NCBI GenBank assembly: GCA_946965045.2
Contig: OX337239.1
Coordinates: forward strand, 1,426,001-1,490,000
Origin: Epithemia pelagica
Taxonomy: Eukaryota > Protista > Bacillariophyta
Reading direction: 5' to 3'
DNA length: 64,000 nucleotides
Part shown: one piece after another, positions 1-64,000 of the stretch
How positions within the stretch are numbered: position 1 is the stretch's first letter
Layout of the letters: every line of letters begins with the position of its first letter
The notes under the pieces: generated by a model
The model's input: only the letters and a program-made list of their open reading frames with translations
Database searches by the model: none
What the model was told of the DNA's origin: nothing
Translations under genes and position numbers: made by a program

Positions 1-1
1 T

Positions 2-691
2 GGCGAATTCCTCATCGAGACGCCCTCTAACTCCCCGGAGAAGGCTAGCGCGCCTAATCCGTTCCAGACTCCCGATCAAGTCGTCCCTCCGCCGTCCGAT
101 CCGAATCGCCCGCCGAACACCCTTGCACGCCGACCGAGTACACCTCCTCGCCCGAACCCAACTCGCACCCGACGTACGAGCCGTCTCATCAACGCGCACC
201 TCCGTTACTTCCGCGAGCCATCCGAGTATCAGAGCAACCCGGACCACATCCGTTCGACGCTCGAACACGAGGTCTCGTTCGAGTCCGTCCAACCCGTCGT
301 CGACCTAGAGGATATCCAACGACTCCTAGACTTGCTATACCAATCTCCAAGCTACCGATACATAGCGACCACCCTATCGGCCACCCCATCAGGCTGCCTT
401 CGGGTACGCTTCCTTACTTTCCAGCGTCCGGTCAATTACTTCCATACCATTTGGGTCGTGAACAAGACTAACCAACCTCTTCCTACCTTGACTACCCGTC
501 TCGACGACTACGTTGGTTTCATCCAAGTTATCAAGTTGCACCAGGACTTCCGTGCCACTATCTTCCCTCTACTCACCCAACCAGTGAACCACCTAGTTGA
601 GGACCACAACGGCAACGAAGAAGCTACCTCTGTTACTGAGTCTCCGATTCAACTTGATTACCACAACGAGCCCAGAAGTGACCACGTTTAA
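2..691 (+). CDS. Extra ORF upstream of gag (at least 229 aa, 5' end outside the window), Pro-rich N-terminal part, unknown function
   Basis: Manual translation shows frame 2 open from base 2 (GEFLIETPSNSPEK...) into track ORF 332..691 with no stop and no ATG, so the start is upstream of the window. Confidence 0.6.
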   Translation, partial: GEFLIETPSNSPEKASAPNPFQTPDQVVPPPSDPNRPPNTLARRPSTPPRPNPTRTRRTSRLINAHLRYFREPSEYQSNPDHIRSTLEHEVSFESVQPVVDLEDIQRLLDLLYQSPSYRYIATTLSATPSGCLRVRFLTFQRPVNYFHTIWVVNKTNQPLPTLTTRLDDYVGFIQVIKLHQDFRATIFPLLTQPVNHLVEDHNGNEEATSVTESPIQLDYHNEPRSDHV

Positions 692-740
692 GTAATTTTA
701 AGTAGTTTTCACACCAAACCAGAGACAAAACCGAGTTCCG

Positions 741-827
741 CACATCCGGGTTACCTTTCGGACATCACATCACACGTGGACATACGTGGCACATCCGGGT
801 TCAAAAGGCACACCACACATCCGGGTT
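741..827 (+). repeat. Three direct copies of CACATCCGGGTT in the leader before gag
   Basis: Copies at 741-752, 790-801 and 816-827. Confidence 0.85.
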
Positions 828-904
828 ACAAAACTTAACTAAAGTTTTCGACTAAGACATCACAGGACACATATCAACATATCTTATCACCAAGTCAAGC
901 AATC

Positions 905-3900
905 ATGGAACCAACTACACCGACCACACCAGAGTTCAACACCAATCAAAGTATATCTGATCAAGAAGTCTTTGATCATATTACTCAGGTGTTGTTCAAC
1001 TTTTCCAAGGAAAGGGTCGATGTACTCGTGAAATGGATGCACCATCATGCTTTTGATGATATCCTTAGTATCATTGAACATATGGCAATTGACCCTGAGA
1101 AGAACATGGATAGTATGACCAAATACAAGTCAGGAAAACAAATGCATGACCTACATGTCAATACAAGCCAGCAGATCAAGTTGCTTGCCCATTGGTTCCG
1201 ACAAACGAGTATCGACATTCAGGGTATACCTTCCAAGGCAACCTGGATGAATCTGACCAAGGCAGAATTTGATCTATGGAGGATAAACACTGACTTTCGC
1301 TCCGGAAGCCCTATCAACGACCCAGTATCACCTATGAAATCTCCATCCCATTTGACGTCACCCAAATCGTTTAGTACTACTTCTGCTGCATCACAGTCCC
1401 AACTGGACCTAACCGCATTCAAGAAGGGAACTAAGCGTGACGCTATGGCATATGAAACATTCAAGGATGAACGATACTACGACACGTTCTGGAGGACTTT
1501 CAAGACCACAGCAAAAGCCCAAGGTTTATCTAATGTTCTTGACTTCCGATACAAGCCGCCGACGAATGATACGTATGTAACAGAACTTTTCCAAGAGCAA
1601 CAAATCTTCCTATACTCCGTCCTTGTGCGCATCATCCAGACTGATCAAGGAAGAGCTTATGTTCGCGAACATGAACATGATGAAGACGCACGAGCAGTGT
1701 TACAGAAGCTTCACACATTGCATACGAAGTCAGACTTAGCGAAACGAGAGGTCTTACGATTAACCAATTACATCTCCAACCTTCGCCTCGATGATACATG
1801 GCGTGGATCATCACGTCAATTTTTGCTTCATTTCCAAGACAAACTACGTTTACTCGACAACCTTGTTGATCTCTCTGATCGCATACCTGATCACACTAGG
1901 ATGACGTTTCTTATGCAAGCTGTCGAGAAGGTACCTGACCTTCGCAGAGTTAAAATCTTGGACAACGTCGTCAACACGAAGTCTGGAGCAAAGTCTCTAT
2001 GTTATCAGTCGTACTTCTCCATTTTGATGGACGCAGCATATGACCATGATCAAGTCACGCAATCTTCTGCAACTGGTTGTCGTCGTAGTGTCAAGCAACA
2101 CGAGCAACACGAAACACAACATGATATTGAGGGATCCCTTCAGGAAGACGATGCATATCAGATAAACAATACCAATGTCCAAGATGATAACACGGCATCT
2201 CCAAAAGCCAGTCTTCCTCGTGACCTATGGTTTAAACTTCCTGAGGATGCTCGCAAGATGATTGTTGAGTATAACAAGAACGTGCAAGCTTCTACTCCGA
2301 GTCCAAGAAAAGTACAGCAACACTCCCTTGACATTGATCCTGAACCTGATCCTGACCCTGGTCAAGATGTCTTCGATGACCTGGACAACCCCACATATCC
2401 GCAGGATGATTCCGATCCAGCCACCCATCTCATCCATCAAGCAATGACGTCAACCGACCTCAATCACCCAGCTTCTGATTTGTCTAATGTTCTATCCAAT
2501 GCCGCATCTAAGACGAGCAAGAAAGTTAGTTTCAAACAGAATGAGCACAAGCAGAAGGTCCACATGACTCAATATATGTTCTCTCGAAAGTCGACTTATA
2601 CTGGGAATCAACTCATTGATCGTGGTGCCAATGGTGGTTTAGCCGGAGCTGATATGCGTATCCTTTCCAAGACAGGTCGTAACATCACGATTGTGGGAAT
2701 CGACAACCATGAACTTACTGGTCTCCCCATTGTCACTTGTGCTGCCAAGTTTGAAACTAATGATGGACCAATCGTTGGTATCTTCAACGAATATGCATAC
2801 TATGGAAAAGGACAGTCTATACATGCGCCTTGTCAATTGGAACATTATGGGCTATCTGTGGATGAACGTTCTGTCAAGGTGGATGGAAAGCAACGTATCA
2901 CTACCCTTGATGGACGTGCTTTACCTCTGTGTATCAAGGATGGACTTGCCTTTATCCACTCATTAGGTATCCCTTCTGATGATGACATGGACCGATTGCC
3001 GCAAATCATCTTTACTTCGCCATCTACTTGGGACCCCTCTGTTCTTGACCATACTCATTCAGATTCACAGCATGATGCTTCTACTACATGGCATCAGGTT
3101 GCTACCGACGGCAGTATGGCACGTTATCCATATGACACGTATGGGGAGTACACTGATCGTGTTGTCTGCAATCTCAATCTTCTCCTTGACCTTCCTTATG
3201 ACCACGGACCCGACAACACCACATATTTCTCTATCTATGCTGATGCTAATGGTGAAGACCCAACCCTTCAACATGCATCTGTCCATCGTCGTTATGTGGA
3301 AGAACATGATTGGAAACAATTTCGTCCCTTCTTTGGTTGGCAATCCGAGGAAGTTATTGCCGATACTTTCAAACATACTACACGACATGCTAATGTGATT
3401 TTTGACTGTGACACTCTCAAGAAACATTTCAAGGCACGCAACCCTATCCTGAATCTACCACGTCGTCATGAACCCGTTGCTACCGATTCGATCTTTTCTG
3501 ATACACCTGCTGTTGATCATGGTGGAAAGGTGGCTCAAATTTTTGTTGGCCGCGATACTCTTGTCACTGATATTTACGGTATCAAGTCTACCAAGCAATT
3601 TGTGAACACTCTTCAAGACAATATACGCATGCGAGGTGTTATGGAGACACTCATTAGTGATGGGGGTTCATCTCTCATTTCCCATAAGGTTAAGGATATC
3701 CTTCGCACCTTGCTCATCGGGGAGTATCGCTCTGAACCATACCACCAGCATCAGAACAAAGCCGAGAATCGTTATCAGACCGTTACACGAATGACGAACG
3801 CTATCATGAATGCAACTGGATGCCCGGCCAATGTTTGGTTACTTTGCCTTGAATATGTCTGTGACTTATTGAATCATTCTTCTTCACATGCACACTCTGG

Positions 3901-6571
3901 ACGTACTCCTATTGAGGCTCTCACCGGTCACCCTCCCGACATTTCGCACCTCCTGTTCTTTCCCTTCTGGGATGAAGTCTACTATCGTGTTGACCCCTCC
4001 GAACCGTCGTCTGGTCCCTACCCTTCTTCGACCGATGAGAAACTTGGCCATTGGGTTGGTTTTGCTCACAACGTTGGTGATGCTTTTACATGGAAGATTT
4101 TGTCTGCTGACAACCATATCCTCTACCGTTCCGCTGTTCGCCGTGTCGCTTCCACTACACCCAACCTTCGTGTGGATCGACCTTCAGGGGAGACGTCTCC
4201 GAAAGATGACACTGATAAGCAGGCTGACACTGTCTTCATTCGCAGTAAAAGTGAAGATCCATCCAAACCAATGCCTACAATCGATTACGAAGACATGATA
4301 GGACGCACTTTCCTATGCGACACTGAAGAAAATGGGGAGCGTCATCGAGCACGCGTTGTCAAACGAGTTGTAGATCTTAATGAAGAATCACTCAAGCAAG
4401 AAGAACGCATCAAGTACATCTACCGCAAGACAAATTCTGACGTTGATGAAATGATCTCTTATAACCAGTTGATGGAGTATATTGAGAGGGACAATCAAGC
4501 GCAGACCTCGGGAGATAATTTGTTCCGTTTCAGGGATGTTATTGCACATCAAGGCCCACTGTCTTCAACCGACCCGGATTATAAGGGGAGTAAGTATAAC
4601 TTGCTTGTGGATTGGGAAACTGGGGAGACAACCTATGAACCACTCTCCCTTATTGCCAACGACGACCCAATCACCGTTGCCATATATGGAAAGAAGCATG
4701 GGCTCCTCAACGAACCAGGATGGAAACACCTGAAACGCTACGTCAAGACGAGTAAACGCCTGATACGTGCTGCAAAACAATCAAGGATCAAACAAGTACG
4801 TCGATCAGTCAAGTATAAGTTTGGATTCCAAGTCCCTCGAGATTACGCCGAGGCTGTCAATCTTGACAAACAAAATGGTACCACAAGGTGGCAAGACGCA
4901 ACTGAATTGGAACTGTCTCAGATACAATCATATGAGACATTCAAGGACCATGGGAAGGCCATCTTCACAAATGGCAAGGTATCAAATGCACCTGAGGGAT
5001 ATCAAAAGATTCGAGTGCATCTCGTTTTTGATGTGAAACATGATGGTAGGCACAAGGCACGACTTGTTGCAGATGGACACTTGACGAAGGAACCTGTGGA
5101 AACGATCTACTCTGGAGTTGTTTCTATTCGCAACCTACGAATTGCTTTATTCCTTGGATCTCTGAACGATCTAGAAGTATGGGGAGCAGACATTGGGAAT
5201 GCGTATCTTGAAGCATTGACTGGGGAGAAGTTATATATTGTGGCAGGACCCGAGTTCAAGGAGCTAGAAGGTCACATCCTCATCATCTACAAGGCCCTCT
5301 ATGGTCTCAAATCTTCAGGCGCACGATGGCATGATGTCCTTTTTGACGTCCTCACCGATATGGGTTTCTCACCAAGCAAGGCAGATCCTGACATTTGGAT
5401 GAGAAAAGCACCTGGGGAGGATTGCTACGAATACATCGCCGTATATGTGGATGACTTAGCCATCATAGCTACTGACCCTGGAAACATTTGCAAAGTCTTC
5501 AAGGAAAAGTACAACTTCAAGCTTAAGGGAGATGGACCTATTGACTATCACCTGGGATGCCGGTACACCAAGGACCCTGACGGAACCCTAGTCTCTGATC
5601 CACGCCGATACATTAGCAAAATGATGGACACCTTCGAACGTATCTTCAAAGAGAAGCCCAAGAAGGCTAAAACCCCTCTCATTGCTGGTGATCACCCGGA
5701 ATTGGACGACACCGAACTCCTTGATGAAGAAGGTACACAGCACTTCCAGACCTTGATTGGACAGCTTCAATGGGTGATTACAATTGGTCGCTTTGATGTT
5801 TTTACTGCTACGATGACCCTTTCCAGGTTCCGCGCAGCTCCAAGACAGGGACATCTCAACAGAGCTAAACGCATCTATGGATACCTTTTCAATCTTTCTG
5901 ATGGTGCAATCAGATTCCGAATCGGAGAGCCCGATTTCTCAAGCATTCCAAGTCAAGACTTTGATTGGAGTCGTACGGTCTATTCAGATGCCAAGGAATA
6001 CATCCCTCATGATTGCCCAGAACCACTTGGACGATATGTGACGACAACGCACTATGTTGATGCTAACCTTATGCACGACATGATCACAGGAAAGTCTGTA
6101 ACAGCCATCCTGCATCTCTTGAATGGGACACCAATTGATTGGTACAGCAAACGACAGAGCACTGTGGAAACGGCAACATATGGATCAGAATTTGTGGCAG
6201 GAAGGACAGCAGTCGACCAAATCACTGAATTACGGCATTCACTTTGTTACCTTGGAGTAACAATCAGGGATCGCAGTTATCTGTTTGGAGACAATCGATC
6301 TGTGGTTGTTAATGCAACAATGCCTCATTCTATCTTGTCCAAGAGACATCATCTCCTTTCATATCACCGGGTACGAGAAGCGATAGCAGCGCAATACGTT
6401 GCATTCTATTGGAAGGATGGGAAGACCAACCCTGCCGACATCCTCAGCAAGCATTGGGAATTTGCAACTATTTGGCCTCTACTCAAGCCCCTATTGTTTT
6501 GGAGAGGAGAAGTTCAAGATCTCTACGAATCCAGCGATGACAAGGCTGAACCAACGAGCTGTGGGGAGTAG
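905..6571 (+). CDS. gag-pol: Gag-Pol polyprotein (gag, aspartic protease, integrase, chromodomain-like segment, RT, RNase H)
   Basis: Protease LIDRGANGG; integrase D-D-E (ATDSIF, LISDGG, KAENRY); RT ADIGNAYL and YVDDLA; RNase H YVDANL, SEFVA, GDNRSV, NPADILSK. No stops or frameshifts. Confidence 0.97.
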   Translation: MEPTTPTTPEFNTNQSISDQEVFDHITQVLFNFSKERVDVLVKWMHHHAFDDILSIIEHMAIDPEKNMDSMTKYKSGKQMHDLHVNTSQQIKLLAHWFRQTSIDIQGIPSKATWMNLTKAEFDLWRINTDFRSGSPINDPVSPMKSPSHLTSPKSFSTTSAASQSQLDLTAFKKGTKRDAMAYETFKDERYYDTFWRTFKTTAKAQGLSNVLDFRYKPPTNDTYVTELFQEQQIFLYSVLVRIIQTDQGRAYVREHEHDEDARAVLQKLHTLHTKSDLAKREVLRLTNYISNLRLDDTWRGSSRQFLLHFQDKLRLLDNLVDLSDRIPDHTRMTFLMQAVEKVPDLRRVKILDNVVNTKSGAKSLCYQSYFSILMDAAYDHDQVTQSSATGCRRSVKQHEQHETQHDIEGSLQEDDAYQINNTNVQDDNTASPKASLPRDLWFKLPEDARKMIVEYNKNVQASTPSPRKVQQHSLDIDPEPDPDPGQDVFDDLDNPTYPQDDSDPATHLIHQAMTSTDLNHPASDLSNVLSNAASKTSKKVSFKQNEHKQKVHMTQYMFSRKSTYTGNQLIDRGANGGLAGADMRILSKTGRNITIVGIDNHELTGLPIVTCAAKFETNDGPIVGIFNEYAYYGKGQSIHAPCQLEHYGLSVDERSVKVDGKQRITTLDGRALPLCIKDGLAFIHSLGIPSDDDMDRLPQIIFTSPSTWDPSVLDHTHSDSQHDASTTWHQVATDGSMARYPYDTYGEYTDRVVCNLNLLLDLPYDHGPDNTTYFSIYADANGEDPTLQHASVHRRYVEEHDWKQFRPFFGWQSEEVIADTFKHTTRHANVIFDCDTLKKHFKARNPILNLPRRHEPVATDSIFSDTPAVDHGGKVAQIFVGRDTLVTDIYGIKSTKQFVNTLQDNIRMRGVMETLISDGGSSLISHKVKDILRTLLIGEYRSEPYHQHQNKAENRYQTVTRMTNAIMNATGCPANVWLLCLEYVCDLLNHSSSHAHSGRTPIEALTGHPPDISHLLFFPFWDEVYYRVDPSEPSSGPYPSSTDEKLGHWVGFAHNVGDAFTWKILSADNHILYRSAVRRVASTTPNLRVDRPSGETSPKDDTDKQADTVFIRSKSEDPSKPMPTIDYEDMIGRTFLCDTEENGERHRARVVKRVVDLNEESLKQEERIKYIYRKTNSDVDEMISYNQLMEYIERDNQAQTSGDNLFRFRDVIAHQGPLSSTDPDYKGSKYNLLVDWETGETTYEPLSLIANDDPITVAIYGKKHGLLNEPGWKHLKRYVKTSKRLIRAAKQSRIKQVRRSVKYKFGFQVPRDYAEAVNLDKQNGTTRWQDATELELSQIQSYETFKDHGKAIFTNGKVSNAPEGYQKIRVHLVFDVKHDGRHKARLVADGHLTKEPVETIYSGVVSIRNLRIALFLGSLNDLEVWGADIGNAYLEALTGEKLYIVAGPEFKELEGHILIIYKALYGLKSSGARWHDVLFDVLTDMGFSPSKADPDIWMRKAPGEDCYEYIAVYVDDLAIIATDPGNICKVFKEKYNFKLKGDGPIDYHLGCRYTKDPDGTLVSDPRRYISKMMDTFERIFKEKPKKAKTPLIAGDHPELDDTELLDEEGTQHFQTLIGQLQWVITIGRFDVFTATMTLSRFRAAPRQGHLNRAKRIYGYLFNLSDGAIRFRIGEPDFSSIPSQDFDWSRTVYSDAKEYIPHDCPEPLGRYVTTTHYVDANLMHDMITGKSVTAILHLLNGTPIDWYSKRQSTVETATYGSEFVAGRTAVDQITELRHSLCYLGVTIRDRSYLFGDNRSVVVNATMPHSILSKRHHLLSYHRVREAIAAQYVAFYWKDGKTNPADILSKHWEFATIWPLLKPLLFWRGEVQDLYESSDDKAEPTSCGE

Positions 6572-7334
6572 TAGAACTCTCACCGAAAATCATCGGTTAG
6601 GTTCGGCACCTCATCGGTTAGTCGAGTCCCGTGGCTTCAAACATCACCTACATCACCTACATCCACACTACATACCTAGCTTCGCGCTAGCTCAACCTAT
6701 ATTTCGGTCGCATATACCAAAAAGTGAGAACAGATTGACGAACGTGCTATCACGAATCAACTTTGGTCTTGATATCCCATCAACGGATGATCATCCGTTG
6801 AACATCCGAGCCTGACCTATGCCCTAAGCGTGCGCGCCCAAATTCGTCAAGATGCGCGCAAGAACTATCCGAGCGTGGCGATCATGTATCCGACCCAACG
6901 GTCTAAGTACACAAGGCACGAATCACGATCACGCGAGACCATATCATCGTTCCCACTATTTCAAGATTGCAAACAAGGACGCGCCAACAAAACTACATAT
7001 ACCAACTTTAGCCAAGAATCGTTGAGGCTGTATATGATATACAAACACATATACATGTTATATACCTCACATACATCAACTCCAACCATTCCAGACCTAT
7101 CACCGCCAAGAACCTATTTCACACGATCGACAACAAGAATGGAAATCTCACACACCAAACCTAGTAGTAAGCTCACAATCATTAACATTACCATATCATC
7201 ACGTCTTCAGTGTCCTGACTATCCCTACGATAGAACCCTTGGGTTTCCTTTGTTCTCTGACCCGTGGAGAACCTTGGTATCAGTTGGTAATCGATTGTGG
7301 CTCTTCTAGAGCGTGTACTGACGGAATTCTACTA
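6569..7334 (+). repeat. 3' LTR of element 1 with non-canonical TA...TA ends
   Basis: Starts right after the PPT with TAGTAGAA; TTCTACTA at 7327-7334 is its exact reverse complement. An open frame of the outer element resumes at 7336. Confidence 0.72.
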
Positions 7335-7335
7335 A

Positions 7336-7662
7336 GCTGCACCAGTCGAGACGCTACAGAGTGAGCTTCCTGTTGCCCTTGTGGACGTCATTAGAGAAAC
7401 CGCAGACGGTCAAATCGAGACTGAAACCAACTACCCACGGATCCCTTCGCAACGAGGAGTGGCCCCAAAGTGGATTCCAAAAGGAACTCGCGTGTGGATT
7501 CTCAATCCGTTAAAACTCAAGGACGCGATCCCCCGGACCCATTTGCAAGGCACTGTCTCTCGTCACGGGTCCTTGTACCACTTCGTGAAGATCTGGAACC
7601 CTGTGACAAATCGCCACGAGGAGCATCGAAGGCACCGCGAGAACCTAGCGATCATTGAATAA
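7336..7662 (+). pseudogene. 3' remnant of an extra ORF upstream of gag in element 2, cut by insertion of element 1
   Basis: Frame is open from the LTR junction (AAPVETLQSELPVALVDVIRET...) to TAA, which overlaps the gag ATG (TAATG, 7660-7664). Confidence 0.55.
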
Positions 7663-10548
7663 TGTCTTCGTCACAAACAGGATCTCAAGCGCGGCCCGAT
7701 ACCGTTGGATCCAATTCTCGCAACAGTGGTCAAGGTAGTCAGGGAGGACGTGGCCGTGGGAGAGGTGGACGAGGAGGACGTTCACAACACAGCCAAAACA
7801 CCGGCCAACAATCAAACAAGTTCCACGGGCAAGAGCCCACCCTCAAAGAGTGTACGTTTGATTACACAGAAGATCCGCAATCGCGGCGATATTTGAGGAA
7901 CGTGGAACTCCTCATTGGCTATGTCGGCAGCACCTTCACCCGACATAATCGCCAGTACCAGCAAGCTCTCGAGGACCTGGAGTTGAAGGACCCCGACAAG
8001 CCAGAAATCCCTAAGGATACGAAAGACATCATCCAAGTCGAAGAATGGAAAATGGCGTCCAAGGCAAGAGAAGAACAGGTGATGGCCTATGAGAACTTCA
8101 GGGCAGCTTTATATAGCGTCATCTGGGGCCAGTGTACGCCACTTATGAACGACAAATTACAGGCCAAGGAATCCTACAACACGATCAAGAGCAGCCGAGA
8201 CGGCATTGCCTTACTTAGTCTGATCAAGGAGACAACATTCACGTTTGATTCGGGTAGAATCTACAAGCTGGTGGGACGCGATAAGCTGAAAGAGGACTTC
8301 TACTCCCTAGTAAAGCGTCGCAACAATCAGAGTATGCATAGCTACTACGAAGTCTTCCGAGCAAAAGTCAAAGTGTTACAAGAGGCCGGTGTGAAACTTT
8401 ATGACACGGACCTGGTAAAGTACATTGCCAAAGGGCACAAACGCGAAGACGCACCGACAGCCGAAGACTTCGAGGAAGCACAAGAACGATGCATTGCAAT
8501 TCGCTTCATTCGTTCCTGCGGGAATAAAGAATACGAAGCTCATTTACAGAACATGTTCCTGGATGGGCATGCAGCATATCCAGCGTCCTTAGCTGATGCT
8601 CGCGCCATAATCGACAACCGAATGACGAGTAAAAACAAGCAAGATCCTACACCGCAAGGACAGCAACCAGATAATGCAACCGGAGTCGCCTACGCCACTC
8701 ACGAAGCTGGCACGACCAACAGTACCACGTCTACGATCACAAACAGTCAAGATGGAGGCAGCCAAAATAACGGTAACAGTAATGGAGGTGGGAACAACAG
8801 GCAGATTGAGGACGCAGGAGATGTTCATCAAACCTCACCCGACTGTGTTTTCTCTTCTCATTCCCAGGCTAGCACCATCCCAACAGATTGGTTGTTGCTC
8901 GACAACCAGTCAACTGTAGACATCATTCACGATAAAAAACTCTTAAAAAAACATCCACACCTCCGACAAACCAATCACCATTCAAAGCCACGCTGGGACC
9001 CGCATATTGAAACAACAAGGATTACTCCCAGGATATGGGATAGTCTGGTTCAATGAGCAGTGTCCAGCGAACATCCTTTCATTAAACAAAGCCAAGACAC
9101 GCTTCCAAGTCAAATTTAACAGTGACCATGGCAAAATTTTTACACTACACGATTGGTCGTCAGGTAGACTGAAACAATAATTCAACGCCAGTCCTGAAGG
9201 CCTCTATTACATGAAATCTGGGAGTCTCCAAGGTAGCTTCTTAACTACGGTTAGTGAAAACGAAGCCCGTTATTCCCAAGCAGAGATTGATGGTGCAAAA
9301 GCAGCTAGATCCTTGCTAGCAAAAATAGGACGGCCCTCAACGAGAGACTACATCAAGATTCTCAAAGGGAACATGTTGCCCAATGCAGCAGTCACTGTCA
9401 ACGACGTGAAGCGGGCCGAACTACTGTACGGTCCTGATCTTGGTACACTGAAAGGAAAGACAACAAGGCGCAAGGCTCCATATGTTGATACAAGAGATGT
9501 TGTCCCGCCATCTATTGCAGACGAGTACAAGGAAGTTACCATCGCCATCGATGTATTGCATGTGAATAACATTGCGTTCTTGGCGACTATATCACGCAAG
9601 ATACACTTTGGAACCATCGCTGCGTTGTCAAACACCGATGATGTCAACATCCTCCAAGCATTAAAGAACACCATAGCCATCTACCGGCGTGGCGGCCTGC
9701 GACCAAGAATGGTCTTGGCCGATGGAGCATTCACAAGTGAGCACATGAAAGCCAGTCTACAGATGCTCGGAGTCTCACTCAACCCAACCGCACGAGACGA
9801 ACACGTAGGCGATATCGAGCGATACATCCGAACAATCAAAGAGAGGATGAGGTGTGTCTATAACACGCTACACTTTGCTCAGATTCCTAAGGCAATGTTG
9901 ATTGAAATGGCCAAGTTCGCAGTGTTCTGGCTAAACAGTTTCCCTCACCCGTTGGGAATCTCTCAAACTGAGAGCCCACGACGCCTTGTAACTGGCGAAA
10001 ACATCGATTACAATAAACATTGTCGCTATGAGTTCGGACAGTACGTGCAGTGCCATGAGCAACATGACAACACAATGGCACCAAGAACTGTGGGAGCTAT
10101 AGCTCTACGCCCAACAGGGAACAGGCAAGGTAGCTACTATTTCTTGAGTCTGAACAGCGGTCGCATTATCACCAGAAACCATGCAACCCCTTTGCCCATG
10201 CCTCAAGAGGTCCTTGCGAGAGTTGAGAATCTGGCAATGGCACAGCAGATGCAACCTGGCTTGGTATTCGGGAATCGAGATAACAGGATTCTTTTCATGG
10301 ATCCCGATAATCCGATATATGACGAAGCTGATGATGAATCATATAGGGATGAGGATGACCCTGATGAGGACCTACGCTATGATGACGACCTCATTGCAGA
10401 AGAATTAGAACAACCAAACCAACAAGGCCCAGAACACGAGCTCGAGCAAGAACCAGAACCACCTGTCAACCAACCAATCCCGGGCAATATTGAATGGTTG
10501 GTGAACCAACTGCCTGTCCCTATGGATCAACAGGAGAACAACGAAGCC

Positions 10549-10806
10549 ATGGAAATCCAAGGAGTGGACAACATGGAAATCCAAGGAGTGGAAATCCAAG
10601 GAGTGGAAGAGGATCCGATACCCGAGGAACCAGTGATCATGGAAGAGGAGGAGGAAATTGTGGATGATGAGGATGAGGATACAGTAGGAGAGGAGCTAGC
10701 CGGAGGAGAGGAGTTGGAGGATGCGGATGCACAAGAGGACGTGATCATGGAAGAGGAGGAGGACATCGCCACCGATCAAGATGACATCGCCACCGATCAA
10801 GACAAC
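10549..10806 (+). repeat. Short internal duplications in the acidic IN-RT linker
   Basis: ATGGAAATCCAAGGAGTGGA-like x3, GTGATCATGGAAGAGGAGGAGGA x2, GACATCGCCACCGATCAAGA x2. Confidence 0.85.
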
Positions 10807-12036
10807 AACAATCAAAACCCACGCTACAATCTCAGACCAAACAGGGAACGTAGCTACAAACACCGCTACGGACAATCCTTTGCATGTCTTGACAGTTTAC
10901 CAAGTGGCCGATATGACGGTTACTTGCTTGACGGGGTGTTATTTCTTATCAATTCTGAAGTAAATGTGGCTACCCCCCAAATGTCCATGAAAAAGGGCAT
11001 TAAACTATTTGGTGACAAAGGTGTTGCAGCCGTCAAGAAAGAAATACAACAACTACATGATAGAGGGGTCCTACGGGCCGTACACAAGTCTGATCTGACA
11101 TGGGATCAAATCAAGGAAGCCCTTGGATATCTCATGTTTTTAAAACGCAAACGATGTGGTAAAATCAAGGGCCGTGGTCGCGCAGATGGCCGAAAACAAC
11201 GAGCATACATTAACAAGGAACAATCAGCCTCGCCTACAGTGGCATCGGAATCTGTTTTTATCACAGCGGTGATTGATGCGCTTGAGAGGCGAGTCGTTGT
11301 GGTTGCGGACATCCCGGGTGCCTTCATGCACTCGGATATGGATCCGGAAGTGTACATGAGACTGGACGGTCTTATGGCAGAACTACTGTTAGAAGTGGAT
11401 CGGGCCGCCTATGAACCCTACCTGACCTATGAGAAGGGACAACCCGTAATTTATGTCGAAATGTTGAAGGCGCTATACGGCACCTTGCGAGCCGCTCGGT
11501 TATTTTGGGAAAAACTGTCAAGTGTGCTCAAGAGTTGGGGTTTTGAAATCAACCCGTATGATTCATGTGTGGCCAATAAAACGGTAAAAGGCAAGCAACT
11601 AACGGTCACTTGGCATATAGATGATCTTAAGATCTCTCACGTGGACCAAGCTGTCGTGGATCAGTTTGTTGATGATCTCAAGGCTGAGTTTGGACAGTTG
11701 GGAGAGATATCTGTATCGGAAGGAAAACGACATGACTACCTTGGCATGTTCCTTGATTACAATGAGGATGGTGTGGTACAAGTCGATATGCGCTCCTACT
11801 TGTCCACTAAATTGGATGATTTGCCCAAGGAATTCAAAGGCAAGGCACGATCACCAGCTGCCAAACACCTGTATCACACAGACGAGAACACAAGGAAACT
11901 AGACCCGGAAAAAGCTGACCGGTATCATAGTATCACAATGCAGTTGGCCTACCTGGCACAACGTGGAAGGCCTGACATACGGATGGCAGTTAATTTCCTC
12001 AGCACACGAGTGGCAGATCCCGACGAGGACGATTAC

Positions 12037-12702
12037 CGTAAACTTGGCAGAGTATTGAAGTACCTCCAATCCACATATGACTTGATCCTGCGTCTGGAAG
12101 GCGACCAGGATGGGAAGGTTCTGTGGTGGGCGGATGCCTCCTATGCCACCCACCCCGATATGAAAGGACAAACAGGAGGATGCATGACCATGGGCAAAGG
12201 AGCCGTCATTACTGCATCCAACAAACAGAAGCTAGTGGCTCGCAGTTCGACGGAGTGCGAGCTCATAGGAGTACATGACGTGTTGCCATCCATCATTTGG
12301 AGTAAAAATTTCTTGGAGGCACAAGGGTACCCATTGACCGATGTCATTTTACACCAAGATAACCAAAGTAGTATACTCCTCGAAAAGAACGGACGACTAT
12401 CCAGCTCAAAACGAACCAAGCACATCAACCTACGATACTTCTACGTGACAGATTGTATTAAGCGCAAAGAACTACAAGTTCAGTTCTGTCCAACTGAAGA
12501 TATGATTGCCGATTTTTTTACTAAACCGCTACAAGGTCAAGCATTCTACCGTCTACGTGATGCCATCATGAATGTGCTTCCGAGTGATCCCTTTCACTCA
12601 TCGCAAAGGAGTGTGTTGTGGCAAGATCAGGAAACGGTAGGAGTCGACCAAAAGGCGACTGGCGAGAAGGCGAAAGAAGATGCAGATTGGATCTTGGTGA
12701 AG
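12037..12702 (+). repeat. Copy 1 of a 666-bp direct duplication (RNase H end, PPT, first about 89 bp of LTR)
   Basis: Matches 16294-16959 (offset 4257); the only difference seen by eye is C12248 vs T16505 (Ser vs Leu). Confidence 0.95.
12614..12702 (+). repeat. Truncated 3' LTR of element 2, interrupted by the DNA transposon
   Basis: AAAGGAG-TG-TGTTG start identical to 16871 onward; sequence switches to TIR at 12702. Confidence 0.8.
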
Positions 12703-12880
12703 GAACATCGCGAAATTGCGTTTTGGGCCTGGTCAAGAGTTGGGAAATCCCCAATCCTATGTTAGCTAACATCCGCAATGTGGAAACAAACTGCTAAACT
12801 AGGTAAATATATTAATAACTAAGATTATGATTGAATGCACCATCAGGCCAGAGTGGTTCCTCGCCATGGTCAAATAGCAT

Positions 12881-13672
12881 TCATTCATCAGCGCGCACCA
12901 TAGTGGCGTTGTCATCATCATCATAGGTGTAGTTGTCGTTGTTATTGTTGTTGCGATAATTGTTGTTGTTGCGGATCCCAGAGGGTGAGCCAAAGACACG
13001 AACTCCACCATTCCTCTTCCTGACGCGCTTCTCCGTGGCAACAAGATCAATTGCCAAGATGGAGACCATGTGTGTATGACCAGTCATCGGGTCAAAGTCC
13101 CTGTCAATGTTAGGAAAGTGTTGAACCTCCCACATTGAGATCTCCTGCTCGCATGTGAACGGCAATTTGACCCTCTGTGGTTCACCAAATAGGCGCTGTT
13201 CGGACGTGCCATCGCCATGCTTCTTCTGGATGCTATCCACCATCATTTTGTAGGCCGTTGCCTTGTGTGTGTTGTCGTTGATTTCCTCATTTGCTTGGAA
13301 GAGTCTATCAGGGTGCACGAACATGGGAGGGATGATGGTTCCGAGCTCCAACTCTTGCCCACCAGAAGCAACCTGCGGACGAAATGCACTTTCCTTGAAT
13401 CCAAAGACAAGGAAATCGATACTCACATGCATTTGGTCCATTTCCTCATACGTGTAGAGAAAGTAAGGGAAGACAACTTCCATTCCAAAAGGTGATTTGG
13501 TGGATGCCCGTCCAATACTCATTTTTCCCAAGAGGTCTGAAATGTCCTGGGCCTCGCCACCTGCCTGTTCTTCTTCTACTTCAAGTTCTTCTTCTTCACC
13601 TGCAGAAGCCTCGTCAACTTCCTCTGCCTCCTCTTCGACTTCCTCGCGTTCGTCTTCTTTGTTTCGACCCAT
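12881..13672 (-). CDS. Transposon accessory protein, 263 aa, acidic N-terminus, globular core, Asn-rich tail; possibly exon 2 of the Myb-like ORF
   Basis: Track ORF 12881..13729 with first ATG at 13672; lies wholly inside the TIRs. Confidence 0.65.
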   Translation of the reverse strand: MGRNKEDEREEVEEEAEEVDEASAGEEEELEVEEEQAGGEAQDISDLLGKMSIGRASTKSPFGMEVVFPYFLYTYEEMDQMHVSIDFLVFGFKESAFRPQVASGGQELELGTIIPPMFVHPDRLFQANEEINDNTHKATAYKMMVDSIQKKHGDGTSEQRLFGEPQRVKLPFTCEQEISMWEVQHFPNIDRDFDPMTGHTHMVSILAIDLVATEKRVRKRNGGVRVFGSPSGIRNNNNYRNNNNNDNYTYDDDDNATMVRADE

Positions 13673-13734
13673 TGTTGTTGAACAGTTACAAGAACCAGTT
13701 AGAAACTGGTCAGCAGAAGATATTCGCAATTGAA

Positions 13735-13989
13735 TCAGTACGTACCTTGGGCTTTCCTTGCACCAGCAAGTGAGCTTTCCACGTTGAAGGCACGTGCTTT
13801 CCTGCGGAACAGAGGTGCAAAGTTCCGGTAGGCACGCTCAGGAAAGTGAGTTTGGCGCACCTTTTCAATGTTATCTCTTCCCAAGTCCTGTGGTGACACT
13901 CCACCCTTGGACAACTTCTTCCGGAACAACGCTGCTAGTTTGGCGTCGTCTTGTTTGCCCCACTTTGGTGCTGCTCCAACTTCTGACAT
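13735..13989 (-). CDS. Small basic SANT/Myb-like protein (84 aa) of the transposon
   Basis: KWGKQDDAKLAALF resembles Myb helix 1 (W-x-x-x-D/E-D-x-x-L). A Myb/SANT partner is typical of PIF/Harbinger. AAG|GTACGT donor-like site at 13745. Confidence 0.55.
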   Translation of the reverse strand: MSEVGAAPKWGKQDDAKLAALFRKKLSKGGVSPQDLGRDNIEKVRQTHFPERAYRNFAPLFRRKARAFNVESSLAGARKAQGTY

Positions 13990-14377
13990 TATGTGGTTTT
14001 GTGGCGAGATTTTCTTTTTGAAAAACCACAACAGGCTTCAGTCCTGTGAAGCAACAACCCACAACCTGTGCCATGCGGGAACAAAATTCAGAGCGGTAGG
14101 GAGACGTATCACATGGGAACTCGTGAGACATCACTGATAGGCTTGAATCTTTCTACCTTTAAAACCGGCAGCAAGTCAATACTAAATCATGCAGGCATAA
14201 CTAGGGGTATAGTAACAATTTTTTATGTGATGAGTAAACTAATGGTTTACGAGTAAGTGTGACGGTGACGAGCAGATCCATGCTATGCTGCTACATATTA
14301 GTGACCACAATTTAGATGGGCTTAAGCGAGTAGGATTGATTCGCAGAACTACAGAAATCGCAAAACTACGGAAATCA

Positions 14378-14631
14378 CAAAACGGCCGAAAAATGCAAAA
14401 CGGCCGAAAAATGCAAAACGGCCAAAAGGCGCAAAGCGTCCAAAAGGCGCAAAACGACCAAAAGGCGCAAAACGGCCGGTGCTACGAGAAAATACGTAGG
14501 ATTTTGTACTGGAAGGCGCAAAACGGCCGAAAGGCGCAAAACGGCCGAAAGGCGCAAAACGGCCAAAAAGTGCAAAACGGCCGAAAGGCGCAAAACGGCC
14601 AAAAAGTGTAAAACGGCCAAAAAGTGTAAAA
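14378..14631 (+). repeat. 18-bp minisatellite (CAAAACGGCC[G/A]AAAGGCG-like), about 12 units, interrupted at about 14478-14517
   Basis: Read directly; lies between the divergent transposon genes. Confidence 0.92.
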
Positions 14632-15161
14632 CAAAAAACCTGTACAGAAAATCAATTATTCAATCACACATACAGGGCATATATTAATCTATGGAAGATC
14701 AGAAACGAGCACACAACAGAGATGTGATTTCTTTGTTCATGTGCTTCCCCGAATCCAATGTCATAGAGTAAACTCAACGTCCAATGACTTCAAAGTTCAA
14801 ATGGGTCCCGGTAGAATCGTTAACTAGTTCCTACAATAGTTGTTGTTGTCTTGCCACTCTATTATGGTTATGAGCATGATCTGTGAGGAATGTCCGTTGT
14901 CCATGGGCTATGACTACTCCTAACTATGATCTATGATTGGTGTGTTGGCTATGTACCAATAATTTTATGTCCATGTGACATGACCAACAGAACTTTTTGA
15001 ACATATAGTAGATGACTCACCTAACCCTTCCTGCTTTTCATGTGTAATCAATGATTGGGCATAACTTGTTTGGGGTCTTGAGTGTCGGTTGGTGCAACTC
15101 TCACACGACCCCTGCTCCCCAGCCAGACAACATCAAATACCAAACTGTGTCACAACAAAAG

Positions 15162-16129
15162 ATGAATGAACCAGATCGAAAGCGACCACGGCCCGAGCCA
15201 CCTGATGCCAATGATGTGCTCAGGATTGCTCGTCGGATCTGGGGACGTGATGGTCGAAGACAGCGCTCTCCAGAGACTGAGGATCTGGAGTTCCGGAGTT
15301 TTTTTGGGTGTTCGGTGGCAGTGTTTTTGTCTTTGTGGTCCTTGCTGGGAACCACCGACACCATACCTACAGGGGGTACAATGACTCATTTGTTGTGGAC
15401 CCTTCTATTTCTGAAGGTCTACTCAAATGCAAAGTCATTGTGTGCCCTTGTAGGTGGTGTTGACCCGGAAACCTTCCGCAAGTGGACGTGGTTATTCATT
15501 CCGGCGATTGCAAACCTAGAACCCCTAGTGGTAAGTGGTGCTCCTACTTTGCGAAAGTGATGTCTGTCTTTTCTTATCTAACCAGATTGCTTCAGATAAT
15601 ATTTGAGAATAGGTTTAAGACAGATATTGGCAATGACTGCCTGATGTCAGTTGATGGGACGGACTTTCGTGTCCCCGAGCATGGCCGCAGGTTTTTTTCG
15701 TACAAGTTTAAAAAGAGTGGTCTTCGGTATGAGGTGGGCCTTTGTATTCGCACCGGAGATATTGTGTGGATCAACGGGCCATATGAGTGTGGGTTGTGGA
15801 ATGATCTTATGATCTTCCGCAACTCACTACTCTCGCACCTCGAACCCAACGAGCGCATTGAAGCAGATGATGGATACGTCGGGGAACATCCCCAGAAAGT
15901 AAAATGCCCAAAGGGCTTCACCAATCTACCCGAAAAGAAAAAAATGCAACAACGTGTCCGTAGTCGTCAGGAAACAATCAACAAGAGGTTCAAGCTTTGG
16001 GGCTGCCTCGCCCAGACATTTCGACACGAGTTCAACCAGCATGCGGACGTTTTCAGAGCTGTTGCCATCGTCTGCCAGCTTACAATCAACAACGGCGAAC
16101 AACTATTTCAGGTTGACTACGAAGACTAG
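15162..16129 (+). CDS. DDE transposase (DDE_Tnp_4/Harbinger-like), 2 exons, about 300 aa
   Basis: Exons 15162-15530 and 15596-16129; phase-0 intron GTAAGT...TTCAG of 65 nt. Motifs SVDGTDF, EADDGY and RQETINKRFK. Confidence 0.88.
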
Positions 16130-16293
16130 TGCCTAATGACTAATGAATGTTAGTTGTCTATTTGTATGCCAACTGATTGTATCTATAGGTTGACTTGGTA
16201 AGCTACCACTGCTACGAGCCTTTGCTATGAGTGTCATGTTGCCGACGTTGCTGACCATCAGGCGCAAAAGGCAATTTCGCGATGTTCCATCAT

Positions 16294-16959
16294 CGTAAAC
16301 TTGGCAGAGTATTGAAGTACCTCCAATCCACATATGACTTGATCCTGCGTCTGGAAGGCGACCAGGATGGGAAGGTTCTGTGGTGGGCGGATGCCTCCTA
16401 TGCCACCCACCCCGATATGAAAGGACAAACAGGAGGATGCATGACCATGGGCAAAGGAGCCGTCATTACTGCATCCAACAAACAGAAGCTAGTGGCTCGC
16501 AGTTTGACGGAGTGCGAGCTCATAGGAGTACATGACGTGTTGCCATCCATCATTTGGAGTAAAAATTTCTTGGAGGCACAAGGGTACCCATTGACCGATG
16601 TCATTTTACACCAAGATAACCAAAGTAGTATACTCCTCGAAAAGAACGGACGACTATCCAGCTCAAAACGAACCAAGCACATCAACCTACGATACTTCTA
16701 CGTGACAGATTGTATTAAGCGCAAAGAACTACAAGTTCAGTTCTGTCCAACTGAAGATATGATTGCCGATTTTTTTACTAAACCGCTACAAGGTCAAGCA
16801 TTCTACCGTCTACGTGATGCCATCATGAATGTGCTTCCGAGTGATCCCTTTCACTCATCGCAAAGGAGTGTGTTGTGGCAAGATCAGGAAACGGTAGGAG
16901 TCGACCAAAAGGCGACTGGCGAGAAGGCGAAAGAAGATGCAGATTGGATCTTGGTGAAG
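16294..16959 (+). repeat. Copy 2 of the 666-bp duplication; continues into the native pol end (stop 17025) and the complete LTR
   Basis: Identity with 12037-12702; track ORF 16282..17025 reproduces the RNase H end. Confidence 0.95.
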
Positions 16960-17080
16960 CGACGTGGCCAAAGAAAAGCAACACAAACGAAACAAGAAGA
17001 AGCTCATTCTAAGGAGAATACGTAGTTCGATAAGCCTATAAAGAGTTGCTTTTACGGCACGGCTTGTTTGAGTTTCAACA
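16871..17080 (+). repeat. Complete 3' LTR of element 2 (210 bp)
   Basis: Follows the PPT AAAGGAG; termini TGTTG / CAACA; TATAAA at 17037-17042; host coding sequence resumes at 17081. Confidence 0.82.
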
Positions 17081-17793
17081 CCTGGGGTGTCTTTTTGCAA
17101 TATCTGGCACCGCCCTTGGTACAACAATACGAGTATATTGCTGTCATGCTGGATGATGTATTTTTGCCCACATCCGGACCTCATCCTATTCGCATTCCCA
17201 AATTGTTGGAATCTATAGAGAAATACAATTTGTCGTCGATATCACCGAGAATCGTGGGTAGTTACTGGTCTGTGATGAATGCCGAGGGGCGTCGCCATGC
17301 ACACTATCAAGGCCGCTCGACACGGGATTGCTTGGTCCGTCCGACTATTATTGAAACTTTTTCTCAAATTTTTACCAAGCAAAGCTGGCAATGCTTTTAT
17401 TCGTTTTTGCATTACACATCTGGCCGTGGATGGGGCTTGGATTTTTGTTTTCCCCAATATTGTGGCCATCAATCCGCCAGCTTGGCAGTGGATTACAACA
17501 TGATCGGCTATCACTTGGAAAAGTCTCTCTGCAGACGTTGGTTGAATGGCAAGTATCGGGCCTTGCTCACAAGTGGTACCAATTTGACCTTTCCCAAAAT
17601 TTACAGAAAGGAGGAACAGGAATTTTACCATGTTCAACGAAAGGGACCGGCCTATAACCTTTATGTCGCCACACGTTACCAGTGTGCCAGATCCAACAAT
17701 TCTTTGGTTGGCATTTGGGAATGTCCGCACGACTCCAAAGAGATGGTAACCACAGAAAGTGTGCGAATATCGGCGCATTCGAAACGTGTGTAA
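17081..17793 (+). pseudogene. 3' part of a host gene (DUF707-like / glycosyltransferase-like) disrupted by element 2
   Basis: Frame reads WGVFLQYLAPPLVQQYEYIAVMLDDVFL...ISP...IETFSQIF...W.CF...GWGLDF from the LTR end; there is no start codon of its own. Confidence 0.6.
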
Positions 17794-18020
17794 AGTACCC
17801 AGCAAGGTCGTTGGGTGCGCGCTCTAATAGAGTTTTTGTTTGTGTCGAGCAAAGTAAGGACTCCATGGTTCAATCACCATTCGGTTTGGGTATTTGCCCT
17901 TCTCGATAAAGGAGAATGAGGATAATATGTACTCTTCTTCAACAACATCTTGTTGTCGTGAGTACGGTCCATGGCACCCTATCAGCACTAGTAAGAGAAT
18001 GAATGACTGAGCGTTACCAG

Positions 18021-18343
18021 AAGAATTCGACGACAATGGCAGGCAGGAAGACAACAGATTGATGTCACCGGGTGTTTCGGCTCCTGTTGGCTTTCAACAA
18101 AGCAGTCGGGGCAAGAACGATGGTCACACGACGGGATCTCAAAACAAAATGGATGAGTATTATACACCAGAACTGTTGGCCTTGGTCCAACACTTGTATC
18201 ATCAAGATTATGAGGTCTGGAATGCCTTGCAACACCAGCGAAACGAGGGGAGGTGGGTTTCCGGCCACGTCTTGCAAGAGCAACTCAGTTCACAACATTG
18301 CCCTACGTCTGCGACGGCACCTGTTTCGGTGGTAACCGCATGA
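18021..18343 (+). pseudogene. Orphan C-terminal exon, possibly sulfotransferase-like
   Basis: HTTGSQNKMDEYYTPELLALVQHLYHQDYEVW resembles the C-terminal helix motif of sulfotransferase-like proteins; acceptor-like TTACCAG ends at 18020; upstream exons not recoverable. Confidence 0.3.
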
Positions 18344-18968
18344 AATGGATTGCCACTCAGAACACAATACACACCACCGAAACGATTGTCCTTGGGCACG
18401 AGTCCGTTTGGAAGGAATCCAGGGTACCGGTTGGTGGAAAACCAAACCAGTTTGACGGATTCCATGAAACAAACCCAATGGCACTCCTGGGTAGACCCAA
18501 AGAGTCCTTCTTGGTGAAGGAACGGCAGACTGGAGAACGTACGACGAATGGCAGAAAAGGCTTTACCTAACGGTTCTTGAACCTTGAAGCCTACCCGCAT
18601 AGACAACCGACTATCTCAAGACTCTCATACTCCTACTCCTAGTAGATCATATTATAGACGAACAATAGGAATTGGAGTGTGGACAAAGATAGACACGACA
18701 TCTACATTGGAGTGGATTTAGCTTTGTGTCTCCAGCGGGTATAATTGGTAGCACGTAGATCGCTTATACATTTGTTGTGAGGTAATAAATATTTAGCGCT
18801 GGGACGTACATCCCTCTGTCAGTGGCGAGAGGTATCTTCGACATCTTCCGAACAGGACACCTCTCTAAAAAAGACCCCACGACCCACGACATTCAATTCT
18901 CTCGTCGCCACCTTCATCTCTCCAAGACACAAACACTAAAGCTTGTGGAAAGCACAAACTAGTCCACC

Positions 18969-20087
18969 ATGAAAAATGCATCCATGTGGAATACCGGGCA
19001 GTGGTGGATGCCAGACGATTACAGCGAGTGGGATTTGGCCGAGGAAATGAAAGGTTTGCAAGCCGAATTGGAAACTACTGGCATATGGTTACCAGATTCT
19101 ATGATTTGGGGTGTCGTCATGTCCGTGGCGGTGGGAACCTTTGCTCTTTGTGCCCTGTGTTATGGTGTAGGATGTCGGTATCCCGAGCTGTGGCTGGTAC
19201 CCTTGAAATTGGTGGAAGAGGATCCCCACAAAACTCGATCGAAATCGCCTTTACAAACGTTGCCCTTGCGTCGTGCTTCCTATGGCGTCGTCAACTTTTT
19301 GGCCAATGCGTCCATGTTTGGGCTGGGCTTATATTTGGAAATCATGCACTTGAGACAGCATGGTTTGTTTTCTTTTTTGTGGAACGATCATCATTCCAAT
19401 GCCCTCCTAGCATCTTCTCCCTACAACAAAATTATGGGCTTTGCCGATCATCCGTTGGACATTGCCATGCCTGCCATGCAAGTAGGTAAACAACTCTTTG
19501 CCATGCTCCTTCTCCACTCCTTGGAAGATGGCGACACGATGGGTCCACTTGGTATGATGCTCTTGGGATTACATCATATGGCCTCTTTGAGCAATGTATT
19601 TCGTTCCGCTTGTTTTCGGACAGGATTCCGTTGGTACATTCCCTATTTTACTGGCATTTGCAATTGGAGTTCCCTCTTTTTGGATGTCTATGAAACGGTC
19701 CAAAATGCTCCTCCGCATTTACGGGAAACCTATCCCACCGTGGTGTGGTATTCTCGCATGTTCTTTGCTCTCTTCTTTTTGGCCTTACGGATTGTGGCAT
19801 ATATACCACGCTTTGTCAATATTTCCTATTTGGGCTATTGGTACCTCGTCTATCATCCCAACGGATGGTTGCGATGGTTTAACATGTTTTGTTTCGGTAC
19901 CTTTTCCATTTTAATGGCCTTGCAATTGTGGTGGGGATATTTGATTGTCAAGGGCATACTCAAGGTCGTAACAGGCCTAATGGCTGGTGGTGACAAGAAC
20001 AATGATTCTGCATCTACCAAGAGGATCCAGACAGCAACAACTACTACCGCCGAAAGCTACCACCATCCAAGCAAAAAGGTAGTGTGA
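18969..20087 (+). CDS. TLC (TRAM/LAG1/CLN8) domain multi-pass membrane protein
   Basis: Multiple hydrophobic helices; MMLLGLHH, ICNWSSLF and FALFFLALRI motifs of the TLC fold. Confidence 0.78.
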   Translation: MKNASMWNTGQWWMPDDYSEWDLAEEMKGLQAELETTGIWLPDSMIWGVVMSVAVGTFALCALCYGVGCRYPELWLVPLKLVEEDPHKTRSKSPLQTLPLRRASYGVVNFLANASMFGLGLYLEIMHLRQHGLFSFLWNDHHSNALLASSPYNKIMGFADHPLDIAMPAMQVGKQLFAMLLLHSLEDGDTMGPLGMMLLGLHHMASLSNVFRSACFRTGFRWYIPYFTGICNWSSLFLDVYETVQNAPPHLRETYPTVVWYSRMFFALFFLALRIVAYIPRFVNISYLGYWYLVYHPNGWLRWFNMFCFGTFSILMALQLWWGYLIVKGILKVVTGLMAGGDKNNDSASTKRIQTATTTTAESYHHPSKKVV

Positions 20088-21034
20088 GTCGATTGCCCAC
20101 ACACATGACCCAAAACTGGAATGCTTCCAGACTACACGAGGAAATGGGTCTTGCCCTTCTTTTCTGGAATCGATATCCTTTGGGGGGACAAATTCCAAAG
20201 GAAGAAATGGATGTACATGATTGTACGACTTCTACCTACACTCCTACCAAGCAAAGCAGGAGGACCGAGAACGCAACGCAATGACAAGAAGGTGAACAAC
20301 ACACAAGACATCAAACCTACGCTAAGAGACTCGTATTTCGCTAGCCTTGCCCTTTTACATTAGTAAGGCGATGTTGGTAGGGATTGGTACTCGTCGTTTG
20401 TGGACCCTTTCTCCTAGGAGTACTGGCATAACCTTTCGACAATCTACCGAAAGCAGCCGACAGCAATATGCAGTGGGAACCCTGTCCAAGGAAGATGATG
20501 CTTTCGTTCTCGTGTCACAAACTTGCAATTTATCATTGGTTAAAACGAGGTACAAACGATAGGTCCAAAAGAACTTGTCATTGGAACCACACACATTCTC
20601 TCTCTCTAGAGATGATGATGGCAAGCGTAGGATCAAGTCTAGGTAGTGAAACCAAGGGACCACAAGAAGAAGGTTTGTTCCATTGATTGAGGTTTCTAGC
20701 ACGAGTGGTCGTCGTCCTTTTGGTCATGATGTTGGAGTACGAGTAGGGTGCCAGCGGCGGTTTAGTGTGGATAGTGGGAGTAGTTTTTTGATATATTTCC
20801 TAGGAGTAGGAGTATCAGTAATCTGTATTTTTCCTTTATTTTATGACGTATTTTCCACTGCATTTTTCAAAAATATTTTCCGTTGCATTTTTTTTTGGTA
20901 GATCGTTCCATTAGAAGATACCGAATCCACATCGGCATTCTCACAATCCACAACTCCAAGTTTTGTTCCATGGCACAATTCCTGCATGTCTCGGTGGTAC
21001 ATCCATCCAGAGGGTCACTAGAACGTCCATTGGC

Positions 21035-22264
21035 ATGATCAGCATCACCACCATGAGTCGTCCATTGTGGAGGTATGTTTCATGGTTGCTCCCCCCACGA
21101 CAGGATATCGACCGCCATGTTTTGGTCCAAGAAATCAAATCTCTCCATGCCGAATTGGCGACGAGTGGAATGTGGGTGTCGGACGACTTGATCTGGGGCT
21201 CGGTAGTCCCTGTCGTGGTGGGAACGACCGTGGCTTGTCTCGCTTGTCATGGCCTGGTGTGTACCATGTTACGACGACAACAATGGTCGCTGCGAGTCAC
21301 AACGAAGGACGTTACTCGATCTGGAGGAGTTAACGCCTGCACCACCAATACATCCTCGCCTAAAACACCATCAACAAGCGCCCACCACTAGCAACAGCAA
21401 GAACAACAAGAATCACAGTTGGACGTTCATCGTACATCGTATAGCATCACCAATTTCCTGGTTAATCTGACCATGTTACTATTGGGATGTTATTTGGAGA
21501 CGGTCCGTCTGGGACGAGGCGGCCTGTTTGCCTTTTTGTTTTGGGGACCATAGGACGATACGTTTGCGAATTCCGTGTTTGTGTCATCCTTGTCTCCCTA
21601 CGACAAGATCATGGGACAGAATACCGACCACGCCTTGGATGTGGCCTTACCAGCCATGCAAGCCGGCAAACAAGTCTTTGCCTTGTGGCTCAACACGTCT
21701 GTCCATCACGACACCCAATCATCCAGTCCACTGGGTACATGGGTCATGGGATTGCATCATGGGGCGGCCCTGTGTGTGGCGTTTCGGACCGCCGTTTGTC
21801 GATCCGGATTTCGCCTGTATTCTCCCGTCTTTTTTGGTCTGGTGGAATTCAGTACCCTGTTCTTGTCCGTCCACAATGTCCTCAAAGATAAGCGGGCCCA
21901 CTATCCCAAACTGTTTGTGGGGGTCCGCATGGGCTTTGCTGTCTCCTTTTTGGTGTTGCGCATTGGAGCCTTGGTCCCACGATATTGGGACGTGGCCTCC
22001 TTGTGCTACTGGTATATTTGGTATCATCCTCCGGGGTGGTTCCAATGGCTGACCATTGGTTCGATTACAGCCTTTAGTCTGTTGATGGTCTTGCAAGTGT
22101 GGTGGGCCATTCTGGTTCTCAAGGGTGTGGTCCAGGTCGTCGTGGGTGCTGCTGCTGCGGGTACAAGAAGGCGCCTGCGGCAGCAGGGCAATGAGACTGC
22201 TACTACTAGCCAACGGAACGATGACAACGACGACCATCCAGTGACCAAGCGCAAGAATACGTAG
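21035..22264 (+). pseudogene. Tandem paralog of the TLC gene with two in-frame TAG codons
   Basis: One frame throughout, with TAG at 21389-21391 and 21551-21553. Sequence between the stops (RTSYSITNFLVN...GLFAFLFW) aligns to paralog 1 (RASYGVVNFLAN...GLFSFLW). Confidence 0.78.
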
Positions 22265-23701
22265 TAGCAAACGAGGAGCACCAACAGAATCGAGCAAAAA
22301 CCAAAACGAAACCACTCTGTTTTCTCTCTCTCTTCCTTCTACCAATCTACCTATATTTGTCGGCATCTTGTGCCTGACTCGGCCATCATGGAACCAACCC
22401 ACAGACTGTTTGCTTGCTTTTGATTGCATCATTCTCAGAGACTTCCATGCCACTAGGCCGAAGAAAGTTGCCATACTCCGAGTAGCTACTCGAATCTCCC
22501 TAGAATGCTTTCTCTACTGGACTGATATCTGATAGTCTTGGTAGGAGTAAGTACTGGTTTTTAACTACTCCTCATTCTTTCAATCCCATTCGAAAGTACG
22601 GCATCGAAGAGGAAAGCTATGGCAATGGCCTCATCCCATACTGCTATGGCACAAAGGCCGCTGTAGTAGTGAATCAGTCATGACTCACTGGATCACGGAC
22701 GGACGACGGACATTGAGTCTGAGTCTTGCGAAATGGTTTGACTCCTGAATTGGAATGACGTCTACAGCAGCTGACATGGTTGAACTTGCGGGAGCCAATG
22801 AAAACGTCAGAGATCATGAAATTTCGCGTTACGTGGTTTGACGTAGCATCCCAACATATATGCGCCGTATTCAAACTACGGAAAACTAGATGATAGGGCG
22901 AGTCAAATGGAAATGACGACATTGACAAACCATCTACGTGGCACGTTTTTCAATGACGTTCCCGGCCGCGTCTCCGAGCGTTTGAATAGGTGCAATCTGC
23001 AATGTACTCTATTGTATCTCTGTTCTCTGTCTCTCGGCAATTTGATCCTTTTGGCAAGAGGCTCAACTCGATCGGCTTGTTGGTTGTTGGTACCTCTTCT
23101 CTTTGTCGTTTCGTGTGTTGTTGGTGTTGTTGGCCCAATAGTGCCGGAAGCCAATACGCACTTGCGCAAGTGGTGTCGCAATTCGTAGCACACACACACA
23201 TCAAAATCATCTCATCAGGTCTTTGCTCTACGAGCGCAAAGAGGGAACAAGCAGGACCAGCCGGCCTGGTGCTGTCTTTTTGCCAATTGTGCAACTCGTG
23301 TGACCAATCTCAAACGAGGTCTCGTCCTTGGACACAGCCTTTTCCTTGTTGCTCTGGCATTGCCTTTTCAGTTGGGGGAGTCGTTGTTTGCATTGAACGT
23401 TTGGAAAGAGGAACACGCTTAGTAGTTGGTTCTCATCATCCCCAGTTCAAGGATTGGAATACGAAGCCTTCGCATTCGGTGTTGAGGCGGAACGAACCAA
23501 CCAACACAAACACAATTGCGACACACGTGAAGAACTGATTGTGGTTTTTGAGGAGAGAGAGTGTAGTTTGGTCCATTCCTTATGTGTCTGTGCGTAGGGA
23601 CGGGTTGACTGGATAGCATTATCGACAGCAACAACCTCTACTAGAGTCATTACTATCACGATTGAGTGAGTGAGGGGAGAGACGTTTTGGGTTTGAGAAG
23701 C

Positions 23702-26140
23702 ATGGATTCGCATACCCACAGTAACAACAATCATCACCCTCCTCCTCTCCCGGAAACCACCACTTTGGATCATCATAACCACAAAAACAACAATAGCAAT
23801 ACCAACAATCTTGCGACTGCCAGCAACAGCAACAACAACACTACCAAAACCAACCCCACCTCCTTGGAATCCAATACGGTTCCTCTTGCCACCACGGTTG
23901 TGCCCCCTCCCACGAGTGCTGTGAAACAGAATGACAGTTCCATCCTCCAAACACAACAACAGCAGCAACAACAACAAGAATTGGCAGAAAACATGAACCG
24001 TGCCTTAAACACGGCAGCAGCATCCGCAGCTCCTCCCTCGGCCTTGACTCCCCTCGCAGCGGCTCCCCCCTCCACCAGTCTGGTACCCACTCTGTCTACC
24101 GGAGCCGCTCCTACGGCCACCACTCCAGCTGCCACTGCTGGCCTGGCGGCTCCCACCTTGGCTCTTCCAGCGACGGTACCACCGTGGTTTTCCACCGCAG
24201 CTGCGGCAGCCGCCTATCCAGCCTTGATTCAACAAGCCTTTCAACAACAAGCGGCCGCTGTGGCAGCCGCAGGAGGAGCTCCCTCCACAACAGCATCCAC
24301 TGCTGCGACTCCCAACTTTTTGTTGCCTTCGACGGCCGCCATGAATCCAGCCGCTGCCTTGGCCATTGCGGGAGGAGGGGTGGTCTTTCCGGCGGCGGCG
24401 GCCGCCGCTGCTGCAGCCGCCTTGGCGGCTTCGGGTCAAGCCACCGCTCCACCCTCGTTGGATCTCTTGGCGGCCTCCACGGCGGTGACCAATCCTCTGG
24501 TACCATCGGTGAAACCCACGACTTCGGCCGTGACGACTACTACCACCAATCATAATGGATCCAATGGCAAACGAAAAGCACCCACCAACGCACCCTTGGC
24601 TCCACTTCCCTCCATCAACGGCAAAACTAGTAGTACAACGGCAAGCACGGGAGAACCGCTCGCCAAGAAACCAGCCACGGCTGCCACACGTCCCCCCGCC
24701 ACCGCCACCACCACCACCACGACTGCAAACCACAACAACCACAATAATACGGCTGCCGCGTCTTCAGTCGTTTCCTTGTATTCCACCAGTGACACGGCGG
24801 CTCCTCGAACATCGACCAGTACGAGTAGCTCCAGTTGTGTCACCGCCACCACGCGGAGCAGTCCACCACCACCACCACTAGCATCCTCCTCCACAACGGC
24901 CTTGGCCGTGCCACCGGCACCTCCTCCCCTCTTGGCGTCTTCGACTTCTTCTACGGCGGTGGGAGTAACGAGTGGGGGTGCCCCGACGGCAGGTGTCCCT
25001 CCCCCCACCAGCACGGCCGATTGGATGATGGAGGGCATGGATTCCATGTTGGAGTTTGGAGGAGCTTCGTCCGCGGCTCTGGGGAATGGGGGAGACTTGG
25101 GGGCCGGGGTACCGCCCTCGGAACGACGGCGGTACGAACGCAACATGCGCGAACAGCAACGCTCCTATCGGATCAGTCAACAAATTAAACAATTGCGCGA
25201 TGTCTTGGAAGAAAACAAGATTCCGTTCAAACCCAACAAATTTTCCATTTTGGTCAGTGTGGTGGAATACATTAAGCAGTTGCAAAGCCGATCCATTATG
25301 CTGGATTCCGAACATGCCCGGTTGATGGATACGGTCCGACAAACGACCGAACTCGTCCATCAACAACAGCAACAAAACAATAATAATAATAAGAGCAATA
25401 GTGGATCGGATGCGGCGGATGAAGAAGAAGAAGAGACGGGTGACGAAGGAATGGGGAATTCCAACAAGGGAGGCTTTGCACTCACAACGAGCAATGGAAA
25501 CAGCAAGAACCACACAAGTACTAGCACCGAAGGACCCTTGGATTTGTTTTTGTCATCCTCCTCTTCCTCGGCCTTATCGTCGTCCCCTCTGTTAAAGGAT
25601 ATGTATCCACTTGTGTTTGCCAAGTGTCCCGCCGCCTTGGGGATTGCCTCCTTGGACGGACGCGTGTTGGCTTGCAATTCCTGTTTTGAAGGTTTGTTGG
25701 GTGTTCAACAAGATCAAGTCTTTCAACAATCCATGTTTGTGTACATTCGCAACCATCAAGATATTTTTGAAGCCATGGCCGATTTGCTGAAACGATCCTC
25801 CGCGGCCACTGAAGTCCCCCAGTCCACCACGACAGCTGGAGCAACAGCACCTCCGACCACGGCCCTTCCACCCAGCACGGTTCCGGGTGGGGGCACGGCC
25901 ATTTACGTGGCTCCTCCCGAATCCTCCGACAACCACCACCTCAAGACAAACAACAACAAGGCGACGTTGAATGCCTCGTCGTCGTCTTTGTCGGCGCATC
26001 ATATTTTGTATTGGTGTGGGTCGGTCATTTCTCTGCATGGCAAACGGCTGGCCTTTACCATTTCCTTGACCAATACCAACAACGGAGATCCCAAGTACTT
26101 TGCCCTGTCCGCTGCACAAGTCGAACCGGAACAAGACTGA
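23702..26140 (+). CDS. bHLH-PAS transcription factor, about 812 aa, long low-complexity N-terminus
   Basis: bHLH RNMREQQRSYRISQQIKQLRDVL...NKFSILVSVVEYIKQLQ; PAS-like VFAKCPAALGIASLDGRVLACNSCF. Confidence 0.88.
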   Translation: MDSHTHSNNNHHPPPLPETTTLDHHNHKNNNSNTNNLATASNSNNNTTKTNPTSLESNTVPLATTVVPPPTSAVKQNDSSILQTQQQQQQQQELAENMNRALNTAAASAAPPSALTPLAAAPPSTSLVPTLSTGAAPTATTPAATAGLAAPTLALPATVPPWFSTAAAAAAYPALIQQAFQQQAAAVAAAGGAPSTTASTAATPNFLLPSTAAMNPAAALAIAGGGVVFPAAAAAAAAAALAASGQATAPPSLDLLAASTAVTNPLVPSVKPTTSAVTTTTTNHNGSNGKRKAPTNAPLAPLPSINGKTSSTTASTGEPLAKKPATAATRPPATATTTTTTANHNNHNNTAAASSVVSLYSTSDTAAPRTSTSTSSSSCVTATTRSSPPPPPLASSSTTALAVPPAPPPLLASSTSSTAVGVTSGGAPTAGVPPPTSTADWMMEGMDSMLEFGGASSAALGNGGDLGAGVPPSERRRYERNMREQQRSYRISQQIKQLRDVLEENKIPFKPNKFSILVSVVEYIKQLQSRSIMLDSEHARLMDTVRQTTELVHQQQQQNNNNNKSNSGSDAADEEEEETGDEGMGNSNKGGFALTTSNGNSKNHTSTSTEGPLDLFLSSSSSSALSSSPLLKDMYPLVFAKCPAALGIASLDGRVLACNSCFEGLLGVQQDQVFQQSMFVYIRNHQDIFEAMADLLKRSSAATEVPQSTTTAGATAPPTTALPPSTVPGGGTAIYVAPPESSDNHHLKTNNNKATLNASSSSLSAHHILYWCGSVISLHGKRLAFTISLTNTNNGDPKYFALSAAQVEPEQD

Positions 26141-26979
26141 TGCCTGAGAAACGCAAGACCTCAAGACCAGACCATTGGTCCATTGGACCGAAGAGGCTCG
26201 GGAATTCGGTCCCGTCCATGTCATTGTTTCACACACATGTCCTGCAATGGAGGGAATGCCTCAAGGCCCCTTGTGTGTTATTAATGGATGGATTCAAAGA
26301 AGGTTAGTTTTCTTTTCGACATTTCCATTGACGAGCGGCGGCCTCAAGTGTCCCAGGCAGCCACTCATGCTTCAGTTGTCAGCTCTGGACGTTGGGGTTA
26401 CGCTTTCAGGGCCCTCATTAGATACCCGGGTTAGGTTCATGGTACACATCTCCCAGTTCGAACAAGTCCCGCGGAAGGAGCGGTCGTTCTCTCGAATGCC
26501 CCTGGCTTTCCTGCCAAGCAAGACGTAACTTGTGGCGCACCGGAATCCTTTTATTTCTACGCAATGATGCTGGGGGCGACAGTTTCCATACATTGGGGTT
26601 ATGGAGACTGTTTTGGATATAAATGTGGCGGAAGACATACACAAAGAGTACGACGGATGAAAATCAAAGCAAACGAGACTGTCTATAGCCCATGAGCTTC
26701 GCCTTGTATCATCCGATCGATCCCCTCGCACAGTTTCTTATAGTATACATAGATGTTGCTGCAGCGTATCGTTACTCCGCATACTTAAAGTTCCGTTTCC
26801 TATACACTATGTCCCCTACACACGCGTTTTTGATGAATTCCCGAGGAGTAGTTACCTTAGTTAAACATTGAGGCCTACTCCTAGTAAGCACGAAGTACCA
26901 TATTGTAACTCTTGTCTTGGAAAAGTACTTTCTGAGGGGGAAGTGCAATTCTGCATGACATTGATTACTCGTTCTGCAT

Positions 26980-29662
26980 TCACGATGCCAAAAAGATGTG
27001 TTCCTCGTCTAGTATCAGTTCGGGTTCTGGTAACCCTCGAATGCCAAAGGGCAAGACCAGGGAATACAATCCTCCTCCATCGGGACCACGTGTGGTAATA
27101 AAGAGGGTATTCAGTTCCGGACCTCCAAAGGTACAGGAGGTAGGACTCTTGACAGGCAAATGCACGACCAAGTCCACTCTTCCCGATTCGGGATGAATCC
27201 GCACCACACGACCGGCTCCACTCAAGGCTGCCCAAATAAATCCCTCAGCGTCTGTGTACGCCATATTCCCGGGAAAGAGAGAGACAGAGAGAAACATTGA
27301 CGAGATCGACCAGTCAAACAAAAAAGTTTGTGAGGAGGAAAAAACTGTACACTATACACCAATCCAACTCTTGGCAATGTAAAGCTCTAGTGTTCGTTCC
27401 GCAGCGACACACTGCTTGATACGTACCTACTTGCGCTCCATCCGGACCTCCGTCCCATTCACATGGCATGGTCCACAAAAGACGTCGATTGGACAAGACG
27501 CTTCCTGTTGTGGTATCATGGCGGTTACCAGTCACGGCGGCGGCATTGCCATTGTAATCAAAGGCGTATAGTTTGCGTGTGGGAGTATCACAAAAGTACA
27601 CAGTCTTTCCCGACGGCGCAAAGCACAGGCAATTGGAGACTCGGTAGGGTGGAACGGTTAGTTTGGTCGTTGCATCATGATTCACTCCCAGTCGGTACAA
27701 GTGCGTACTGGGATCGGCCTGATTCACCGGCGATCGATGATAATTGTTGTACATACCAAAGACTAAATTCCGACCCTCTCGGTCGACTCGTCCATCGTTG
27801 GGACGAGTGGGAAGACGTGGTTCTGGAGGTGGACACAACCACGTTTGTTGGGGCGCAGTGGTTCCCGAACCATGGGAGGCGTGGTTGTCGATTTCTTCCT
27901 CCTCCTCGGTGGCAGCAGAAGGGGTTACCAAATCAATGTGCCAAAACCCATCTTCACAAGCGGCCAAGAGTGTTTGCGACGACGTTGACGACGATTCTTG
28001 GGATGGTGCCAAGAGGGCAATGCATCCAATGGTATTCGTTCCACCAGTAGTACAAGCAACCTTGGTACAAAAGGCTGGATCATGGAGATTCCAGGTCCAA
28101 ATCAAGCCTTGTGGGGCATCAATCCAATGTAAGGTTTGATCTCGGACAGACCATACCGGACTTTCTCCCAAGGTATTGGAGGTGGGTAGACATTCGCGAG
28201 CCGTAAATTCGTGGGGAGAACGCTAAAGGCCCGATGACAAGGAACACGCAAGTTGCAACAGAATCGAGCAAACACAAACAAAAAGCATGACTAGGTTAGA
28301 TGACCAAGATTTCAACAACCAACCACAGAAATCCATGGATCGATATCTTTTTTACAAGTGTCGTTGTTGTTGCATTTCTGGTTGATGAAATGCCTTCATT
28401 CCTCAAAGACATAAATACAAAGGGACGACGGACTAGTAGGAGGCGCTCACCTGCGGCTCTTGGGAATAGAGTTTGGAGGGCAAGATGGACGCTCCATGAA
28501 TGATTCGGGTAAAGGCATCGGCCGACAAGGAGAGGGACGAGTCGAGTACCATGCCGTCGATATCTGGTAGAGACGTGTAGTCGGTAATGGTACGAGGTGA
28601 CACATTGGTGTTGCTGTTGGAATCGCGACACCACAAGAGTAGTCGAGGTATGGTGGAAAGATCCGTGTCGAATACGTCGACTCGCAGTGCTTCCAACCAC
28701 TCTGGTATCTCGGACAGTGACATACTCGATGCAGGTTCCACAGCTACGGAAATACGTTCCCAGTCCCGTTCCTGAACGACTCCTTGCTTGAGAACCTGGG
28801 AAAGATCATCTGAATGTGAGACACAGAGCACGAGTTGCAACCGCTCGTTGTGTGCCAAACACGTAGCCAGTTGACGACCCAAGTTTTGGACCATGTCGCT
28901 TTTGTCCTCGTCGTCGTCCACTTGGAGTGTGAGTAGCACATGATCGCATCCTACGGATTGTACTTGCAAAATCCAATTTGGATCGGAGGATGACGACAAG
29001 TGTGCCCCCACATGAATGCCACTTCCTTGCAAGCCATCCACGACATGTGAGACAAAGGGCAGAGGTGGAATCACCATGATTTGGACGTCTGGGGAAGTAG
29101 AATGATGATGATGGGGAGCCAAATTGGCGGCCAAGAGTTTGCAAACATTGATGGCGGCACCCAAAGTGGCCGGTTCGGTTTGCCAGTCGCCTACAATCAA
29201 TAGGGGACGTTGTCGTTGTGGCGTCACAATGGTTGCTTGCAATACTGACGACGTCGTCGTCGTTCTCTTTTGCAGATTGCTATTGTTCCGGTTCTTGTTA
29301 TTATTGGTACTGTGATCGTCGTTGGTTGCATGGTCCTCTTCTTGATCTCGATTCCGCCAAGCCCATTCTCGAGCTAAATCCTGAATATTCGTCGAGCTGC
29401 TCGGGCTCTGGTACAAACCAGTGTCGTAGGTAATGGCCCTTGGTGTCGTTTGATGTGGGAGCCTAAAATCAAGTGGCGGTTGTGCAAGTCGTCGTCGTCG
29501 GGGTCGTGTGTTTGTGCGGACTTGTTGTGGTAAAGGATACCATGCAAAGGCACGGATTCTGTCAACGACGAGCACGAGCGACAAAAGGACAAGCAGCACA
29601 GCGCGACGACAAATACCGAGCCTTACTGGCAGGTGCTTCTGCCAAAAATCCATGGTAGACAT
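26980..29662 (-). CDS. Predicted 3-exon fusion: presequence + degenerate triosephosphate-isomerase-like barrel + SMP-30/gluconolactonase (SGL) propeller, about 759 aa
   Basis: Exons 29662-28451, 28222-27427 and 27251-26980. Intron 1 CAG|GTGAGC...CCTTTAG|CGT (228 nt, phase 0/0); intron 2 G|GTACGT...ACACAG|AC (175 nt) restores GAQVDAEG. SGL motifs LGESP, RPNDG, VSN and GPDG are present. The domains are secure; the fusion is inferred. Confidence 0.7.
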
Positions 29663-30450
29663 GGCAAGGATTACCGTTACGCCAAGAAACAGGAGACGAC
29701 AAGAGGATCTGTCACTGTCACACTTGTATCTTTTGTGGCAGAGAAGTGTGTGTCAATGGACTTGGATTTCTCTCCGATGAAAACTGGAAGTGCGTGTGTC
29801 TATGCAGCGACTGGAAAAGATTCGGTCGCATTTAAATGTAGAGCTGCCCTTTCGATATCGAAGTCCCCTACCAGAATACAGTCGTAATGATGTTTGTTGG
29901 GAGCAATCTAACTTGGGGGTTCATTAACTACTCCTCGTAGGAGTAAGATGAGTAGTTTCTCAAGAAAATCCAAGAAGTGTAAACACTAAACAACATAAAC
30001 AACATAGAACCTGTCATTGAGGAAGGACCGAATGGTAACGGTGGTGAGAATGACAATTTTTATTGGATATTGGATTGCTTCATGGCGCAAAGGCCTGTAC
30101 ACTGTACACAAACTCCCATGGCTTGCTTAACATTGAGAATAGTGTCCGTGGTGAGATCTATGGATGTTGACTACGCAAGGGAAAGGGAGATAAAGACAAT
30201 GTGCCTTCCACAAATGACTCTTCGAGGAGAGACCTCTTGGCTCTTGATCGCCGTTTTGTCTCTTTATTTTTTGGTCAAGGGTCTTTCATTTACAGAGCAT
30301 CGACAAGCATACGCCCATGGTTTGAGAAACTCTCATACAACGCCTATTATATGTAGTCCACAATAGCAGCAATGAATTGTTCCGAGATCATCTCTAGCTA
30401 GGGCCGTTGATAGGAGATTTCAATTGAGAGGCTGATATTCTGCTACGGTG

Positions 30451-32507
30451 TTAAGAGGTTCCGCCAGCTGAAGAAAAAATTTTAAAATCACATTGATTCC
30501 CTGCTGTAGGACTGGAATCTGGTTCGTCCACTTTTCTCCCCGCCGCTTCGACAGCCACCACCAAACCCGTCCGCTGTCCAAGGCAAATCGACTTTAATTC
30601 TTGAATTTTGTTTTCCCAATCCTTCTTCAAACTGAAGGCCATGTAATTGTCCAAGACTTCGTCTCCGGCTTGGACGGAGTGTACCAGCACATCCGAGGCG
30701 GAGGATTTGGACATGTATAACCGATCTCCAGCGGGGTCAAAAAGGTACTGAAACTGGGGAAACATGGTATCCATATCCTCTACAGTGGCCGTGAGTTCGG
30801 TATAATTGGTGGCCACTCCAATATTGTTGGTCCCATTGCATCCATGATTGACAAAGGTGGTAATGCCTGGATCGACTATGTGTGCTTCCAGACCCCAAAA
30901 ATCGTCAGGAAATCCGTAGCCTTTCATGTAATTGTCCAAGGCTTTCCACTTGGCTGGTACCAATTCCAATAGTTCTTGCATAATTTCAGTAGTCAAAGGT
31001 TTGACAAGCATGCTATGGACTGCCTCTTCGAGGGTAAAGTACGTTCCCTTGGCAAAGGCATGTTTGAAAAAGACGCCCCGTCCTGCATTGGCCACGCGAC
31101 TGGGTCCAAATTCCAGAGCCGAAACGGGTAAATTGGGCACATCGGGGTCGTACCCCCGAACGACGGTACAATGCGGCGATGTTTGTCTCGTCGTTTGACA
31201 ATAGTGATTTTCTTGAACGCGGCTGGGGTTTTGATAGTGTTGTTGGGTGGCTCCGTCTAGAAACCGCAAGGATGGTGGTGGTGGTCCACCTGCAGCACTT
31301 GAAATCCTCTTGGCCACGTCAACCTGAATGGAGGAGGCATCGGCATGCCATTCAGCCAAGGCATCCTCATCCGTGAAAATGATACGAAATTCGTGGACAC
31401 GGTGATCCGAGCGGCGACCACCAAGGAGAATTGATTCGGAATAGGCTGCCATTTTGATAGCCTCGGAATTGGCCCAGATACTCGTAAAAGGGTCGAGGGG
31501 GGATGAATCCACATCACCTGTTGTTCTTGGTGTCGCGGCTCCGACATGGGCTACCAACACTCCCGTCGGAGAGAGTGCCGATGCCAAAGCGTCCAGAAAC
31601 GATTGGTCGTTCAACATGGGATGAGAGAACAAGTTGTATGGTGTATCCATGTCGCTGCAAGAAAACAGGTGTGTCAGAAAAATGTCGTCGTGAGCAGTTG
31701 TTGTGAAAGAACCAGACACTCCGGCGCATGTACGTACAGCAGGGTATCCAAAAGAATGACATCCAATTTATTGTCTGATATTTCCTCTTTATCATCATCA
31801 TCTTCTTCTTCTTCTTCTTCTTCTTCGTTATCATTCGCTGCACTACCATAGTGATCGAGGAACCAAGTCCGTGCGGTTTCCAGATTCGTTACCGTGGTCA
31901 AATGCACTCGTGGATCGTCCTTCCAATTAGACGACAACAATAAATCGTCATTCAGGTCCGACCCGTGCTTATTCTCGTTTTCATTTTCGTTGTCATGAAC
32001 CAGGTGCAACACATGACAGTGTTGGACGGTAGTGTGTTTCAAGACTTGATGGAGACTCCCAACCACCATGTCACGGCTGATCGTCGGACTGGCCACCACC
32101 AGGGCCACCTGCTGAGGAGATTTGTGCGACAGCAAGGCCGGATGAACCAGTGTTTCGTGATAGAGTTCCAATGAAGAAGAACACTCCGACTTGGACCATT
32201 CTTCATTGTTGTGCCAAACTCTACAAACCTTTTCTTGTTCCTCCTTTCCAACGCTTGCATGCCACGAAGCAAAAAGACTTGTTTGTCGGCGCAAACCAGT
32301 GGAAAGGGCGAATGGCACGACCGCTGCTAGAACGAAATGCCATAGGATCCGTCTCCAAGTCAAATGAATTGCAGTGAAACCATCACTAGATCGTTTGGTC
32401 GTCGTCGTGTTGCATTCGGTGTGGACCGTCGTGTTCGTGTCTGCTGGTAGGTGAGCATTCTTATTGTTCTTATTGTTCATGACGAGGGGCTTCTTTGCCG
32501 TATCCAA
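30451..32507 (-). CDS. Membrane-anchored spermidine-synthase(aminopropyltransferase)-like + SET-like domain protein, 2 exons, about 657 aa
   Basis: Intron 31655-31737 (GTACGT...TTGCAG, phase 2). YHETLVHPALLSH, VLKH and DVILLD motifs; SET motifs AGRGVF, FVNHGC and GDEVLDNY; N-terminal TM helix. Confidence 0.8.
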
Positions 32508-32578
32508 GGGAGGTTGATGCTGTTCTTCGTCTTTTTTTTTGTTTCTGTGGGTTTTGTGGAAGGTGGAAAGTGTTTATG

Positions 32579-32604
32579 TCTTGGGTCTTGGGTCTTGGGT
32601 CTTG
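32579..32604 (+). repeat. (TCTTGGG)n heptamer repeat, about 3.7 units
   Basis: Read directly. Confidence 0.85.
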
Positions 32605-32670
32605 TGCGTGGTCTTGTGTCTTCACGTCCCACGACCCACGTTCCGATTTCCGATAGTGCCAATGGCGCAA

Positions 32671-32880
32671 GAGCATATTATTTATGCATATGAGATCGCA
32701 TGTTTTCAAGCGTCCAAGCGAGCATATTTACGAGTTACGAGTACGAGCACGAGTACGAGCAATATGAGATCGCTTGTTTTCCAGCCTCAAAACGAGCATA
32801 TTTATGCATATGAGATCGCGCGTCAAAGTCGAAGCGAGCATATTTATGCATATGAGATGGCGTGTTTTCAAGCGTCTGAT
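32671..32880 (+). repeat. Four copies of GAGCATATTTATGCATATGAGATCGC-like unit
   Basis: Copies near 32671, 32720 (interrupted by CGAGT/CA hexamers), 32793 and 32836. Confidence 0.85.
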
Positions 32881-33281
32881 ATGCGACTATGATTCTCTAA
32901 AAAATCTCAGATATTGTCTCTGCTCTCGGTATTTGTGGAGCTTCTTTGGATACACTGGACACTGGAAACCCAAACTCAACACAACCATCATTCTCTCTCT
33001 CTGTTTGACGCAGCAGGTAACAACAACAACAACAAGGACGTATATACACACTTTTCAATCAACTATAAAGCCTGTGTGATACTACTGACTCTACAGAGGT
33101 CTCTACTAGAGGATTTGGACGTGTGCTTGCACTACCGACACGTGATGGACCACTCGTTCCGACTCACGCACAGGCATGCAGACACATTCATGTCCAGTCG
33201 TGTAGGAACAGAACTTGCGTCCTCGACGACGATGATGACAACGACAAGTACGAGGATTCGACGCTGGCTAGACAACTGCTT

Positions 33282-33500
33282 CTAGCCCAAAGCCTCGACA
33301 CCACACTGCGCAGTGGCGGAGTCCAAATGAATTTCGTCGCAGTTTCCTTCCTCACAATGCCACCATGAATACATGGGATGACAATAGTCGGGGAGATAGG
33401 GCAGATGGCAGTGTACATTCCAACTGGCACCAAAGATATTGGCATTGCAGTGCCAATCCAACGTACAACAACGGCCACAGCCTGTGGGCTCTTTTGTCAT
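33282..33500 (-). pseudogene. Degenerate duplicate of the Cys-rich N-terminal module of the neighbouring gene
   Basis: 33283-33493 is similar to 34277-34487; the paralog's TAC (Tyr) is TAG here. Confidence 0.7.
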
Positions 33501-33591
33501 TTGTGTCTGTCGTTCTGGGTTGTCCTTGGTTCTTTTCTATGGAACAATCGACACCCATGACAAATAACCACTCGTGAGCTCAACCGGGCTG

Positions 33592-34566
33592 TCATGGGCC
33601 AGGTAGACAATCTTCATCAGTAGATACAACAAGGATCACAGAACAGGACAAAAATGAGGGTAAGGAGGAAGTCATGATCAGTGGCTGCAATTCTTCGTCG
33701 CGAAACAGGCCATGTTGGTGAACCACAATCACGTGGGTGGATGACAAACGTGTGAAATGCGCGATATTTCTGGAGCGCTTCAATGTCTTTTGAACCATCG
33801 CCCAGAGAACCACGGCCACATAACCGAGAAACGCAAGGACAGTCACGACAAAGCCAGTCTTGGAGGACGACGTTGGCTTTAAGGACTCACTGCATAGCTG
33901 TGACGAAAATCTCTTGAACGTGCAATGATGAACAAATGTACTTGGTTCCGATGAGGGGTTCTCACTAGGCATGTTACTTGGCATGGCGGTTGGTAGTTTT
34001 GTAGGCGATCGACTGGGCTTGGAGCTGGGAGCGCTGGTGGGAAGTCAGCTTGGTGCTCGACTGGGCTTGGAGCTGGGAGCGCTGGTGGGAAGTAGGCTTG
34101 GTGTTCGACTGGGCTTGGAGCTGGGAGCACTGGTGGGAAGTAGGCTTGGTGATCGACTGGGCTTGGAACTGGGAAGCTTTCTTGCTGATTCGCTGCGAAT
34201 GGATGGCGACAATGTGCGAGGATTCGACGCTGGCTCTTGGAAGGGACCACGGCACAGTTTTGCAGACAAATGCTGGTAGCCAAAAGCCTCGACACGACAA
34301 TGCGCAGTAGCGGAGTCCAAATGAATTTCGTCGCAGTTTCCTTCCACACAATGCCACGATGAAGAAATGGGATGATAATAGTCGGCGTGGTAGGGCAGAT
34401 GCATGTTGACATCACAAGTGACACCAAAGAAATTTGCATCGCAGTGCCAATCCAACATACAACAGCGGCCACGGCATGTGGGCTCTTCTGTTTGACAGCG
34501 ACCCTGCACGTGAACCAGCAACTTGGAAAAGCCCAGTATCAACAGGATTGGATCATTCGCCTTCAT
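33592..34566 (-). pseudogene. Type I surface protein (signal, Cys-rich domain, 48-bp PSSKPSRSPSLLPTSA repeats, TM helix) with premature TGA
   Basis: Track ORFs 34045..34566 and 33592..33984 share a frame; TGA at 34045-34047 replaces the CTA (Leu) of the other repeat units. Confidence 0.68.
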
Positions 34567-34898
34567 TGCTGTTGGCTTTCAGGAATATAAAAGGCAAACC
34601 CGGCTCAGACAGATCCTAAAGCAGGGGAGTACATTTTTAGCGCCAATTACTGAGTGGGTCTTGAAACAACCTCACGGTTCACAGAAAAGTCTCAAATCAG
34701 ATAAGATCTGTGTGTGCTCGGTGGATTCACGCGCCGGGGGGAGACAGACAGAACCAAAATCAATCTGCTAGTGCTGTCTGGTCAGTGTTTTTCCTTGAGA
34801 CCCAAACACTTTTGTGGTAGTCACTTTGTCACCAGAATTGCTGGAGTCATGTCGTCAAGGTTCATTTGTGGTTGTCCTTCGATGGTGATTTTTCTTTT

Positions 34899-37370
34899 TT
34901 ATTGCAAGGTTTTCCAAGCCCAATCGGGCGACGTTTGTTGTCGTTGTTGTTTTTGTTTGGCCAAGGGCAATCCCAGGAGCAACCAGGCCAGACTGGTTCC
35001 CAGCAACCCAAGACTGGTCCACACTCCATGCACCTCTTGTGCCAAGGGGACCATGGCATCGTCCAACAAGGTACGAGGCGATTCGGCCACACAGGTTCTG
35101 CAATCGCCAATAATGAATTCCGATTGTCGATTCCAGGAAACCACCATTCCATCATGGTTGTTGTCGTCATTGGCATTCGCATCATCATTGTAGTAGCCCG
35201 AAGAAGGTGCTTGATCCGCATTGTACGAAAAATCGACACCACCACCACCATCGTCATTTTGTCCTGGATTGGCATTTTGAAATCGATAATTGAGATAATC
35301 GTAGACTGTGACAAATTGTACTGCCTGTTGGTCGTCATTTTGTGCTTGTTCTTGTTGATACACGAGAGGTTGTGTCGCCAAGACACAGGACACGTGTGTG
35401 GTCATGGTATCTTGACAATACGAATCGGGTTGATTGGGGCAGGCCCAGTCACCACCCCATGCGACCGACACTTGGACGGCAATATACGACGATTCGTCGT
35501 CCTTGTCGTCCATTCCATTGGAGGATACTACAACCGTGACATCGCCATTGTTGTTGGTGGTGGTTGCTTGGGGTGCATTGGGACACCACACTTGGTTTTG
35601 CACATCATTTGGATCATTGCCGTCGTCCGCTTGTACTACTTCGTATCCCGTGACCCAGGCATTGCCTTGAAAGGCCGAGGATGAGGCGAGGGGTTGTAGT
35701 CGTTGCGAGGTTTGGGACCACGCATGAGCACAAACGATACCAAGTCCCAACCCTGCTGCCGCAATCACGGAAGCCACCACTTTTGTGGACACGGTCGCTT
35801 GTCGTGAGGTCCGAATCGGCGGTGCTGCTGGACGAGGAGCCGACACGGGAGCAACCGCAGTCGCCGTCGGTGGTACATCCGGCGATCCCTGCACAAGGGG
35901 TTGTGGAGGTGTATAGGACGATGCGGATGATTCATTTTCGGTAGTAGCTGGTGTTTGTTTGGATACCGTACCCGCCTCGTGGTTTTCGGAAACCAATGGT
36001 TCTTGAGGTGGGAGACTGTGATTGGGCAATTCAATCACGCCATTCGTAGACGACGTTGTTGTTGTTTGGGAAGAACCGGTCCACGACGAGCGGACCGCTT
36101 GCACCAGACGGTGTCCCCAATACTGTCCTTGTTGCACCACCAAGACCAGAGTGGGTATCGTATACAAGATCAGGAGGGTTGCCAGACAGCCATAGGACAA
36201 CAAAAACCAGGTACGAAACCAATCGCGCGTCGAGGTCCATCGTGAAATACTGGTCCATCCATAGGTTTGTGGCACTTTGGTAATCCGACGATAGGAATAC
36301 CACCACAACCAGGATGTGATGAGCAAGGTACAGGTGCCCAATACTTGCAACGATACCGGCAAGGCAGTGCCCAAGACAAACAAGGAACGACGAGCTCCTC
36401 CGGAATGGGCCGGTCGAGTGGGAACGGTGGTCGTTTGCGGGTCGGACGCAGTGTTCTTGTTTGGTTTCAGATCGTCGTCCTCCTCCTCAGTGGCATCGCG
36501 CATCCGGACAAAGACATTGGACCATTTCTTGGCTTGAATTTCATTGTATTCGTAAATGCGCGAGGCCGATGGTTGTACCAGTTGTTGCCGTTTGTTGGTC
36601 GTCGTTGTCGTTGTAGGCTTGTGTGGTTTCGTACCTGCCTCCTTATTGGATTCGTCTTGGTCGTCTGCTGCCAAGGCCGCTTGGTGAAACAAGGCACGGG
36701 TCAACCACACCGCCATACAAACTTGCCACAGACCAGCTAGAATGGTACAGGGAGGATACCAATCCACCGGATTGCCTCGTACCGGAAGTAGACACATGAG
36801 GACCACCACCAGTCCTTGGATCGTCCACGCCAAACCAGCCATGTCACAAGATGTCCGACCTTTGGAATTGGAATAGATACAGGCACCAAGACAGGCAGAA
36901 CACCATCGCGCAAGAACAGAAGAAGAAGACGAGGACGAGGAATCGCTTGGGGGCTCCGTGGTGTTGGTCGTCGTCGTTGTCGTCGTTGCAGGCGGTGCAG
37001 CCAAGGGAACACATGTCTCAGTCATGGTAGAAACCAAAAGTTCCAGGTTGTTGGCTTGGTAGTTCTTGTTGTTGTTATTGTTTTCGGGGGTGTCTGCTTG
37101 CACTTGAGTTGCTTTTGATGGTTGGTCGAAGATGTTGTTTTTGTTGCGGTTCCCTTTTCGTTGTTGTCTTTTCATGTATTGTGTGGAGTCGTTTGAATCG
37201 GATTCGAGAGCCGTTTGTCGAGACAAAACGTGGAAGACATAATTGACGAGATGATAGCGTTGGTTGGAGTCGTGCTTTCCGAGGAGTGGCGTGCGCGCAA
37301 GAACTCCATCCAACACGAAAAGAAAAAGAATGGGGGACTTGTCCCAACACGAATCGGTAACGGACTCCTC
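34899..37370 (-). CDS. Multi-pass membrane protein of unknown function (over 800 aa); true start uncertain
   Basis: 805-aa track ORF extends in frame to a TGA at 37371-37373; several TM segments and a Cys-containing luminal module (VAWGGDWACP...GDCRTC). Confidence 0.75.
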   Translation of the reverse strand, partial: EESVTDSCWDKSPILFLFVLDGVLARTPLLGKHDSNQRYHLVNYVFHVLSRQTALESDSNDSTQYMKRQQRKGNRNKNNIFDQPSKATQVQADTPENNNNNKNYQANNLELLVSTMTETCVPLAAPPATTTTTTTNTTEPPSDSSSSSSSSVLARWCSACLGACIYSNSKGRTSCDMAGLAWTIQGLVVVLMCLLPVRGNPVDWYPPCTILAGLWQVCMAVWLTRALFHQAALAADDQDESNKEAGTKPHKPTTTTTTNKRQQLVQPSASRIYEYNEIQAKKWSNVFVRMRDATEEEDDDLKPNKNTASDPQTTTVPTRPAHSGGARRSLFVLGTALPVSLQVLGTCTLLITSWLWWYSYRRITKVPQTYGWTSISRWTSTRDWFRTWFLLSYGCLATLLILYTIPTLVLVVQQGQYWGHRLVQAVRSSWTGSSQTTTTSSTNGVIELPNHSLPPQEPLVSENHEAGTVSKQTPATTENESSASSYTPPQPLVQGSPDVPPTATAVAPVSAPRPAAPPIRTSRQATVSTKVVASVIAAAGLGLGIVCAHAWSQTSQRLQPLASSSAFQGNAWVTGYEVVQADDGNDPNDVQNQVWCPNAPQATTTNNNGDVTVVVSSNGMDDKDDESSYIAVQVSVAWGGDWACPNQPDSYCQDTMTTHVSCVLATQPLVYQQEQAQNDDQQAVQFVTVYDYLNYRFQNANPGQNDDGGGGVDFSYNADQAPSSGYYNDDANANDDNNHDGMVVSWNRQSEFIIGDCRTCVAESPRTLLDDAMVPLAQEVHGVWTSLGLLGTSLAWLLLGLPLAKQKQQRQQTSPDWAWKTLQ

Positions 37371-38243
37371 TCATAAATTCCGGTCGCACAGACACTCAAT
37401 GCCGCTTACTGCTTTACTATTTTACTCTTACTCTTTTGGGGGATTTTGTGTCCTGGTGCCTTTCATTTTTCATTGCGAAGGACAATGTTACGATGTTCTG
37501 TTGAAACGAAGAAAAAAGAAACACCTCATCCCTTTTCAGAACGCAGCGCATAGGTAAGATGCCGCGTACTGCTTACTGCTTTACTCTACTTTCGTGGGTT
37601 CCCGTGTCAGAAACAAGCAGTCTCATTCGAAAAGGGAAGAAATAAAGAGAATGATTGGTCGGTAAGTTCGACAGGTCATTCGAGTGTTGGACAGATCATT
37701 CACTTTTTTGCGTTTTGTAATGAGATTGATGAGACTTAAGCCCCTGCTGTCGCTTCCACGCAGATTTGAGCCGCAATGGTCACCAAAGACAATGTGGCGA
37801 CCATAGTCAAACAGGACGGGATCAGGAAAGTAGACCGCCTTGGGCTGGTCACACCTGCTGCTCCTGCCATCCTTCAGAGTAGTTTTGTTTTATCCCCGCC
37901 GTGGCTGTGACACAGGGAGGTCGGTGGCCTTTTTTACGATCAAAACACTGGCCGGATGAACACTGCGAACAGCTACTTTTAAATGACCCACTGTGTTTTC
38001 TCCGGTACTGGAACAAACAACGAATTGGGGGTAGGCAACACCTTTTGAGACTTGACAGAAGGTATTGCCTTCTGCCAATTCTTTGTTTCTTCAAGTACCG
38101 AAGAAAATTGTTGATATTGCACAAACATTTTGGTTTTGTTGTTGTGGAGGATGGCAAAATGATAGACAAGTCCTTGACGGTGACCATCAATCGGGGTTTA
38201 ACAAGGAAAGTCTGGCGTTGACCGGCTGTAGTCCTTGTCCATT

Positions 38244-38576
38244 TCATGTCGTCAAGGTTCATTTGTGGTTGTCCTTGGTTATTCTTCTTTTATTGCAAGG
38301 TTTTCCAGGCCCAATCGGGCAAAGTCTGTTGTCGTTGTTGTTGTTGTTGTTTGGCCAAGGGCAATCCCAGGAGCAACCAAACCAGACTGGTTCCCACCAC
38401 ACCAAGGCTGGCCCACACCCCATGCACCTCTTGTGCCAAGGGGACCATGGCATCGTCCAACAAGGTACGAGGCGATTCGGCTACACATGTACGGCAATCG
38501 CCCATATTGAATTCCGATTGTCGATTCCAGGAAACCACCATTCCATCCTGGTTGTCGTCATTGGCATTCGCATCAT
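38244..38576 (-). pseudogene. Duplicated 3' end (last about 85 codons plus 3' UTR) of the 34899 gene
   Basis: Direct, highly similar copy of 34847-35185. Confidence 0.85.
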
Positions 38577-38765
38577 TTTAGAAGTGGACTTATACGAGGC
38601 ATAAGACACCGTAACGTTGTTCACCTGTCAACAGTCTACAAAACGAGATGCCTTTAAGTCTGTCCGTCGTCACGGAAAACAACAACCAAAAACCAAACCC
38701 GAAAAGCATCTACAAAACCGCACCCACTCGTCAGCATCAACAGGCACGAAGAAAGGAATGCAAAC

Positions 38766-39485
38766 ATGGAGAAAGTAGATTCCGGTGTTCATAAAAAGAA
38801 AGGTTCTGGTGCTGACAGCGATCCCAAAACTCCGACCAAGTCGCCCGAGTCGCCAAGTGAAATCGATCGTATGGAAACCGCATCGATGACCAAACCCACA
38901 GATAGTCCCGTCTCCTCAAAGGGAAGCGCCGATATCCTTGTCATGGACGATCCTAATTACATCCAGCCATCCCAAATGGACATTGTCCTTACCGATATCG
39001 ACTCCACCTACCTTCATGGCGACCTTTCCGACTTGCTTCAGGTAGAGTACTTATCAGCCGTTTCAGAGGAAGACGAAGCAATGCTTGCGGCGCAGACGCG
39101 GTTGGATGGGAAGATTGTTGACCGGAACTTGCGATTTATCATCAATGTTCCCTGTCGACGTTCTAGCCGCCGAAACGACCAGACAAGTCCCCGGTCGGCC
39201 CTTCCCTATCGCAACGTCTTCTTTCTTGTTGACACTGCGTCGCCTCACTCCTTTCTGTGTCGGGAGACAATGGAAAAGTTGATGCCTGCTGCGAATGATG
39301 GAAATCCCATCCCGCAAATGATCTGCATGGAGCTTTGCCTTTGCGGCGGAAGTCTTGTTGAATTCCACTTGTCTCCCCCCGGGTCCCACTTTGCGGATGT
39401 GAACATTTTGGGAGGGAATGCCTTGCGGGCTATGGATCTGATTTCCAGCCATCGAACCATGTCCTTCACGCTTTCGTTTCACTGA
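38766..39485 (+). CDS. Retropepsin-like (clan AA) aspartic protease-domain protein
   Basis: NVFFLVDTASPHSFL active-site-like motif and C-terminal DVNILGGNAL (ILG motif). Confidence 0.65.
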   Translation: MEKVDSGVHKKKGSGADSDPKTPTKSPESPSEIDRMETASMTKPTDSPVSSKGSADILVMDDPNYIQPSQMDIVLTDIDSTYLHGDLSDLLQVEYLSAVSEEDEAMLAAQTRLDGKIVDRNLRFIINVPCRRSSRRNDQTSPRSALPYRNVFFLVDTASPHSFLCRETMEKLMPAANDGNPIPQMICMELCLCGGSLVEFHLSPPGSHFADVNILGGNALRAMDLISSHRTMSFTLSFH

Positions 39486-41072
39486 TGTTGATACCTGCTT
39501 GGCGAATGCTAGTGTTCGTTTTACGCATTGAGGGTCAGACCGGGGGTTCTTGATTCAGTGTGAAGTTGGGAAGGCCGTCCAGTACGGATTTCATTAGCAT
39601 ACACATAAAGAATAAGACATAGAATACAATAAAGACAACTGATTATTTCCGATCATTGAGCACTTCGTTCCCTTTACTTCAAAATCATAACACACTAAAA
39701 CCCAACCTATTCGTCCCAAGCCTCTGCATGATCGATCTTGATCATGACGGAGAAAGCCGCGCGCAAGAGGAAAAGATCGTTTGCCCTTGTCGTTCGTCTA
39801 ATAATTCCACAGCGGGAATTCCCCTGCCAAGAATATTCTTCAGGGGAACCAAGAATATTGGAAAAGCAGTCGGAGAAAAGGAAGAAAGGGGAATTGTTGT
39901 TCCATTTCCCAATGGTGCTCGTTCCTGCAGAGAGTGCTCCGCAGTGCTCTCCGTCTTTCTAGAAAAAGCATTAATAAGCAGGCGATCTTTGATACTTCAA
40001 AACCTACTCACTTTCTCTAAACTGTATGAGCGTCAAAGACAGACTCGTTCTACTAGAGAGCACCAAACACTCCTAGTTGGTCCTACTCCAAGGCTAGCTA
40101 GTGCATAGAAGTGAGGAACCGGCTTGTAGCATGTGAGTGGTGTTTTCATACTCTCGAATGGAATGAGCCGGGTTTATTTGTCGCTTGAGTTGGGACCCGA
40201 TCACGAGATTCTACGATTTCTCTCGTATGATACAATTAGTTGAGGCACTAGTAAACGTTAGGATGCCCCGGCAAGAGAAGAGCACCAAGAATGTCGCAAG
40301 AGGCTATTCGACTCTTGGAGCGAGCATGGTGTAACATGAGGTTGTGTTACGTGTACTCCTACTCCTAGAAGTTTGTTCTCGTTTCATAGAGCATTCCTAG
40401 TTCCTATTGCCTATTCCCGTATCCGTGTTGAGAAATGGTGACGCTTTAGCCTTCGTACAAACGAAGACAAACAAGAAAGGTTTCGTTTTTCGATTTTGTT
40501 GTGGTCGCCCGGACATTCGAGCGCGCCTTGCGCCTTCTGGCGGGCATGTTGGTCATGATCATGTCGTGGTCATTTCAGTGCTTTAAGTAAACTGGGTCAC
40601 AGTCATCGATATTCTGCAATATGACTTGTCCACGTCACCTATCGACGTTGTGTGACGCACTTCTTTGTCCTGGGGGAAGTTTACGTTTGGGTTTTTACGT
40701 GGTACGCTTCGCCCTCCCCCACGATCCAGTGCGGGCCGGCGCGAGAAGGCTACGTGTCCGAGCTACTGCAAAACCCAGAAGAAATGATACATTCCAACCA
40801 AGTTCAACTTTCCAAACTGCACGGTCGGTCGGCTTGCGCACATTTTTTCCATCCGAGAAACGAAAGTGCAAAGCACCACGAAGACACCCGGCACGACAAC
40901 GACCCAACACCCAAGACCAGCAACTCCCGGTAATGGACTCAAAACGTGGGTAATCTTTCTACTACTCAGAGTATCGTCACGATATAACTTCTTCATTTTC
41001 ATACAGTAGTACCTCTGATATGATCATACTAGATTCAGATTCTTTAGATATGAGGTAAACATACTGAGTCAC

Positions 41073-41154
41073 GGATGTCGGAGGATTTGGGAGATGTCGG
41101 ATGATGTCGGATGATGTCGGAGGATGTCGGATGATGTCGGAGGATGTCGGATGT
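41073..41154 (+). repeat. 10-bp tandem array (NNGATGTCGG), about 7-8 units
   Basis: ATGATGTCGG/AGGATGTCGG repeats read directly. Confidence 0.9.
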
Positions 41155-41301
41155 TTTTATCGCCAAAAGAATCTTTACTCTCCAGCAGATGGAATTCGTC
41201 AAGAGAAATCACACGGTGACAAGTCAATTATTGACAGTGGGCCCATCTACTGAAAGAGCACCGCTGGATTTTGAAACAAACCATGTTTCCGCGCGAGCCC
41301 G

Positions 41302-41363
41302 AAACGACATCAAACGACATCAAACGACATCAAACGACATACCAAACGACATACCAAACGACA
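41302..41363 (+). repeat. Tandem array AAACGACATC x4 then ACCAAACGACAT x2
   Basis: Read directly; the core CGACATC is the reverse complement of the GATGTCG core of the left array. Confidence 0.9.
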
Positions 41364-41732
41364 TTCCCGTTTGTTCCATACTAGAGAATGGGAAACCATA
41401 TTCTATGGCAACACAATACGTGCTTTGTAAAAATATCGATCTTAGTTTTTGGATTCGCCCGTTGGGTATTGGTACAGAATATGCTACTCACGTGTATTTA
41501 CCGGAAGTTGCAGTGGATGATACACAAGGCCGCGCGAGAAAGACAGACACACTTCTGTTCGCTTTGGATCGGCATTCGGCATCGGAACGACCACTGATCA
41601 CACAAGAAAACAAAAGCGCATCGTTTCTGTCTTCTTTCTCGTGGTGCAGAAAACCAGTCTACAGCCCGAAAGACAGGATTGTTCATCTGCAGCATCAATC
41701 AACAAAAAAGAAACGACAGAACTGATAAGAAA

Positions 41733-43373
41733 ATGGCAACATCTTTACGATACCAGAGACGTTGTGGACCACAGTCCCAATCACCATTGATATTGCATTC
41801 GCCGCAACCGTTCCTTAGGAACAATGGAGCAGCAATTGCAACTTCGGAACGAGCCTTGCGTTGGTTTGGTTCTTCGTTTGCCGCTCCACCTCCAAGAAGA
41901 AGTGCTGTTCGTCGAAGACGACGCCTTCGATTGGTTCAGTCGTTTTCACCCTCGTCCACCACCTTTTCAAGAGGCACTCCAGTCGGAGCATGGGCCACGG
42001 CAGTTTTGGTATCGGCTTCTTCCATGGCAGTGGCTGCTTATTCGTTGGGAGTTCTTCCTCCTCCTTCCTTGCCAGATGAAGCCGAAACACAATCCTCTCC
42101 CCGCACCAGTCTCTGGCCTCATTTCAATTCCACGACTTCAGTTTCGGCAACGAATCGGCAATGGACCAGGCCAGACGTAACGACAAATACAACGACAACT
42201 AAAAGTTCTCGATTAATGGCTCCCTCACGAGAACGGCAACACCCGCGCAAACTCGTTTTGGAACAAGACCCTTTGAATGCAGTGGTGGGAGCATATGGTT
42301 GCGCCAGTGCCGAGAGCCTCTATGACCAGTACCATGTGGATTGGAATGCTCCAGCCTTGGGGCGCGGTGCGTTTGGGAGTGTCCATGGGGCGCACGACAA
42401 ACAACTCCGTCGCGGAGTGGCGTTGAAACGAATCGACAAGTTGTTGACCGATCCAGTGACCTTTCAACGAGAAATCACAGCATTTTTCCGGATTCATCAA
42501 CAGGGTGGCCATAATCATATCATGGCCATGAGAGGTAAGGGAAATTGAGACAAACACAAATATGCCATAGCTGGGGTTCAGTACAAATTAAATCTGATCT
42601 CACACGTTTTTCTTTACCTTTATTGAACAGATATTTATGAAGATGAGCATTACTACTATTTGGTGCTTGATTTGGCTCATGGTGGCGAAGTCTATGAGGA
42701 TTTGATACAACGTGGCCCGTATGCACCCGAACTGACGGCTCGCTTCATTTTCCAATTAGCAAGTGCCTTGCACTTTTTGCACTCGGACATTAAAATGGTT
42801 CATGCTGACCTAAAACCTGAGAATTTACTTCTCAAGTATAAGAGTGGGAATCACAACGATCTCTCTTTGATTGACTTTGGATGTGCCGTGGCCATGGATG
42901 CCCAGGATGTGGGACGTGGAGAAGATTGTGAGCACTGGCGCAACCCGTTGCATTACAGTGGGACAACCGCGTACTGGCCTCCCGAACGATTTCAGCCTCG
43001 TACTACACCAACTCCGGCCATGGATATGTGGAGTGTGGGTGTTATTCTGTTTATTTTTCTCACCAACAAGCACCCCTTTGATCCGGATGGCGTGCTGACC
43101 GACGATGAGGTGCATGATCGTATCTGCTCCTGTCAATCGCCGCCGCGCCTTGCGTCCTACCTCAACGGCAGTATGGAACCGGGAGAAATTGACGCCGTTC
43201 AAGACGTTATCGATGGATTGCTTGCTGTGAATCCGAAGGAACGGATGACGGCTGGTCAACTCATGGAGCATCCATGGATTCAACAGCACTTGTCGTCATC
43301 GCAACACGCCCGCTCCAATTCTTCTGCGACCGCCACCTTGGTATCCCTTGCGACGGCGACTGCAACAATGTAG
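41733..43373 (+). CDS. Ser/Thr protein kinase (CAMK-like), 2 exons, with N-terminal hydrophobic segment
   Basis: LGRGAFG, VALKRI, HADLKPEN, DFG, YWPPE and DMWSVG motifs; intron 42535-42630 (GTAAGG...AACAG). Confidence 0.92.
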
Positions 43374-44096
43374 GGAACACGTGAACCACATGCTGTGCAT
43401 ATTCCTGACATGGTGGGCGTGAAACCATTGTATCAGGCCCTTTCTGTGTTTCTGTTGGCCAGAAATCATGGAGAGAGGTTGGATACATACCCACTTGCTG
43501 TTATTAAACCAACCGCTATGCCTTTTTTCAATTGTGTTTCAATCTTGTAGGAATTAGAAATGGATGTTTTGTTGGTTCTCTCGAAAATGGTTCGTTGGTT
43601 CTCTCTAGGAAAGAAGCGACCACGACAAGAGTTCAGTTTCTCTTCTTCATGATTATTTCCAAGCCATGATCATTTAGCAACCATGACGTCAACGGAATTT
43701 GGGATGACCTCCTCTCCGCTTGTCAATGGCACCGCCCTCGGGACACACGGAGCAGATGGACGCCCCATTCTTGCTGGCGACGTGACGTGATGGAGGTTGA
43801 AGGCAGGGGGTTAGCTTGGAATGATCTCATCGTTGTGTCTACCTCTGGAAAGCCTTGCATGGAGTAGAAATTACTCCTAGGAGCATGATTATTGGGAAGA
43901 GATGAGATAGAATAGAGCACGGACGAGCACGACAACTACCAACTACTCCTAGGAGTACTCCTTCTCCTCCTTCTTCCCATACTGTTATTCTACTCCCTCA
44001 TTTTTCAGTCACTCACAATGCGTCATTCTATACGTACACAGTACATACCTTGGACTTTTGGTTGGTGCGAACTTCTGATGTAGTGTCTTTTGCATC

Positions 44097-46124
44097 ATGG
44101 TTGTGGCAATGGTTGATGAGTACGATTATGATGATGGTAGAACAATGGTGTCTGCAAAGTCTAGCGAATCTGGCAACTTGATCGTTCGGGGAGAGACAAA
44201 CGAAGACTACAACAGCAATGGGTCCTCACATTCAGCTATCGCTGTTCCGTGCTCCTCAGAACCTTTGGTGGAACAGTTGGACCAAGCACGTCGCTGGATT
44301 TATGTGTCTCATTTTTTCTCTCAGTTTTCGGACGCATCGTGGCAATTCGCTTTAAGTTTGTTTTTGGCGGCATTCTCCAACTACCAAAGCTTGTTTCTGA
44401 TTTCCAGTTATGGTATTGTTTCCCAGTTAAGCATCTGTGCCTTTGGTTCCATCTCTGGACGTTATGTTGACGAAACATCCTCCCATCGCTTACGAACGGC
44501 GCGGCTCTTCTTAGGAACTCAAACTCTCTGCGTTCTGATTGCCACGACTTGCTCTTATTATGCCTTACACCGTGTGGATCACATCATGATGATCTCGGTA
44601 ATAGCATCTTCTGAAGGCAATACCTCGTCTGTCGTTGAAAATCACGAACAAACTGAACCTTCAGAAAGTTCTGTTGAGGCCTCGCATCCGTGGTCAAAAG
44701 ATATCGTGACAATAGTCTTGGTTTTGCTTATCCATCTATTTGGACCATTGGCCGAAATCCTGAATCGAGGGTTCCTCGTTGCAATAGAACGTGATTGGAT
44801 TGTTACCATGATGCCAGCTGCTCCGAAAGCACGGCCTATCGACGACAACGACGACAATTCTTTAGATAGCAACTCTCCCGATGACCGCACGTCGACTGGC
44901 CAAGAACGGAGTGGTCGAGAGTGGTTGGTTGAAACGAATGTTCGCATGAAACAACTGGATTTGACTTGCAAAGTCGTGGCTCCGGCAGTGTCTGGTTTGA
45001 TTGTGGGGTCTTTTGATGACGCCTCGAGCAGTAGCGAGGACAACCCACAGGAGCACAATAGCGTTCACAATCTCACCACTGCGGCCTTGTTAGTGGGACT
45101 GGTCCATGTGGCGGCCGTAATAGTGGAATACGTGGCAACCGCCCATGTCTATTACATGGTGCCTGCTCTCCGAGGATGCCAGGTATCTAAAACACCAGCA
45201 ACAAGATCCACGACAGAATCAACTGCAAGAACGCTGGCGTTGACAGAGTCGGAAGAAGGAATCGCGATACACTCGAGAGATGAACGTGAAACAGAGGGTA
45301 CATCGGACAGCGAAGTAGAGGAAAACGATAGTTGCTTGTCCAGAAAGCTTTCCAACCATGATGCTTCAGTTGGCGAGGACAGCCACTTCGATGACGGAGA
45401 AAACGAGAATCTGATCGTCGACAGTTGTGAGATGGCACTGAACAGCCCATCTCCGTCGTCCACTCGAGAAAACTCTTCGAGTCTGTCTTCTTCCTGTCGT
45501 ATTTTGCTCTCTGGTTGGACAATATTTTTCCAGCAACCAATTGCCTTTGGTGGCTTGGGCCTGGCGCTGTTGTACGTAAACATTCTGAACTTCAGCGCTT
45601 TGATGACAGCCTTCTTGGTATCCAAAGGCATGGCCTTGCAAACCGTTGGGGTACTACGAGGCATTTCAGCCGCCCTGGGGTTGTTGGGCACTGTGGCCTA
45701 CGACGTAAGCGTTAAGTCAACGTCACTCGTGACTACAGGGTTGTGGTCCATAGTGTTTGAATTCATGTGTCTGAGTGTTTGTTTTGCAAGCTTCTTTGTT
45801 CCGTCTTACTTTGGATCAATGGCGCTTTTGGTTACTGGTGTTTGGGCCAGTCGTATCGGACTGTGGGTTTTTGATATTTCCATATCGCAAATGATGCAAG
45901 AACTCATCCCCGAAGGAATTCGAGGTGTTGTGGGAGGCACGCAACAATCCTTGAATGCATTCTTTCAATTCATCCCATATGTCATGGGCCTTATATTCTA
46001 CCAACCTGCTGAGTTTCACATTTATGCTGCAACTGGCTACTTGGCGGTCGGCATCGCTATGATTCTGTATTTTGCTGGGGTTTACCAACGGGCCGATCAA
46101 TTGTTTCCCGAATCGGGTGGATGA
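44097..46124 (+). CDS. FPN: Ferroportin (SLC40/IREG) paralog 1
   Basis: IYVSHFFSQFSDASWQFA (TM1), IERDWIV, NVRMKQLDLTCKVVAP, SRIGLWVFD, QQSLN. Confidence 0.92.
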   Translation: MVVAMVDEYDYDDGRTMVSAKSSESGNLIVRGETNEDYNSNGSSHSAIAVPCSSEPLVEQLDQARRWIYVSHFFSQFSDASWQFALSLFLAAFSNYQSLFLISSYGIVSQLSICAFGSISGRYVDETSSHRLRTARLFLGTQTLCVLIATTCSYYALHRVDHIMMISVIASSEGNTSSVVENHEQTEPSESSVEASHPWSKDIVTIVLVLLIHLFGPLAEILNRGFLVAIERDWIVTMMPAAPKARPIDDNDDNSLDSNSPDDRTSTGQERSGREWLVETNVRMKQLDLTCKVVAPAVSGLIVGSFDDASSSSEDNPQEHNSVHNLTTAALLVGLVHVAAVIVEYVATAHVYYMVPALRGCQVSKTPATRSTTESTARTLALTESEEGIAIHSRDERETEGTSDSEVEENDSCLSRKLSNHDASVGEDSHFDDGENENLIVDSCEMALNSPSPSSTRENSSSLSSSCRILLSGWTIFFQQPIAFGGLGLALLYVNILNFSALMTAFLVSKGMALQTVGVLRGISAALGLLGTVAYDVSVKSTSLVTTGLWSIVFEFMCLSVCFASFFVPSYFGSMALLVTGVWASRIGLWVFDISISQMMQELIPEGIRGVVGGTQQSLNAFFQFIPYVMGLIFYQPAEFHIYAATGYLAVGIAMILYFAGVYQRADQLFPESGG

Positions 46125-46848
46125 TTGCAAGTACATTGTGCCTGTACAATATTTCAGTTGTATATAGATATTCCATATGGTGTTGCATCGTACAAGTCCA
46201 TGTACCATGATTACAAAGAGATGAACGGTGTGGAGGACCTGTTTGAAATGGCAGAACAAACAATCACAGTTCCATACTTGTATGCTTGTTCTTTTGGACT
46301 TCTTCATCGAAACAAGAAGACAACGCTCCATCTTGTGGTTTGATGGAAAATTTGCAGACGTGTTCACCTCACAGGTGTCCAGAAGAGTCAAGAATGGAAT
46401 CAGCCGCCGCCCGTTGTCTACGCAGTGAATTCAACGATGACTTTTGTATTGCTCATACATCTTCGGTTGCTACATACTACCAAAGTTGCATGGTCATAAG
46501 CTTCAATGAATTTCAATTTAAGTGACACTCCTAGTATCACTATTTTAACACCAATCTATGTGAAGTGTCTGCTTTCATGATGCGGGCTACACCGAGCCAG
46601 CTCAAAGGATTCACAACGATCGACGTGATCGAGAACCAGACGTAGACATGAGCATGAAGGCATCATCCTTCTTGTTAAGGACACAGGAAAAGCGGAGAAA
46701 TCTCGAATAAGCCTCTGTTTGCCAATAATAAACCGATGGCGAACAGGTCATGAAATAGAGAAACCAAATCCTGTAGAATGGCTTCATCTTCTCTCTGGTC
46801 TAATTCGACCTGTCATTAACCCGTCAACAAAACTGACTGAGTTAGAAG

Positions 46849-48870
46849 TCATACTTCTCCAGGTAGTGAGTAGCTGCCTCCACCTGCTTCTGGGAAAAGC
46901 CTTTTTGCCCGTTGATAAACACCGACGAAGTACAAAACCATTGCAATACCCACAGCTAAATAGCCGGTTGCGCCATAAACGTAGAACTCGGACGGTTTGT
47001 AAAAGACTAAACCCATAACATTTGGAATGAATTGAAACAGGGCATTCAGAGATTGTTGAGTTCCGCCTACAACACCTCGGATTCCTTCAGGGATGAATTC
47101 TTGCATCATTTGTGTCACGGATATATCAAAGACCCATAGGCCGATACGGCTGGCCAAAACGCCACCAACCAAAAGTCGAATGGATCCAATGTACGATGGA
47201 ACAAAAAAGCTTGCAAAACAAACACTCAGACACATGAATTCGAACACAATAGACCACAACCCTGTCGTCACAAGTGATGTTGACTTAACGCTCACATGGT
47301 ACGCCATAGTGCCCAACAAGCCCAAGGCGGCTGAAATGCCTCGTAGCAAACCGACTGTAGCAAGGGCCATGCCTCTGGATACCAAGAAGGCCGTCATTAA
47401 TGCACTAAACGTCAGAATGTTGACGTACAAAAGCGCCAGACCCAAACCCCCATAAGCAATAGGTTGCTGGAAATATACCGTCCAACCGGATGGAAGCAGA
47501 AATCGACATGATGACAACGAGGTCTTATCAGTGACTTCGGGGTCGTTAGTCATCGCAATAGCATCACTCCTCGCACCCATATCCCCCAAGACTTCATGCT
47601 TCGCGCTTCCTGGTTTGTCTTCGATGCTTTCATCATCGTTTAACCTCAAGCTTTCAGAAGAATCAATGGCGCCTTCACCTCCACTTTGTTGACTCTCTTG
47701 TACCGTCGGCAATTCAATAGTGCTTGGAGATACAAGCGTGGAATGAGACGGAGACGATGCGCTTGCGGGACGATGGAGGGCAGGTACCATGTAATAGACT
47801 CGAGCAGTTGCCAAATACTCCACAGCTACCGCAGTGACGTTAACCAACCCGACTAACAAGGCAGCCGTTGTGAGATTGTGTGAACTACTGTCATGAGTGT
47901 CCGTGGCTGCCTCTGTGCTGGCGGAGTGGTGATTACTCGTATCGTTCTCACTGGCATTGGCGTTGCGATCAAACACTCCGACCACCCAGCCCGCCACGGC
48001 CGGCGCAACGACTTTGCAAGTCAAAACCAACTGTTTCATACGAACATTGGTTTCCGCCAACCATTCGCGCCCAGTGATCACTCGACCAGTCGAAGCTGTG
48101 CCATACTCTGTAGGTGTACCAACGGAGGCAACTGTCTGGTCATTCTCATCCTGAAGGGGTGCAGTGGTGGCAGGCACCATGGCCACAATCCAATCACGTT
48201 CCATTGCTACCAGAAACCCTTGACTCGCTAGTTCAGCCAGTGGTCCGAAAAAATGAATAAGTATCACCAAAATGACTGTGACGCTATCCTCTGACCAAGC
48301 AAACGAAGCCTGATCTTCCGTGTCGCCTTCGATACTTTCACCATCCATTTCCGCAGGTGAACTCCCTGTTGCTCTTCTTGTTGGTTGTGACGCAAGCATC
48401 ATTTCATGGACACGTTGCAAAGCATAGTATGAACAAGCAGTTGCTATCAGGACGCAAAGTGACTGAGTTCCCAAGAAGATACGAGCTGTTCGTAAGCGAT
48501 TAGAGGATGTTTCGTCCACAAATCGTCCCGAGGTTGAACCAAAGGCACATATACTCAACTGGGACACAATACCGTAGCTGCAAACCAGAAACAAACTTTG
48601 GTAGTTCGAGAAAGCCGCCAAAAATAAGCTGAGAGAGAATTGCCATGCCTCATCAGAAAACTGGGCAAAGAAATGAGATACGTAAATCCAGTATCGAGCA
48701 TGGTCCAACTGCTTCAACGACGAAAAAGACGAGGTGGTAGAACAGTCGTCTGTGGCGTCCGATGACTTTAATTCGCCTTCCACCAGTGACGACAAGCTCG
48801 TTTCACATTGTCTGGATGATATCGTGTCTTCGGTTGGAATGATAAAGGCGGCGACTTCCACAGACTTCAT
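46849..48870 (-). CDS. FPN: Ferroportin paralog 2, convergent with paralog 1
   Basis: Same motifs; NVRMKQLVLTCKVVAP; first ATG at 48870. Confidence 0.92.
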   Translation of the reverse strand: MKSVEVAAFIIPTEDTISSRQCETSLSSLVEGELKSSDATDDCSTTSSFSSLKQLDHARYWIYVSHFFAQFSDEAWQFSLSLFLAAFSNYQSLFLVCSYGIVSQLSICAFGSTSGRFVDETSSNRLRTARIFLGTQSLCVLIATACSYYALQRVHEMMLASQPTRRATGSSPAEMDGESIEGDTEDQASFAWSEDSVTVILVILIHFFGPLAELASQGFLVAMERDWIVAMVPATTAPLQDENDQTVASVGTPTEYGTASTGRVITGREWLAETNVRMKQLVLTCKVVAPAVAGWVVGVFDRNANASENDTSNHHSASTEAATDTHDSSSHNLTTAALLVGLVNVTAVAVEYLATARVYYMVPALHRPASASSPSHSTLVSPSTIELPTVQESQQSGGEGAIDSSESLRLNDDESIEDKPGSAKHEVLGDMGARSDAIAMTNDPEVTDKTSLSSCRFLLPSGWTVYFQQPIAYGGLGLALLYVNILTFSALMTAFLVSRGMALATVGLLRGISAALGLLGTMAYHVSVKSTSLVTTGLWSIVFEFMCLSVCFASFFVPSYIGSIRLLVGGVLASRIGLWVFDISVTQMMQEFIPEGIRGVVGGTQQSLNALFQFIPNVMGLVFYKPSEFYVYGATGYLAVGIAMVLYFVGVYQRAKRLFPEAGGGSYSLPGEV

Positions 48871-48967
48871 TGTGCACTGCTTCTCGTCCCCATTTCGGCA
48901 TCTGAGATCAGAGTGAGAAATCCGTGCGCCTTTGAAATTTTCTGGTTCAGTTTTTCCTGTCTGTCGA

Positions 48968-48976
48968 GACACGTGT
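48968..48976 (-). promoter_or_regulatory. G-box CACGTGTC about 100 bp upstream of ferroportin 2 (a second CACGTG at 49287-49292)
   Basis: Seen in sequence; resembles CACGTG-core motifs reported in low-iron-regulated diatom promoters. The hexamer is common in the window. Confidence 0.3.
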
Positions 48977-49461
48977 ATCACCGTCGTTTACGGAGAGAAA
49001 GTCTTCCTTCTCCGCTACAGCACAATAGAGAATATGAATCTGTCCGTCCGTCCGTTGCAGTCACTCGCCGTCCGTCGTGTGTCGTGTGTCTCGTGTTGAC
49101 GCGCACGCAGTCTCGCCCTATTTGGACCGTGTCGGTGCGCCAAGTCCGGCGGATGGGTGCTTTTTTGTGAGCACCTGGTGTGTTATTCCGTGAGAATTAT
49201 TAGTACCAACTGTATTGGCGTCCAATGTGATTTCGTACGTGAATTTCATCATTTGAAACGATATCTCGAAGCGATAGATATTTCACCACGTGCGACCAGC
49301 ACAGTCAGTGGGGGAGAACATGCAATAAAAGCCTCCTGCGCAACCAATAGGCCTCCATCAAACGCCACAAAACCAGGACACGAAAAGCCTTTTGATCAGC
49401 TTCCAACTTCTTTCGTTTCATAAAATAGTAAAACTGCGGCACGGGTAGTCTTGATGCGGAT

Positions 49462-50814
49462 CTAGTCCGCCACCGCAATGACAATCGTGCAGTCTAATCT
49501 TCGTTTTCGGCTTGTAGTACCTTGATTGTTTGTTCTGTCTGACTTGACACCTTTCTTTTTCTTGACAGATAAAGAAGGAAGCTGAAAATTACTGGGAGGA
49601 ACTTGCGCTTGACCCAGAACTTGATAGCCCAGTTTGGCAAGAAAGCGCCGCATGGACTCGGTGCTATTGACGTCGCTACCTTGCTTGAGGATCACAGCAC
49701 AAGGTGTTCCCTTGGCCAAGATTTGACGCGTGGATCCAAGGATTCTTTCATTCTCTTGTGAATAGGTTTTCGAATTCACTCCCCACGGAAGATTGCAAAC
49801 CATACAGTCGATACAAATAGGAGGGACCAGATCCTCGCCATTGCTCGTTCTTGTCGCTTCTTCCCAGACTTGACTACTGTCGCGCACGAGCAAGCGGCAC
49901 TGTTCATTCGTCCACATATCAGTTCTGTTAACGTATGACAGTGGGATCCAACTGGCTTGTTCATTTGCGTCGTTGCTGTTCTCATTATCGTTGTGGCATG
50001 AGCTGGTTTCGAACAAATGTTGAAGATTGGCGCACGTGCCTTCTATACACTTGGGATTGGAATCCCAACCAATCACATGACAGTTTCGATCCAAGGCGTA
50101 GGCGAGAAACGTTCCACTCCCACACGTGGGATCCAAAACGACGATAGGGGTACGGTGGAGTGAATCGGTGTTTTGGAACCCAGTCCTAGTCTTGTCCATC
50201 TCGTTCTCATTGCGGCGACTGTATACAAGATTGATCAGGAGGTCCACAACTATTTCTGCCAAGGCAGGCTGAATAGCAGAACTGTATTGAAAAGGGCGAC
50301 GAGACCATTGGACAACATCCATCCTCAAGCTGCCACAAGGGGACCGAGAATTGTCAACCCCTGAAGGTGGTAAGAGATGGACGAGAAAAAGACCCATCGA
50401 GCTCGTATCGATTACGAGCAGTCGATTGCTGAGGGTACAAGAGGAATTCAAGGCAGCGGGTAACGGCCAAAGTGCTTGCGCAATCGCACACGTGAGAGTT
50501 TGCTCCGTGTAGGCATGACTAAAATTATCGTGCAACGTCAAGGACGACTCTGCTGTACTTCTCAAATAGAAATAGTCAAGAATCCAAGAACCTTGCAACC
50601 CCCAGCTAGCCACCGCTGGTGAAATGTTCTCGACTAGTCCCTGTGCCGTCTCGTTGCGTATCAAAAGACGACCTATCCATTCACAGCGAGCGAGGCTCGC
50701 AGGCAAAAGGCAACCAGCTGATGCCTTGTCGTGATTGCCCTGTAACAAGCATGATGCTACATGTGGATCCTGAACAGTTAATTTCAACAAGGAAGATGCA
50801 GTAGATGCATCCAC
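49462..50814 (-). CDS. SAM-dependent RNA methyltransferase (UPF0020/Trm11-like)
   Basis: Motif I VLDPTCGSGTFL, IGWD, and NLPWG (motif IV-like). Confidence 0.78.
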   Translation of the reverse strand: MDASTASSLLKLTVQDPHVASCLLQGNHDKASAGCLLPASLARCEWIGRLLIRNETAQGLVENISPAVASWGLQGSWILDYFYLRSTAESSLTLHDNFSHAYTEQTLTCAIAQALWPLPAALNSSCTLSNRLLVIDTSSMGLFLVHLLPPSGVDNSRSPCGSLRMDVVQWSRRPFQYSSAIQPALAEIVVDLLINLVYSRRNENEMDKTRTGFQNTDSLHRTPIVVLDPTCGSGTFLAYALDRNCHVIGWDSNPKCIEGTCANLQHLFETSSCHNDNENSNDANEQASWIPLSYVNRTDMWTNEQCRLLVRDSSQVWEEATRTSNGEDLVPPICIDCMVCNLPWGVNSKTYSQENERILGSTRQILAKGTPCAVILKQGSDVNSTESMRRFLAKLGYQVLGQAQVPPSNFQLPSLSVKKKKGVKSDRTNNQGTTSRKRRLDCTIVIAVAD

Positions 50815-51800
50815 AAGGAGACGTTGACATGAAAAGCGAGGATCCAGGTTGGTTTCGAGGCTCAGTTCGAGCCACTGTAGGTCTGATAGCTTGAAGCTTT
50901 CCCGTGTTTAGGCAAGAAAAGTGGTTGTAGTCGTGTCTATCTTCCTTGTTTCCCTTGTCAATGAGTAACCTCGACAGAAGGAAAAATTGAGGAGAATACA
51001 ACAACAGAGGACAACTCGTTGCCAGTGGCGGACAGCCACAAGACCATCACAGGTCGAAGGATTCGACGAAAGGTTCATCCATTGACGATCAAACGAGGCT
51101 TCCACGGATCTCATCACGCCATCCTCGTCCGCATCGTCTGCGCTTTGAGAACTAGTAGCGCTCAAACAAGGCATCTCATGCTCATACTCACCTGTCCGAT
51201 CAGGGGACAGGGGACACCGTCCGTCTCCATTTTCTTATTTGGAGAGTGGAGCGCGGAAGCAGCTTCTGGTCTGTCTGTCAGTACGCAGAAGGGACGGCGA
51301 CAGAGGCCTTTTTACTTTTTCTGATGTGAGATGTGAGAGTGAAGATCATGCCTCCTAGAATCACACAACCCTGAATGCTACTCCTATGCCGTTTTACTCC
51401 TATCACAGGTTGTCGTATGACAATAATAGCGGTGTTTCATGTTCAGAGGGCGAGAAACAGGAACTTCTGAAGCACCCATATTGGTACTACTACTCTCTAT
51501 CTACTAGAGAGAGCGCGCTTTTAGAGGACAGGACAAGACAGCCTGTGTATATCAGGTACCAAATAACCATACTGCCGTTTGTTGCATGGATAATGTTGCT
51601 TCGAACTCGGGCGTATCAGGAAAATAGAAAATGATCTGTTGTTCTACCTCCCCTACTACTCCCTCCGGACCGTAATTGTGTAGCGCGCGACCAACAAGTA
51701 AAATTAGTCGCCTTAATACATCACGTAGACCCTGGTACAAACCTACGGGGAACTGGCCGGCTCATTCGGAGTCGAATTTTAGAGATGAACATTCCACGAC

Positions 51801-51809
51801 ACACGTGCC
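51801..51809 (+). promoter_or_regulatory. ACACGTGCC motif inside the mariner element, about 810 bp upstream of ferroportin 3
   Basis: Exact ACACGTGC octamer; function is inferred only. Confidence 0.3.
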
Positions 51810-51891
51810 TTCAAATAAGTATAAAAACTATTTAACGTCAACTATAACGACTAAGGACTGATAGATAAGCTTTTTTCCGCGCCTGCATGCT

Positions 51892-52086
51892 TTAGGCCAA
51901 ATATCTGGTGAGTTGATTAAGCACTGAAGCACGACTGAGCATGGCACGCGCCAACAGATTACTTATGGAGGTTCTGCTAGCACCAAATTTTTTGGCGACT
52001 TGTGCAATGGCACCATGGGAAAGTCTGCCATTTTTAGCCAGCGCCAGCAGAAGCACTATGGCACGTCCACGGTCTTGTGGATGCAT
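51892..52086 (-). pseudogene. Truncated mariner transposase N-terminal HTH
   Basis: GRLSHGAIAQVAKKFGASRTSISNLLARA is HTH-like and lies between the TIRs. Confidence 0.72.
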
Positions 52087-52618
52087 ATCCCTCCTCTATG
52101 GACCCCTCTGGGCCTCCCCTAAATGGGCCGGGTCTTGAGAGGGGTCAGGGGGCATGAACCGGTACGGCAAAGTTAGACATTTATTTTTGCTACGCTTTAG
52201 TTCTCTCTCATGGCCCCAAAAATGAGAGATGGAACATATAAATTATACATGAAAATGTAGATCTTGGAAAGACCGACCGATCTATATAATTTTTAGTACA
52301 AACGGAGATATGCCCATGAAGTTACAGTATTTTTTTGCAATTCGCTACACAATTTGGGTCCAGAGGGAGTACTCCTCTAGCCAGATATAGCTACAGAGTC
52401 GGAGCAGGTAGTAAGGTTAGTCCATTTCCCCCATCCCCCATAGCCTCTCTTCTTCAGATAGCAATGCTAGCTAGAGGAGAAAACAGCCTTGTTTTTGGAC
52501 TTTGTGACACTATGGGCTGTGGGAGCACCATCACCATGGTATAAAAGAGACATTGTCCTCTGAAAAGAAAAGCGTTTAATGATCATAGGCGGAAACGTTG
52601 TATTCAGGAGCTCAAGCA

Positions 52619-54643
52619 ATGACGAAAGGGCAGCCAACACAATCCGCAGAGAAACCAGCCATTGAAGTGACTCCCCTCACGGTGGGAGACGCGAGCAGCG
52701 GCGCCCAACCATTTGACCAAGAGCAGCAAGACGAAGCGGTTCCTTCTCTCCAGATTCCAGTCACAGCATCAGTCGGGAGTCACGACATCATTCACAACGT
52801 CAATCTGGATAACGCTCGACGTTGGATTTATTTATGCCATTTCTTTGCTCGATTCTGCGATTCCACTTGGCAATTTGCCATCAATTTGTTTCTGACGGCC
52901 TTTACCAATTACCAAAGCATGTTTTTGGTTTCAAGTTATGGGATTGTTTCACAATTGAGTATTATTGTGTTTGGCTCCATTTCAGGACGATTCGTCGATG
53001 AAACCAATCGCTTGCGAACCGCACAACTTTTCTTTGGGACACAGACGGCAGCAATTCTAATGGCGACACTTTGTTCCTTCATGGTTTTGATTCGAGTCCA
53101 AGCTCAGTTTGCTAATCACGAGGAATCCATGTCACCATCGCAACAGACTGATTCGGTCGATGACTCGTTTGTTTGGTGGGACGATCACTTCACGTTTTTG
53201 TTGGTCTTACTCATTCATGTGTTTGGACCCTTGGCCGAGATTTTCAATGTAGCCTTTCTGGTCGTCTTGGAACGTGATTGGATTGTCACCATGATGACAA
53301 GTACAAATGATCGAAATTCATTGAGCGAAACCAATCGAGAGGAGGACGGTCTCGATGATAAGGATTCGACCACGCCGTCGGGAGATCGTGCTTGGTTAAC
53401 CGAAACCAATGTTCGAATGAAACAATTGAATTTACTGTGCCAAGCCATGGCGCCCACTGTGGCTGGTTGGGCGATTGGAGCATTTGATTCCAGCATGAAT
53501 AATAACGACGGCAACAGTACCACGTCCGTGGACGGAAACGACTCAATGTCGGGGAATGACAAAACGCACAATCTGATTGCTGCGACACTTTTGTTGACTG
53601 TCATTAGTCTCGTGACCGTGCTGGTAGAGTTTGTTTGTACGGCTCGTGTTTATTGTATGATACCAACGTTGCAACAAATGAGTCAACCACTGGAGTCCTC
53701 GTCGACGGCAGCAACAACACGGAACCACGTGACCTTTCAGAAACTTGAGCAGGAACCCGATTACTTGACTGCGAGATCAACGGTAGAATCCGAGGTTGCA
53801 GGTGATGCTTTCGCAGATTCTTTTCAAATATCTGAGAACAAGGCGACAGCAAGTGCCTACGGCACCGTGCAAGAGTGTGATCCAGTGGAACTGGAAAGCA
53901 TGGAGAATGAATCGGAGCAACAGCAAAATACTTCCGCCGGTTCCAGTGCATCGGTTTCGTCCTCGTCTGGATGGACGTTTTTATTCAGGGGAGAACAACT
54001 GTTACCATCGGGTTGGAAAGTTTACTTTCAACAGCCCATTGCGTACGCCGGTCTGGGTTTGGCTCTCACGTACGTCAATGCATTGACTTTTGCTTCGCTA
54101 ATGACATCATATGTCGTGTCGAGAGGTATGGACTTGGGCACCGTTGGACTGTTGCGAGGCATTTCGGGAGGCATGGGCCTGGTTGGCACGGTTGCGTACC
54201 GTGTCAGTGTTTCTTGGGCATCGCTTGTCTCAACTGGCTTTTGGTCCATTGCATTTGAGTTTGTCTGTTTGACGACGTCCTTTACCAGTTTCTTTGTTCC
54301 CTCCTACACGGGATCTATGGCACTTTTGATCCTTGGTGTATGTGCCAGTCGCATTGGACTATGGGTGTTTGATACGACGGTGACTCAAATGATGCAAGAA
54401 CTCGTTCCGGAAGGTATTCGTGGCGTTGTGGGTGGTACACAACAATCATTGAATGCCTTTTTCCAATGCACCTCGTTTGCCTTGGGTTTGATCTTTTACA
54501 AACCAGACAATTTTTTCATTTATGCCGCCGCAGGCTACTTGGCACTCGGTATTGCCTTACTTCTCTATTATGTTACAGTGTACCGACGAGCCAATCAACT
54601 CTTTCCCACCCTTCTGCAACCGGTGGTGACCCCAAGTCTTTAG
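52619..54643 (+). CDS. FPN: Ferroportin paralog 3
   Basis: IYLCHFFARFCDSTWQFA, LERDWIV, NVRMKQLNLLCQAMAP, SRIGLWVFD, QQSLN. Confidence 0.92.
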   Translation: MTKGQPTQSAEKPAIEVTPLTVGDASSGAQPFDQEQQDEAVPSLQIPVTASVGSHDIIHNVNLDNARRWIYLCHFFARFCDSTWQFAINLFLTAFTNYQSMFLVSSYGIVSQLSIIVFGSISGRFVDETNRLRTAQLFFGTQTAAILMATLCSFMVLIRVQAQFANHEESMSPSQQTDSVDDSFVWWDDHFTFLLVLLIHVFGPLAEIFNVAFLVVLERDWIVTMMTSTNDRNSLSETNREEDGLDDKDSTTPSGDRAWLTETNVRMKQLNLLCQAMAPTVAGWAIGAFDSSMNNNDGNSTTSVDGNDSMSGNDKTHNLIAATLLLTVISLVTVLVEFVCTARVYCMIPTLQQMSQPLESSSTAATTRNHVTFQKLEQEPDYLTARSTVESEVAGDAFADSFQISENKATASAYGTVQECDPVELESMENESEQQQNTSAGSSASVSSSSGWTFLFRGEQLLPSGWKVYFQQPIAYAGLGLALTYVNALTFASLMTSYVVSRGMDLGTVGLLRGISGGMGLVGTVAYRVSVSWASLVSTGFWSIAFEFVCLTTSFTSFFVPSYTGSMALLILGVCASRIGLWVFDTTVTQMMQELVPEGIRGVVGGTQQSLNAFFQCTSFALGLIFYKPDNFFIYAAAGYLALGIALLLYYVTVYRRANQLFPTLLQPVVTPSL

Positions 54644-55028
54644 TCTTTGCGTTGTGACAGAAAATCGCTCGACACAAAGGGGATAGCTACGAGAACTTCT
54701 CGACGATATGACAACGCAAACGAGCTAGTTTGATCACAACATGGACCAAACCTCTACGCCATGAGACTTCAAGGTTCGCCTATAGGAAAGAAACTGTTGC
54801 TCGATGGGCACGCACACCACATGTTGCAAGTAAAATTGTGTAGAAAGGCGATCAATAAGCATCCAAGTGCGTCGGGGGATAAAGAAGTTCTCTTGTGCGA
54901 TTGTCAGAACTCTCAAAACCCAGCTATCGCTCCAAATGGCTGTCATGTATAGGTTCAACTCCGTCGTGGTAAATCTAAGTCTAAACTAAAAACATTTACT
55001 AACCAAGAACAGATTCAGGCAACTCTGT

Positions 55029-56453
55029 TCATCGCCATGGCATGGGCATAGGGGACTCATATTGGTTGGCATAAGTAGTCTGGGATGTTCTCGACCGCAG
55101 CCCGTCTTGCGCAACAAGTGGAACAGAGATTTGTTCCCTCCGCCTAGGGTCACATCCTCGATGGACAGTTAAACGAACCATGTCCCCAACTTGTTTTTCT
55201 TCAATGGCGGCCAAGAGATCCTCTACTTGTTCCACCGGTTGGTCATTGACACGAGTAATCAAGTCGCCCAACACCGTAGATCCATCCGACCGCAATTTCA
55301 TGGCTCGCAATCCTGCTCGTTCTGCGGGAGAGTCGGCCAGTACATCGGCAACCAACACGCCGGATAAGGATCGACCCAGTTGTTGTTCCACGGATCGAGC
55401 CACTCGATCGTCCACGACATGGATGCCCAAGGTAGGCCGGACCGTACCACGACCACCGGACCGAATGAGTTGGTTCACAACACGACGAACCGTATCCACT
55501 GGAATGGCAAATCCAATGCCAATGTTTCCACGACCACCATTGCCCAAAATTGCTGTATTAACACCAATCAAGCGTCCCGACGAATCCATGAGTGGTCCAC
55601 CACTGTTTCCTGGGTTGATTGAAGCATCGGTTTGAATGCACCCCTTGATTTTTCGTCCGGCAAATCCATCAATGTCACGTCCCAAGGCCGACACGACTCC
55701 AGTGGTCAACGTATTGTCCAAGCCAAATGGGTTACCAATGGCCAAGACCGACTGTCCAACTTGCAAGTCATTGGATGTTCCAACATCAAGTGGAGTTGGA
55801 AGCCTACTCAATGGCACGTTAGCTATTTTCAACACAGCCAAATCCTTTTCTGGTTCCACACCAATCACAGTGGCATCGCTTGCCTCCGGCATTCCTTGGA
55901 GCTTTACCTTGACCTTGTCAGGCAACCGTCCCGAGGCCACGACAACATGACAATTGGTTACAACATGTCCTTGTTTATCCCACAAAAAGCCTGATCCAGC
56001 TCCCATGGGAGTCTCGGAACCCAACGAAAACCGTCCAATTCGTGAAGGTTCTCTCGTGGTGGTAATGTACGCCACACTGGGTGATACACGTTTGACCGTC
56101 TGGACCAGCCGATTTTCCTCTGGACCAAGCGGAGTACCACCTGAAGCAGCATGGAACCCCCCATTGCTGCCATTGTTGTTGTTGCTGCTTAGAAACGAAT
56201 TTTGTTCCAAGCGCTCGACCAAGTCTTGCTTCTCCAAGCAATCCCGGAAATCAATCCCCCGTTCCGTCAAGAGACGCTTGAGCTCGGAGACACTCAGTTG
56301 ATTCAGACCCGTCTTGTTTCGCTTGCTATTGCTACTGTTGTTGTTATTGTGATTGACGCCAACTCCATTTGGAATTGCAAATGCAGACACTCCAAAGGGA
56401 TCGGAAGCAATGAGAGCGAGAAAAAGAGGAGCTACGTTGTTCTGAAGCTTCAT
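55029..56453 (-). CDS. DegP/HtrA (Deg1-like) serine protease with PDZ domain, probably plastid-targeted
   Basis: Triad TNCHVV / EKDLAV / NPGNSGG; C-terminal PDZ; signal + VSAFA motif; small helical LSVSELKRLL...CLEKQDLV domain. Confidence 0.92.
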   Translation of the reverse strand: MKLQNNVAPLFLALIASDPFGVSAFAIPNGVGVNHNNNNSSNSKRNKTGLNQLSVSELKRLLTERGIDFRDCLEKQDLVERLEQNSFLSSNNNNGSNGGFHAASGGTPLGPEENRLVQTVKRVSPSVAYITTTREPSRIGRFSLGSETPMGAGSGFLWDKQGHVVTNCHVVVASGRLPDKVKVKLQGMPEASDATVIGVEPEKDLAVLKIANVPLSRLPTPLDVGTSNDLQVGQSVLAIGNPFGLDNTLTTGVVSALGRDIDGFAGRKIKGCIQTDASINPGNSGGPLMDSSGRLIGVNTAILGNGGRGNIGIGFAIPVDTVRRVVNQLIRSGGRGTVRPTLGIHVVDDRVARSVEQQLGRSLSGVLVADVLADSPAERAGLRAMKLRSDGSTVLGDLITRVNDQPVEQVEDLLAAIEEKQVGDMVRLTVHRGCDPRRREQISVPLVAQDGLRSRTSQTTYANQYESPMPMPWR

Positions 56454-56852
56454 GTGGTTGTCTTCCTGTTTGGGATTGTCGTCGTCGATTTGATTCGAGA
56501 GTTCTGCCAAATCTCGTTTTGTGAGCGCAAATGTGTTCTGTGGGTCTGCTGACGCAACCACAAAGACACCTGTCGACTGTCGCACCAGACATTGGGAATG
56601 TCTGAATGTCTATAAACATGACGTCTGTCTATCACACCGTTTTAGACCAGAATGGGAGGGCAATAATCGAAGGCAATATACATCAACGTCTGGAAGGCAA
56701 TGATGCAAATCTGGATTTTGACCAAGAATCTAAATAGCCCCTGCCCTCGTGTCACCGCAACGTCCACCAGAACAACAAGAATAAAATCATTACAAAAATC
56801 AACATATCGGACAAACAACCGCACTCAAGAAGTCGATGCATCAATAAGCTCT

Positions 56853-58437
56853 ATGAGCCGAACAACTGAAACCATGGCACCTGATCCAACGCAAAAAGAG
56901 ACTGATAGCGGCTCACTATCATTAAAGGACGACGAGGTTGACGATGCGTCGAGACCTGGCTTCGAAAAGGCATGGATGGAGCGATACAATGAGCTTCGCG
57001 AATACTACGAAACGACAGGCAGTTGCTCTGTTCCATCCGACTATTCTCCCAACCGCAAACTGGGAAACTGGGTTCGCACGCAACGAGGGAAGCTTAAGCT
57101 TTACGTAGAAGGGGAGGCTTCTTCTGCTGCGTTGACTCCAAAGCAAGTTGAACTGCTCGAGCAAATCAACTTCCAGTGGAATGTCAAGTGCGATTGGATG
57201 CAACGTTACAAAGAGCTCGAGGAATACTTCAACTATCACGGACACAGTTCTGTCACGTCCAACTGGAAAGAAAATCCAAGTCTCGGCCGATGGGTTGAAA
57301 GACAGCGCACCAACTACCGTCTCTGGAAGGAAGGGAAGCCGTCCAATATGACGGAGGAACGTTTCAAATTGTTGGAGGAGCTAAACTTTCGATGGAAAGC
57401 GCGTGATGAATGGCTGGAACGATACCAGGATCTAGCGACGTACTTTCAAACCTATGGGCACTCAGCAGTCACACTCAAGAATTCCACGAACCCGCAAGAG
57501 GAACGTCTTGCAAAATGGGCTGATACACGTATGTTCATGACTGATTACAAACAATCTCTAGAACTCGCTATTCCTGACCTAACAAACGTATTTGTTTACT
57601 TCAGAACGACAGCAGTACCGGTTGTACAAACAGGGAAAGACTTCTCACATGACTAAAGAAAGAGTAAGTCAACTTCAAGAGGTAAATTTCCAGTGGAAGT
57701 TGTTGGAAGACTGGATAGTTAGGTTTCGTGAGCTTCAAGGCTATAAACAGAAGCACGGCGATACCCTTGTTCCCCAACAGTATTCAGTCAATCCAAGCCT
57801 TGGTATCTGGGTTCGCAACCAAAGAACTCAGTACAAGCACTTTATGGAAGGAAAGCCAAGTAAGCTTTCTTTAGAACGGATACGGATGCTGGAAAGCTTG
57901 GATTTTGAATGGAATGCTTACGATGCCAAATGGATGGCATCCTACGTCGAACTCGGAAAGTATATGAGGGAACATGGGCTAGGTAGACTACCGCCCTACT
58001 ACAAGAATGATCCGACTCGAAAATGGGCAGACCAACAGCGCAAACAATATCGCAAGTTTGCCTTGGGTCTTCCGCTAGCTGACGGGGAACAATCTCATGG
58101 CAACAATCATGCCTCGTGCGCATCAACCCAAAAACGTGTCGATCTGCTAAACTTGCTTGCTTTCCCATGGACACTTACTCCCAGCACGAGTGGAAGAAGT
58201 AATTATGATGGACGGGATGTCAAAGCCGTCGAGAACAGCGATAAAGATACCTCGGATCTTAGTCCAGTAAAAAGTGAAGACGGCATGGAAGAGAATGACA
58301 ACCTTCTCTTGAGTAGCAACCAGAGTTCCGGGACCGGCTGCAGGGAGGAAGAGACTATCGATGATATCACCGACGGCGAACAGAAGCCTAACAAGACTAC
58401 CATTGCTGGCAAAAGAAAACGAGAGCCGGGTCCATGA
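56853..58437 (+). CDS. Helicase-associated (HA) repeat protein, 2 exons
   Basis: Repeated W..RY.EL..Y....G...VP......LG.WV..QR units; intron 57529-57604 (GTATGT...TTCAG). Confidence 0.88.
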
Positions 58438-59060
58438 TCACGGATTTAACATCAGTGGACTCTAAGTCTCACCATTCATAAGGGTGTGATGACCACAGTG
58501 AGTCCAAAGATGTTGTACATCAGGAAACGGGACTCCTTCAAAACCATCGGCGTGTTTAGTGGACAAGCTGATAAAAGTATTGTGTTCTTCTTTCCTCAGC
58601 CAAACTTGTACGATCGTTTGCGCTCTGTACAAGTGCATACTGTCCTTATGTTGTCAACATTATACAAGAAAAAATTACTGATGATGGCGAGATCGCACCT
58701 CGTGTTTTACATCTCCTTGCCATAGCAAGAAATCCACGTACTCTCAGTGAAAATAAAATTTCTTTCATGTCTCGAGTTCGCGTCTATGGTCAAGCCTCTG
58801 CTTTACAGAACGTATGCACAACCGAGAACAGAAATGACAAACAAGTTATGATACGTACTAACAATGCTACAACCAATGAAATCATGCAATGTACTAGCCG
58901 TGTGGCGGTTTCTCGGGTGCCCGGGTAGAAACTGCTTCTGTAGGGATTTTTCACAAATGGTAAACTCGAGCCAGGTCCCTTCACTGTTTTGAACGGAACG
59001 GCGGTTTGTGTAAAAGAAAGATGGATTCTCCCTTGTGTGTATGTGATGTCATTCTCACCA

Positions 59061-61778
59061 TCAAGCATAGACATTGGCGACTTGTACCAATCCAGCTTGA
59101 GAGAGTCCCGATCCCCGGCCATGCCATGGAGCACCGACTGCCAGGGCCGACCCATCCGATGCCAAGGCAGTTGACCAGCCATACAAATCTGATTCGACCA
59201 AGGTTTCCATTCGTCCTTGCAATCGCCATTGCTGTTCGGGAGCTGGGTAGTATTGATACAAAAAGACTCGACCTGAATCACGTCGATTGGCAGTTCCGTC
59301 AAACCAGGGGGCACCCACGGACAAGAGCGTACCCGTACTCGAGAGACTCACAGAATGACCAAAATTGGCCGAACTTCCCGTCAAGGTTTGACCCACTTGA
59401 AGAACAGTACCACCATCTTCATTGCTCTCATCGTCTCGATAACAAAAGACATTGACTTGCGTATTTTGGTTGCCACCCAAGCCAAGAGCAACGCAGTTGC
59501 CATTGCCCGTAATAGCAACACTGGTGGCGTCCTGTATAACGTGATTGTATCGAAGGGTCCACAATTCGTTATCCTCGTTCCAATCATAGAGCCTTGCCGT
59601 ATTGTCTGGTCCGGCCATGACAAGCGAATTGCCATTGTCGGACAAGGCCACCGCCTTGTCGTAAACGTTGCCGGTGGCAAACGTCCCCAAGGTCAATCGG
59701 TCACCCTTGCGTTCCCATACATCGCTAGGGAGCATCAATTCTGCATTGTCCGATTCAAAGGGTTGTCGTTGATAGACTTGAACATATCCTCGAGATTCCT
59801 CTGTCACATGAACATTCCAGGCAACAGTATTGCCATTGGCGCTAAGGGACACCGAACCCGCGGAATCTGTTTCGACCGAATCCGTTTCGACAAAGAGCGT
59901 CGGTCCTCGCCAGGCCAAGGCTGCCGTAGGACCTTGTTGAATAGCTTCATAAATGGTCAGGGCATTGGATTGGAGGACTGCCAGGGTGCGTCCATCGGCC
60001 GAGAGGGCAATGTTAAATCCAAACAGGGATTGAGTCAATGGCTCATTGTTGGAGGGTCGGAACGAGGGTCCCAACAGGGCTCCTGACCGTGTCTCAACGT
60101 ACATGGGGGATTCCGAGGCATCTTGTTTCTGGAAAAAACGAATTTGTCCGGCGCGAGGTCCATTGAGATTGTCCGCAAAGGCAGCACTGGCGGCCACCAG
60201 AGAGGCATCGGCCGAAACGGCCACCGACATGCCAAATGTGCCATTCACAACACTGCCTTGAATCTCCGTTCCCGCCGACGCGGGAGGCAAATTCCAGGCC
60301 CGTTGGACCGTCAAGACAAAGTCGCCCTGATCCGACGCCTGTACACCTTGAACCAAAATGTAATACCAAATATCGGGATCGCCATAAAATTCCACACCTG
60401 CCATGAGCGATTCCGATTCGGAAGATTCCGACGAGGATGCCAAGAGGGCCGTGGCGGTCGTTGCGTCCGACTCTGGCACCTTGGAGGCAGAACTGGTGAC
60501 ACTGGCCATGCATTGCAAGCCCGACGCAAAGGTTCCTGTATCGCTACAGGTTCCTCGGACGACCGAAACCTGAATTTGATTCCACGAATCGGTGCGAGTG
60601 GTACTGACCGTGACATTGTAACGAGCATCGTCCCCTCGCACCGCATACCAAAGGGCGGGGGATGCCGCATTGATTTGACACACAAGCGAAGAGGCATCGG
60701 GAGGAGCGGCACTGTTGGTACGATCCAAGATGGTGGCATATCCACTCCGCAAGGAGGGAAACTCAATGGGTGTATCCATGGCCGTCCGACACGATCTTGC
60801 CCCCTCAACGTCAATCACGCGTTGGAGGGGATCGTCCCTTGGTGCGGCTCCTTGCATGGATCCATCCAAGCTTCCAGGACCATACAAAAAGAGATGGTTG
60901 TTGGAGGGCCCCGTCCCTTGAATCAAATCGAGTACTTTTTGATCGTCAAAATCGGCCCAATTCCAGACACTGAGAATTACAGCGACGGTAACCGCCATGC
61001 CCAGAACGGCCCAAAAACAGGATTGACAACAGAACCGAACCGATTCTTCTTGTTCCAAGGTCGATAGGTGTTGTTGCAAAAACTTCCACGGTGTGGTGGG
61101 TGGAGTAGGCACCACCACCACGACCTTGCCTTGGTCATCATGGTGGTACGGTGGAGTCTGGGCCATGGAGGAGGATTCGGGAGACGAATCCGAGTCCTTG
61201 TAGTTTTCCTCCACCATGACATTGCCGGCACTCGTAGTAGTGTTGGGATCATTTCGTTGTAAAGACAATCGTGTGGAGCCGGTCCTTTCTTGACGCATAC
61301 TCCGACTACTGTTTTGGTATTGGTTGGATTGCAAGACACTCAAATCAAAATCCATACTGCGATCGTTTTCGTTGGTTTTCATTTCACGCTGGTCTCCATA
61401 ATCCACACCCTGGTATTCGTTGTTGCTTTCATCGTCGTCATTGTCGTCGTCTTGGTACGAGTGATAGGAATGAGGATTGGCCGCCAAGACGTTGCCTCCT
61501 TTTCGACGATTGTTGCTACTAGTACTACTGCGATACGAGTACTGTGTAGGTTCTCGCACATCCTGTTTCTCATCCCTCCACAGGCTGCCACCCATTCGAG
61601 AGGAGGAAGAGGCGGTGCTGGGTGTGGGTTTGGATGTCGCTTCATCGTCATCTTCTTTGGTCGGACCACCACCAGGGCTCTTGTGAGTATCCAGAGGTTC
61701 ATGACGAACCTCGTCTTCGTACGGAAATGACATGTCCGATGCCGACAGCTTGTAGTTGCTGTCCGAATGGCTTGCCAT
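59061..61778 (-). CDS. Type II membrane protein with FG-GAP-like beta-propeller, about 905 aa
   Basis: Disordered N-terminus, TM CFWAVLGMAVTVAVILSVW, and repeats FGMSVAVSADA, FGFNIALSADG, FGHSVSLSSTG...VGAP, YGWSTALASDG...VGAP. Confidence 0.82.
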   Translation of the reverse strand: MASHSDSNYKLSASDMSFPYEDEVRHEPLDTHKSPGGGPTKEDDDEATSKPTPSTASSSSRMGGSLWRDEKQDVREPTQYSYRSSTSSNNRRKGGNVLAANPHSYHSYQDDDNDDDESNNEYQGVDYGDQREMKTNENDRSMDFDLSVLQSNQYQNSSRSMRQERTGSTRLSLQRNDPNTTTSAGNVMVEENYKDSDSSPESSSMAQTPPYHHDDQGKVVVVVPTPPTTPWKFLQQHLSTLEQEESVRFCCQSCFWAVLGMAVTVAVILSVWNWADFDDQKVLDLIQGTGPSNNHLFLYGPGSLDGSMQGAAPRDDPLQRVIDVEGARSCRTAMDTPIEFPSLRSGYATILDRTNSAAPPDASSLVCQINAASPALWYAVRGDDARYNVTVSTTRTDSWNQIQVSVVRGTCSDTGTFASGLQCMASVTSSASKVPESDATTATALLASSSESSESESLMAGVEFYGDPDIWYYILVQGVQASDQGDFVLTVQRAWNLPPASAGTEIQGSVVNGTFGMSVAVSADASLVAASAAFADNLNGPRAGQIRFFQKQDASESPMYVETRSGALLGPSFRPSNNEPLTQSLFGFNIALSADGRTLAVLQSNALTIYEAIQQGPTAALAWRGPTLFVETDSVETDSAGSVSLSANGNTVAWNVHVTEESRGYVQVYQRQPFESDNAELMLPSDVWERKGDRLTLGTFATGNVYDKAVALSDNGNSLVMAGPDNTARLYDWNEDNELWTLRYNHVIQDATSVAITGNGNCVALGLGGNQNTQVNVFCYRDDESNEDGGTVLQVGQTLTGSSANFGHSVSLSSTGTLLSVGAPWFDGTANRRDSGRVFLYQYYPAPEQQWRLQGRMETLVESDLYGWSTALASDGSALAVGAPWHGRGSGLSQAGLVQVANVYA

Positions 61779-62689
61779 GGCACGTTTCAATGGATCAATC
61801 AATGGATTGTGATTACTTTCTTGGATGGGATGAAAACGAAGTAGGAAGCGCACCTCCGCTGATCAGAAGGCCTTTGATGCGTTCGCACGGTCTATCCAAT
61901 CGTTTGTTTTTCGTTGTTATTGTTTTATTGTTGATGATGATGGTGTTGCTTGCTTGCACCTTTGATGGAATGAAGAAGGTTATTTTTTATTTTTTCGATT
62001 TGGCCCCGTAAAAGGCGCATCCACCATCCACCAACGAAAAAATCTCACATCCAAGTATTATTCAAAGGGGCTTATCCGTTTGATCGCGCCGGGGGATCGT
62101 ACCAAACTGGCCCCCATCCCAAGGGCAATACGATTGCATGGTTTCAAACTTCGTCCCGCGATGCTCTCGAGCGCGACATCTCCGACGAAATGCCGCGCCC
62201 GCAGCCACTGCGAGCTCCACCGTATCTTTTCTGCCCCTCACAATTTTGGGAACAACGGTACAACATTGGAATTTTGGATTTCCAGCTTCCAGCATCCAAC
62301 TCTCCCAGTGTTCAAGTCAACATGTTACCTCTCTGTTTTGTCATTGTACAAGGCCACATCCTGATTTCAGAATGACTTCAGGGAAAAGGGAATCGATCGC
62401 ATTCTTCTTTGGGAGTAAAAGAACGTCGACGTTCGTTTTCATGGGTCGTCGACAAGTCACAAAGAGGCAAATATTATGGAGGTCGTTCAATGTCGTCAAC
62501 ACCTTTTCCGTGACCTCGACGTTCGTTGGAAGAGCCACTATTGTCATTTCCATTGACAGGAATGGGACTGAGGGTACTGGACTGGACTGGACTTGTATCG
62601 TATCACAGGAAGAGTTGGGTGGAAGACTGTTGAAAGGAGGTTGATATGTCATAGGAGCGACCAATCCACGACCGATCGCAGTGCCATGT

Positions 62690-63346
62690 GCCATCACGCA
62701 AACAGAACCTTCCCCCGCCGAACAACAACGTTATGGTCAATCGTTCGATTCACTTGCCAACGATGCCTCCCAGATTCACCATCACGCTGCCCGGAACAAG
62801 TTCACGCATGACACAACAACCACAGCTCTCATCAACACCAACAACCTCCTCCTCCTGCCTTTTTCCATCGACCACCTTGGTGGACTCGGTCATTTTGCCC
62901 ACAACTTTTTCTTCGGCGCACCTCCTTGGTACTCCCTCTCCCCCTCCAACCCCCCATCCTGGCCCACCCCACAACTTGGACGCTCCGACCGCTGTCTTCC
63001 TCACACCGATGGTTTTTTGGCATTTAACAACCTCCTCCAATTTGCCCCTTCAAACCTCATCCACACTGCGCAAACTCGCTCCCAACCCACACCAGCCCCC
63101 TTTCAACAGTCTCTCCGACGCCATGCCACCCTCACTCTCGGTCATGCCATCACTACGGCCTTGGCCCAGCACGTTCTCGATGCTCTCTCCACCACGGACC
63201 TCCACCTCTCCCAACGACGAAAAATCAGCCGTATCCAAAAATCTTCTGTTTTCACCGTCTGCCCGGCTACCCGATACTTCCCCCACCCATACAACCCCCA
63301 CGCCGCGTATTCCGTTTCGGACCACCCCACCCACACTCTAGATTAG
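62690..63346 (+). mobile_element. Possible 5'-truncated CRE-like non-LTR retrotransposon remnant (restriction-like endonuclease end)
   Basis: LLLPFSIDHLGGLGHFAHNFFFG resembles the F-x-P...G-x-x-G motif at the C-terminus of RLE-clade elements; abrupt C-rich composition; no TSD found. Confidence 0.4.
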
Positions 63347-63437
63347 TCACACCCATAACCTATTCTAGAACACAAACAAAAGTCGAGTCATCAAAACAAA
63401 AAGAGATTAAGAGTGGACAAGAGAGAGAGCGTAAAAA

Positions 63438-63926
63438 GTGAGGATGAAGGTAGTATCGGTACCGTTGATGATCAAGGTGCTGCTCGTATGGCAGCTGGGA
63501 GTGTTTTCCTCTCATGCTTGGATGTTCCCCCTCACTCGCCAGAACATGGTGCAAAAGGCTGCCGTCGTTGCCACTGGCATCTCGGTCGCCATCACCTCGA
63601 CCGTGGCGCCTCTTCCCGTGGACGCCACGTCGTCCGATCCTTTTACCGGCAAGTATGGCGATCCCAAACATCCCAATTGCAAGCGCGAAATAGTAGTTTC
63701 GTCGTCCAATCAAGCTCGTGTTTCGGGAACCGATGGTACTCCGGGGTGTCCTCCCGACGGCAGTGGGAAACCCTGGACCTTGTCGGGTACAGTCGATGGA
63801 CCGACAATTCTGGTGGACTTTTCTCCCAAGGGTGGGCCTGCCAACCTCAAGGGTGTTTATGATACTTCGGATCCCGAAGGTATTCAGTGGCCAGATGGCA
63901 ACAAGTGGGTCAAGCAAGGTCTATAA
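63438..63926 (+). CDS. Small conserved-looking hypothetical protein with bipartite plus lumen-type presequence
   Basis: Signal, transit-like region and hydrophobic stretch ending PVDA; mature part has GKYGDPKHPNC, PGC, DFSPKGGP and WPDGNKW. Start could be 63438, 63444 or 63468. Confidence 0.75.
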   Translation: MRMKVVSVPLMIKVLLVWQLGVFSSHAWMFPLTRQNMVQKAAVVATGISVAITSTVAPLPVDATSSDPFTGKYGDPKHPNCKREIVVSSSNQARVSGTDGTPGCPPDGSGKPWTLSGTVDGPTILVDFSPKGGPANLKGVYDTSDPEGIQWPDGNKWVKQGL

Positions 63927-64000
63927 TGAGCCTGGCGAATACCAATGGTGTTCTCCCCGCGACGATATGGAATCTTGCTTGCTACAAGTAATTGCTAGCG

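Follow-up and report, generated by a model that had tools for sequence, protein, structure and literature searches.

The locus examined here raises the question of whether a triosephosphate isomerase (TIM)-like open reading frame (ORF) and a neighbouring SMP-30/gluconolactonase (SGL) frame are two genes or the two halves of one spliced gene. Both lie on the minus strand of the window, that is, the whole 64,000-nucleotide stretch of Epithemia pelagica DNA that was analysed. In the ORF listing, the TIM-like frame starts with an ATG and extends from 29662 to 28433 (409 aa). A donor, CAG/GTGAGC (slashes within motifs mark the junction), is located between 28451 and 28450 in phase 0, and the ORF stop follows 5 codons later, at 28435-28433. 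Upstream, a TAG at 28225-28223 closes the SGL frame; it is preceded by a 65% pyrimidine tract, and no in-frame ATG was found between this TAG and the conserved LGESP strand, nor before residue ~150 of exon 2. The ORF, the donor, the TAG closure and the missing ATG were therefore all located where the earlier note had placed them. In the second gap, the sole open GT..AG pair that keeps the SGL homology consists of the donor G/GTACGT at 27427/27426 and the acceptor CACAG/ at 27252/27251. Joining the three exons listed in Table 1 would give a single protein of 759 aa, and the in-frame TAG that ends the apparent stand-alone TIM-like ORF would then be inside intron 1.

Table 1. Features of the TIM-SGL gene (positions in the window)
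Feature	Positions	Strand	Basis
Exon 1, 404 codons: start codon, presequence, conserved DLAREWAWRNRD motif, low-complexity stretch, degenerate TIM-like barrel	28451..29662	-	ORF, phase-0 donor, HMMER
Predicted signal peptide, residues 1-38, hydrophobic core AVLLVLLSLVLVV, end ..RIRA, then Phe39	29549..29662	-	Read from sequence
TIM-like (beta/alpha)8 domain, residues about 151-392	28487..29212	-	Alignments, AF2 model, Foldseek
Intron 1 (putative), 228 nt, GTGAGC...CCTTTAG, phase 0	28223..28450	-	GC 0.42, every frame interrupted by stops
Exon 2: interdomain linker RSPHEFTARECLPTSN and SGL blades; ligands Glu424, Asn546, Asn601, Asp665	27427..28222	-	Pfam SGL 5.4e-28, linker homology
Intron 2 (putative), 175 nt, GTACGT...CACAG, phase 1, between GAQV and DAEG	27252..27426	-	Sole combination restoring SGL continuity
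Exon 3: last SGL blades and C-terminus; stop TGA 26982-26980	26980..27251	-	Pfam SGL 7.9e-17, profile positions 191-244

The GC content of the exons was 0.51-0.52, and those of the two introns and the 5' flank were 0.42, 0.45 and 0.43, respectively. The locus was present in three public sequencing runs, all of them genomic assemblies from one study, and in each the stretch forms one colinear contig. A scan of the locus for bacterial promoters and terminators, which is not meant for eukaryotes, returned nothing.

The 759-aa model is collinear over its entire length with TIM-SGL proteins that are encoded by a single intronless ORF, including P0006, and also with P0003, P0020 and P0064. The start of exon 2 falls within the homologous interdomain linker of these single-ORF fusions: exon 2 opens with RSPHEFTARECLPTSN-LGESP, and the equivalent in P0006 is NTPREMTARESVSTKN-LGESP. 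The family's linker motif, P-x-E-L/F/M-T-A-x-E, is present at this exon start, its joining to the barrel depending on the inferred splice, and in the spliced linker the E(F/L)TA motif would follow after 18 residues, as compared with 13-16 in uninterrupted fusions. The Epithemia gene has intron 1 in this linker, whereas P0006, P0003 and P0020 lack it, with P0003 and P0020 compared through gene calls only. In P0003 and P0020, the ORF is also interrupted exactly at the site of intron 2.

Gene order and both intron positions recur in a second diatom contig, L001. The 10-nt donor of intron 1, CAGGTGAGCG, is identical in the two, and intron 2 of L001 lies at the same position but is of the GC-AG type. 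Otherwise, the introns share no conservation beyond the donor (identity 0.46, shuffled control 0.43), and L001 likewise has no in-frame ATG that could start the SGL exon separately. Note that the TIM-like exon of L001 carries a 1-nt frame break. A genuine break would mean that, in that species, the lactonase could not be translated from the upstream ATG; however, past the break the frame is open over 184 codons with continued TIM homology, which is more in keeping with an assembly error than with an old lesion. The collinearity with the intronless fusions, together with the introns and donor shared with L001, supports the single spliced gene of about 759 aa proposed in the earlier note, and we infer that both introns are removed by splicing.

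A word-index search with the 409-aa ORF retrieved only itself and P0002; because the length window of that search would hide fusions, an exhaustive HMMER search was used. The Pfam TIM profile (PF00121) matched exon 1 with E 0.0033 and 17.4 bits, below the gathering cut-off of 20.1, and the NCBIfam profiles added nothing further on the locus. On the other hand, exon 1 matched P0003 at a phmmer E of 9.7e-18, and P0003 itself matches PF00121 at 2e-84, so that the TIM homology of exon 1 is secure through this intermediate. Exon 1 thus resembles triosephosphate isomerase (EC 5.3.1.1) by sequence homology and by its predicted (beta/alpha)8 fold, but the catalytic Lys, His and Asn and the phosphate-binding loops of that enzyme are all absent. 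Specifically, the catalytic Asn and Lys are replaced by Asp159 and Gln161 (GDWQ instead of GNWK), and the His-Ser of LGHSERR by Leu246-Gln247 (LTLQVDDD). The phosphate-binding loops 6, 7 and 8 (WAIGTG, YGGS and GGAS) have become ASSMS, which is two residues shorter, NSNT and DSSL. The sole catalytic residue kept is Glu309, followed by Pro310. In contrast, the annotated fusions keep NWK, GHSERR, YEPVWAIGTG, YGGS and GGASL, of which the Epithemia copy retains the Glu-Pro alone, and each TIM motif is kept by 113-120 of 121 relatives. Judged from these residues, the TIM half is a catalytically dead pseudoenzyme domain and not an isomerase, as the earlier note had proposed.

The two halves differ in divergence. 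The TIM/SGL distance ratio was 6.97 for the Epithemia protein and 3.95 for L001, as compared with 1.19-1.79 for 27 others, and the end branch of the Epithemia TIM half was 9.5 against a median of 0.36. The SGL half is also about twice as diverged as those of other members (mean distance 1.59 vs about 0.8). The loss of isomerase residues appears, from these comparisons, to be confined to the lineage of the Epithemia copy and L001. Identity between the TIM-like codons of these two at positions 1, 2 and 3 was 0.47, 0.63 and 0.34, respectively, and 48 of the 91 conserved TIM-like residues differ in codon, a codon-position pattern indicating that the TIM half is under purifying selection. An AF2 model of this half gave eight strand-helix units with a pLDDT of 84.8 and a pTM of 0.85, and the top 50 PDB matches of the barrel model in Foldseek were all triosephosphate isomerases (TM 0.63-0.73, identity 14-19%). 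The predicted fold is therefore still TIM-like, with the retention of the barrel partly assumed because the AF2 alignment was dominated by real TIMs.

In the C-terminal half, the Pfam SGL profile (PF08450, cut-off 26.3 bits) matched exon 2 with 98.7 bits over profile positions 1-179 and exon 3 with 62.1 bits over positions 191-244, and the exon 3 product shares 67% identity with P0006. The earlier note's reading of an intact lactonase held up: the domain retains all four ligand positions and most of the conserved blocks, and the identity to P0006 (56%) is about equal to that between P0003 and P0006. Glu424 (LGESP), Asn546 (RPNDG), Asn601 (VSN) and Asp665 (GPDG) align with GESP, NDG, SNG and PDG of the structures 4gn7 and 7plb. 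Their equivalents in regucalcin (3g4e) are the metal and catalytic residues Glu18, Asn103, Asn154 and Asp204. These Glu, Asn, Asn and Asp positions are thus shared with SMP-30/regucalcin and bacterial sugar lactonases, although the overall similarity to these proteins is remote (phmmer E 5e-7 with exon 2 alone, 2e-25 with the SGL half of P0006). Unlike them, the Epithemia domain carries long inserts rich in Ser, Thr and Glu between its blades, and is preceded in the fusion by a TIM-derived domain and a predicted plastid presequence. The C-terminal domain would be the working enzyme, most likely a divalent-metal-dependent sugar-acid lactone hydrolase of the plastid. There is also a second SGL paralogue, which has an ATG of its own.

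The N-terminus, as read by eye, has a hydrophobic core at residues 21-33 followed by RIRA/FAW. The signal peptide and Ala/Phe (AF) motif described in the earlier note appear to be common to most family members, since 73 of 89 full-length members matched a crude pattern of a hydrophobic core followed by a small and an aromatic residue. This N-terminus probably comprises a signal peptide and an ASAFAP-type diatom plastid-import motif, and the protein would then be plastid-bound. The same genome contains an intact stand-alone TPI with a signal peptide and SYA/F.

A search for proteins combining Pfam TIM and SGL, which the earlier note had suggested as a check, showed homologs that are fused in diatoms and a haptophyte rather than always separate. 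At least 120 protein clusters have PF00121 and PF08450 in one protein (the best 120 found with P0006 all carry both). Their sources include Nitzschia, Seminavis, Chaetoceros, Cylindrotheca, Pseudo-nitzschia, MMETSP transcripts, pelagophyte-like contigs and the haptophyte Prymnesium, and complete MMETSP transcript ORFs of relatives contain both domains. The annotated fusions of Nitzschia inconspicua (P0064, 675 aa), Seminavis robusta (P0134, 706 aa), Chaetoceros tenuissimus (P0115, 659 aa) and Prymnesium parvum (P0170, 599 aa) have the domain order, linker and SGL blocks in common with the Epithemia protein, as well as the same type of predicted N-terminal signal peptide with a small residue before Phe. 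In the SGL tree, the Epithemia protein is nested among diatom members. Judging from their sequences, both halves of the family normally look catalytically competent. The fusion is not new in itself: such proteins are already in databases, mostly annotated plainly as "triosephosphate isomerase". The earlier note had presented the fusion as hidden and uncharacterised; the second part stands, in that our literature searches found no paper describing or characterising a TIM-lactonase fusion, but the fusion is neither rare nor hidden. A paper on a carbohydrate model lists only TIM-GAPC3, UGP/PGM and G6PDH/6PGDH as fusions.

A known parallel in arrangement is the stramenopile mitochondrial TPI-GAPDH fusion, in which an organelle presequence and an N-terminal TPI precede a second enzyme (PMC3527533; PMC2173943). 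Both proteins have an N-terminal TPI domain with an organelle presequence and a second enzyme in the same polypeptide. However, TPI-GAPDH has an active TPI, is mitochondrial, and its partner GAPDH carries out the next glycolytic step (PMC3527533; PMC2173943), whereas the Epithemia protein combines a dead TIM and apparent plastid-type targeting with a lactonase that has no obvious pathway link.

Could the locus nevertheless contain two genes, with the TIM-like ORF translated alone to 28433 and the lactonase made from its own transcript that starts within 28223-28450, by a small first exon or an internal promoter? A candidate start is the in-frame ATG at 28336, used with a 69-nt mini-intron from CTA/GTCATG to the TAG acceptor; this ATG opens a hydrophobic stretch of 37 codons up to the TAG, and retention of intron 1 would in any case give a TIM-like-only product. 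However, the required donor GTCATG is weak, the available gap is only 210 nt, and L001 has neither an equivalent ATG nor conserved sequence in intron 1. Furthermore, the acceptor is directly followed by residues with homology to the linker found in single-ORF fusions, and the CAGGTGAGCG donor is conserved although the surrounding tail is poorly so. An unneeded dead ORF would also have nothing holding its 404 codons open, and the chance of a 439-codon open frame at the local base composition is about 9e-9. We consider two genes improbable. Still less credible, and in our judgement very improbable, is a decaying locus, at which an ancestral fusion would be on its way to loss, with a TIM part reduced to a pseudogene remnant and a lactonase that has ceased to be produced. 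The extreme TIM divergence seen in the end branch, the frame break in L001, the stop 5 codons beyond the domain end and the existence of the second SGL paralogue would all agree with decay, but all three Epithemia exons are open, the lactonase retains its ligand positions and conserved blocks, the codon-position pattern indicates that both halves have been under selection since they diverged from L001, and the L001 frame past the break is open with TIM homology.

A further question is whether, in the same spliced gene, the barrel has acquired a new role as a ligand sensor, a plastid or pyrenoid docking module or a regulator of the lactonase, and is not a passive carrier. Continued purifying selection on a catalytically dead domain is consistent with such a role, as are Glu309-Pro310 and the family-specific helices KLLAAN, PPLPF, SGIHVGA, SLPDIDG and ADAFTRII, present in both the Epithemia copy and L001, and a pyrenoid-protein N-terminal motif found ahead of TIM-SGL in some relatives. 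On the other hand, the Epithemia copy lacks the phosphate-binding loops and loop 6, needed for a triose-phosphate-like ligand, its loop 3, which makes the main dimer contact in TIM, is shorter, and a search of its N-terminus for the DPC4_N pyrenoid motif was negative. A simpler account of the selection is that the enzyme downstream requires the barrel to stay in frame, to fold and to be compatible with import, so that we regard a new role as unlikely, and the metabolite sensor raised in the earlier note as speculation. Equally tentative is a broader proposal, in which TIM-SGL would be a conserved enzyme pair of the plastid of secondary red algae, perhaps pyrenoid-associated in some species, with the lactonase acting on an unrecognised sugar-lactone that is a side product or an intermediate of plastid carbon metabolism and the TIM half here being a selected docking or regulatory pseudoenzyme.

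Our preferred reading, which we hold to be highly probable, is a single three-exon gene for a plastid-type TIM-SGL fusion with a dead but conserved barrel and a working lactonase. Anatomy, homology, residue losses, rate asymmetry and codon pattern come from the sequence; from them we infer that the exons are spliced together, where the protein is located, that the lactonase is active and why the barrel is retained, as follows. The nuclear gene would encode a signal peptide with the Ala/Phe motif, a degenerate TIM barrel, a linker of ~30 residues and a six-bladed SMP-30/gluconolactonase, and would be the local ortholog of a family widespread in diatoms and also found in pelagophyte-like contigs and a haptophyte. 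In the lineage of the Epithemia copy and L001, the isomerase half has lost the catalytic Lys and His, and the Epithemia copy further the Asn, loop 6 and the phosphate-gripping loops, losses probably tolerated because of the intact plastid-type stand-alone TPI elsewhere in the genome. The barrel is maintained in frame under purifying selection, would supply the start codon and the targeting peptide, and is probably a folded structural partner of the lactonase, which would hydrolyse a sugar-acid lactone in the plastid in a metal-dependent manner.

This reading corrects the gene model from a 409-aa orphan ORF and a start-less lactonase to a single 759-aa product. It also brings to notice a TIM-SGL family with plastid-type presequences, which is common among diatoms and occurs in haptophytes as well. 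A dead but conserved TIM half would imply that it is the lactonase which the protein cannot do without, and that the barrel serves for more than catalysis, making the natural Epithemia copy a ready-made separation-of-function allele. This copy may thus offer a direct way to learn the role of a sugar lactonase in the plastids of major marine primary producers.

We compared the triosephosphate isomerase-like (TIM, PF00121) and SMP-30/gluconolactonase (SGL, PF08450) parts of the window, which all lie on its minus strand and very probably form one spliced fusion gene. The product of about 759 aa that an earlier note had proposed was reproduced exactly (759 aa), and the phase-0 donor and TAG acceptor that it named are present in the sequence. 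The acceptor of intron 1 is the frame-closing TAG itself, preceded by a tract of 65% pyrimidine. A second intron was placed because SGL continuity demands one, and, when all open GT..AG combinations were compared, only 27426-27252 restored GAQV/DAEGFIW. GC content was 0.51-0.52 in exons, 0.42 and 0.45 in introns and 0.43 in the 5' flank; both introns contain stops in every frame. A 439-codon open frame has P ~9e-9 at the local base composition. Pfam SGL matched exon 2 at 5.4e-28 over profile positions 1-179 and exon 3 at 7.9e-17 over positions 191-244, and the TIM match of exon 1 lay below threshold (E 0.0033).

Features of the TIM-SGL gene in window coordinates
Feature	Position	Strand	Basis or remark
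ATG ORF, 409 aa	29662-28433	minus	ORF list and sequence
Downstream frame strongly similar to SGL, no usable start, closed upstream by TAG	TAG 28225-28223	minus	sequence
Donor CAG/GTGAGC, phase 0	28451/28450	minus	five codons ahead of stop
Exon 1	29662-28451	minus	spliced model
Exon 2	28222-27427	minus	spliced model
Exon 3	27251-26980	minus	spliced model
Second intron	27426-27252	minus	SGL continuity

An exhaustive HMMER search recovered 39 relatives of the 409-aa ORF, among which P0003, P0006, P0032, P0020 and P0026 are long single ORFs with a strong Pfam TIM match (~1e-80) followed by SGL; the P0006 gene, on metagenome contig L010, is complete, has no introns and encodes 663 aa. With P0006 as query, 3,078 proteins were found at E <=1e-20, and all of the best 120 clusters carried PF00121+PF08450, so that the fusion, described as hidden in the earlier note, is neither hidden nor rare (at least 120 clusters). 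In line with the Pfam architecture search suggested there, these clusters include annotated proteins from the diatoms Nitzschia inconspicua (675 aa), Seminavis robusta (706), Chaetoceros tenuissimus (659), Cylindrotheca fusiformis and Pseudo-nitzschia multiseries, and from the haptophyte Prymnesium parvum (599 aa). Complete ORFs from MMETSP transcriptomes are also among them, indicating that in relatives one mRNA carries both domains. A Pelagococcus protein groups with a GC-rich subset. These proteins are labeled "triosephosphate isomerase" or "sugar lactone lactonase YvrE" at source. In agreement with the earlier remark that no characterised TIM-lactonase fusion was known, full-text literature searching found no paper mentioning one, and the fusions given in the P. 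tricornutum carbohydrate model are other ones only. The window gene is a pseudo-TIM, linker-intron variant of a fusion family present in databases yet uncharacterised. Note that Pfam DPC4_N, the N-terminal motif of diatom pyrenoid component 4, precedes TIM in P0151 (33.8 bits) and P0166, which hints at a possible pyrenoid association in some diatoms; it is weak ahead of the stand-alone TIM of P0029 and absent from the window protein. In addition, P0014 and its cluster members (618-631 aa, same TIM subfamily) are a different fusion, in which a pair of cupin domains (Cupin_2, EutQ-like Cupin_3) comes after TIM.

The lactonase half is intact, as the earlier note had read it: Glu424, Asn546, Asn601 and Asp665 stand within LGESP, RPNDG, VSN and GPDG blocks that are invariant among diatom fusions and align with regucalcin (4gn7, 3g4e) and the Smp-30/Cgr1 protein 7plb. 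The nearest solved relatives were equally distant (~1e-25 for the P0006 SGL half). The barrel called dead in that note has indeed lost its catalytic motifs, each of which is kept in 113-120 of 121 family members. Specifically, AGNWKLNP became VGDWQTEP (Asn to Asp159, Lys to Gln161), LGHSERR became LTLQVDDD with loss of His, AYEPVWAIGTG became AVEP--ASSMS with Glu309 kept and loop 6 shortened, and YGGS and GGAS became NSNT and DSSL. The related diatom contig L001 has an intermediate TIM, in which Lys became Asn and His became Ala but YGG was retained, so inactivation is older than the window/L001 split. Identity to P0006 was 28% for the window TIM and 56% for its SGL, as against 69% and 60% between P0003 and P0006. 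In separate maximum-likelihood trees, window and L001 were sisters (SH-aLRT 100) within the diatom clade for SGL, and the window's TIM end branch was 9.5 against a median of 0.36; mean TIM/SGL distance ratios were 6.97 for the window, 3.95 for L001 and 1.19-1.79 for 27 others.

The case for splicing is comparative, the three public runs containing the stretch being genomic assemblies in which the contigs are colinear and show no joints. The SGL exon is unable to start alone; its first in-frame Met lies ~150 residues in, past the Glu ligand, and ATGs within 28223-28450 are out of frame or run into a stop. The spliced protein and P0006 align from one end to the other, and exon 2 opens with RSPHEFTARECLPTSN-LGESPVW, where P0006 has NTPREMTARESVSTKN-LGESPVW, P0003 PRPKELTAKEVVHTKN-LGESAVW and P0020 RNPIELTAIECVPVRN-LGESPVW, indicating that the residues right after the proposed acceptor are the homologous interdomain linker, the length of which is normal. 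With a TAG closing the SGL frame and a stop at 28433, the proposed donor and acceptor are the sole phase-compatible pair preserving this linker. L001, reached via P0002, likewise has the TIM-like part first and an SGL frame without ATG second, and shares both intron positions. The donor CAGGTGAGCG, just ahead of a stop in each, is identical, and since the introns themselves are no more alike than shuffled sequence (0.46 vs 0.43 identity), these 10 nt within an otherwise poorly conserved tail point to a splice signal. Separate genes, the SGL part having an unseen first exon (e.g., ATG 28336 plus a 69-nt mini-intron), would require a weak donor and a structure without counterpart in L001, and are improbable.

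A decaying locus is the least probable reading, as it is contradicted by the open exons, the intact ligands and the selection pattern. Between window and L001, TIM-like codons were 0.47/0.63/0.34 identical at positions 1/2/3, and 48 of 91 conserved residues are encoded by differing codons, the signature of purifying selection with saturated synonymous sites; the domain is dead yet kept, not junk. AlphaFold2 modeled residues 145-404 as eight strand-helix units (pLDDT 84.8, pTM 0.85), and the best 50 PDB matches were all triosephosphate isomerases (TM 0.63-0.73, 14-19% identity), although the 22-row alignment used consists mainly of true TIMs. Loop 3 is the main dimer contact of TIM, and its counterpart here is shortened. 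That the barrel has taken on a specific new role, such as sensing or docking, is rather unlikely; the data can be explained without it.

Other differences in L001 were observed. One base is missing in its TIM-like exon (L001:5870-5880, between ..GQVSVS and LGCDFVLLG...), which reflects an indel from assembly or else a lesion of very recent origin; the shifted frame is open for 184 codons with TIM homology kept. Its second intron (L001:7588-7870) is apparently GC-AG (TAG/GCAAGT ... CATATAG/AT), where the window has GT-AG (G/GTACGT). Window and L001 both keep a short motif, (E/Q)DLAREWA(W/L)RNRD, ahead of the barrel (window 29290-29390, minus strand, residues ~95-115), approximately where other members have the conserved (V)WY(D/E)DS(F/L)T.

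The ASAFAP-type signal is known from diatom plastid import. Consistent with the signal and AF motif noted earlier, residues 1-38 comprise a hydrophobic core followed by RIRA/FAW (NTSA/F, ASA/F, VNA/F, VSA/F and similar in relatives), a crude pattern found in 73 of 89 full-length members, and would be a candidate for such a signal.

In the window genome (60.5 Mb, 23 contigs), TIM lies next to SGL at this locus only; a multi-exon TPI that is intact and bears a signal peptide and SYA/F, and further intact TIM loci, are also present. A TIM match within a 604-codon open frame (G000:C1:5638483-5639208, L004) is possibly a stramenopile TPI-GAPDH fusion. A stand-alone SGL paralogue (G000:C6:2700316-2700960; L008 1498-2880, minus strand) has its own ATG, all four ligand blocks and an N-terminal extension of ~130 residues. 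The convergent neighbour (23666-26140, plus strand) is a long ORF in which, by eye, long Ala/Thr/Ser/Pro-rich low-complexity sequence comes first, then a bHLH-like stretch (ERRRYERNMREQQRSYRISQQIKQL...) and then a PAS-like region.

Decay of the fused TIM could be explained simply by the redundant plastid-type TPI elsewhere in the genome, and the barrel may have stayed open and conserved because a start codon, presequence and foldable N-terminal body must reach the lactonase. The main value of the finding lies in correcting the gene model and in offering a natural separation-of-function allele of an unstudied enzyme family predicted to be plastid-targeted.
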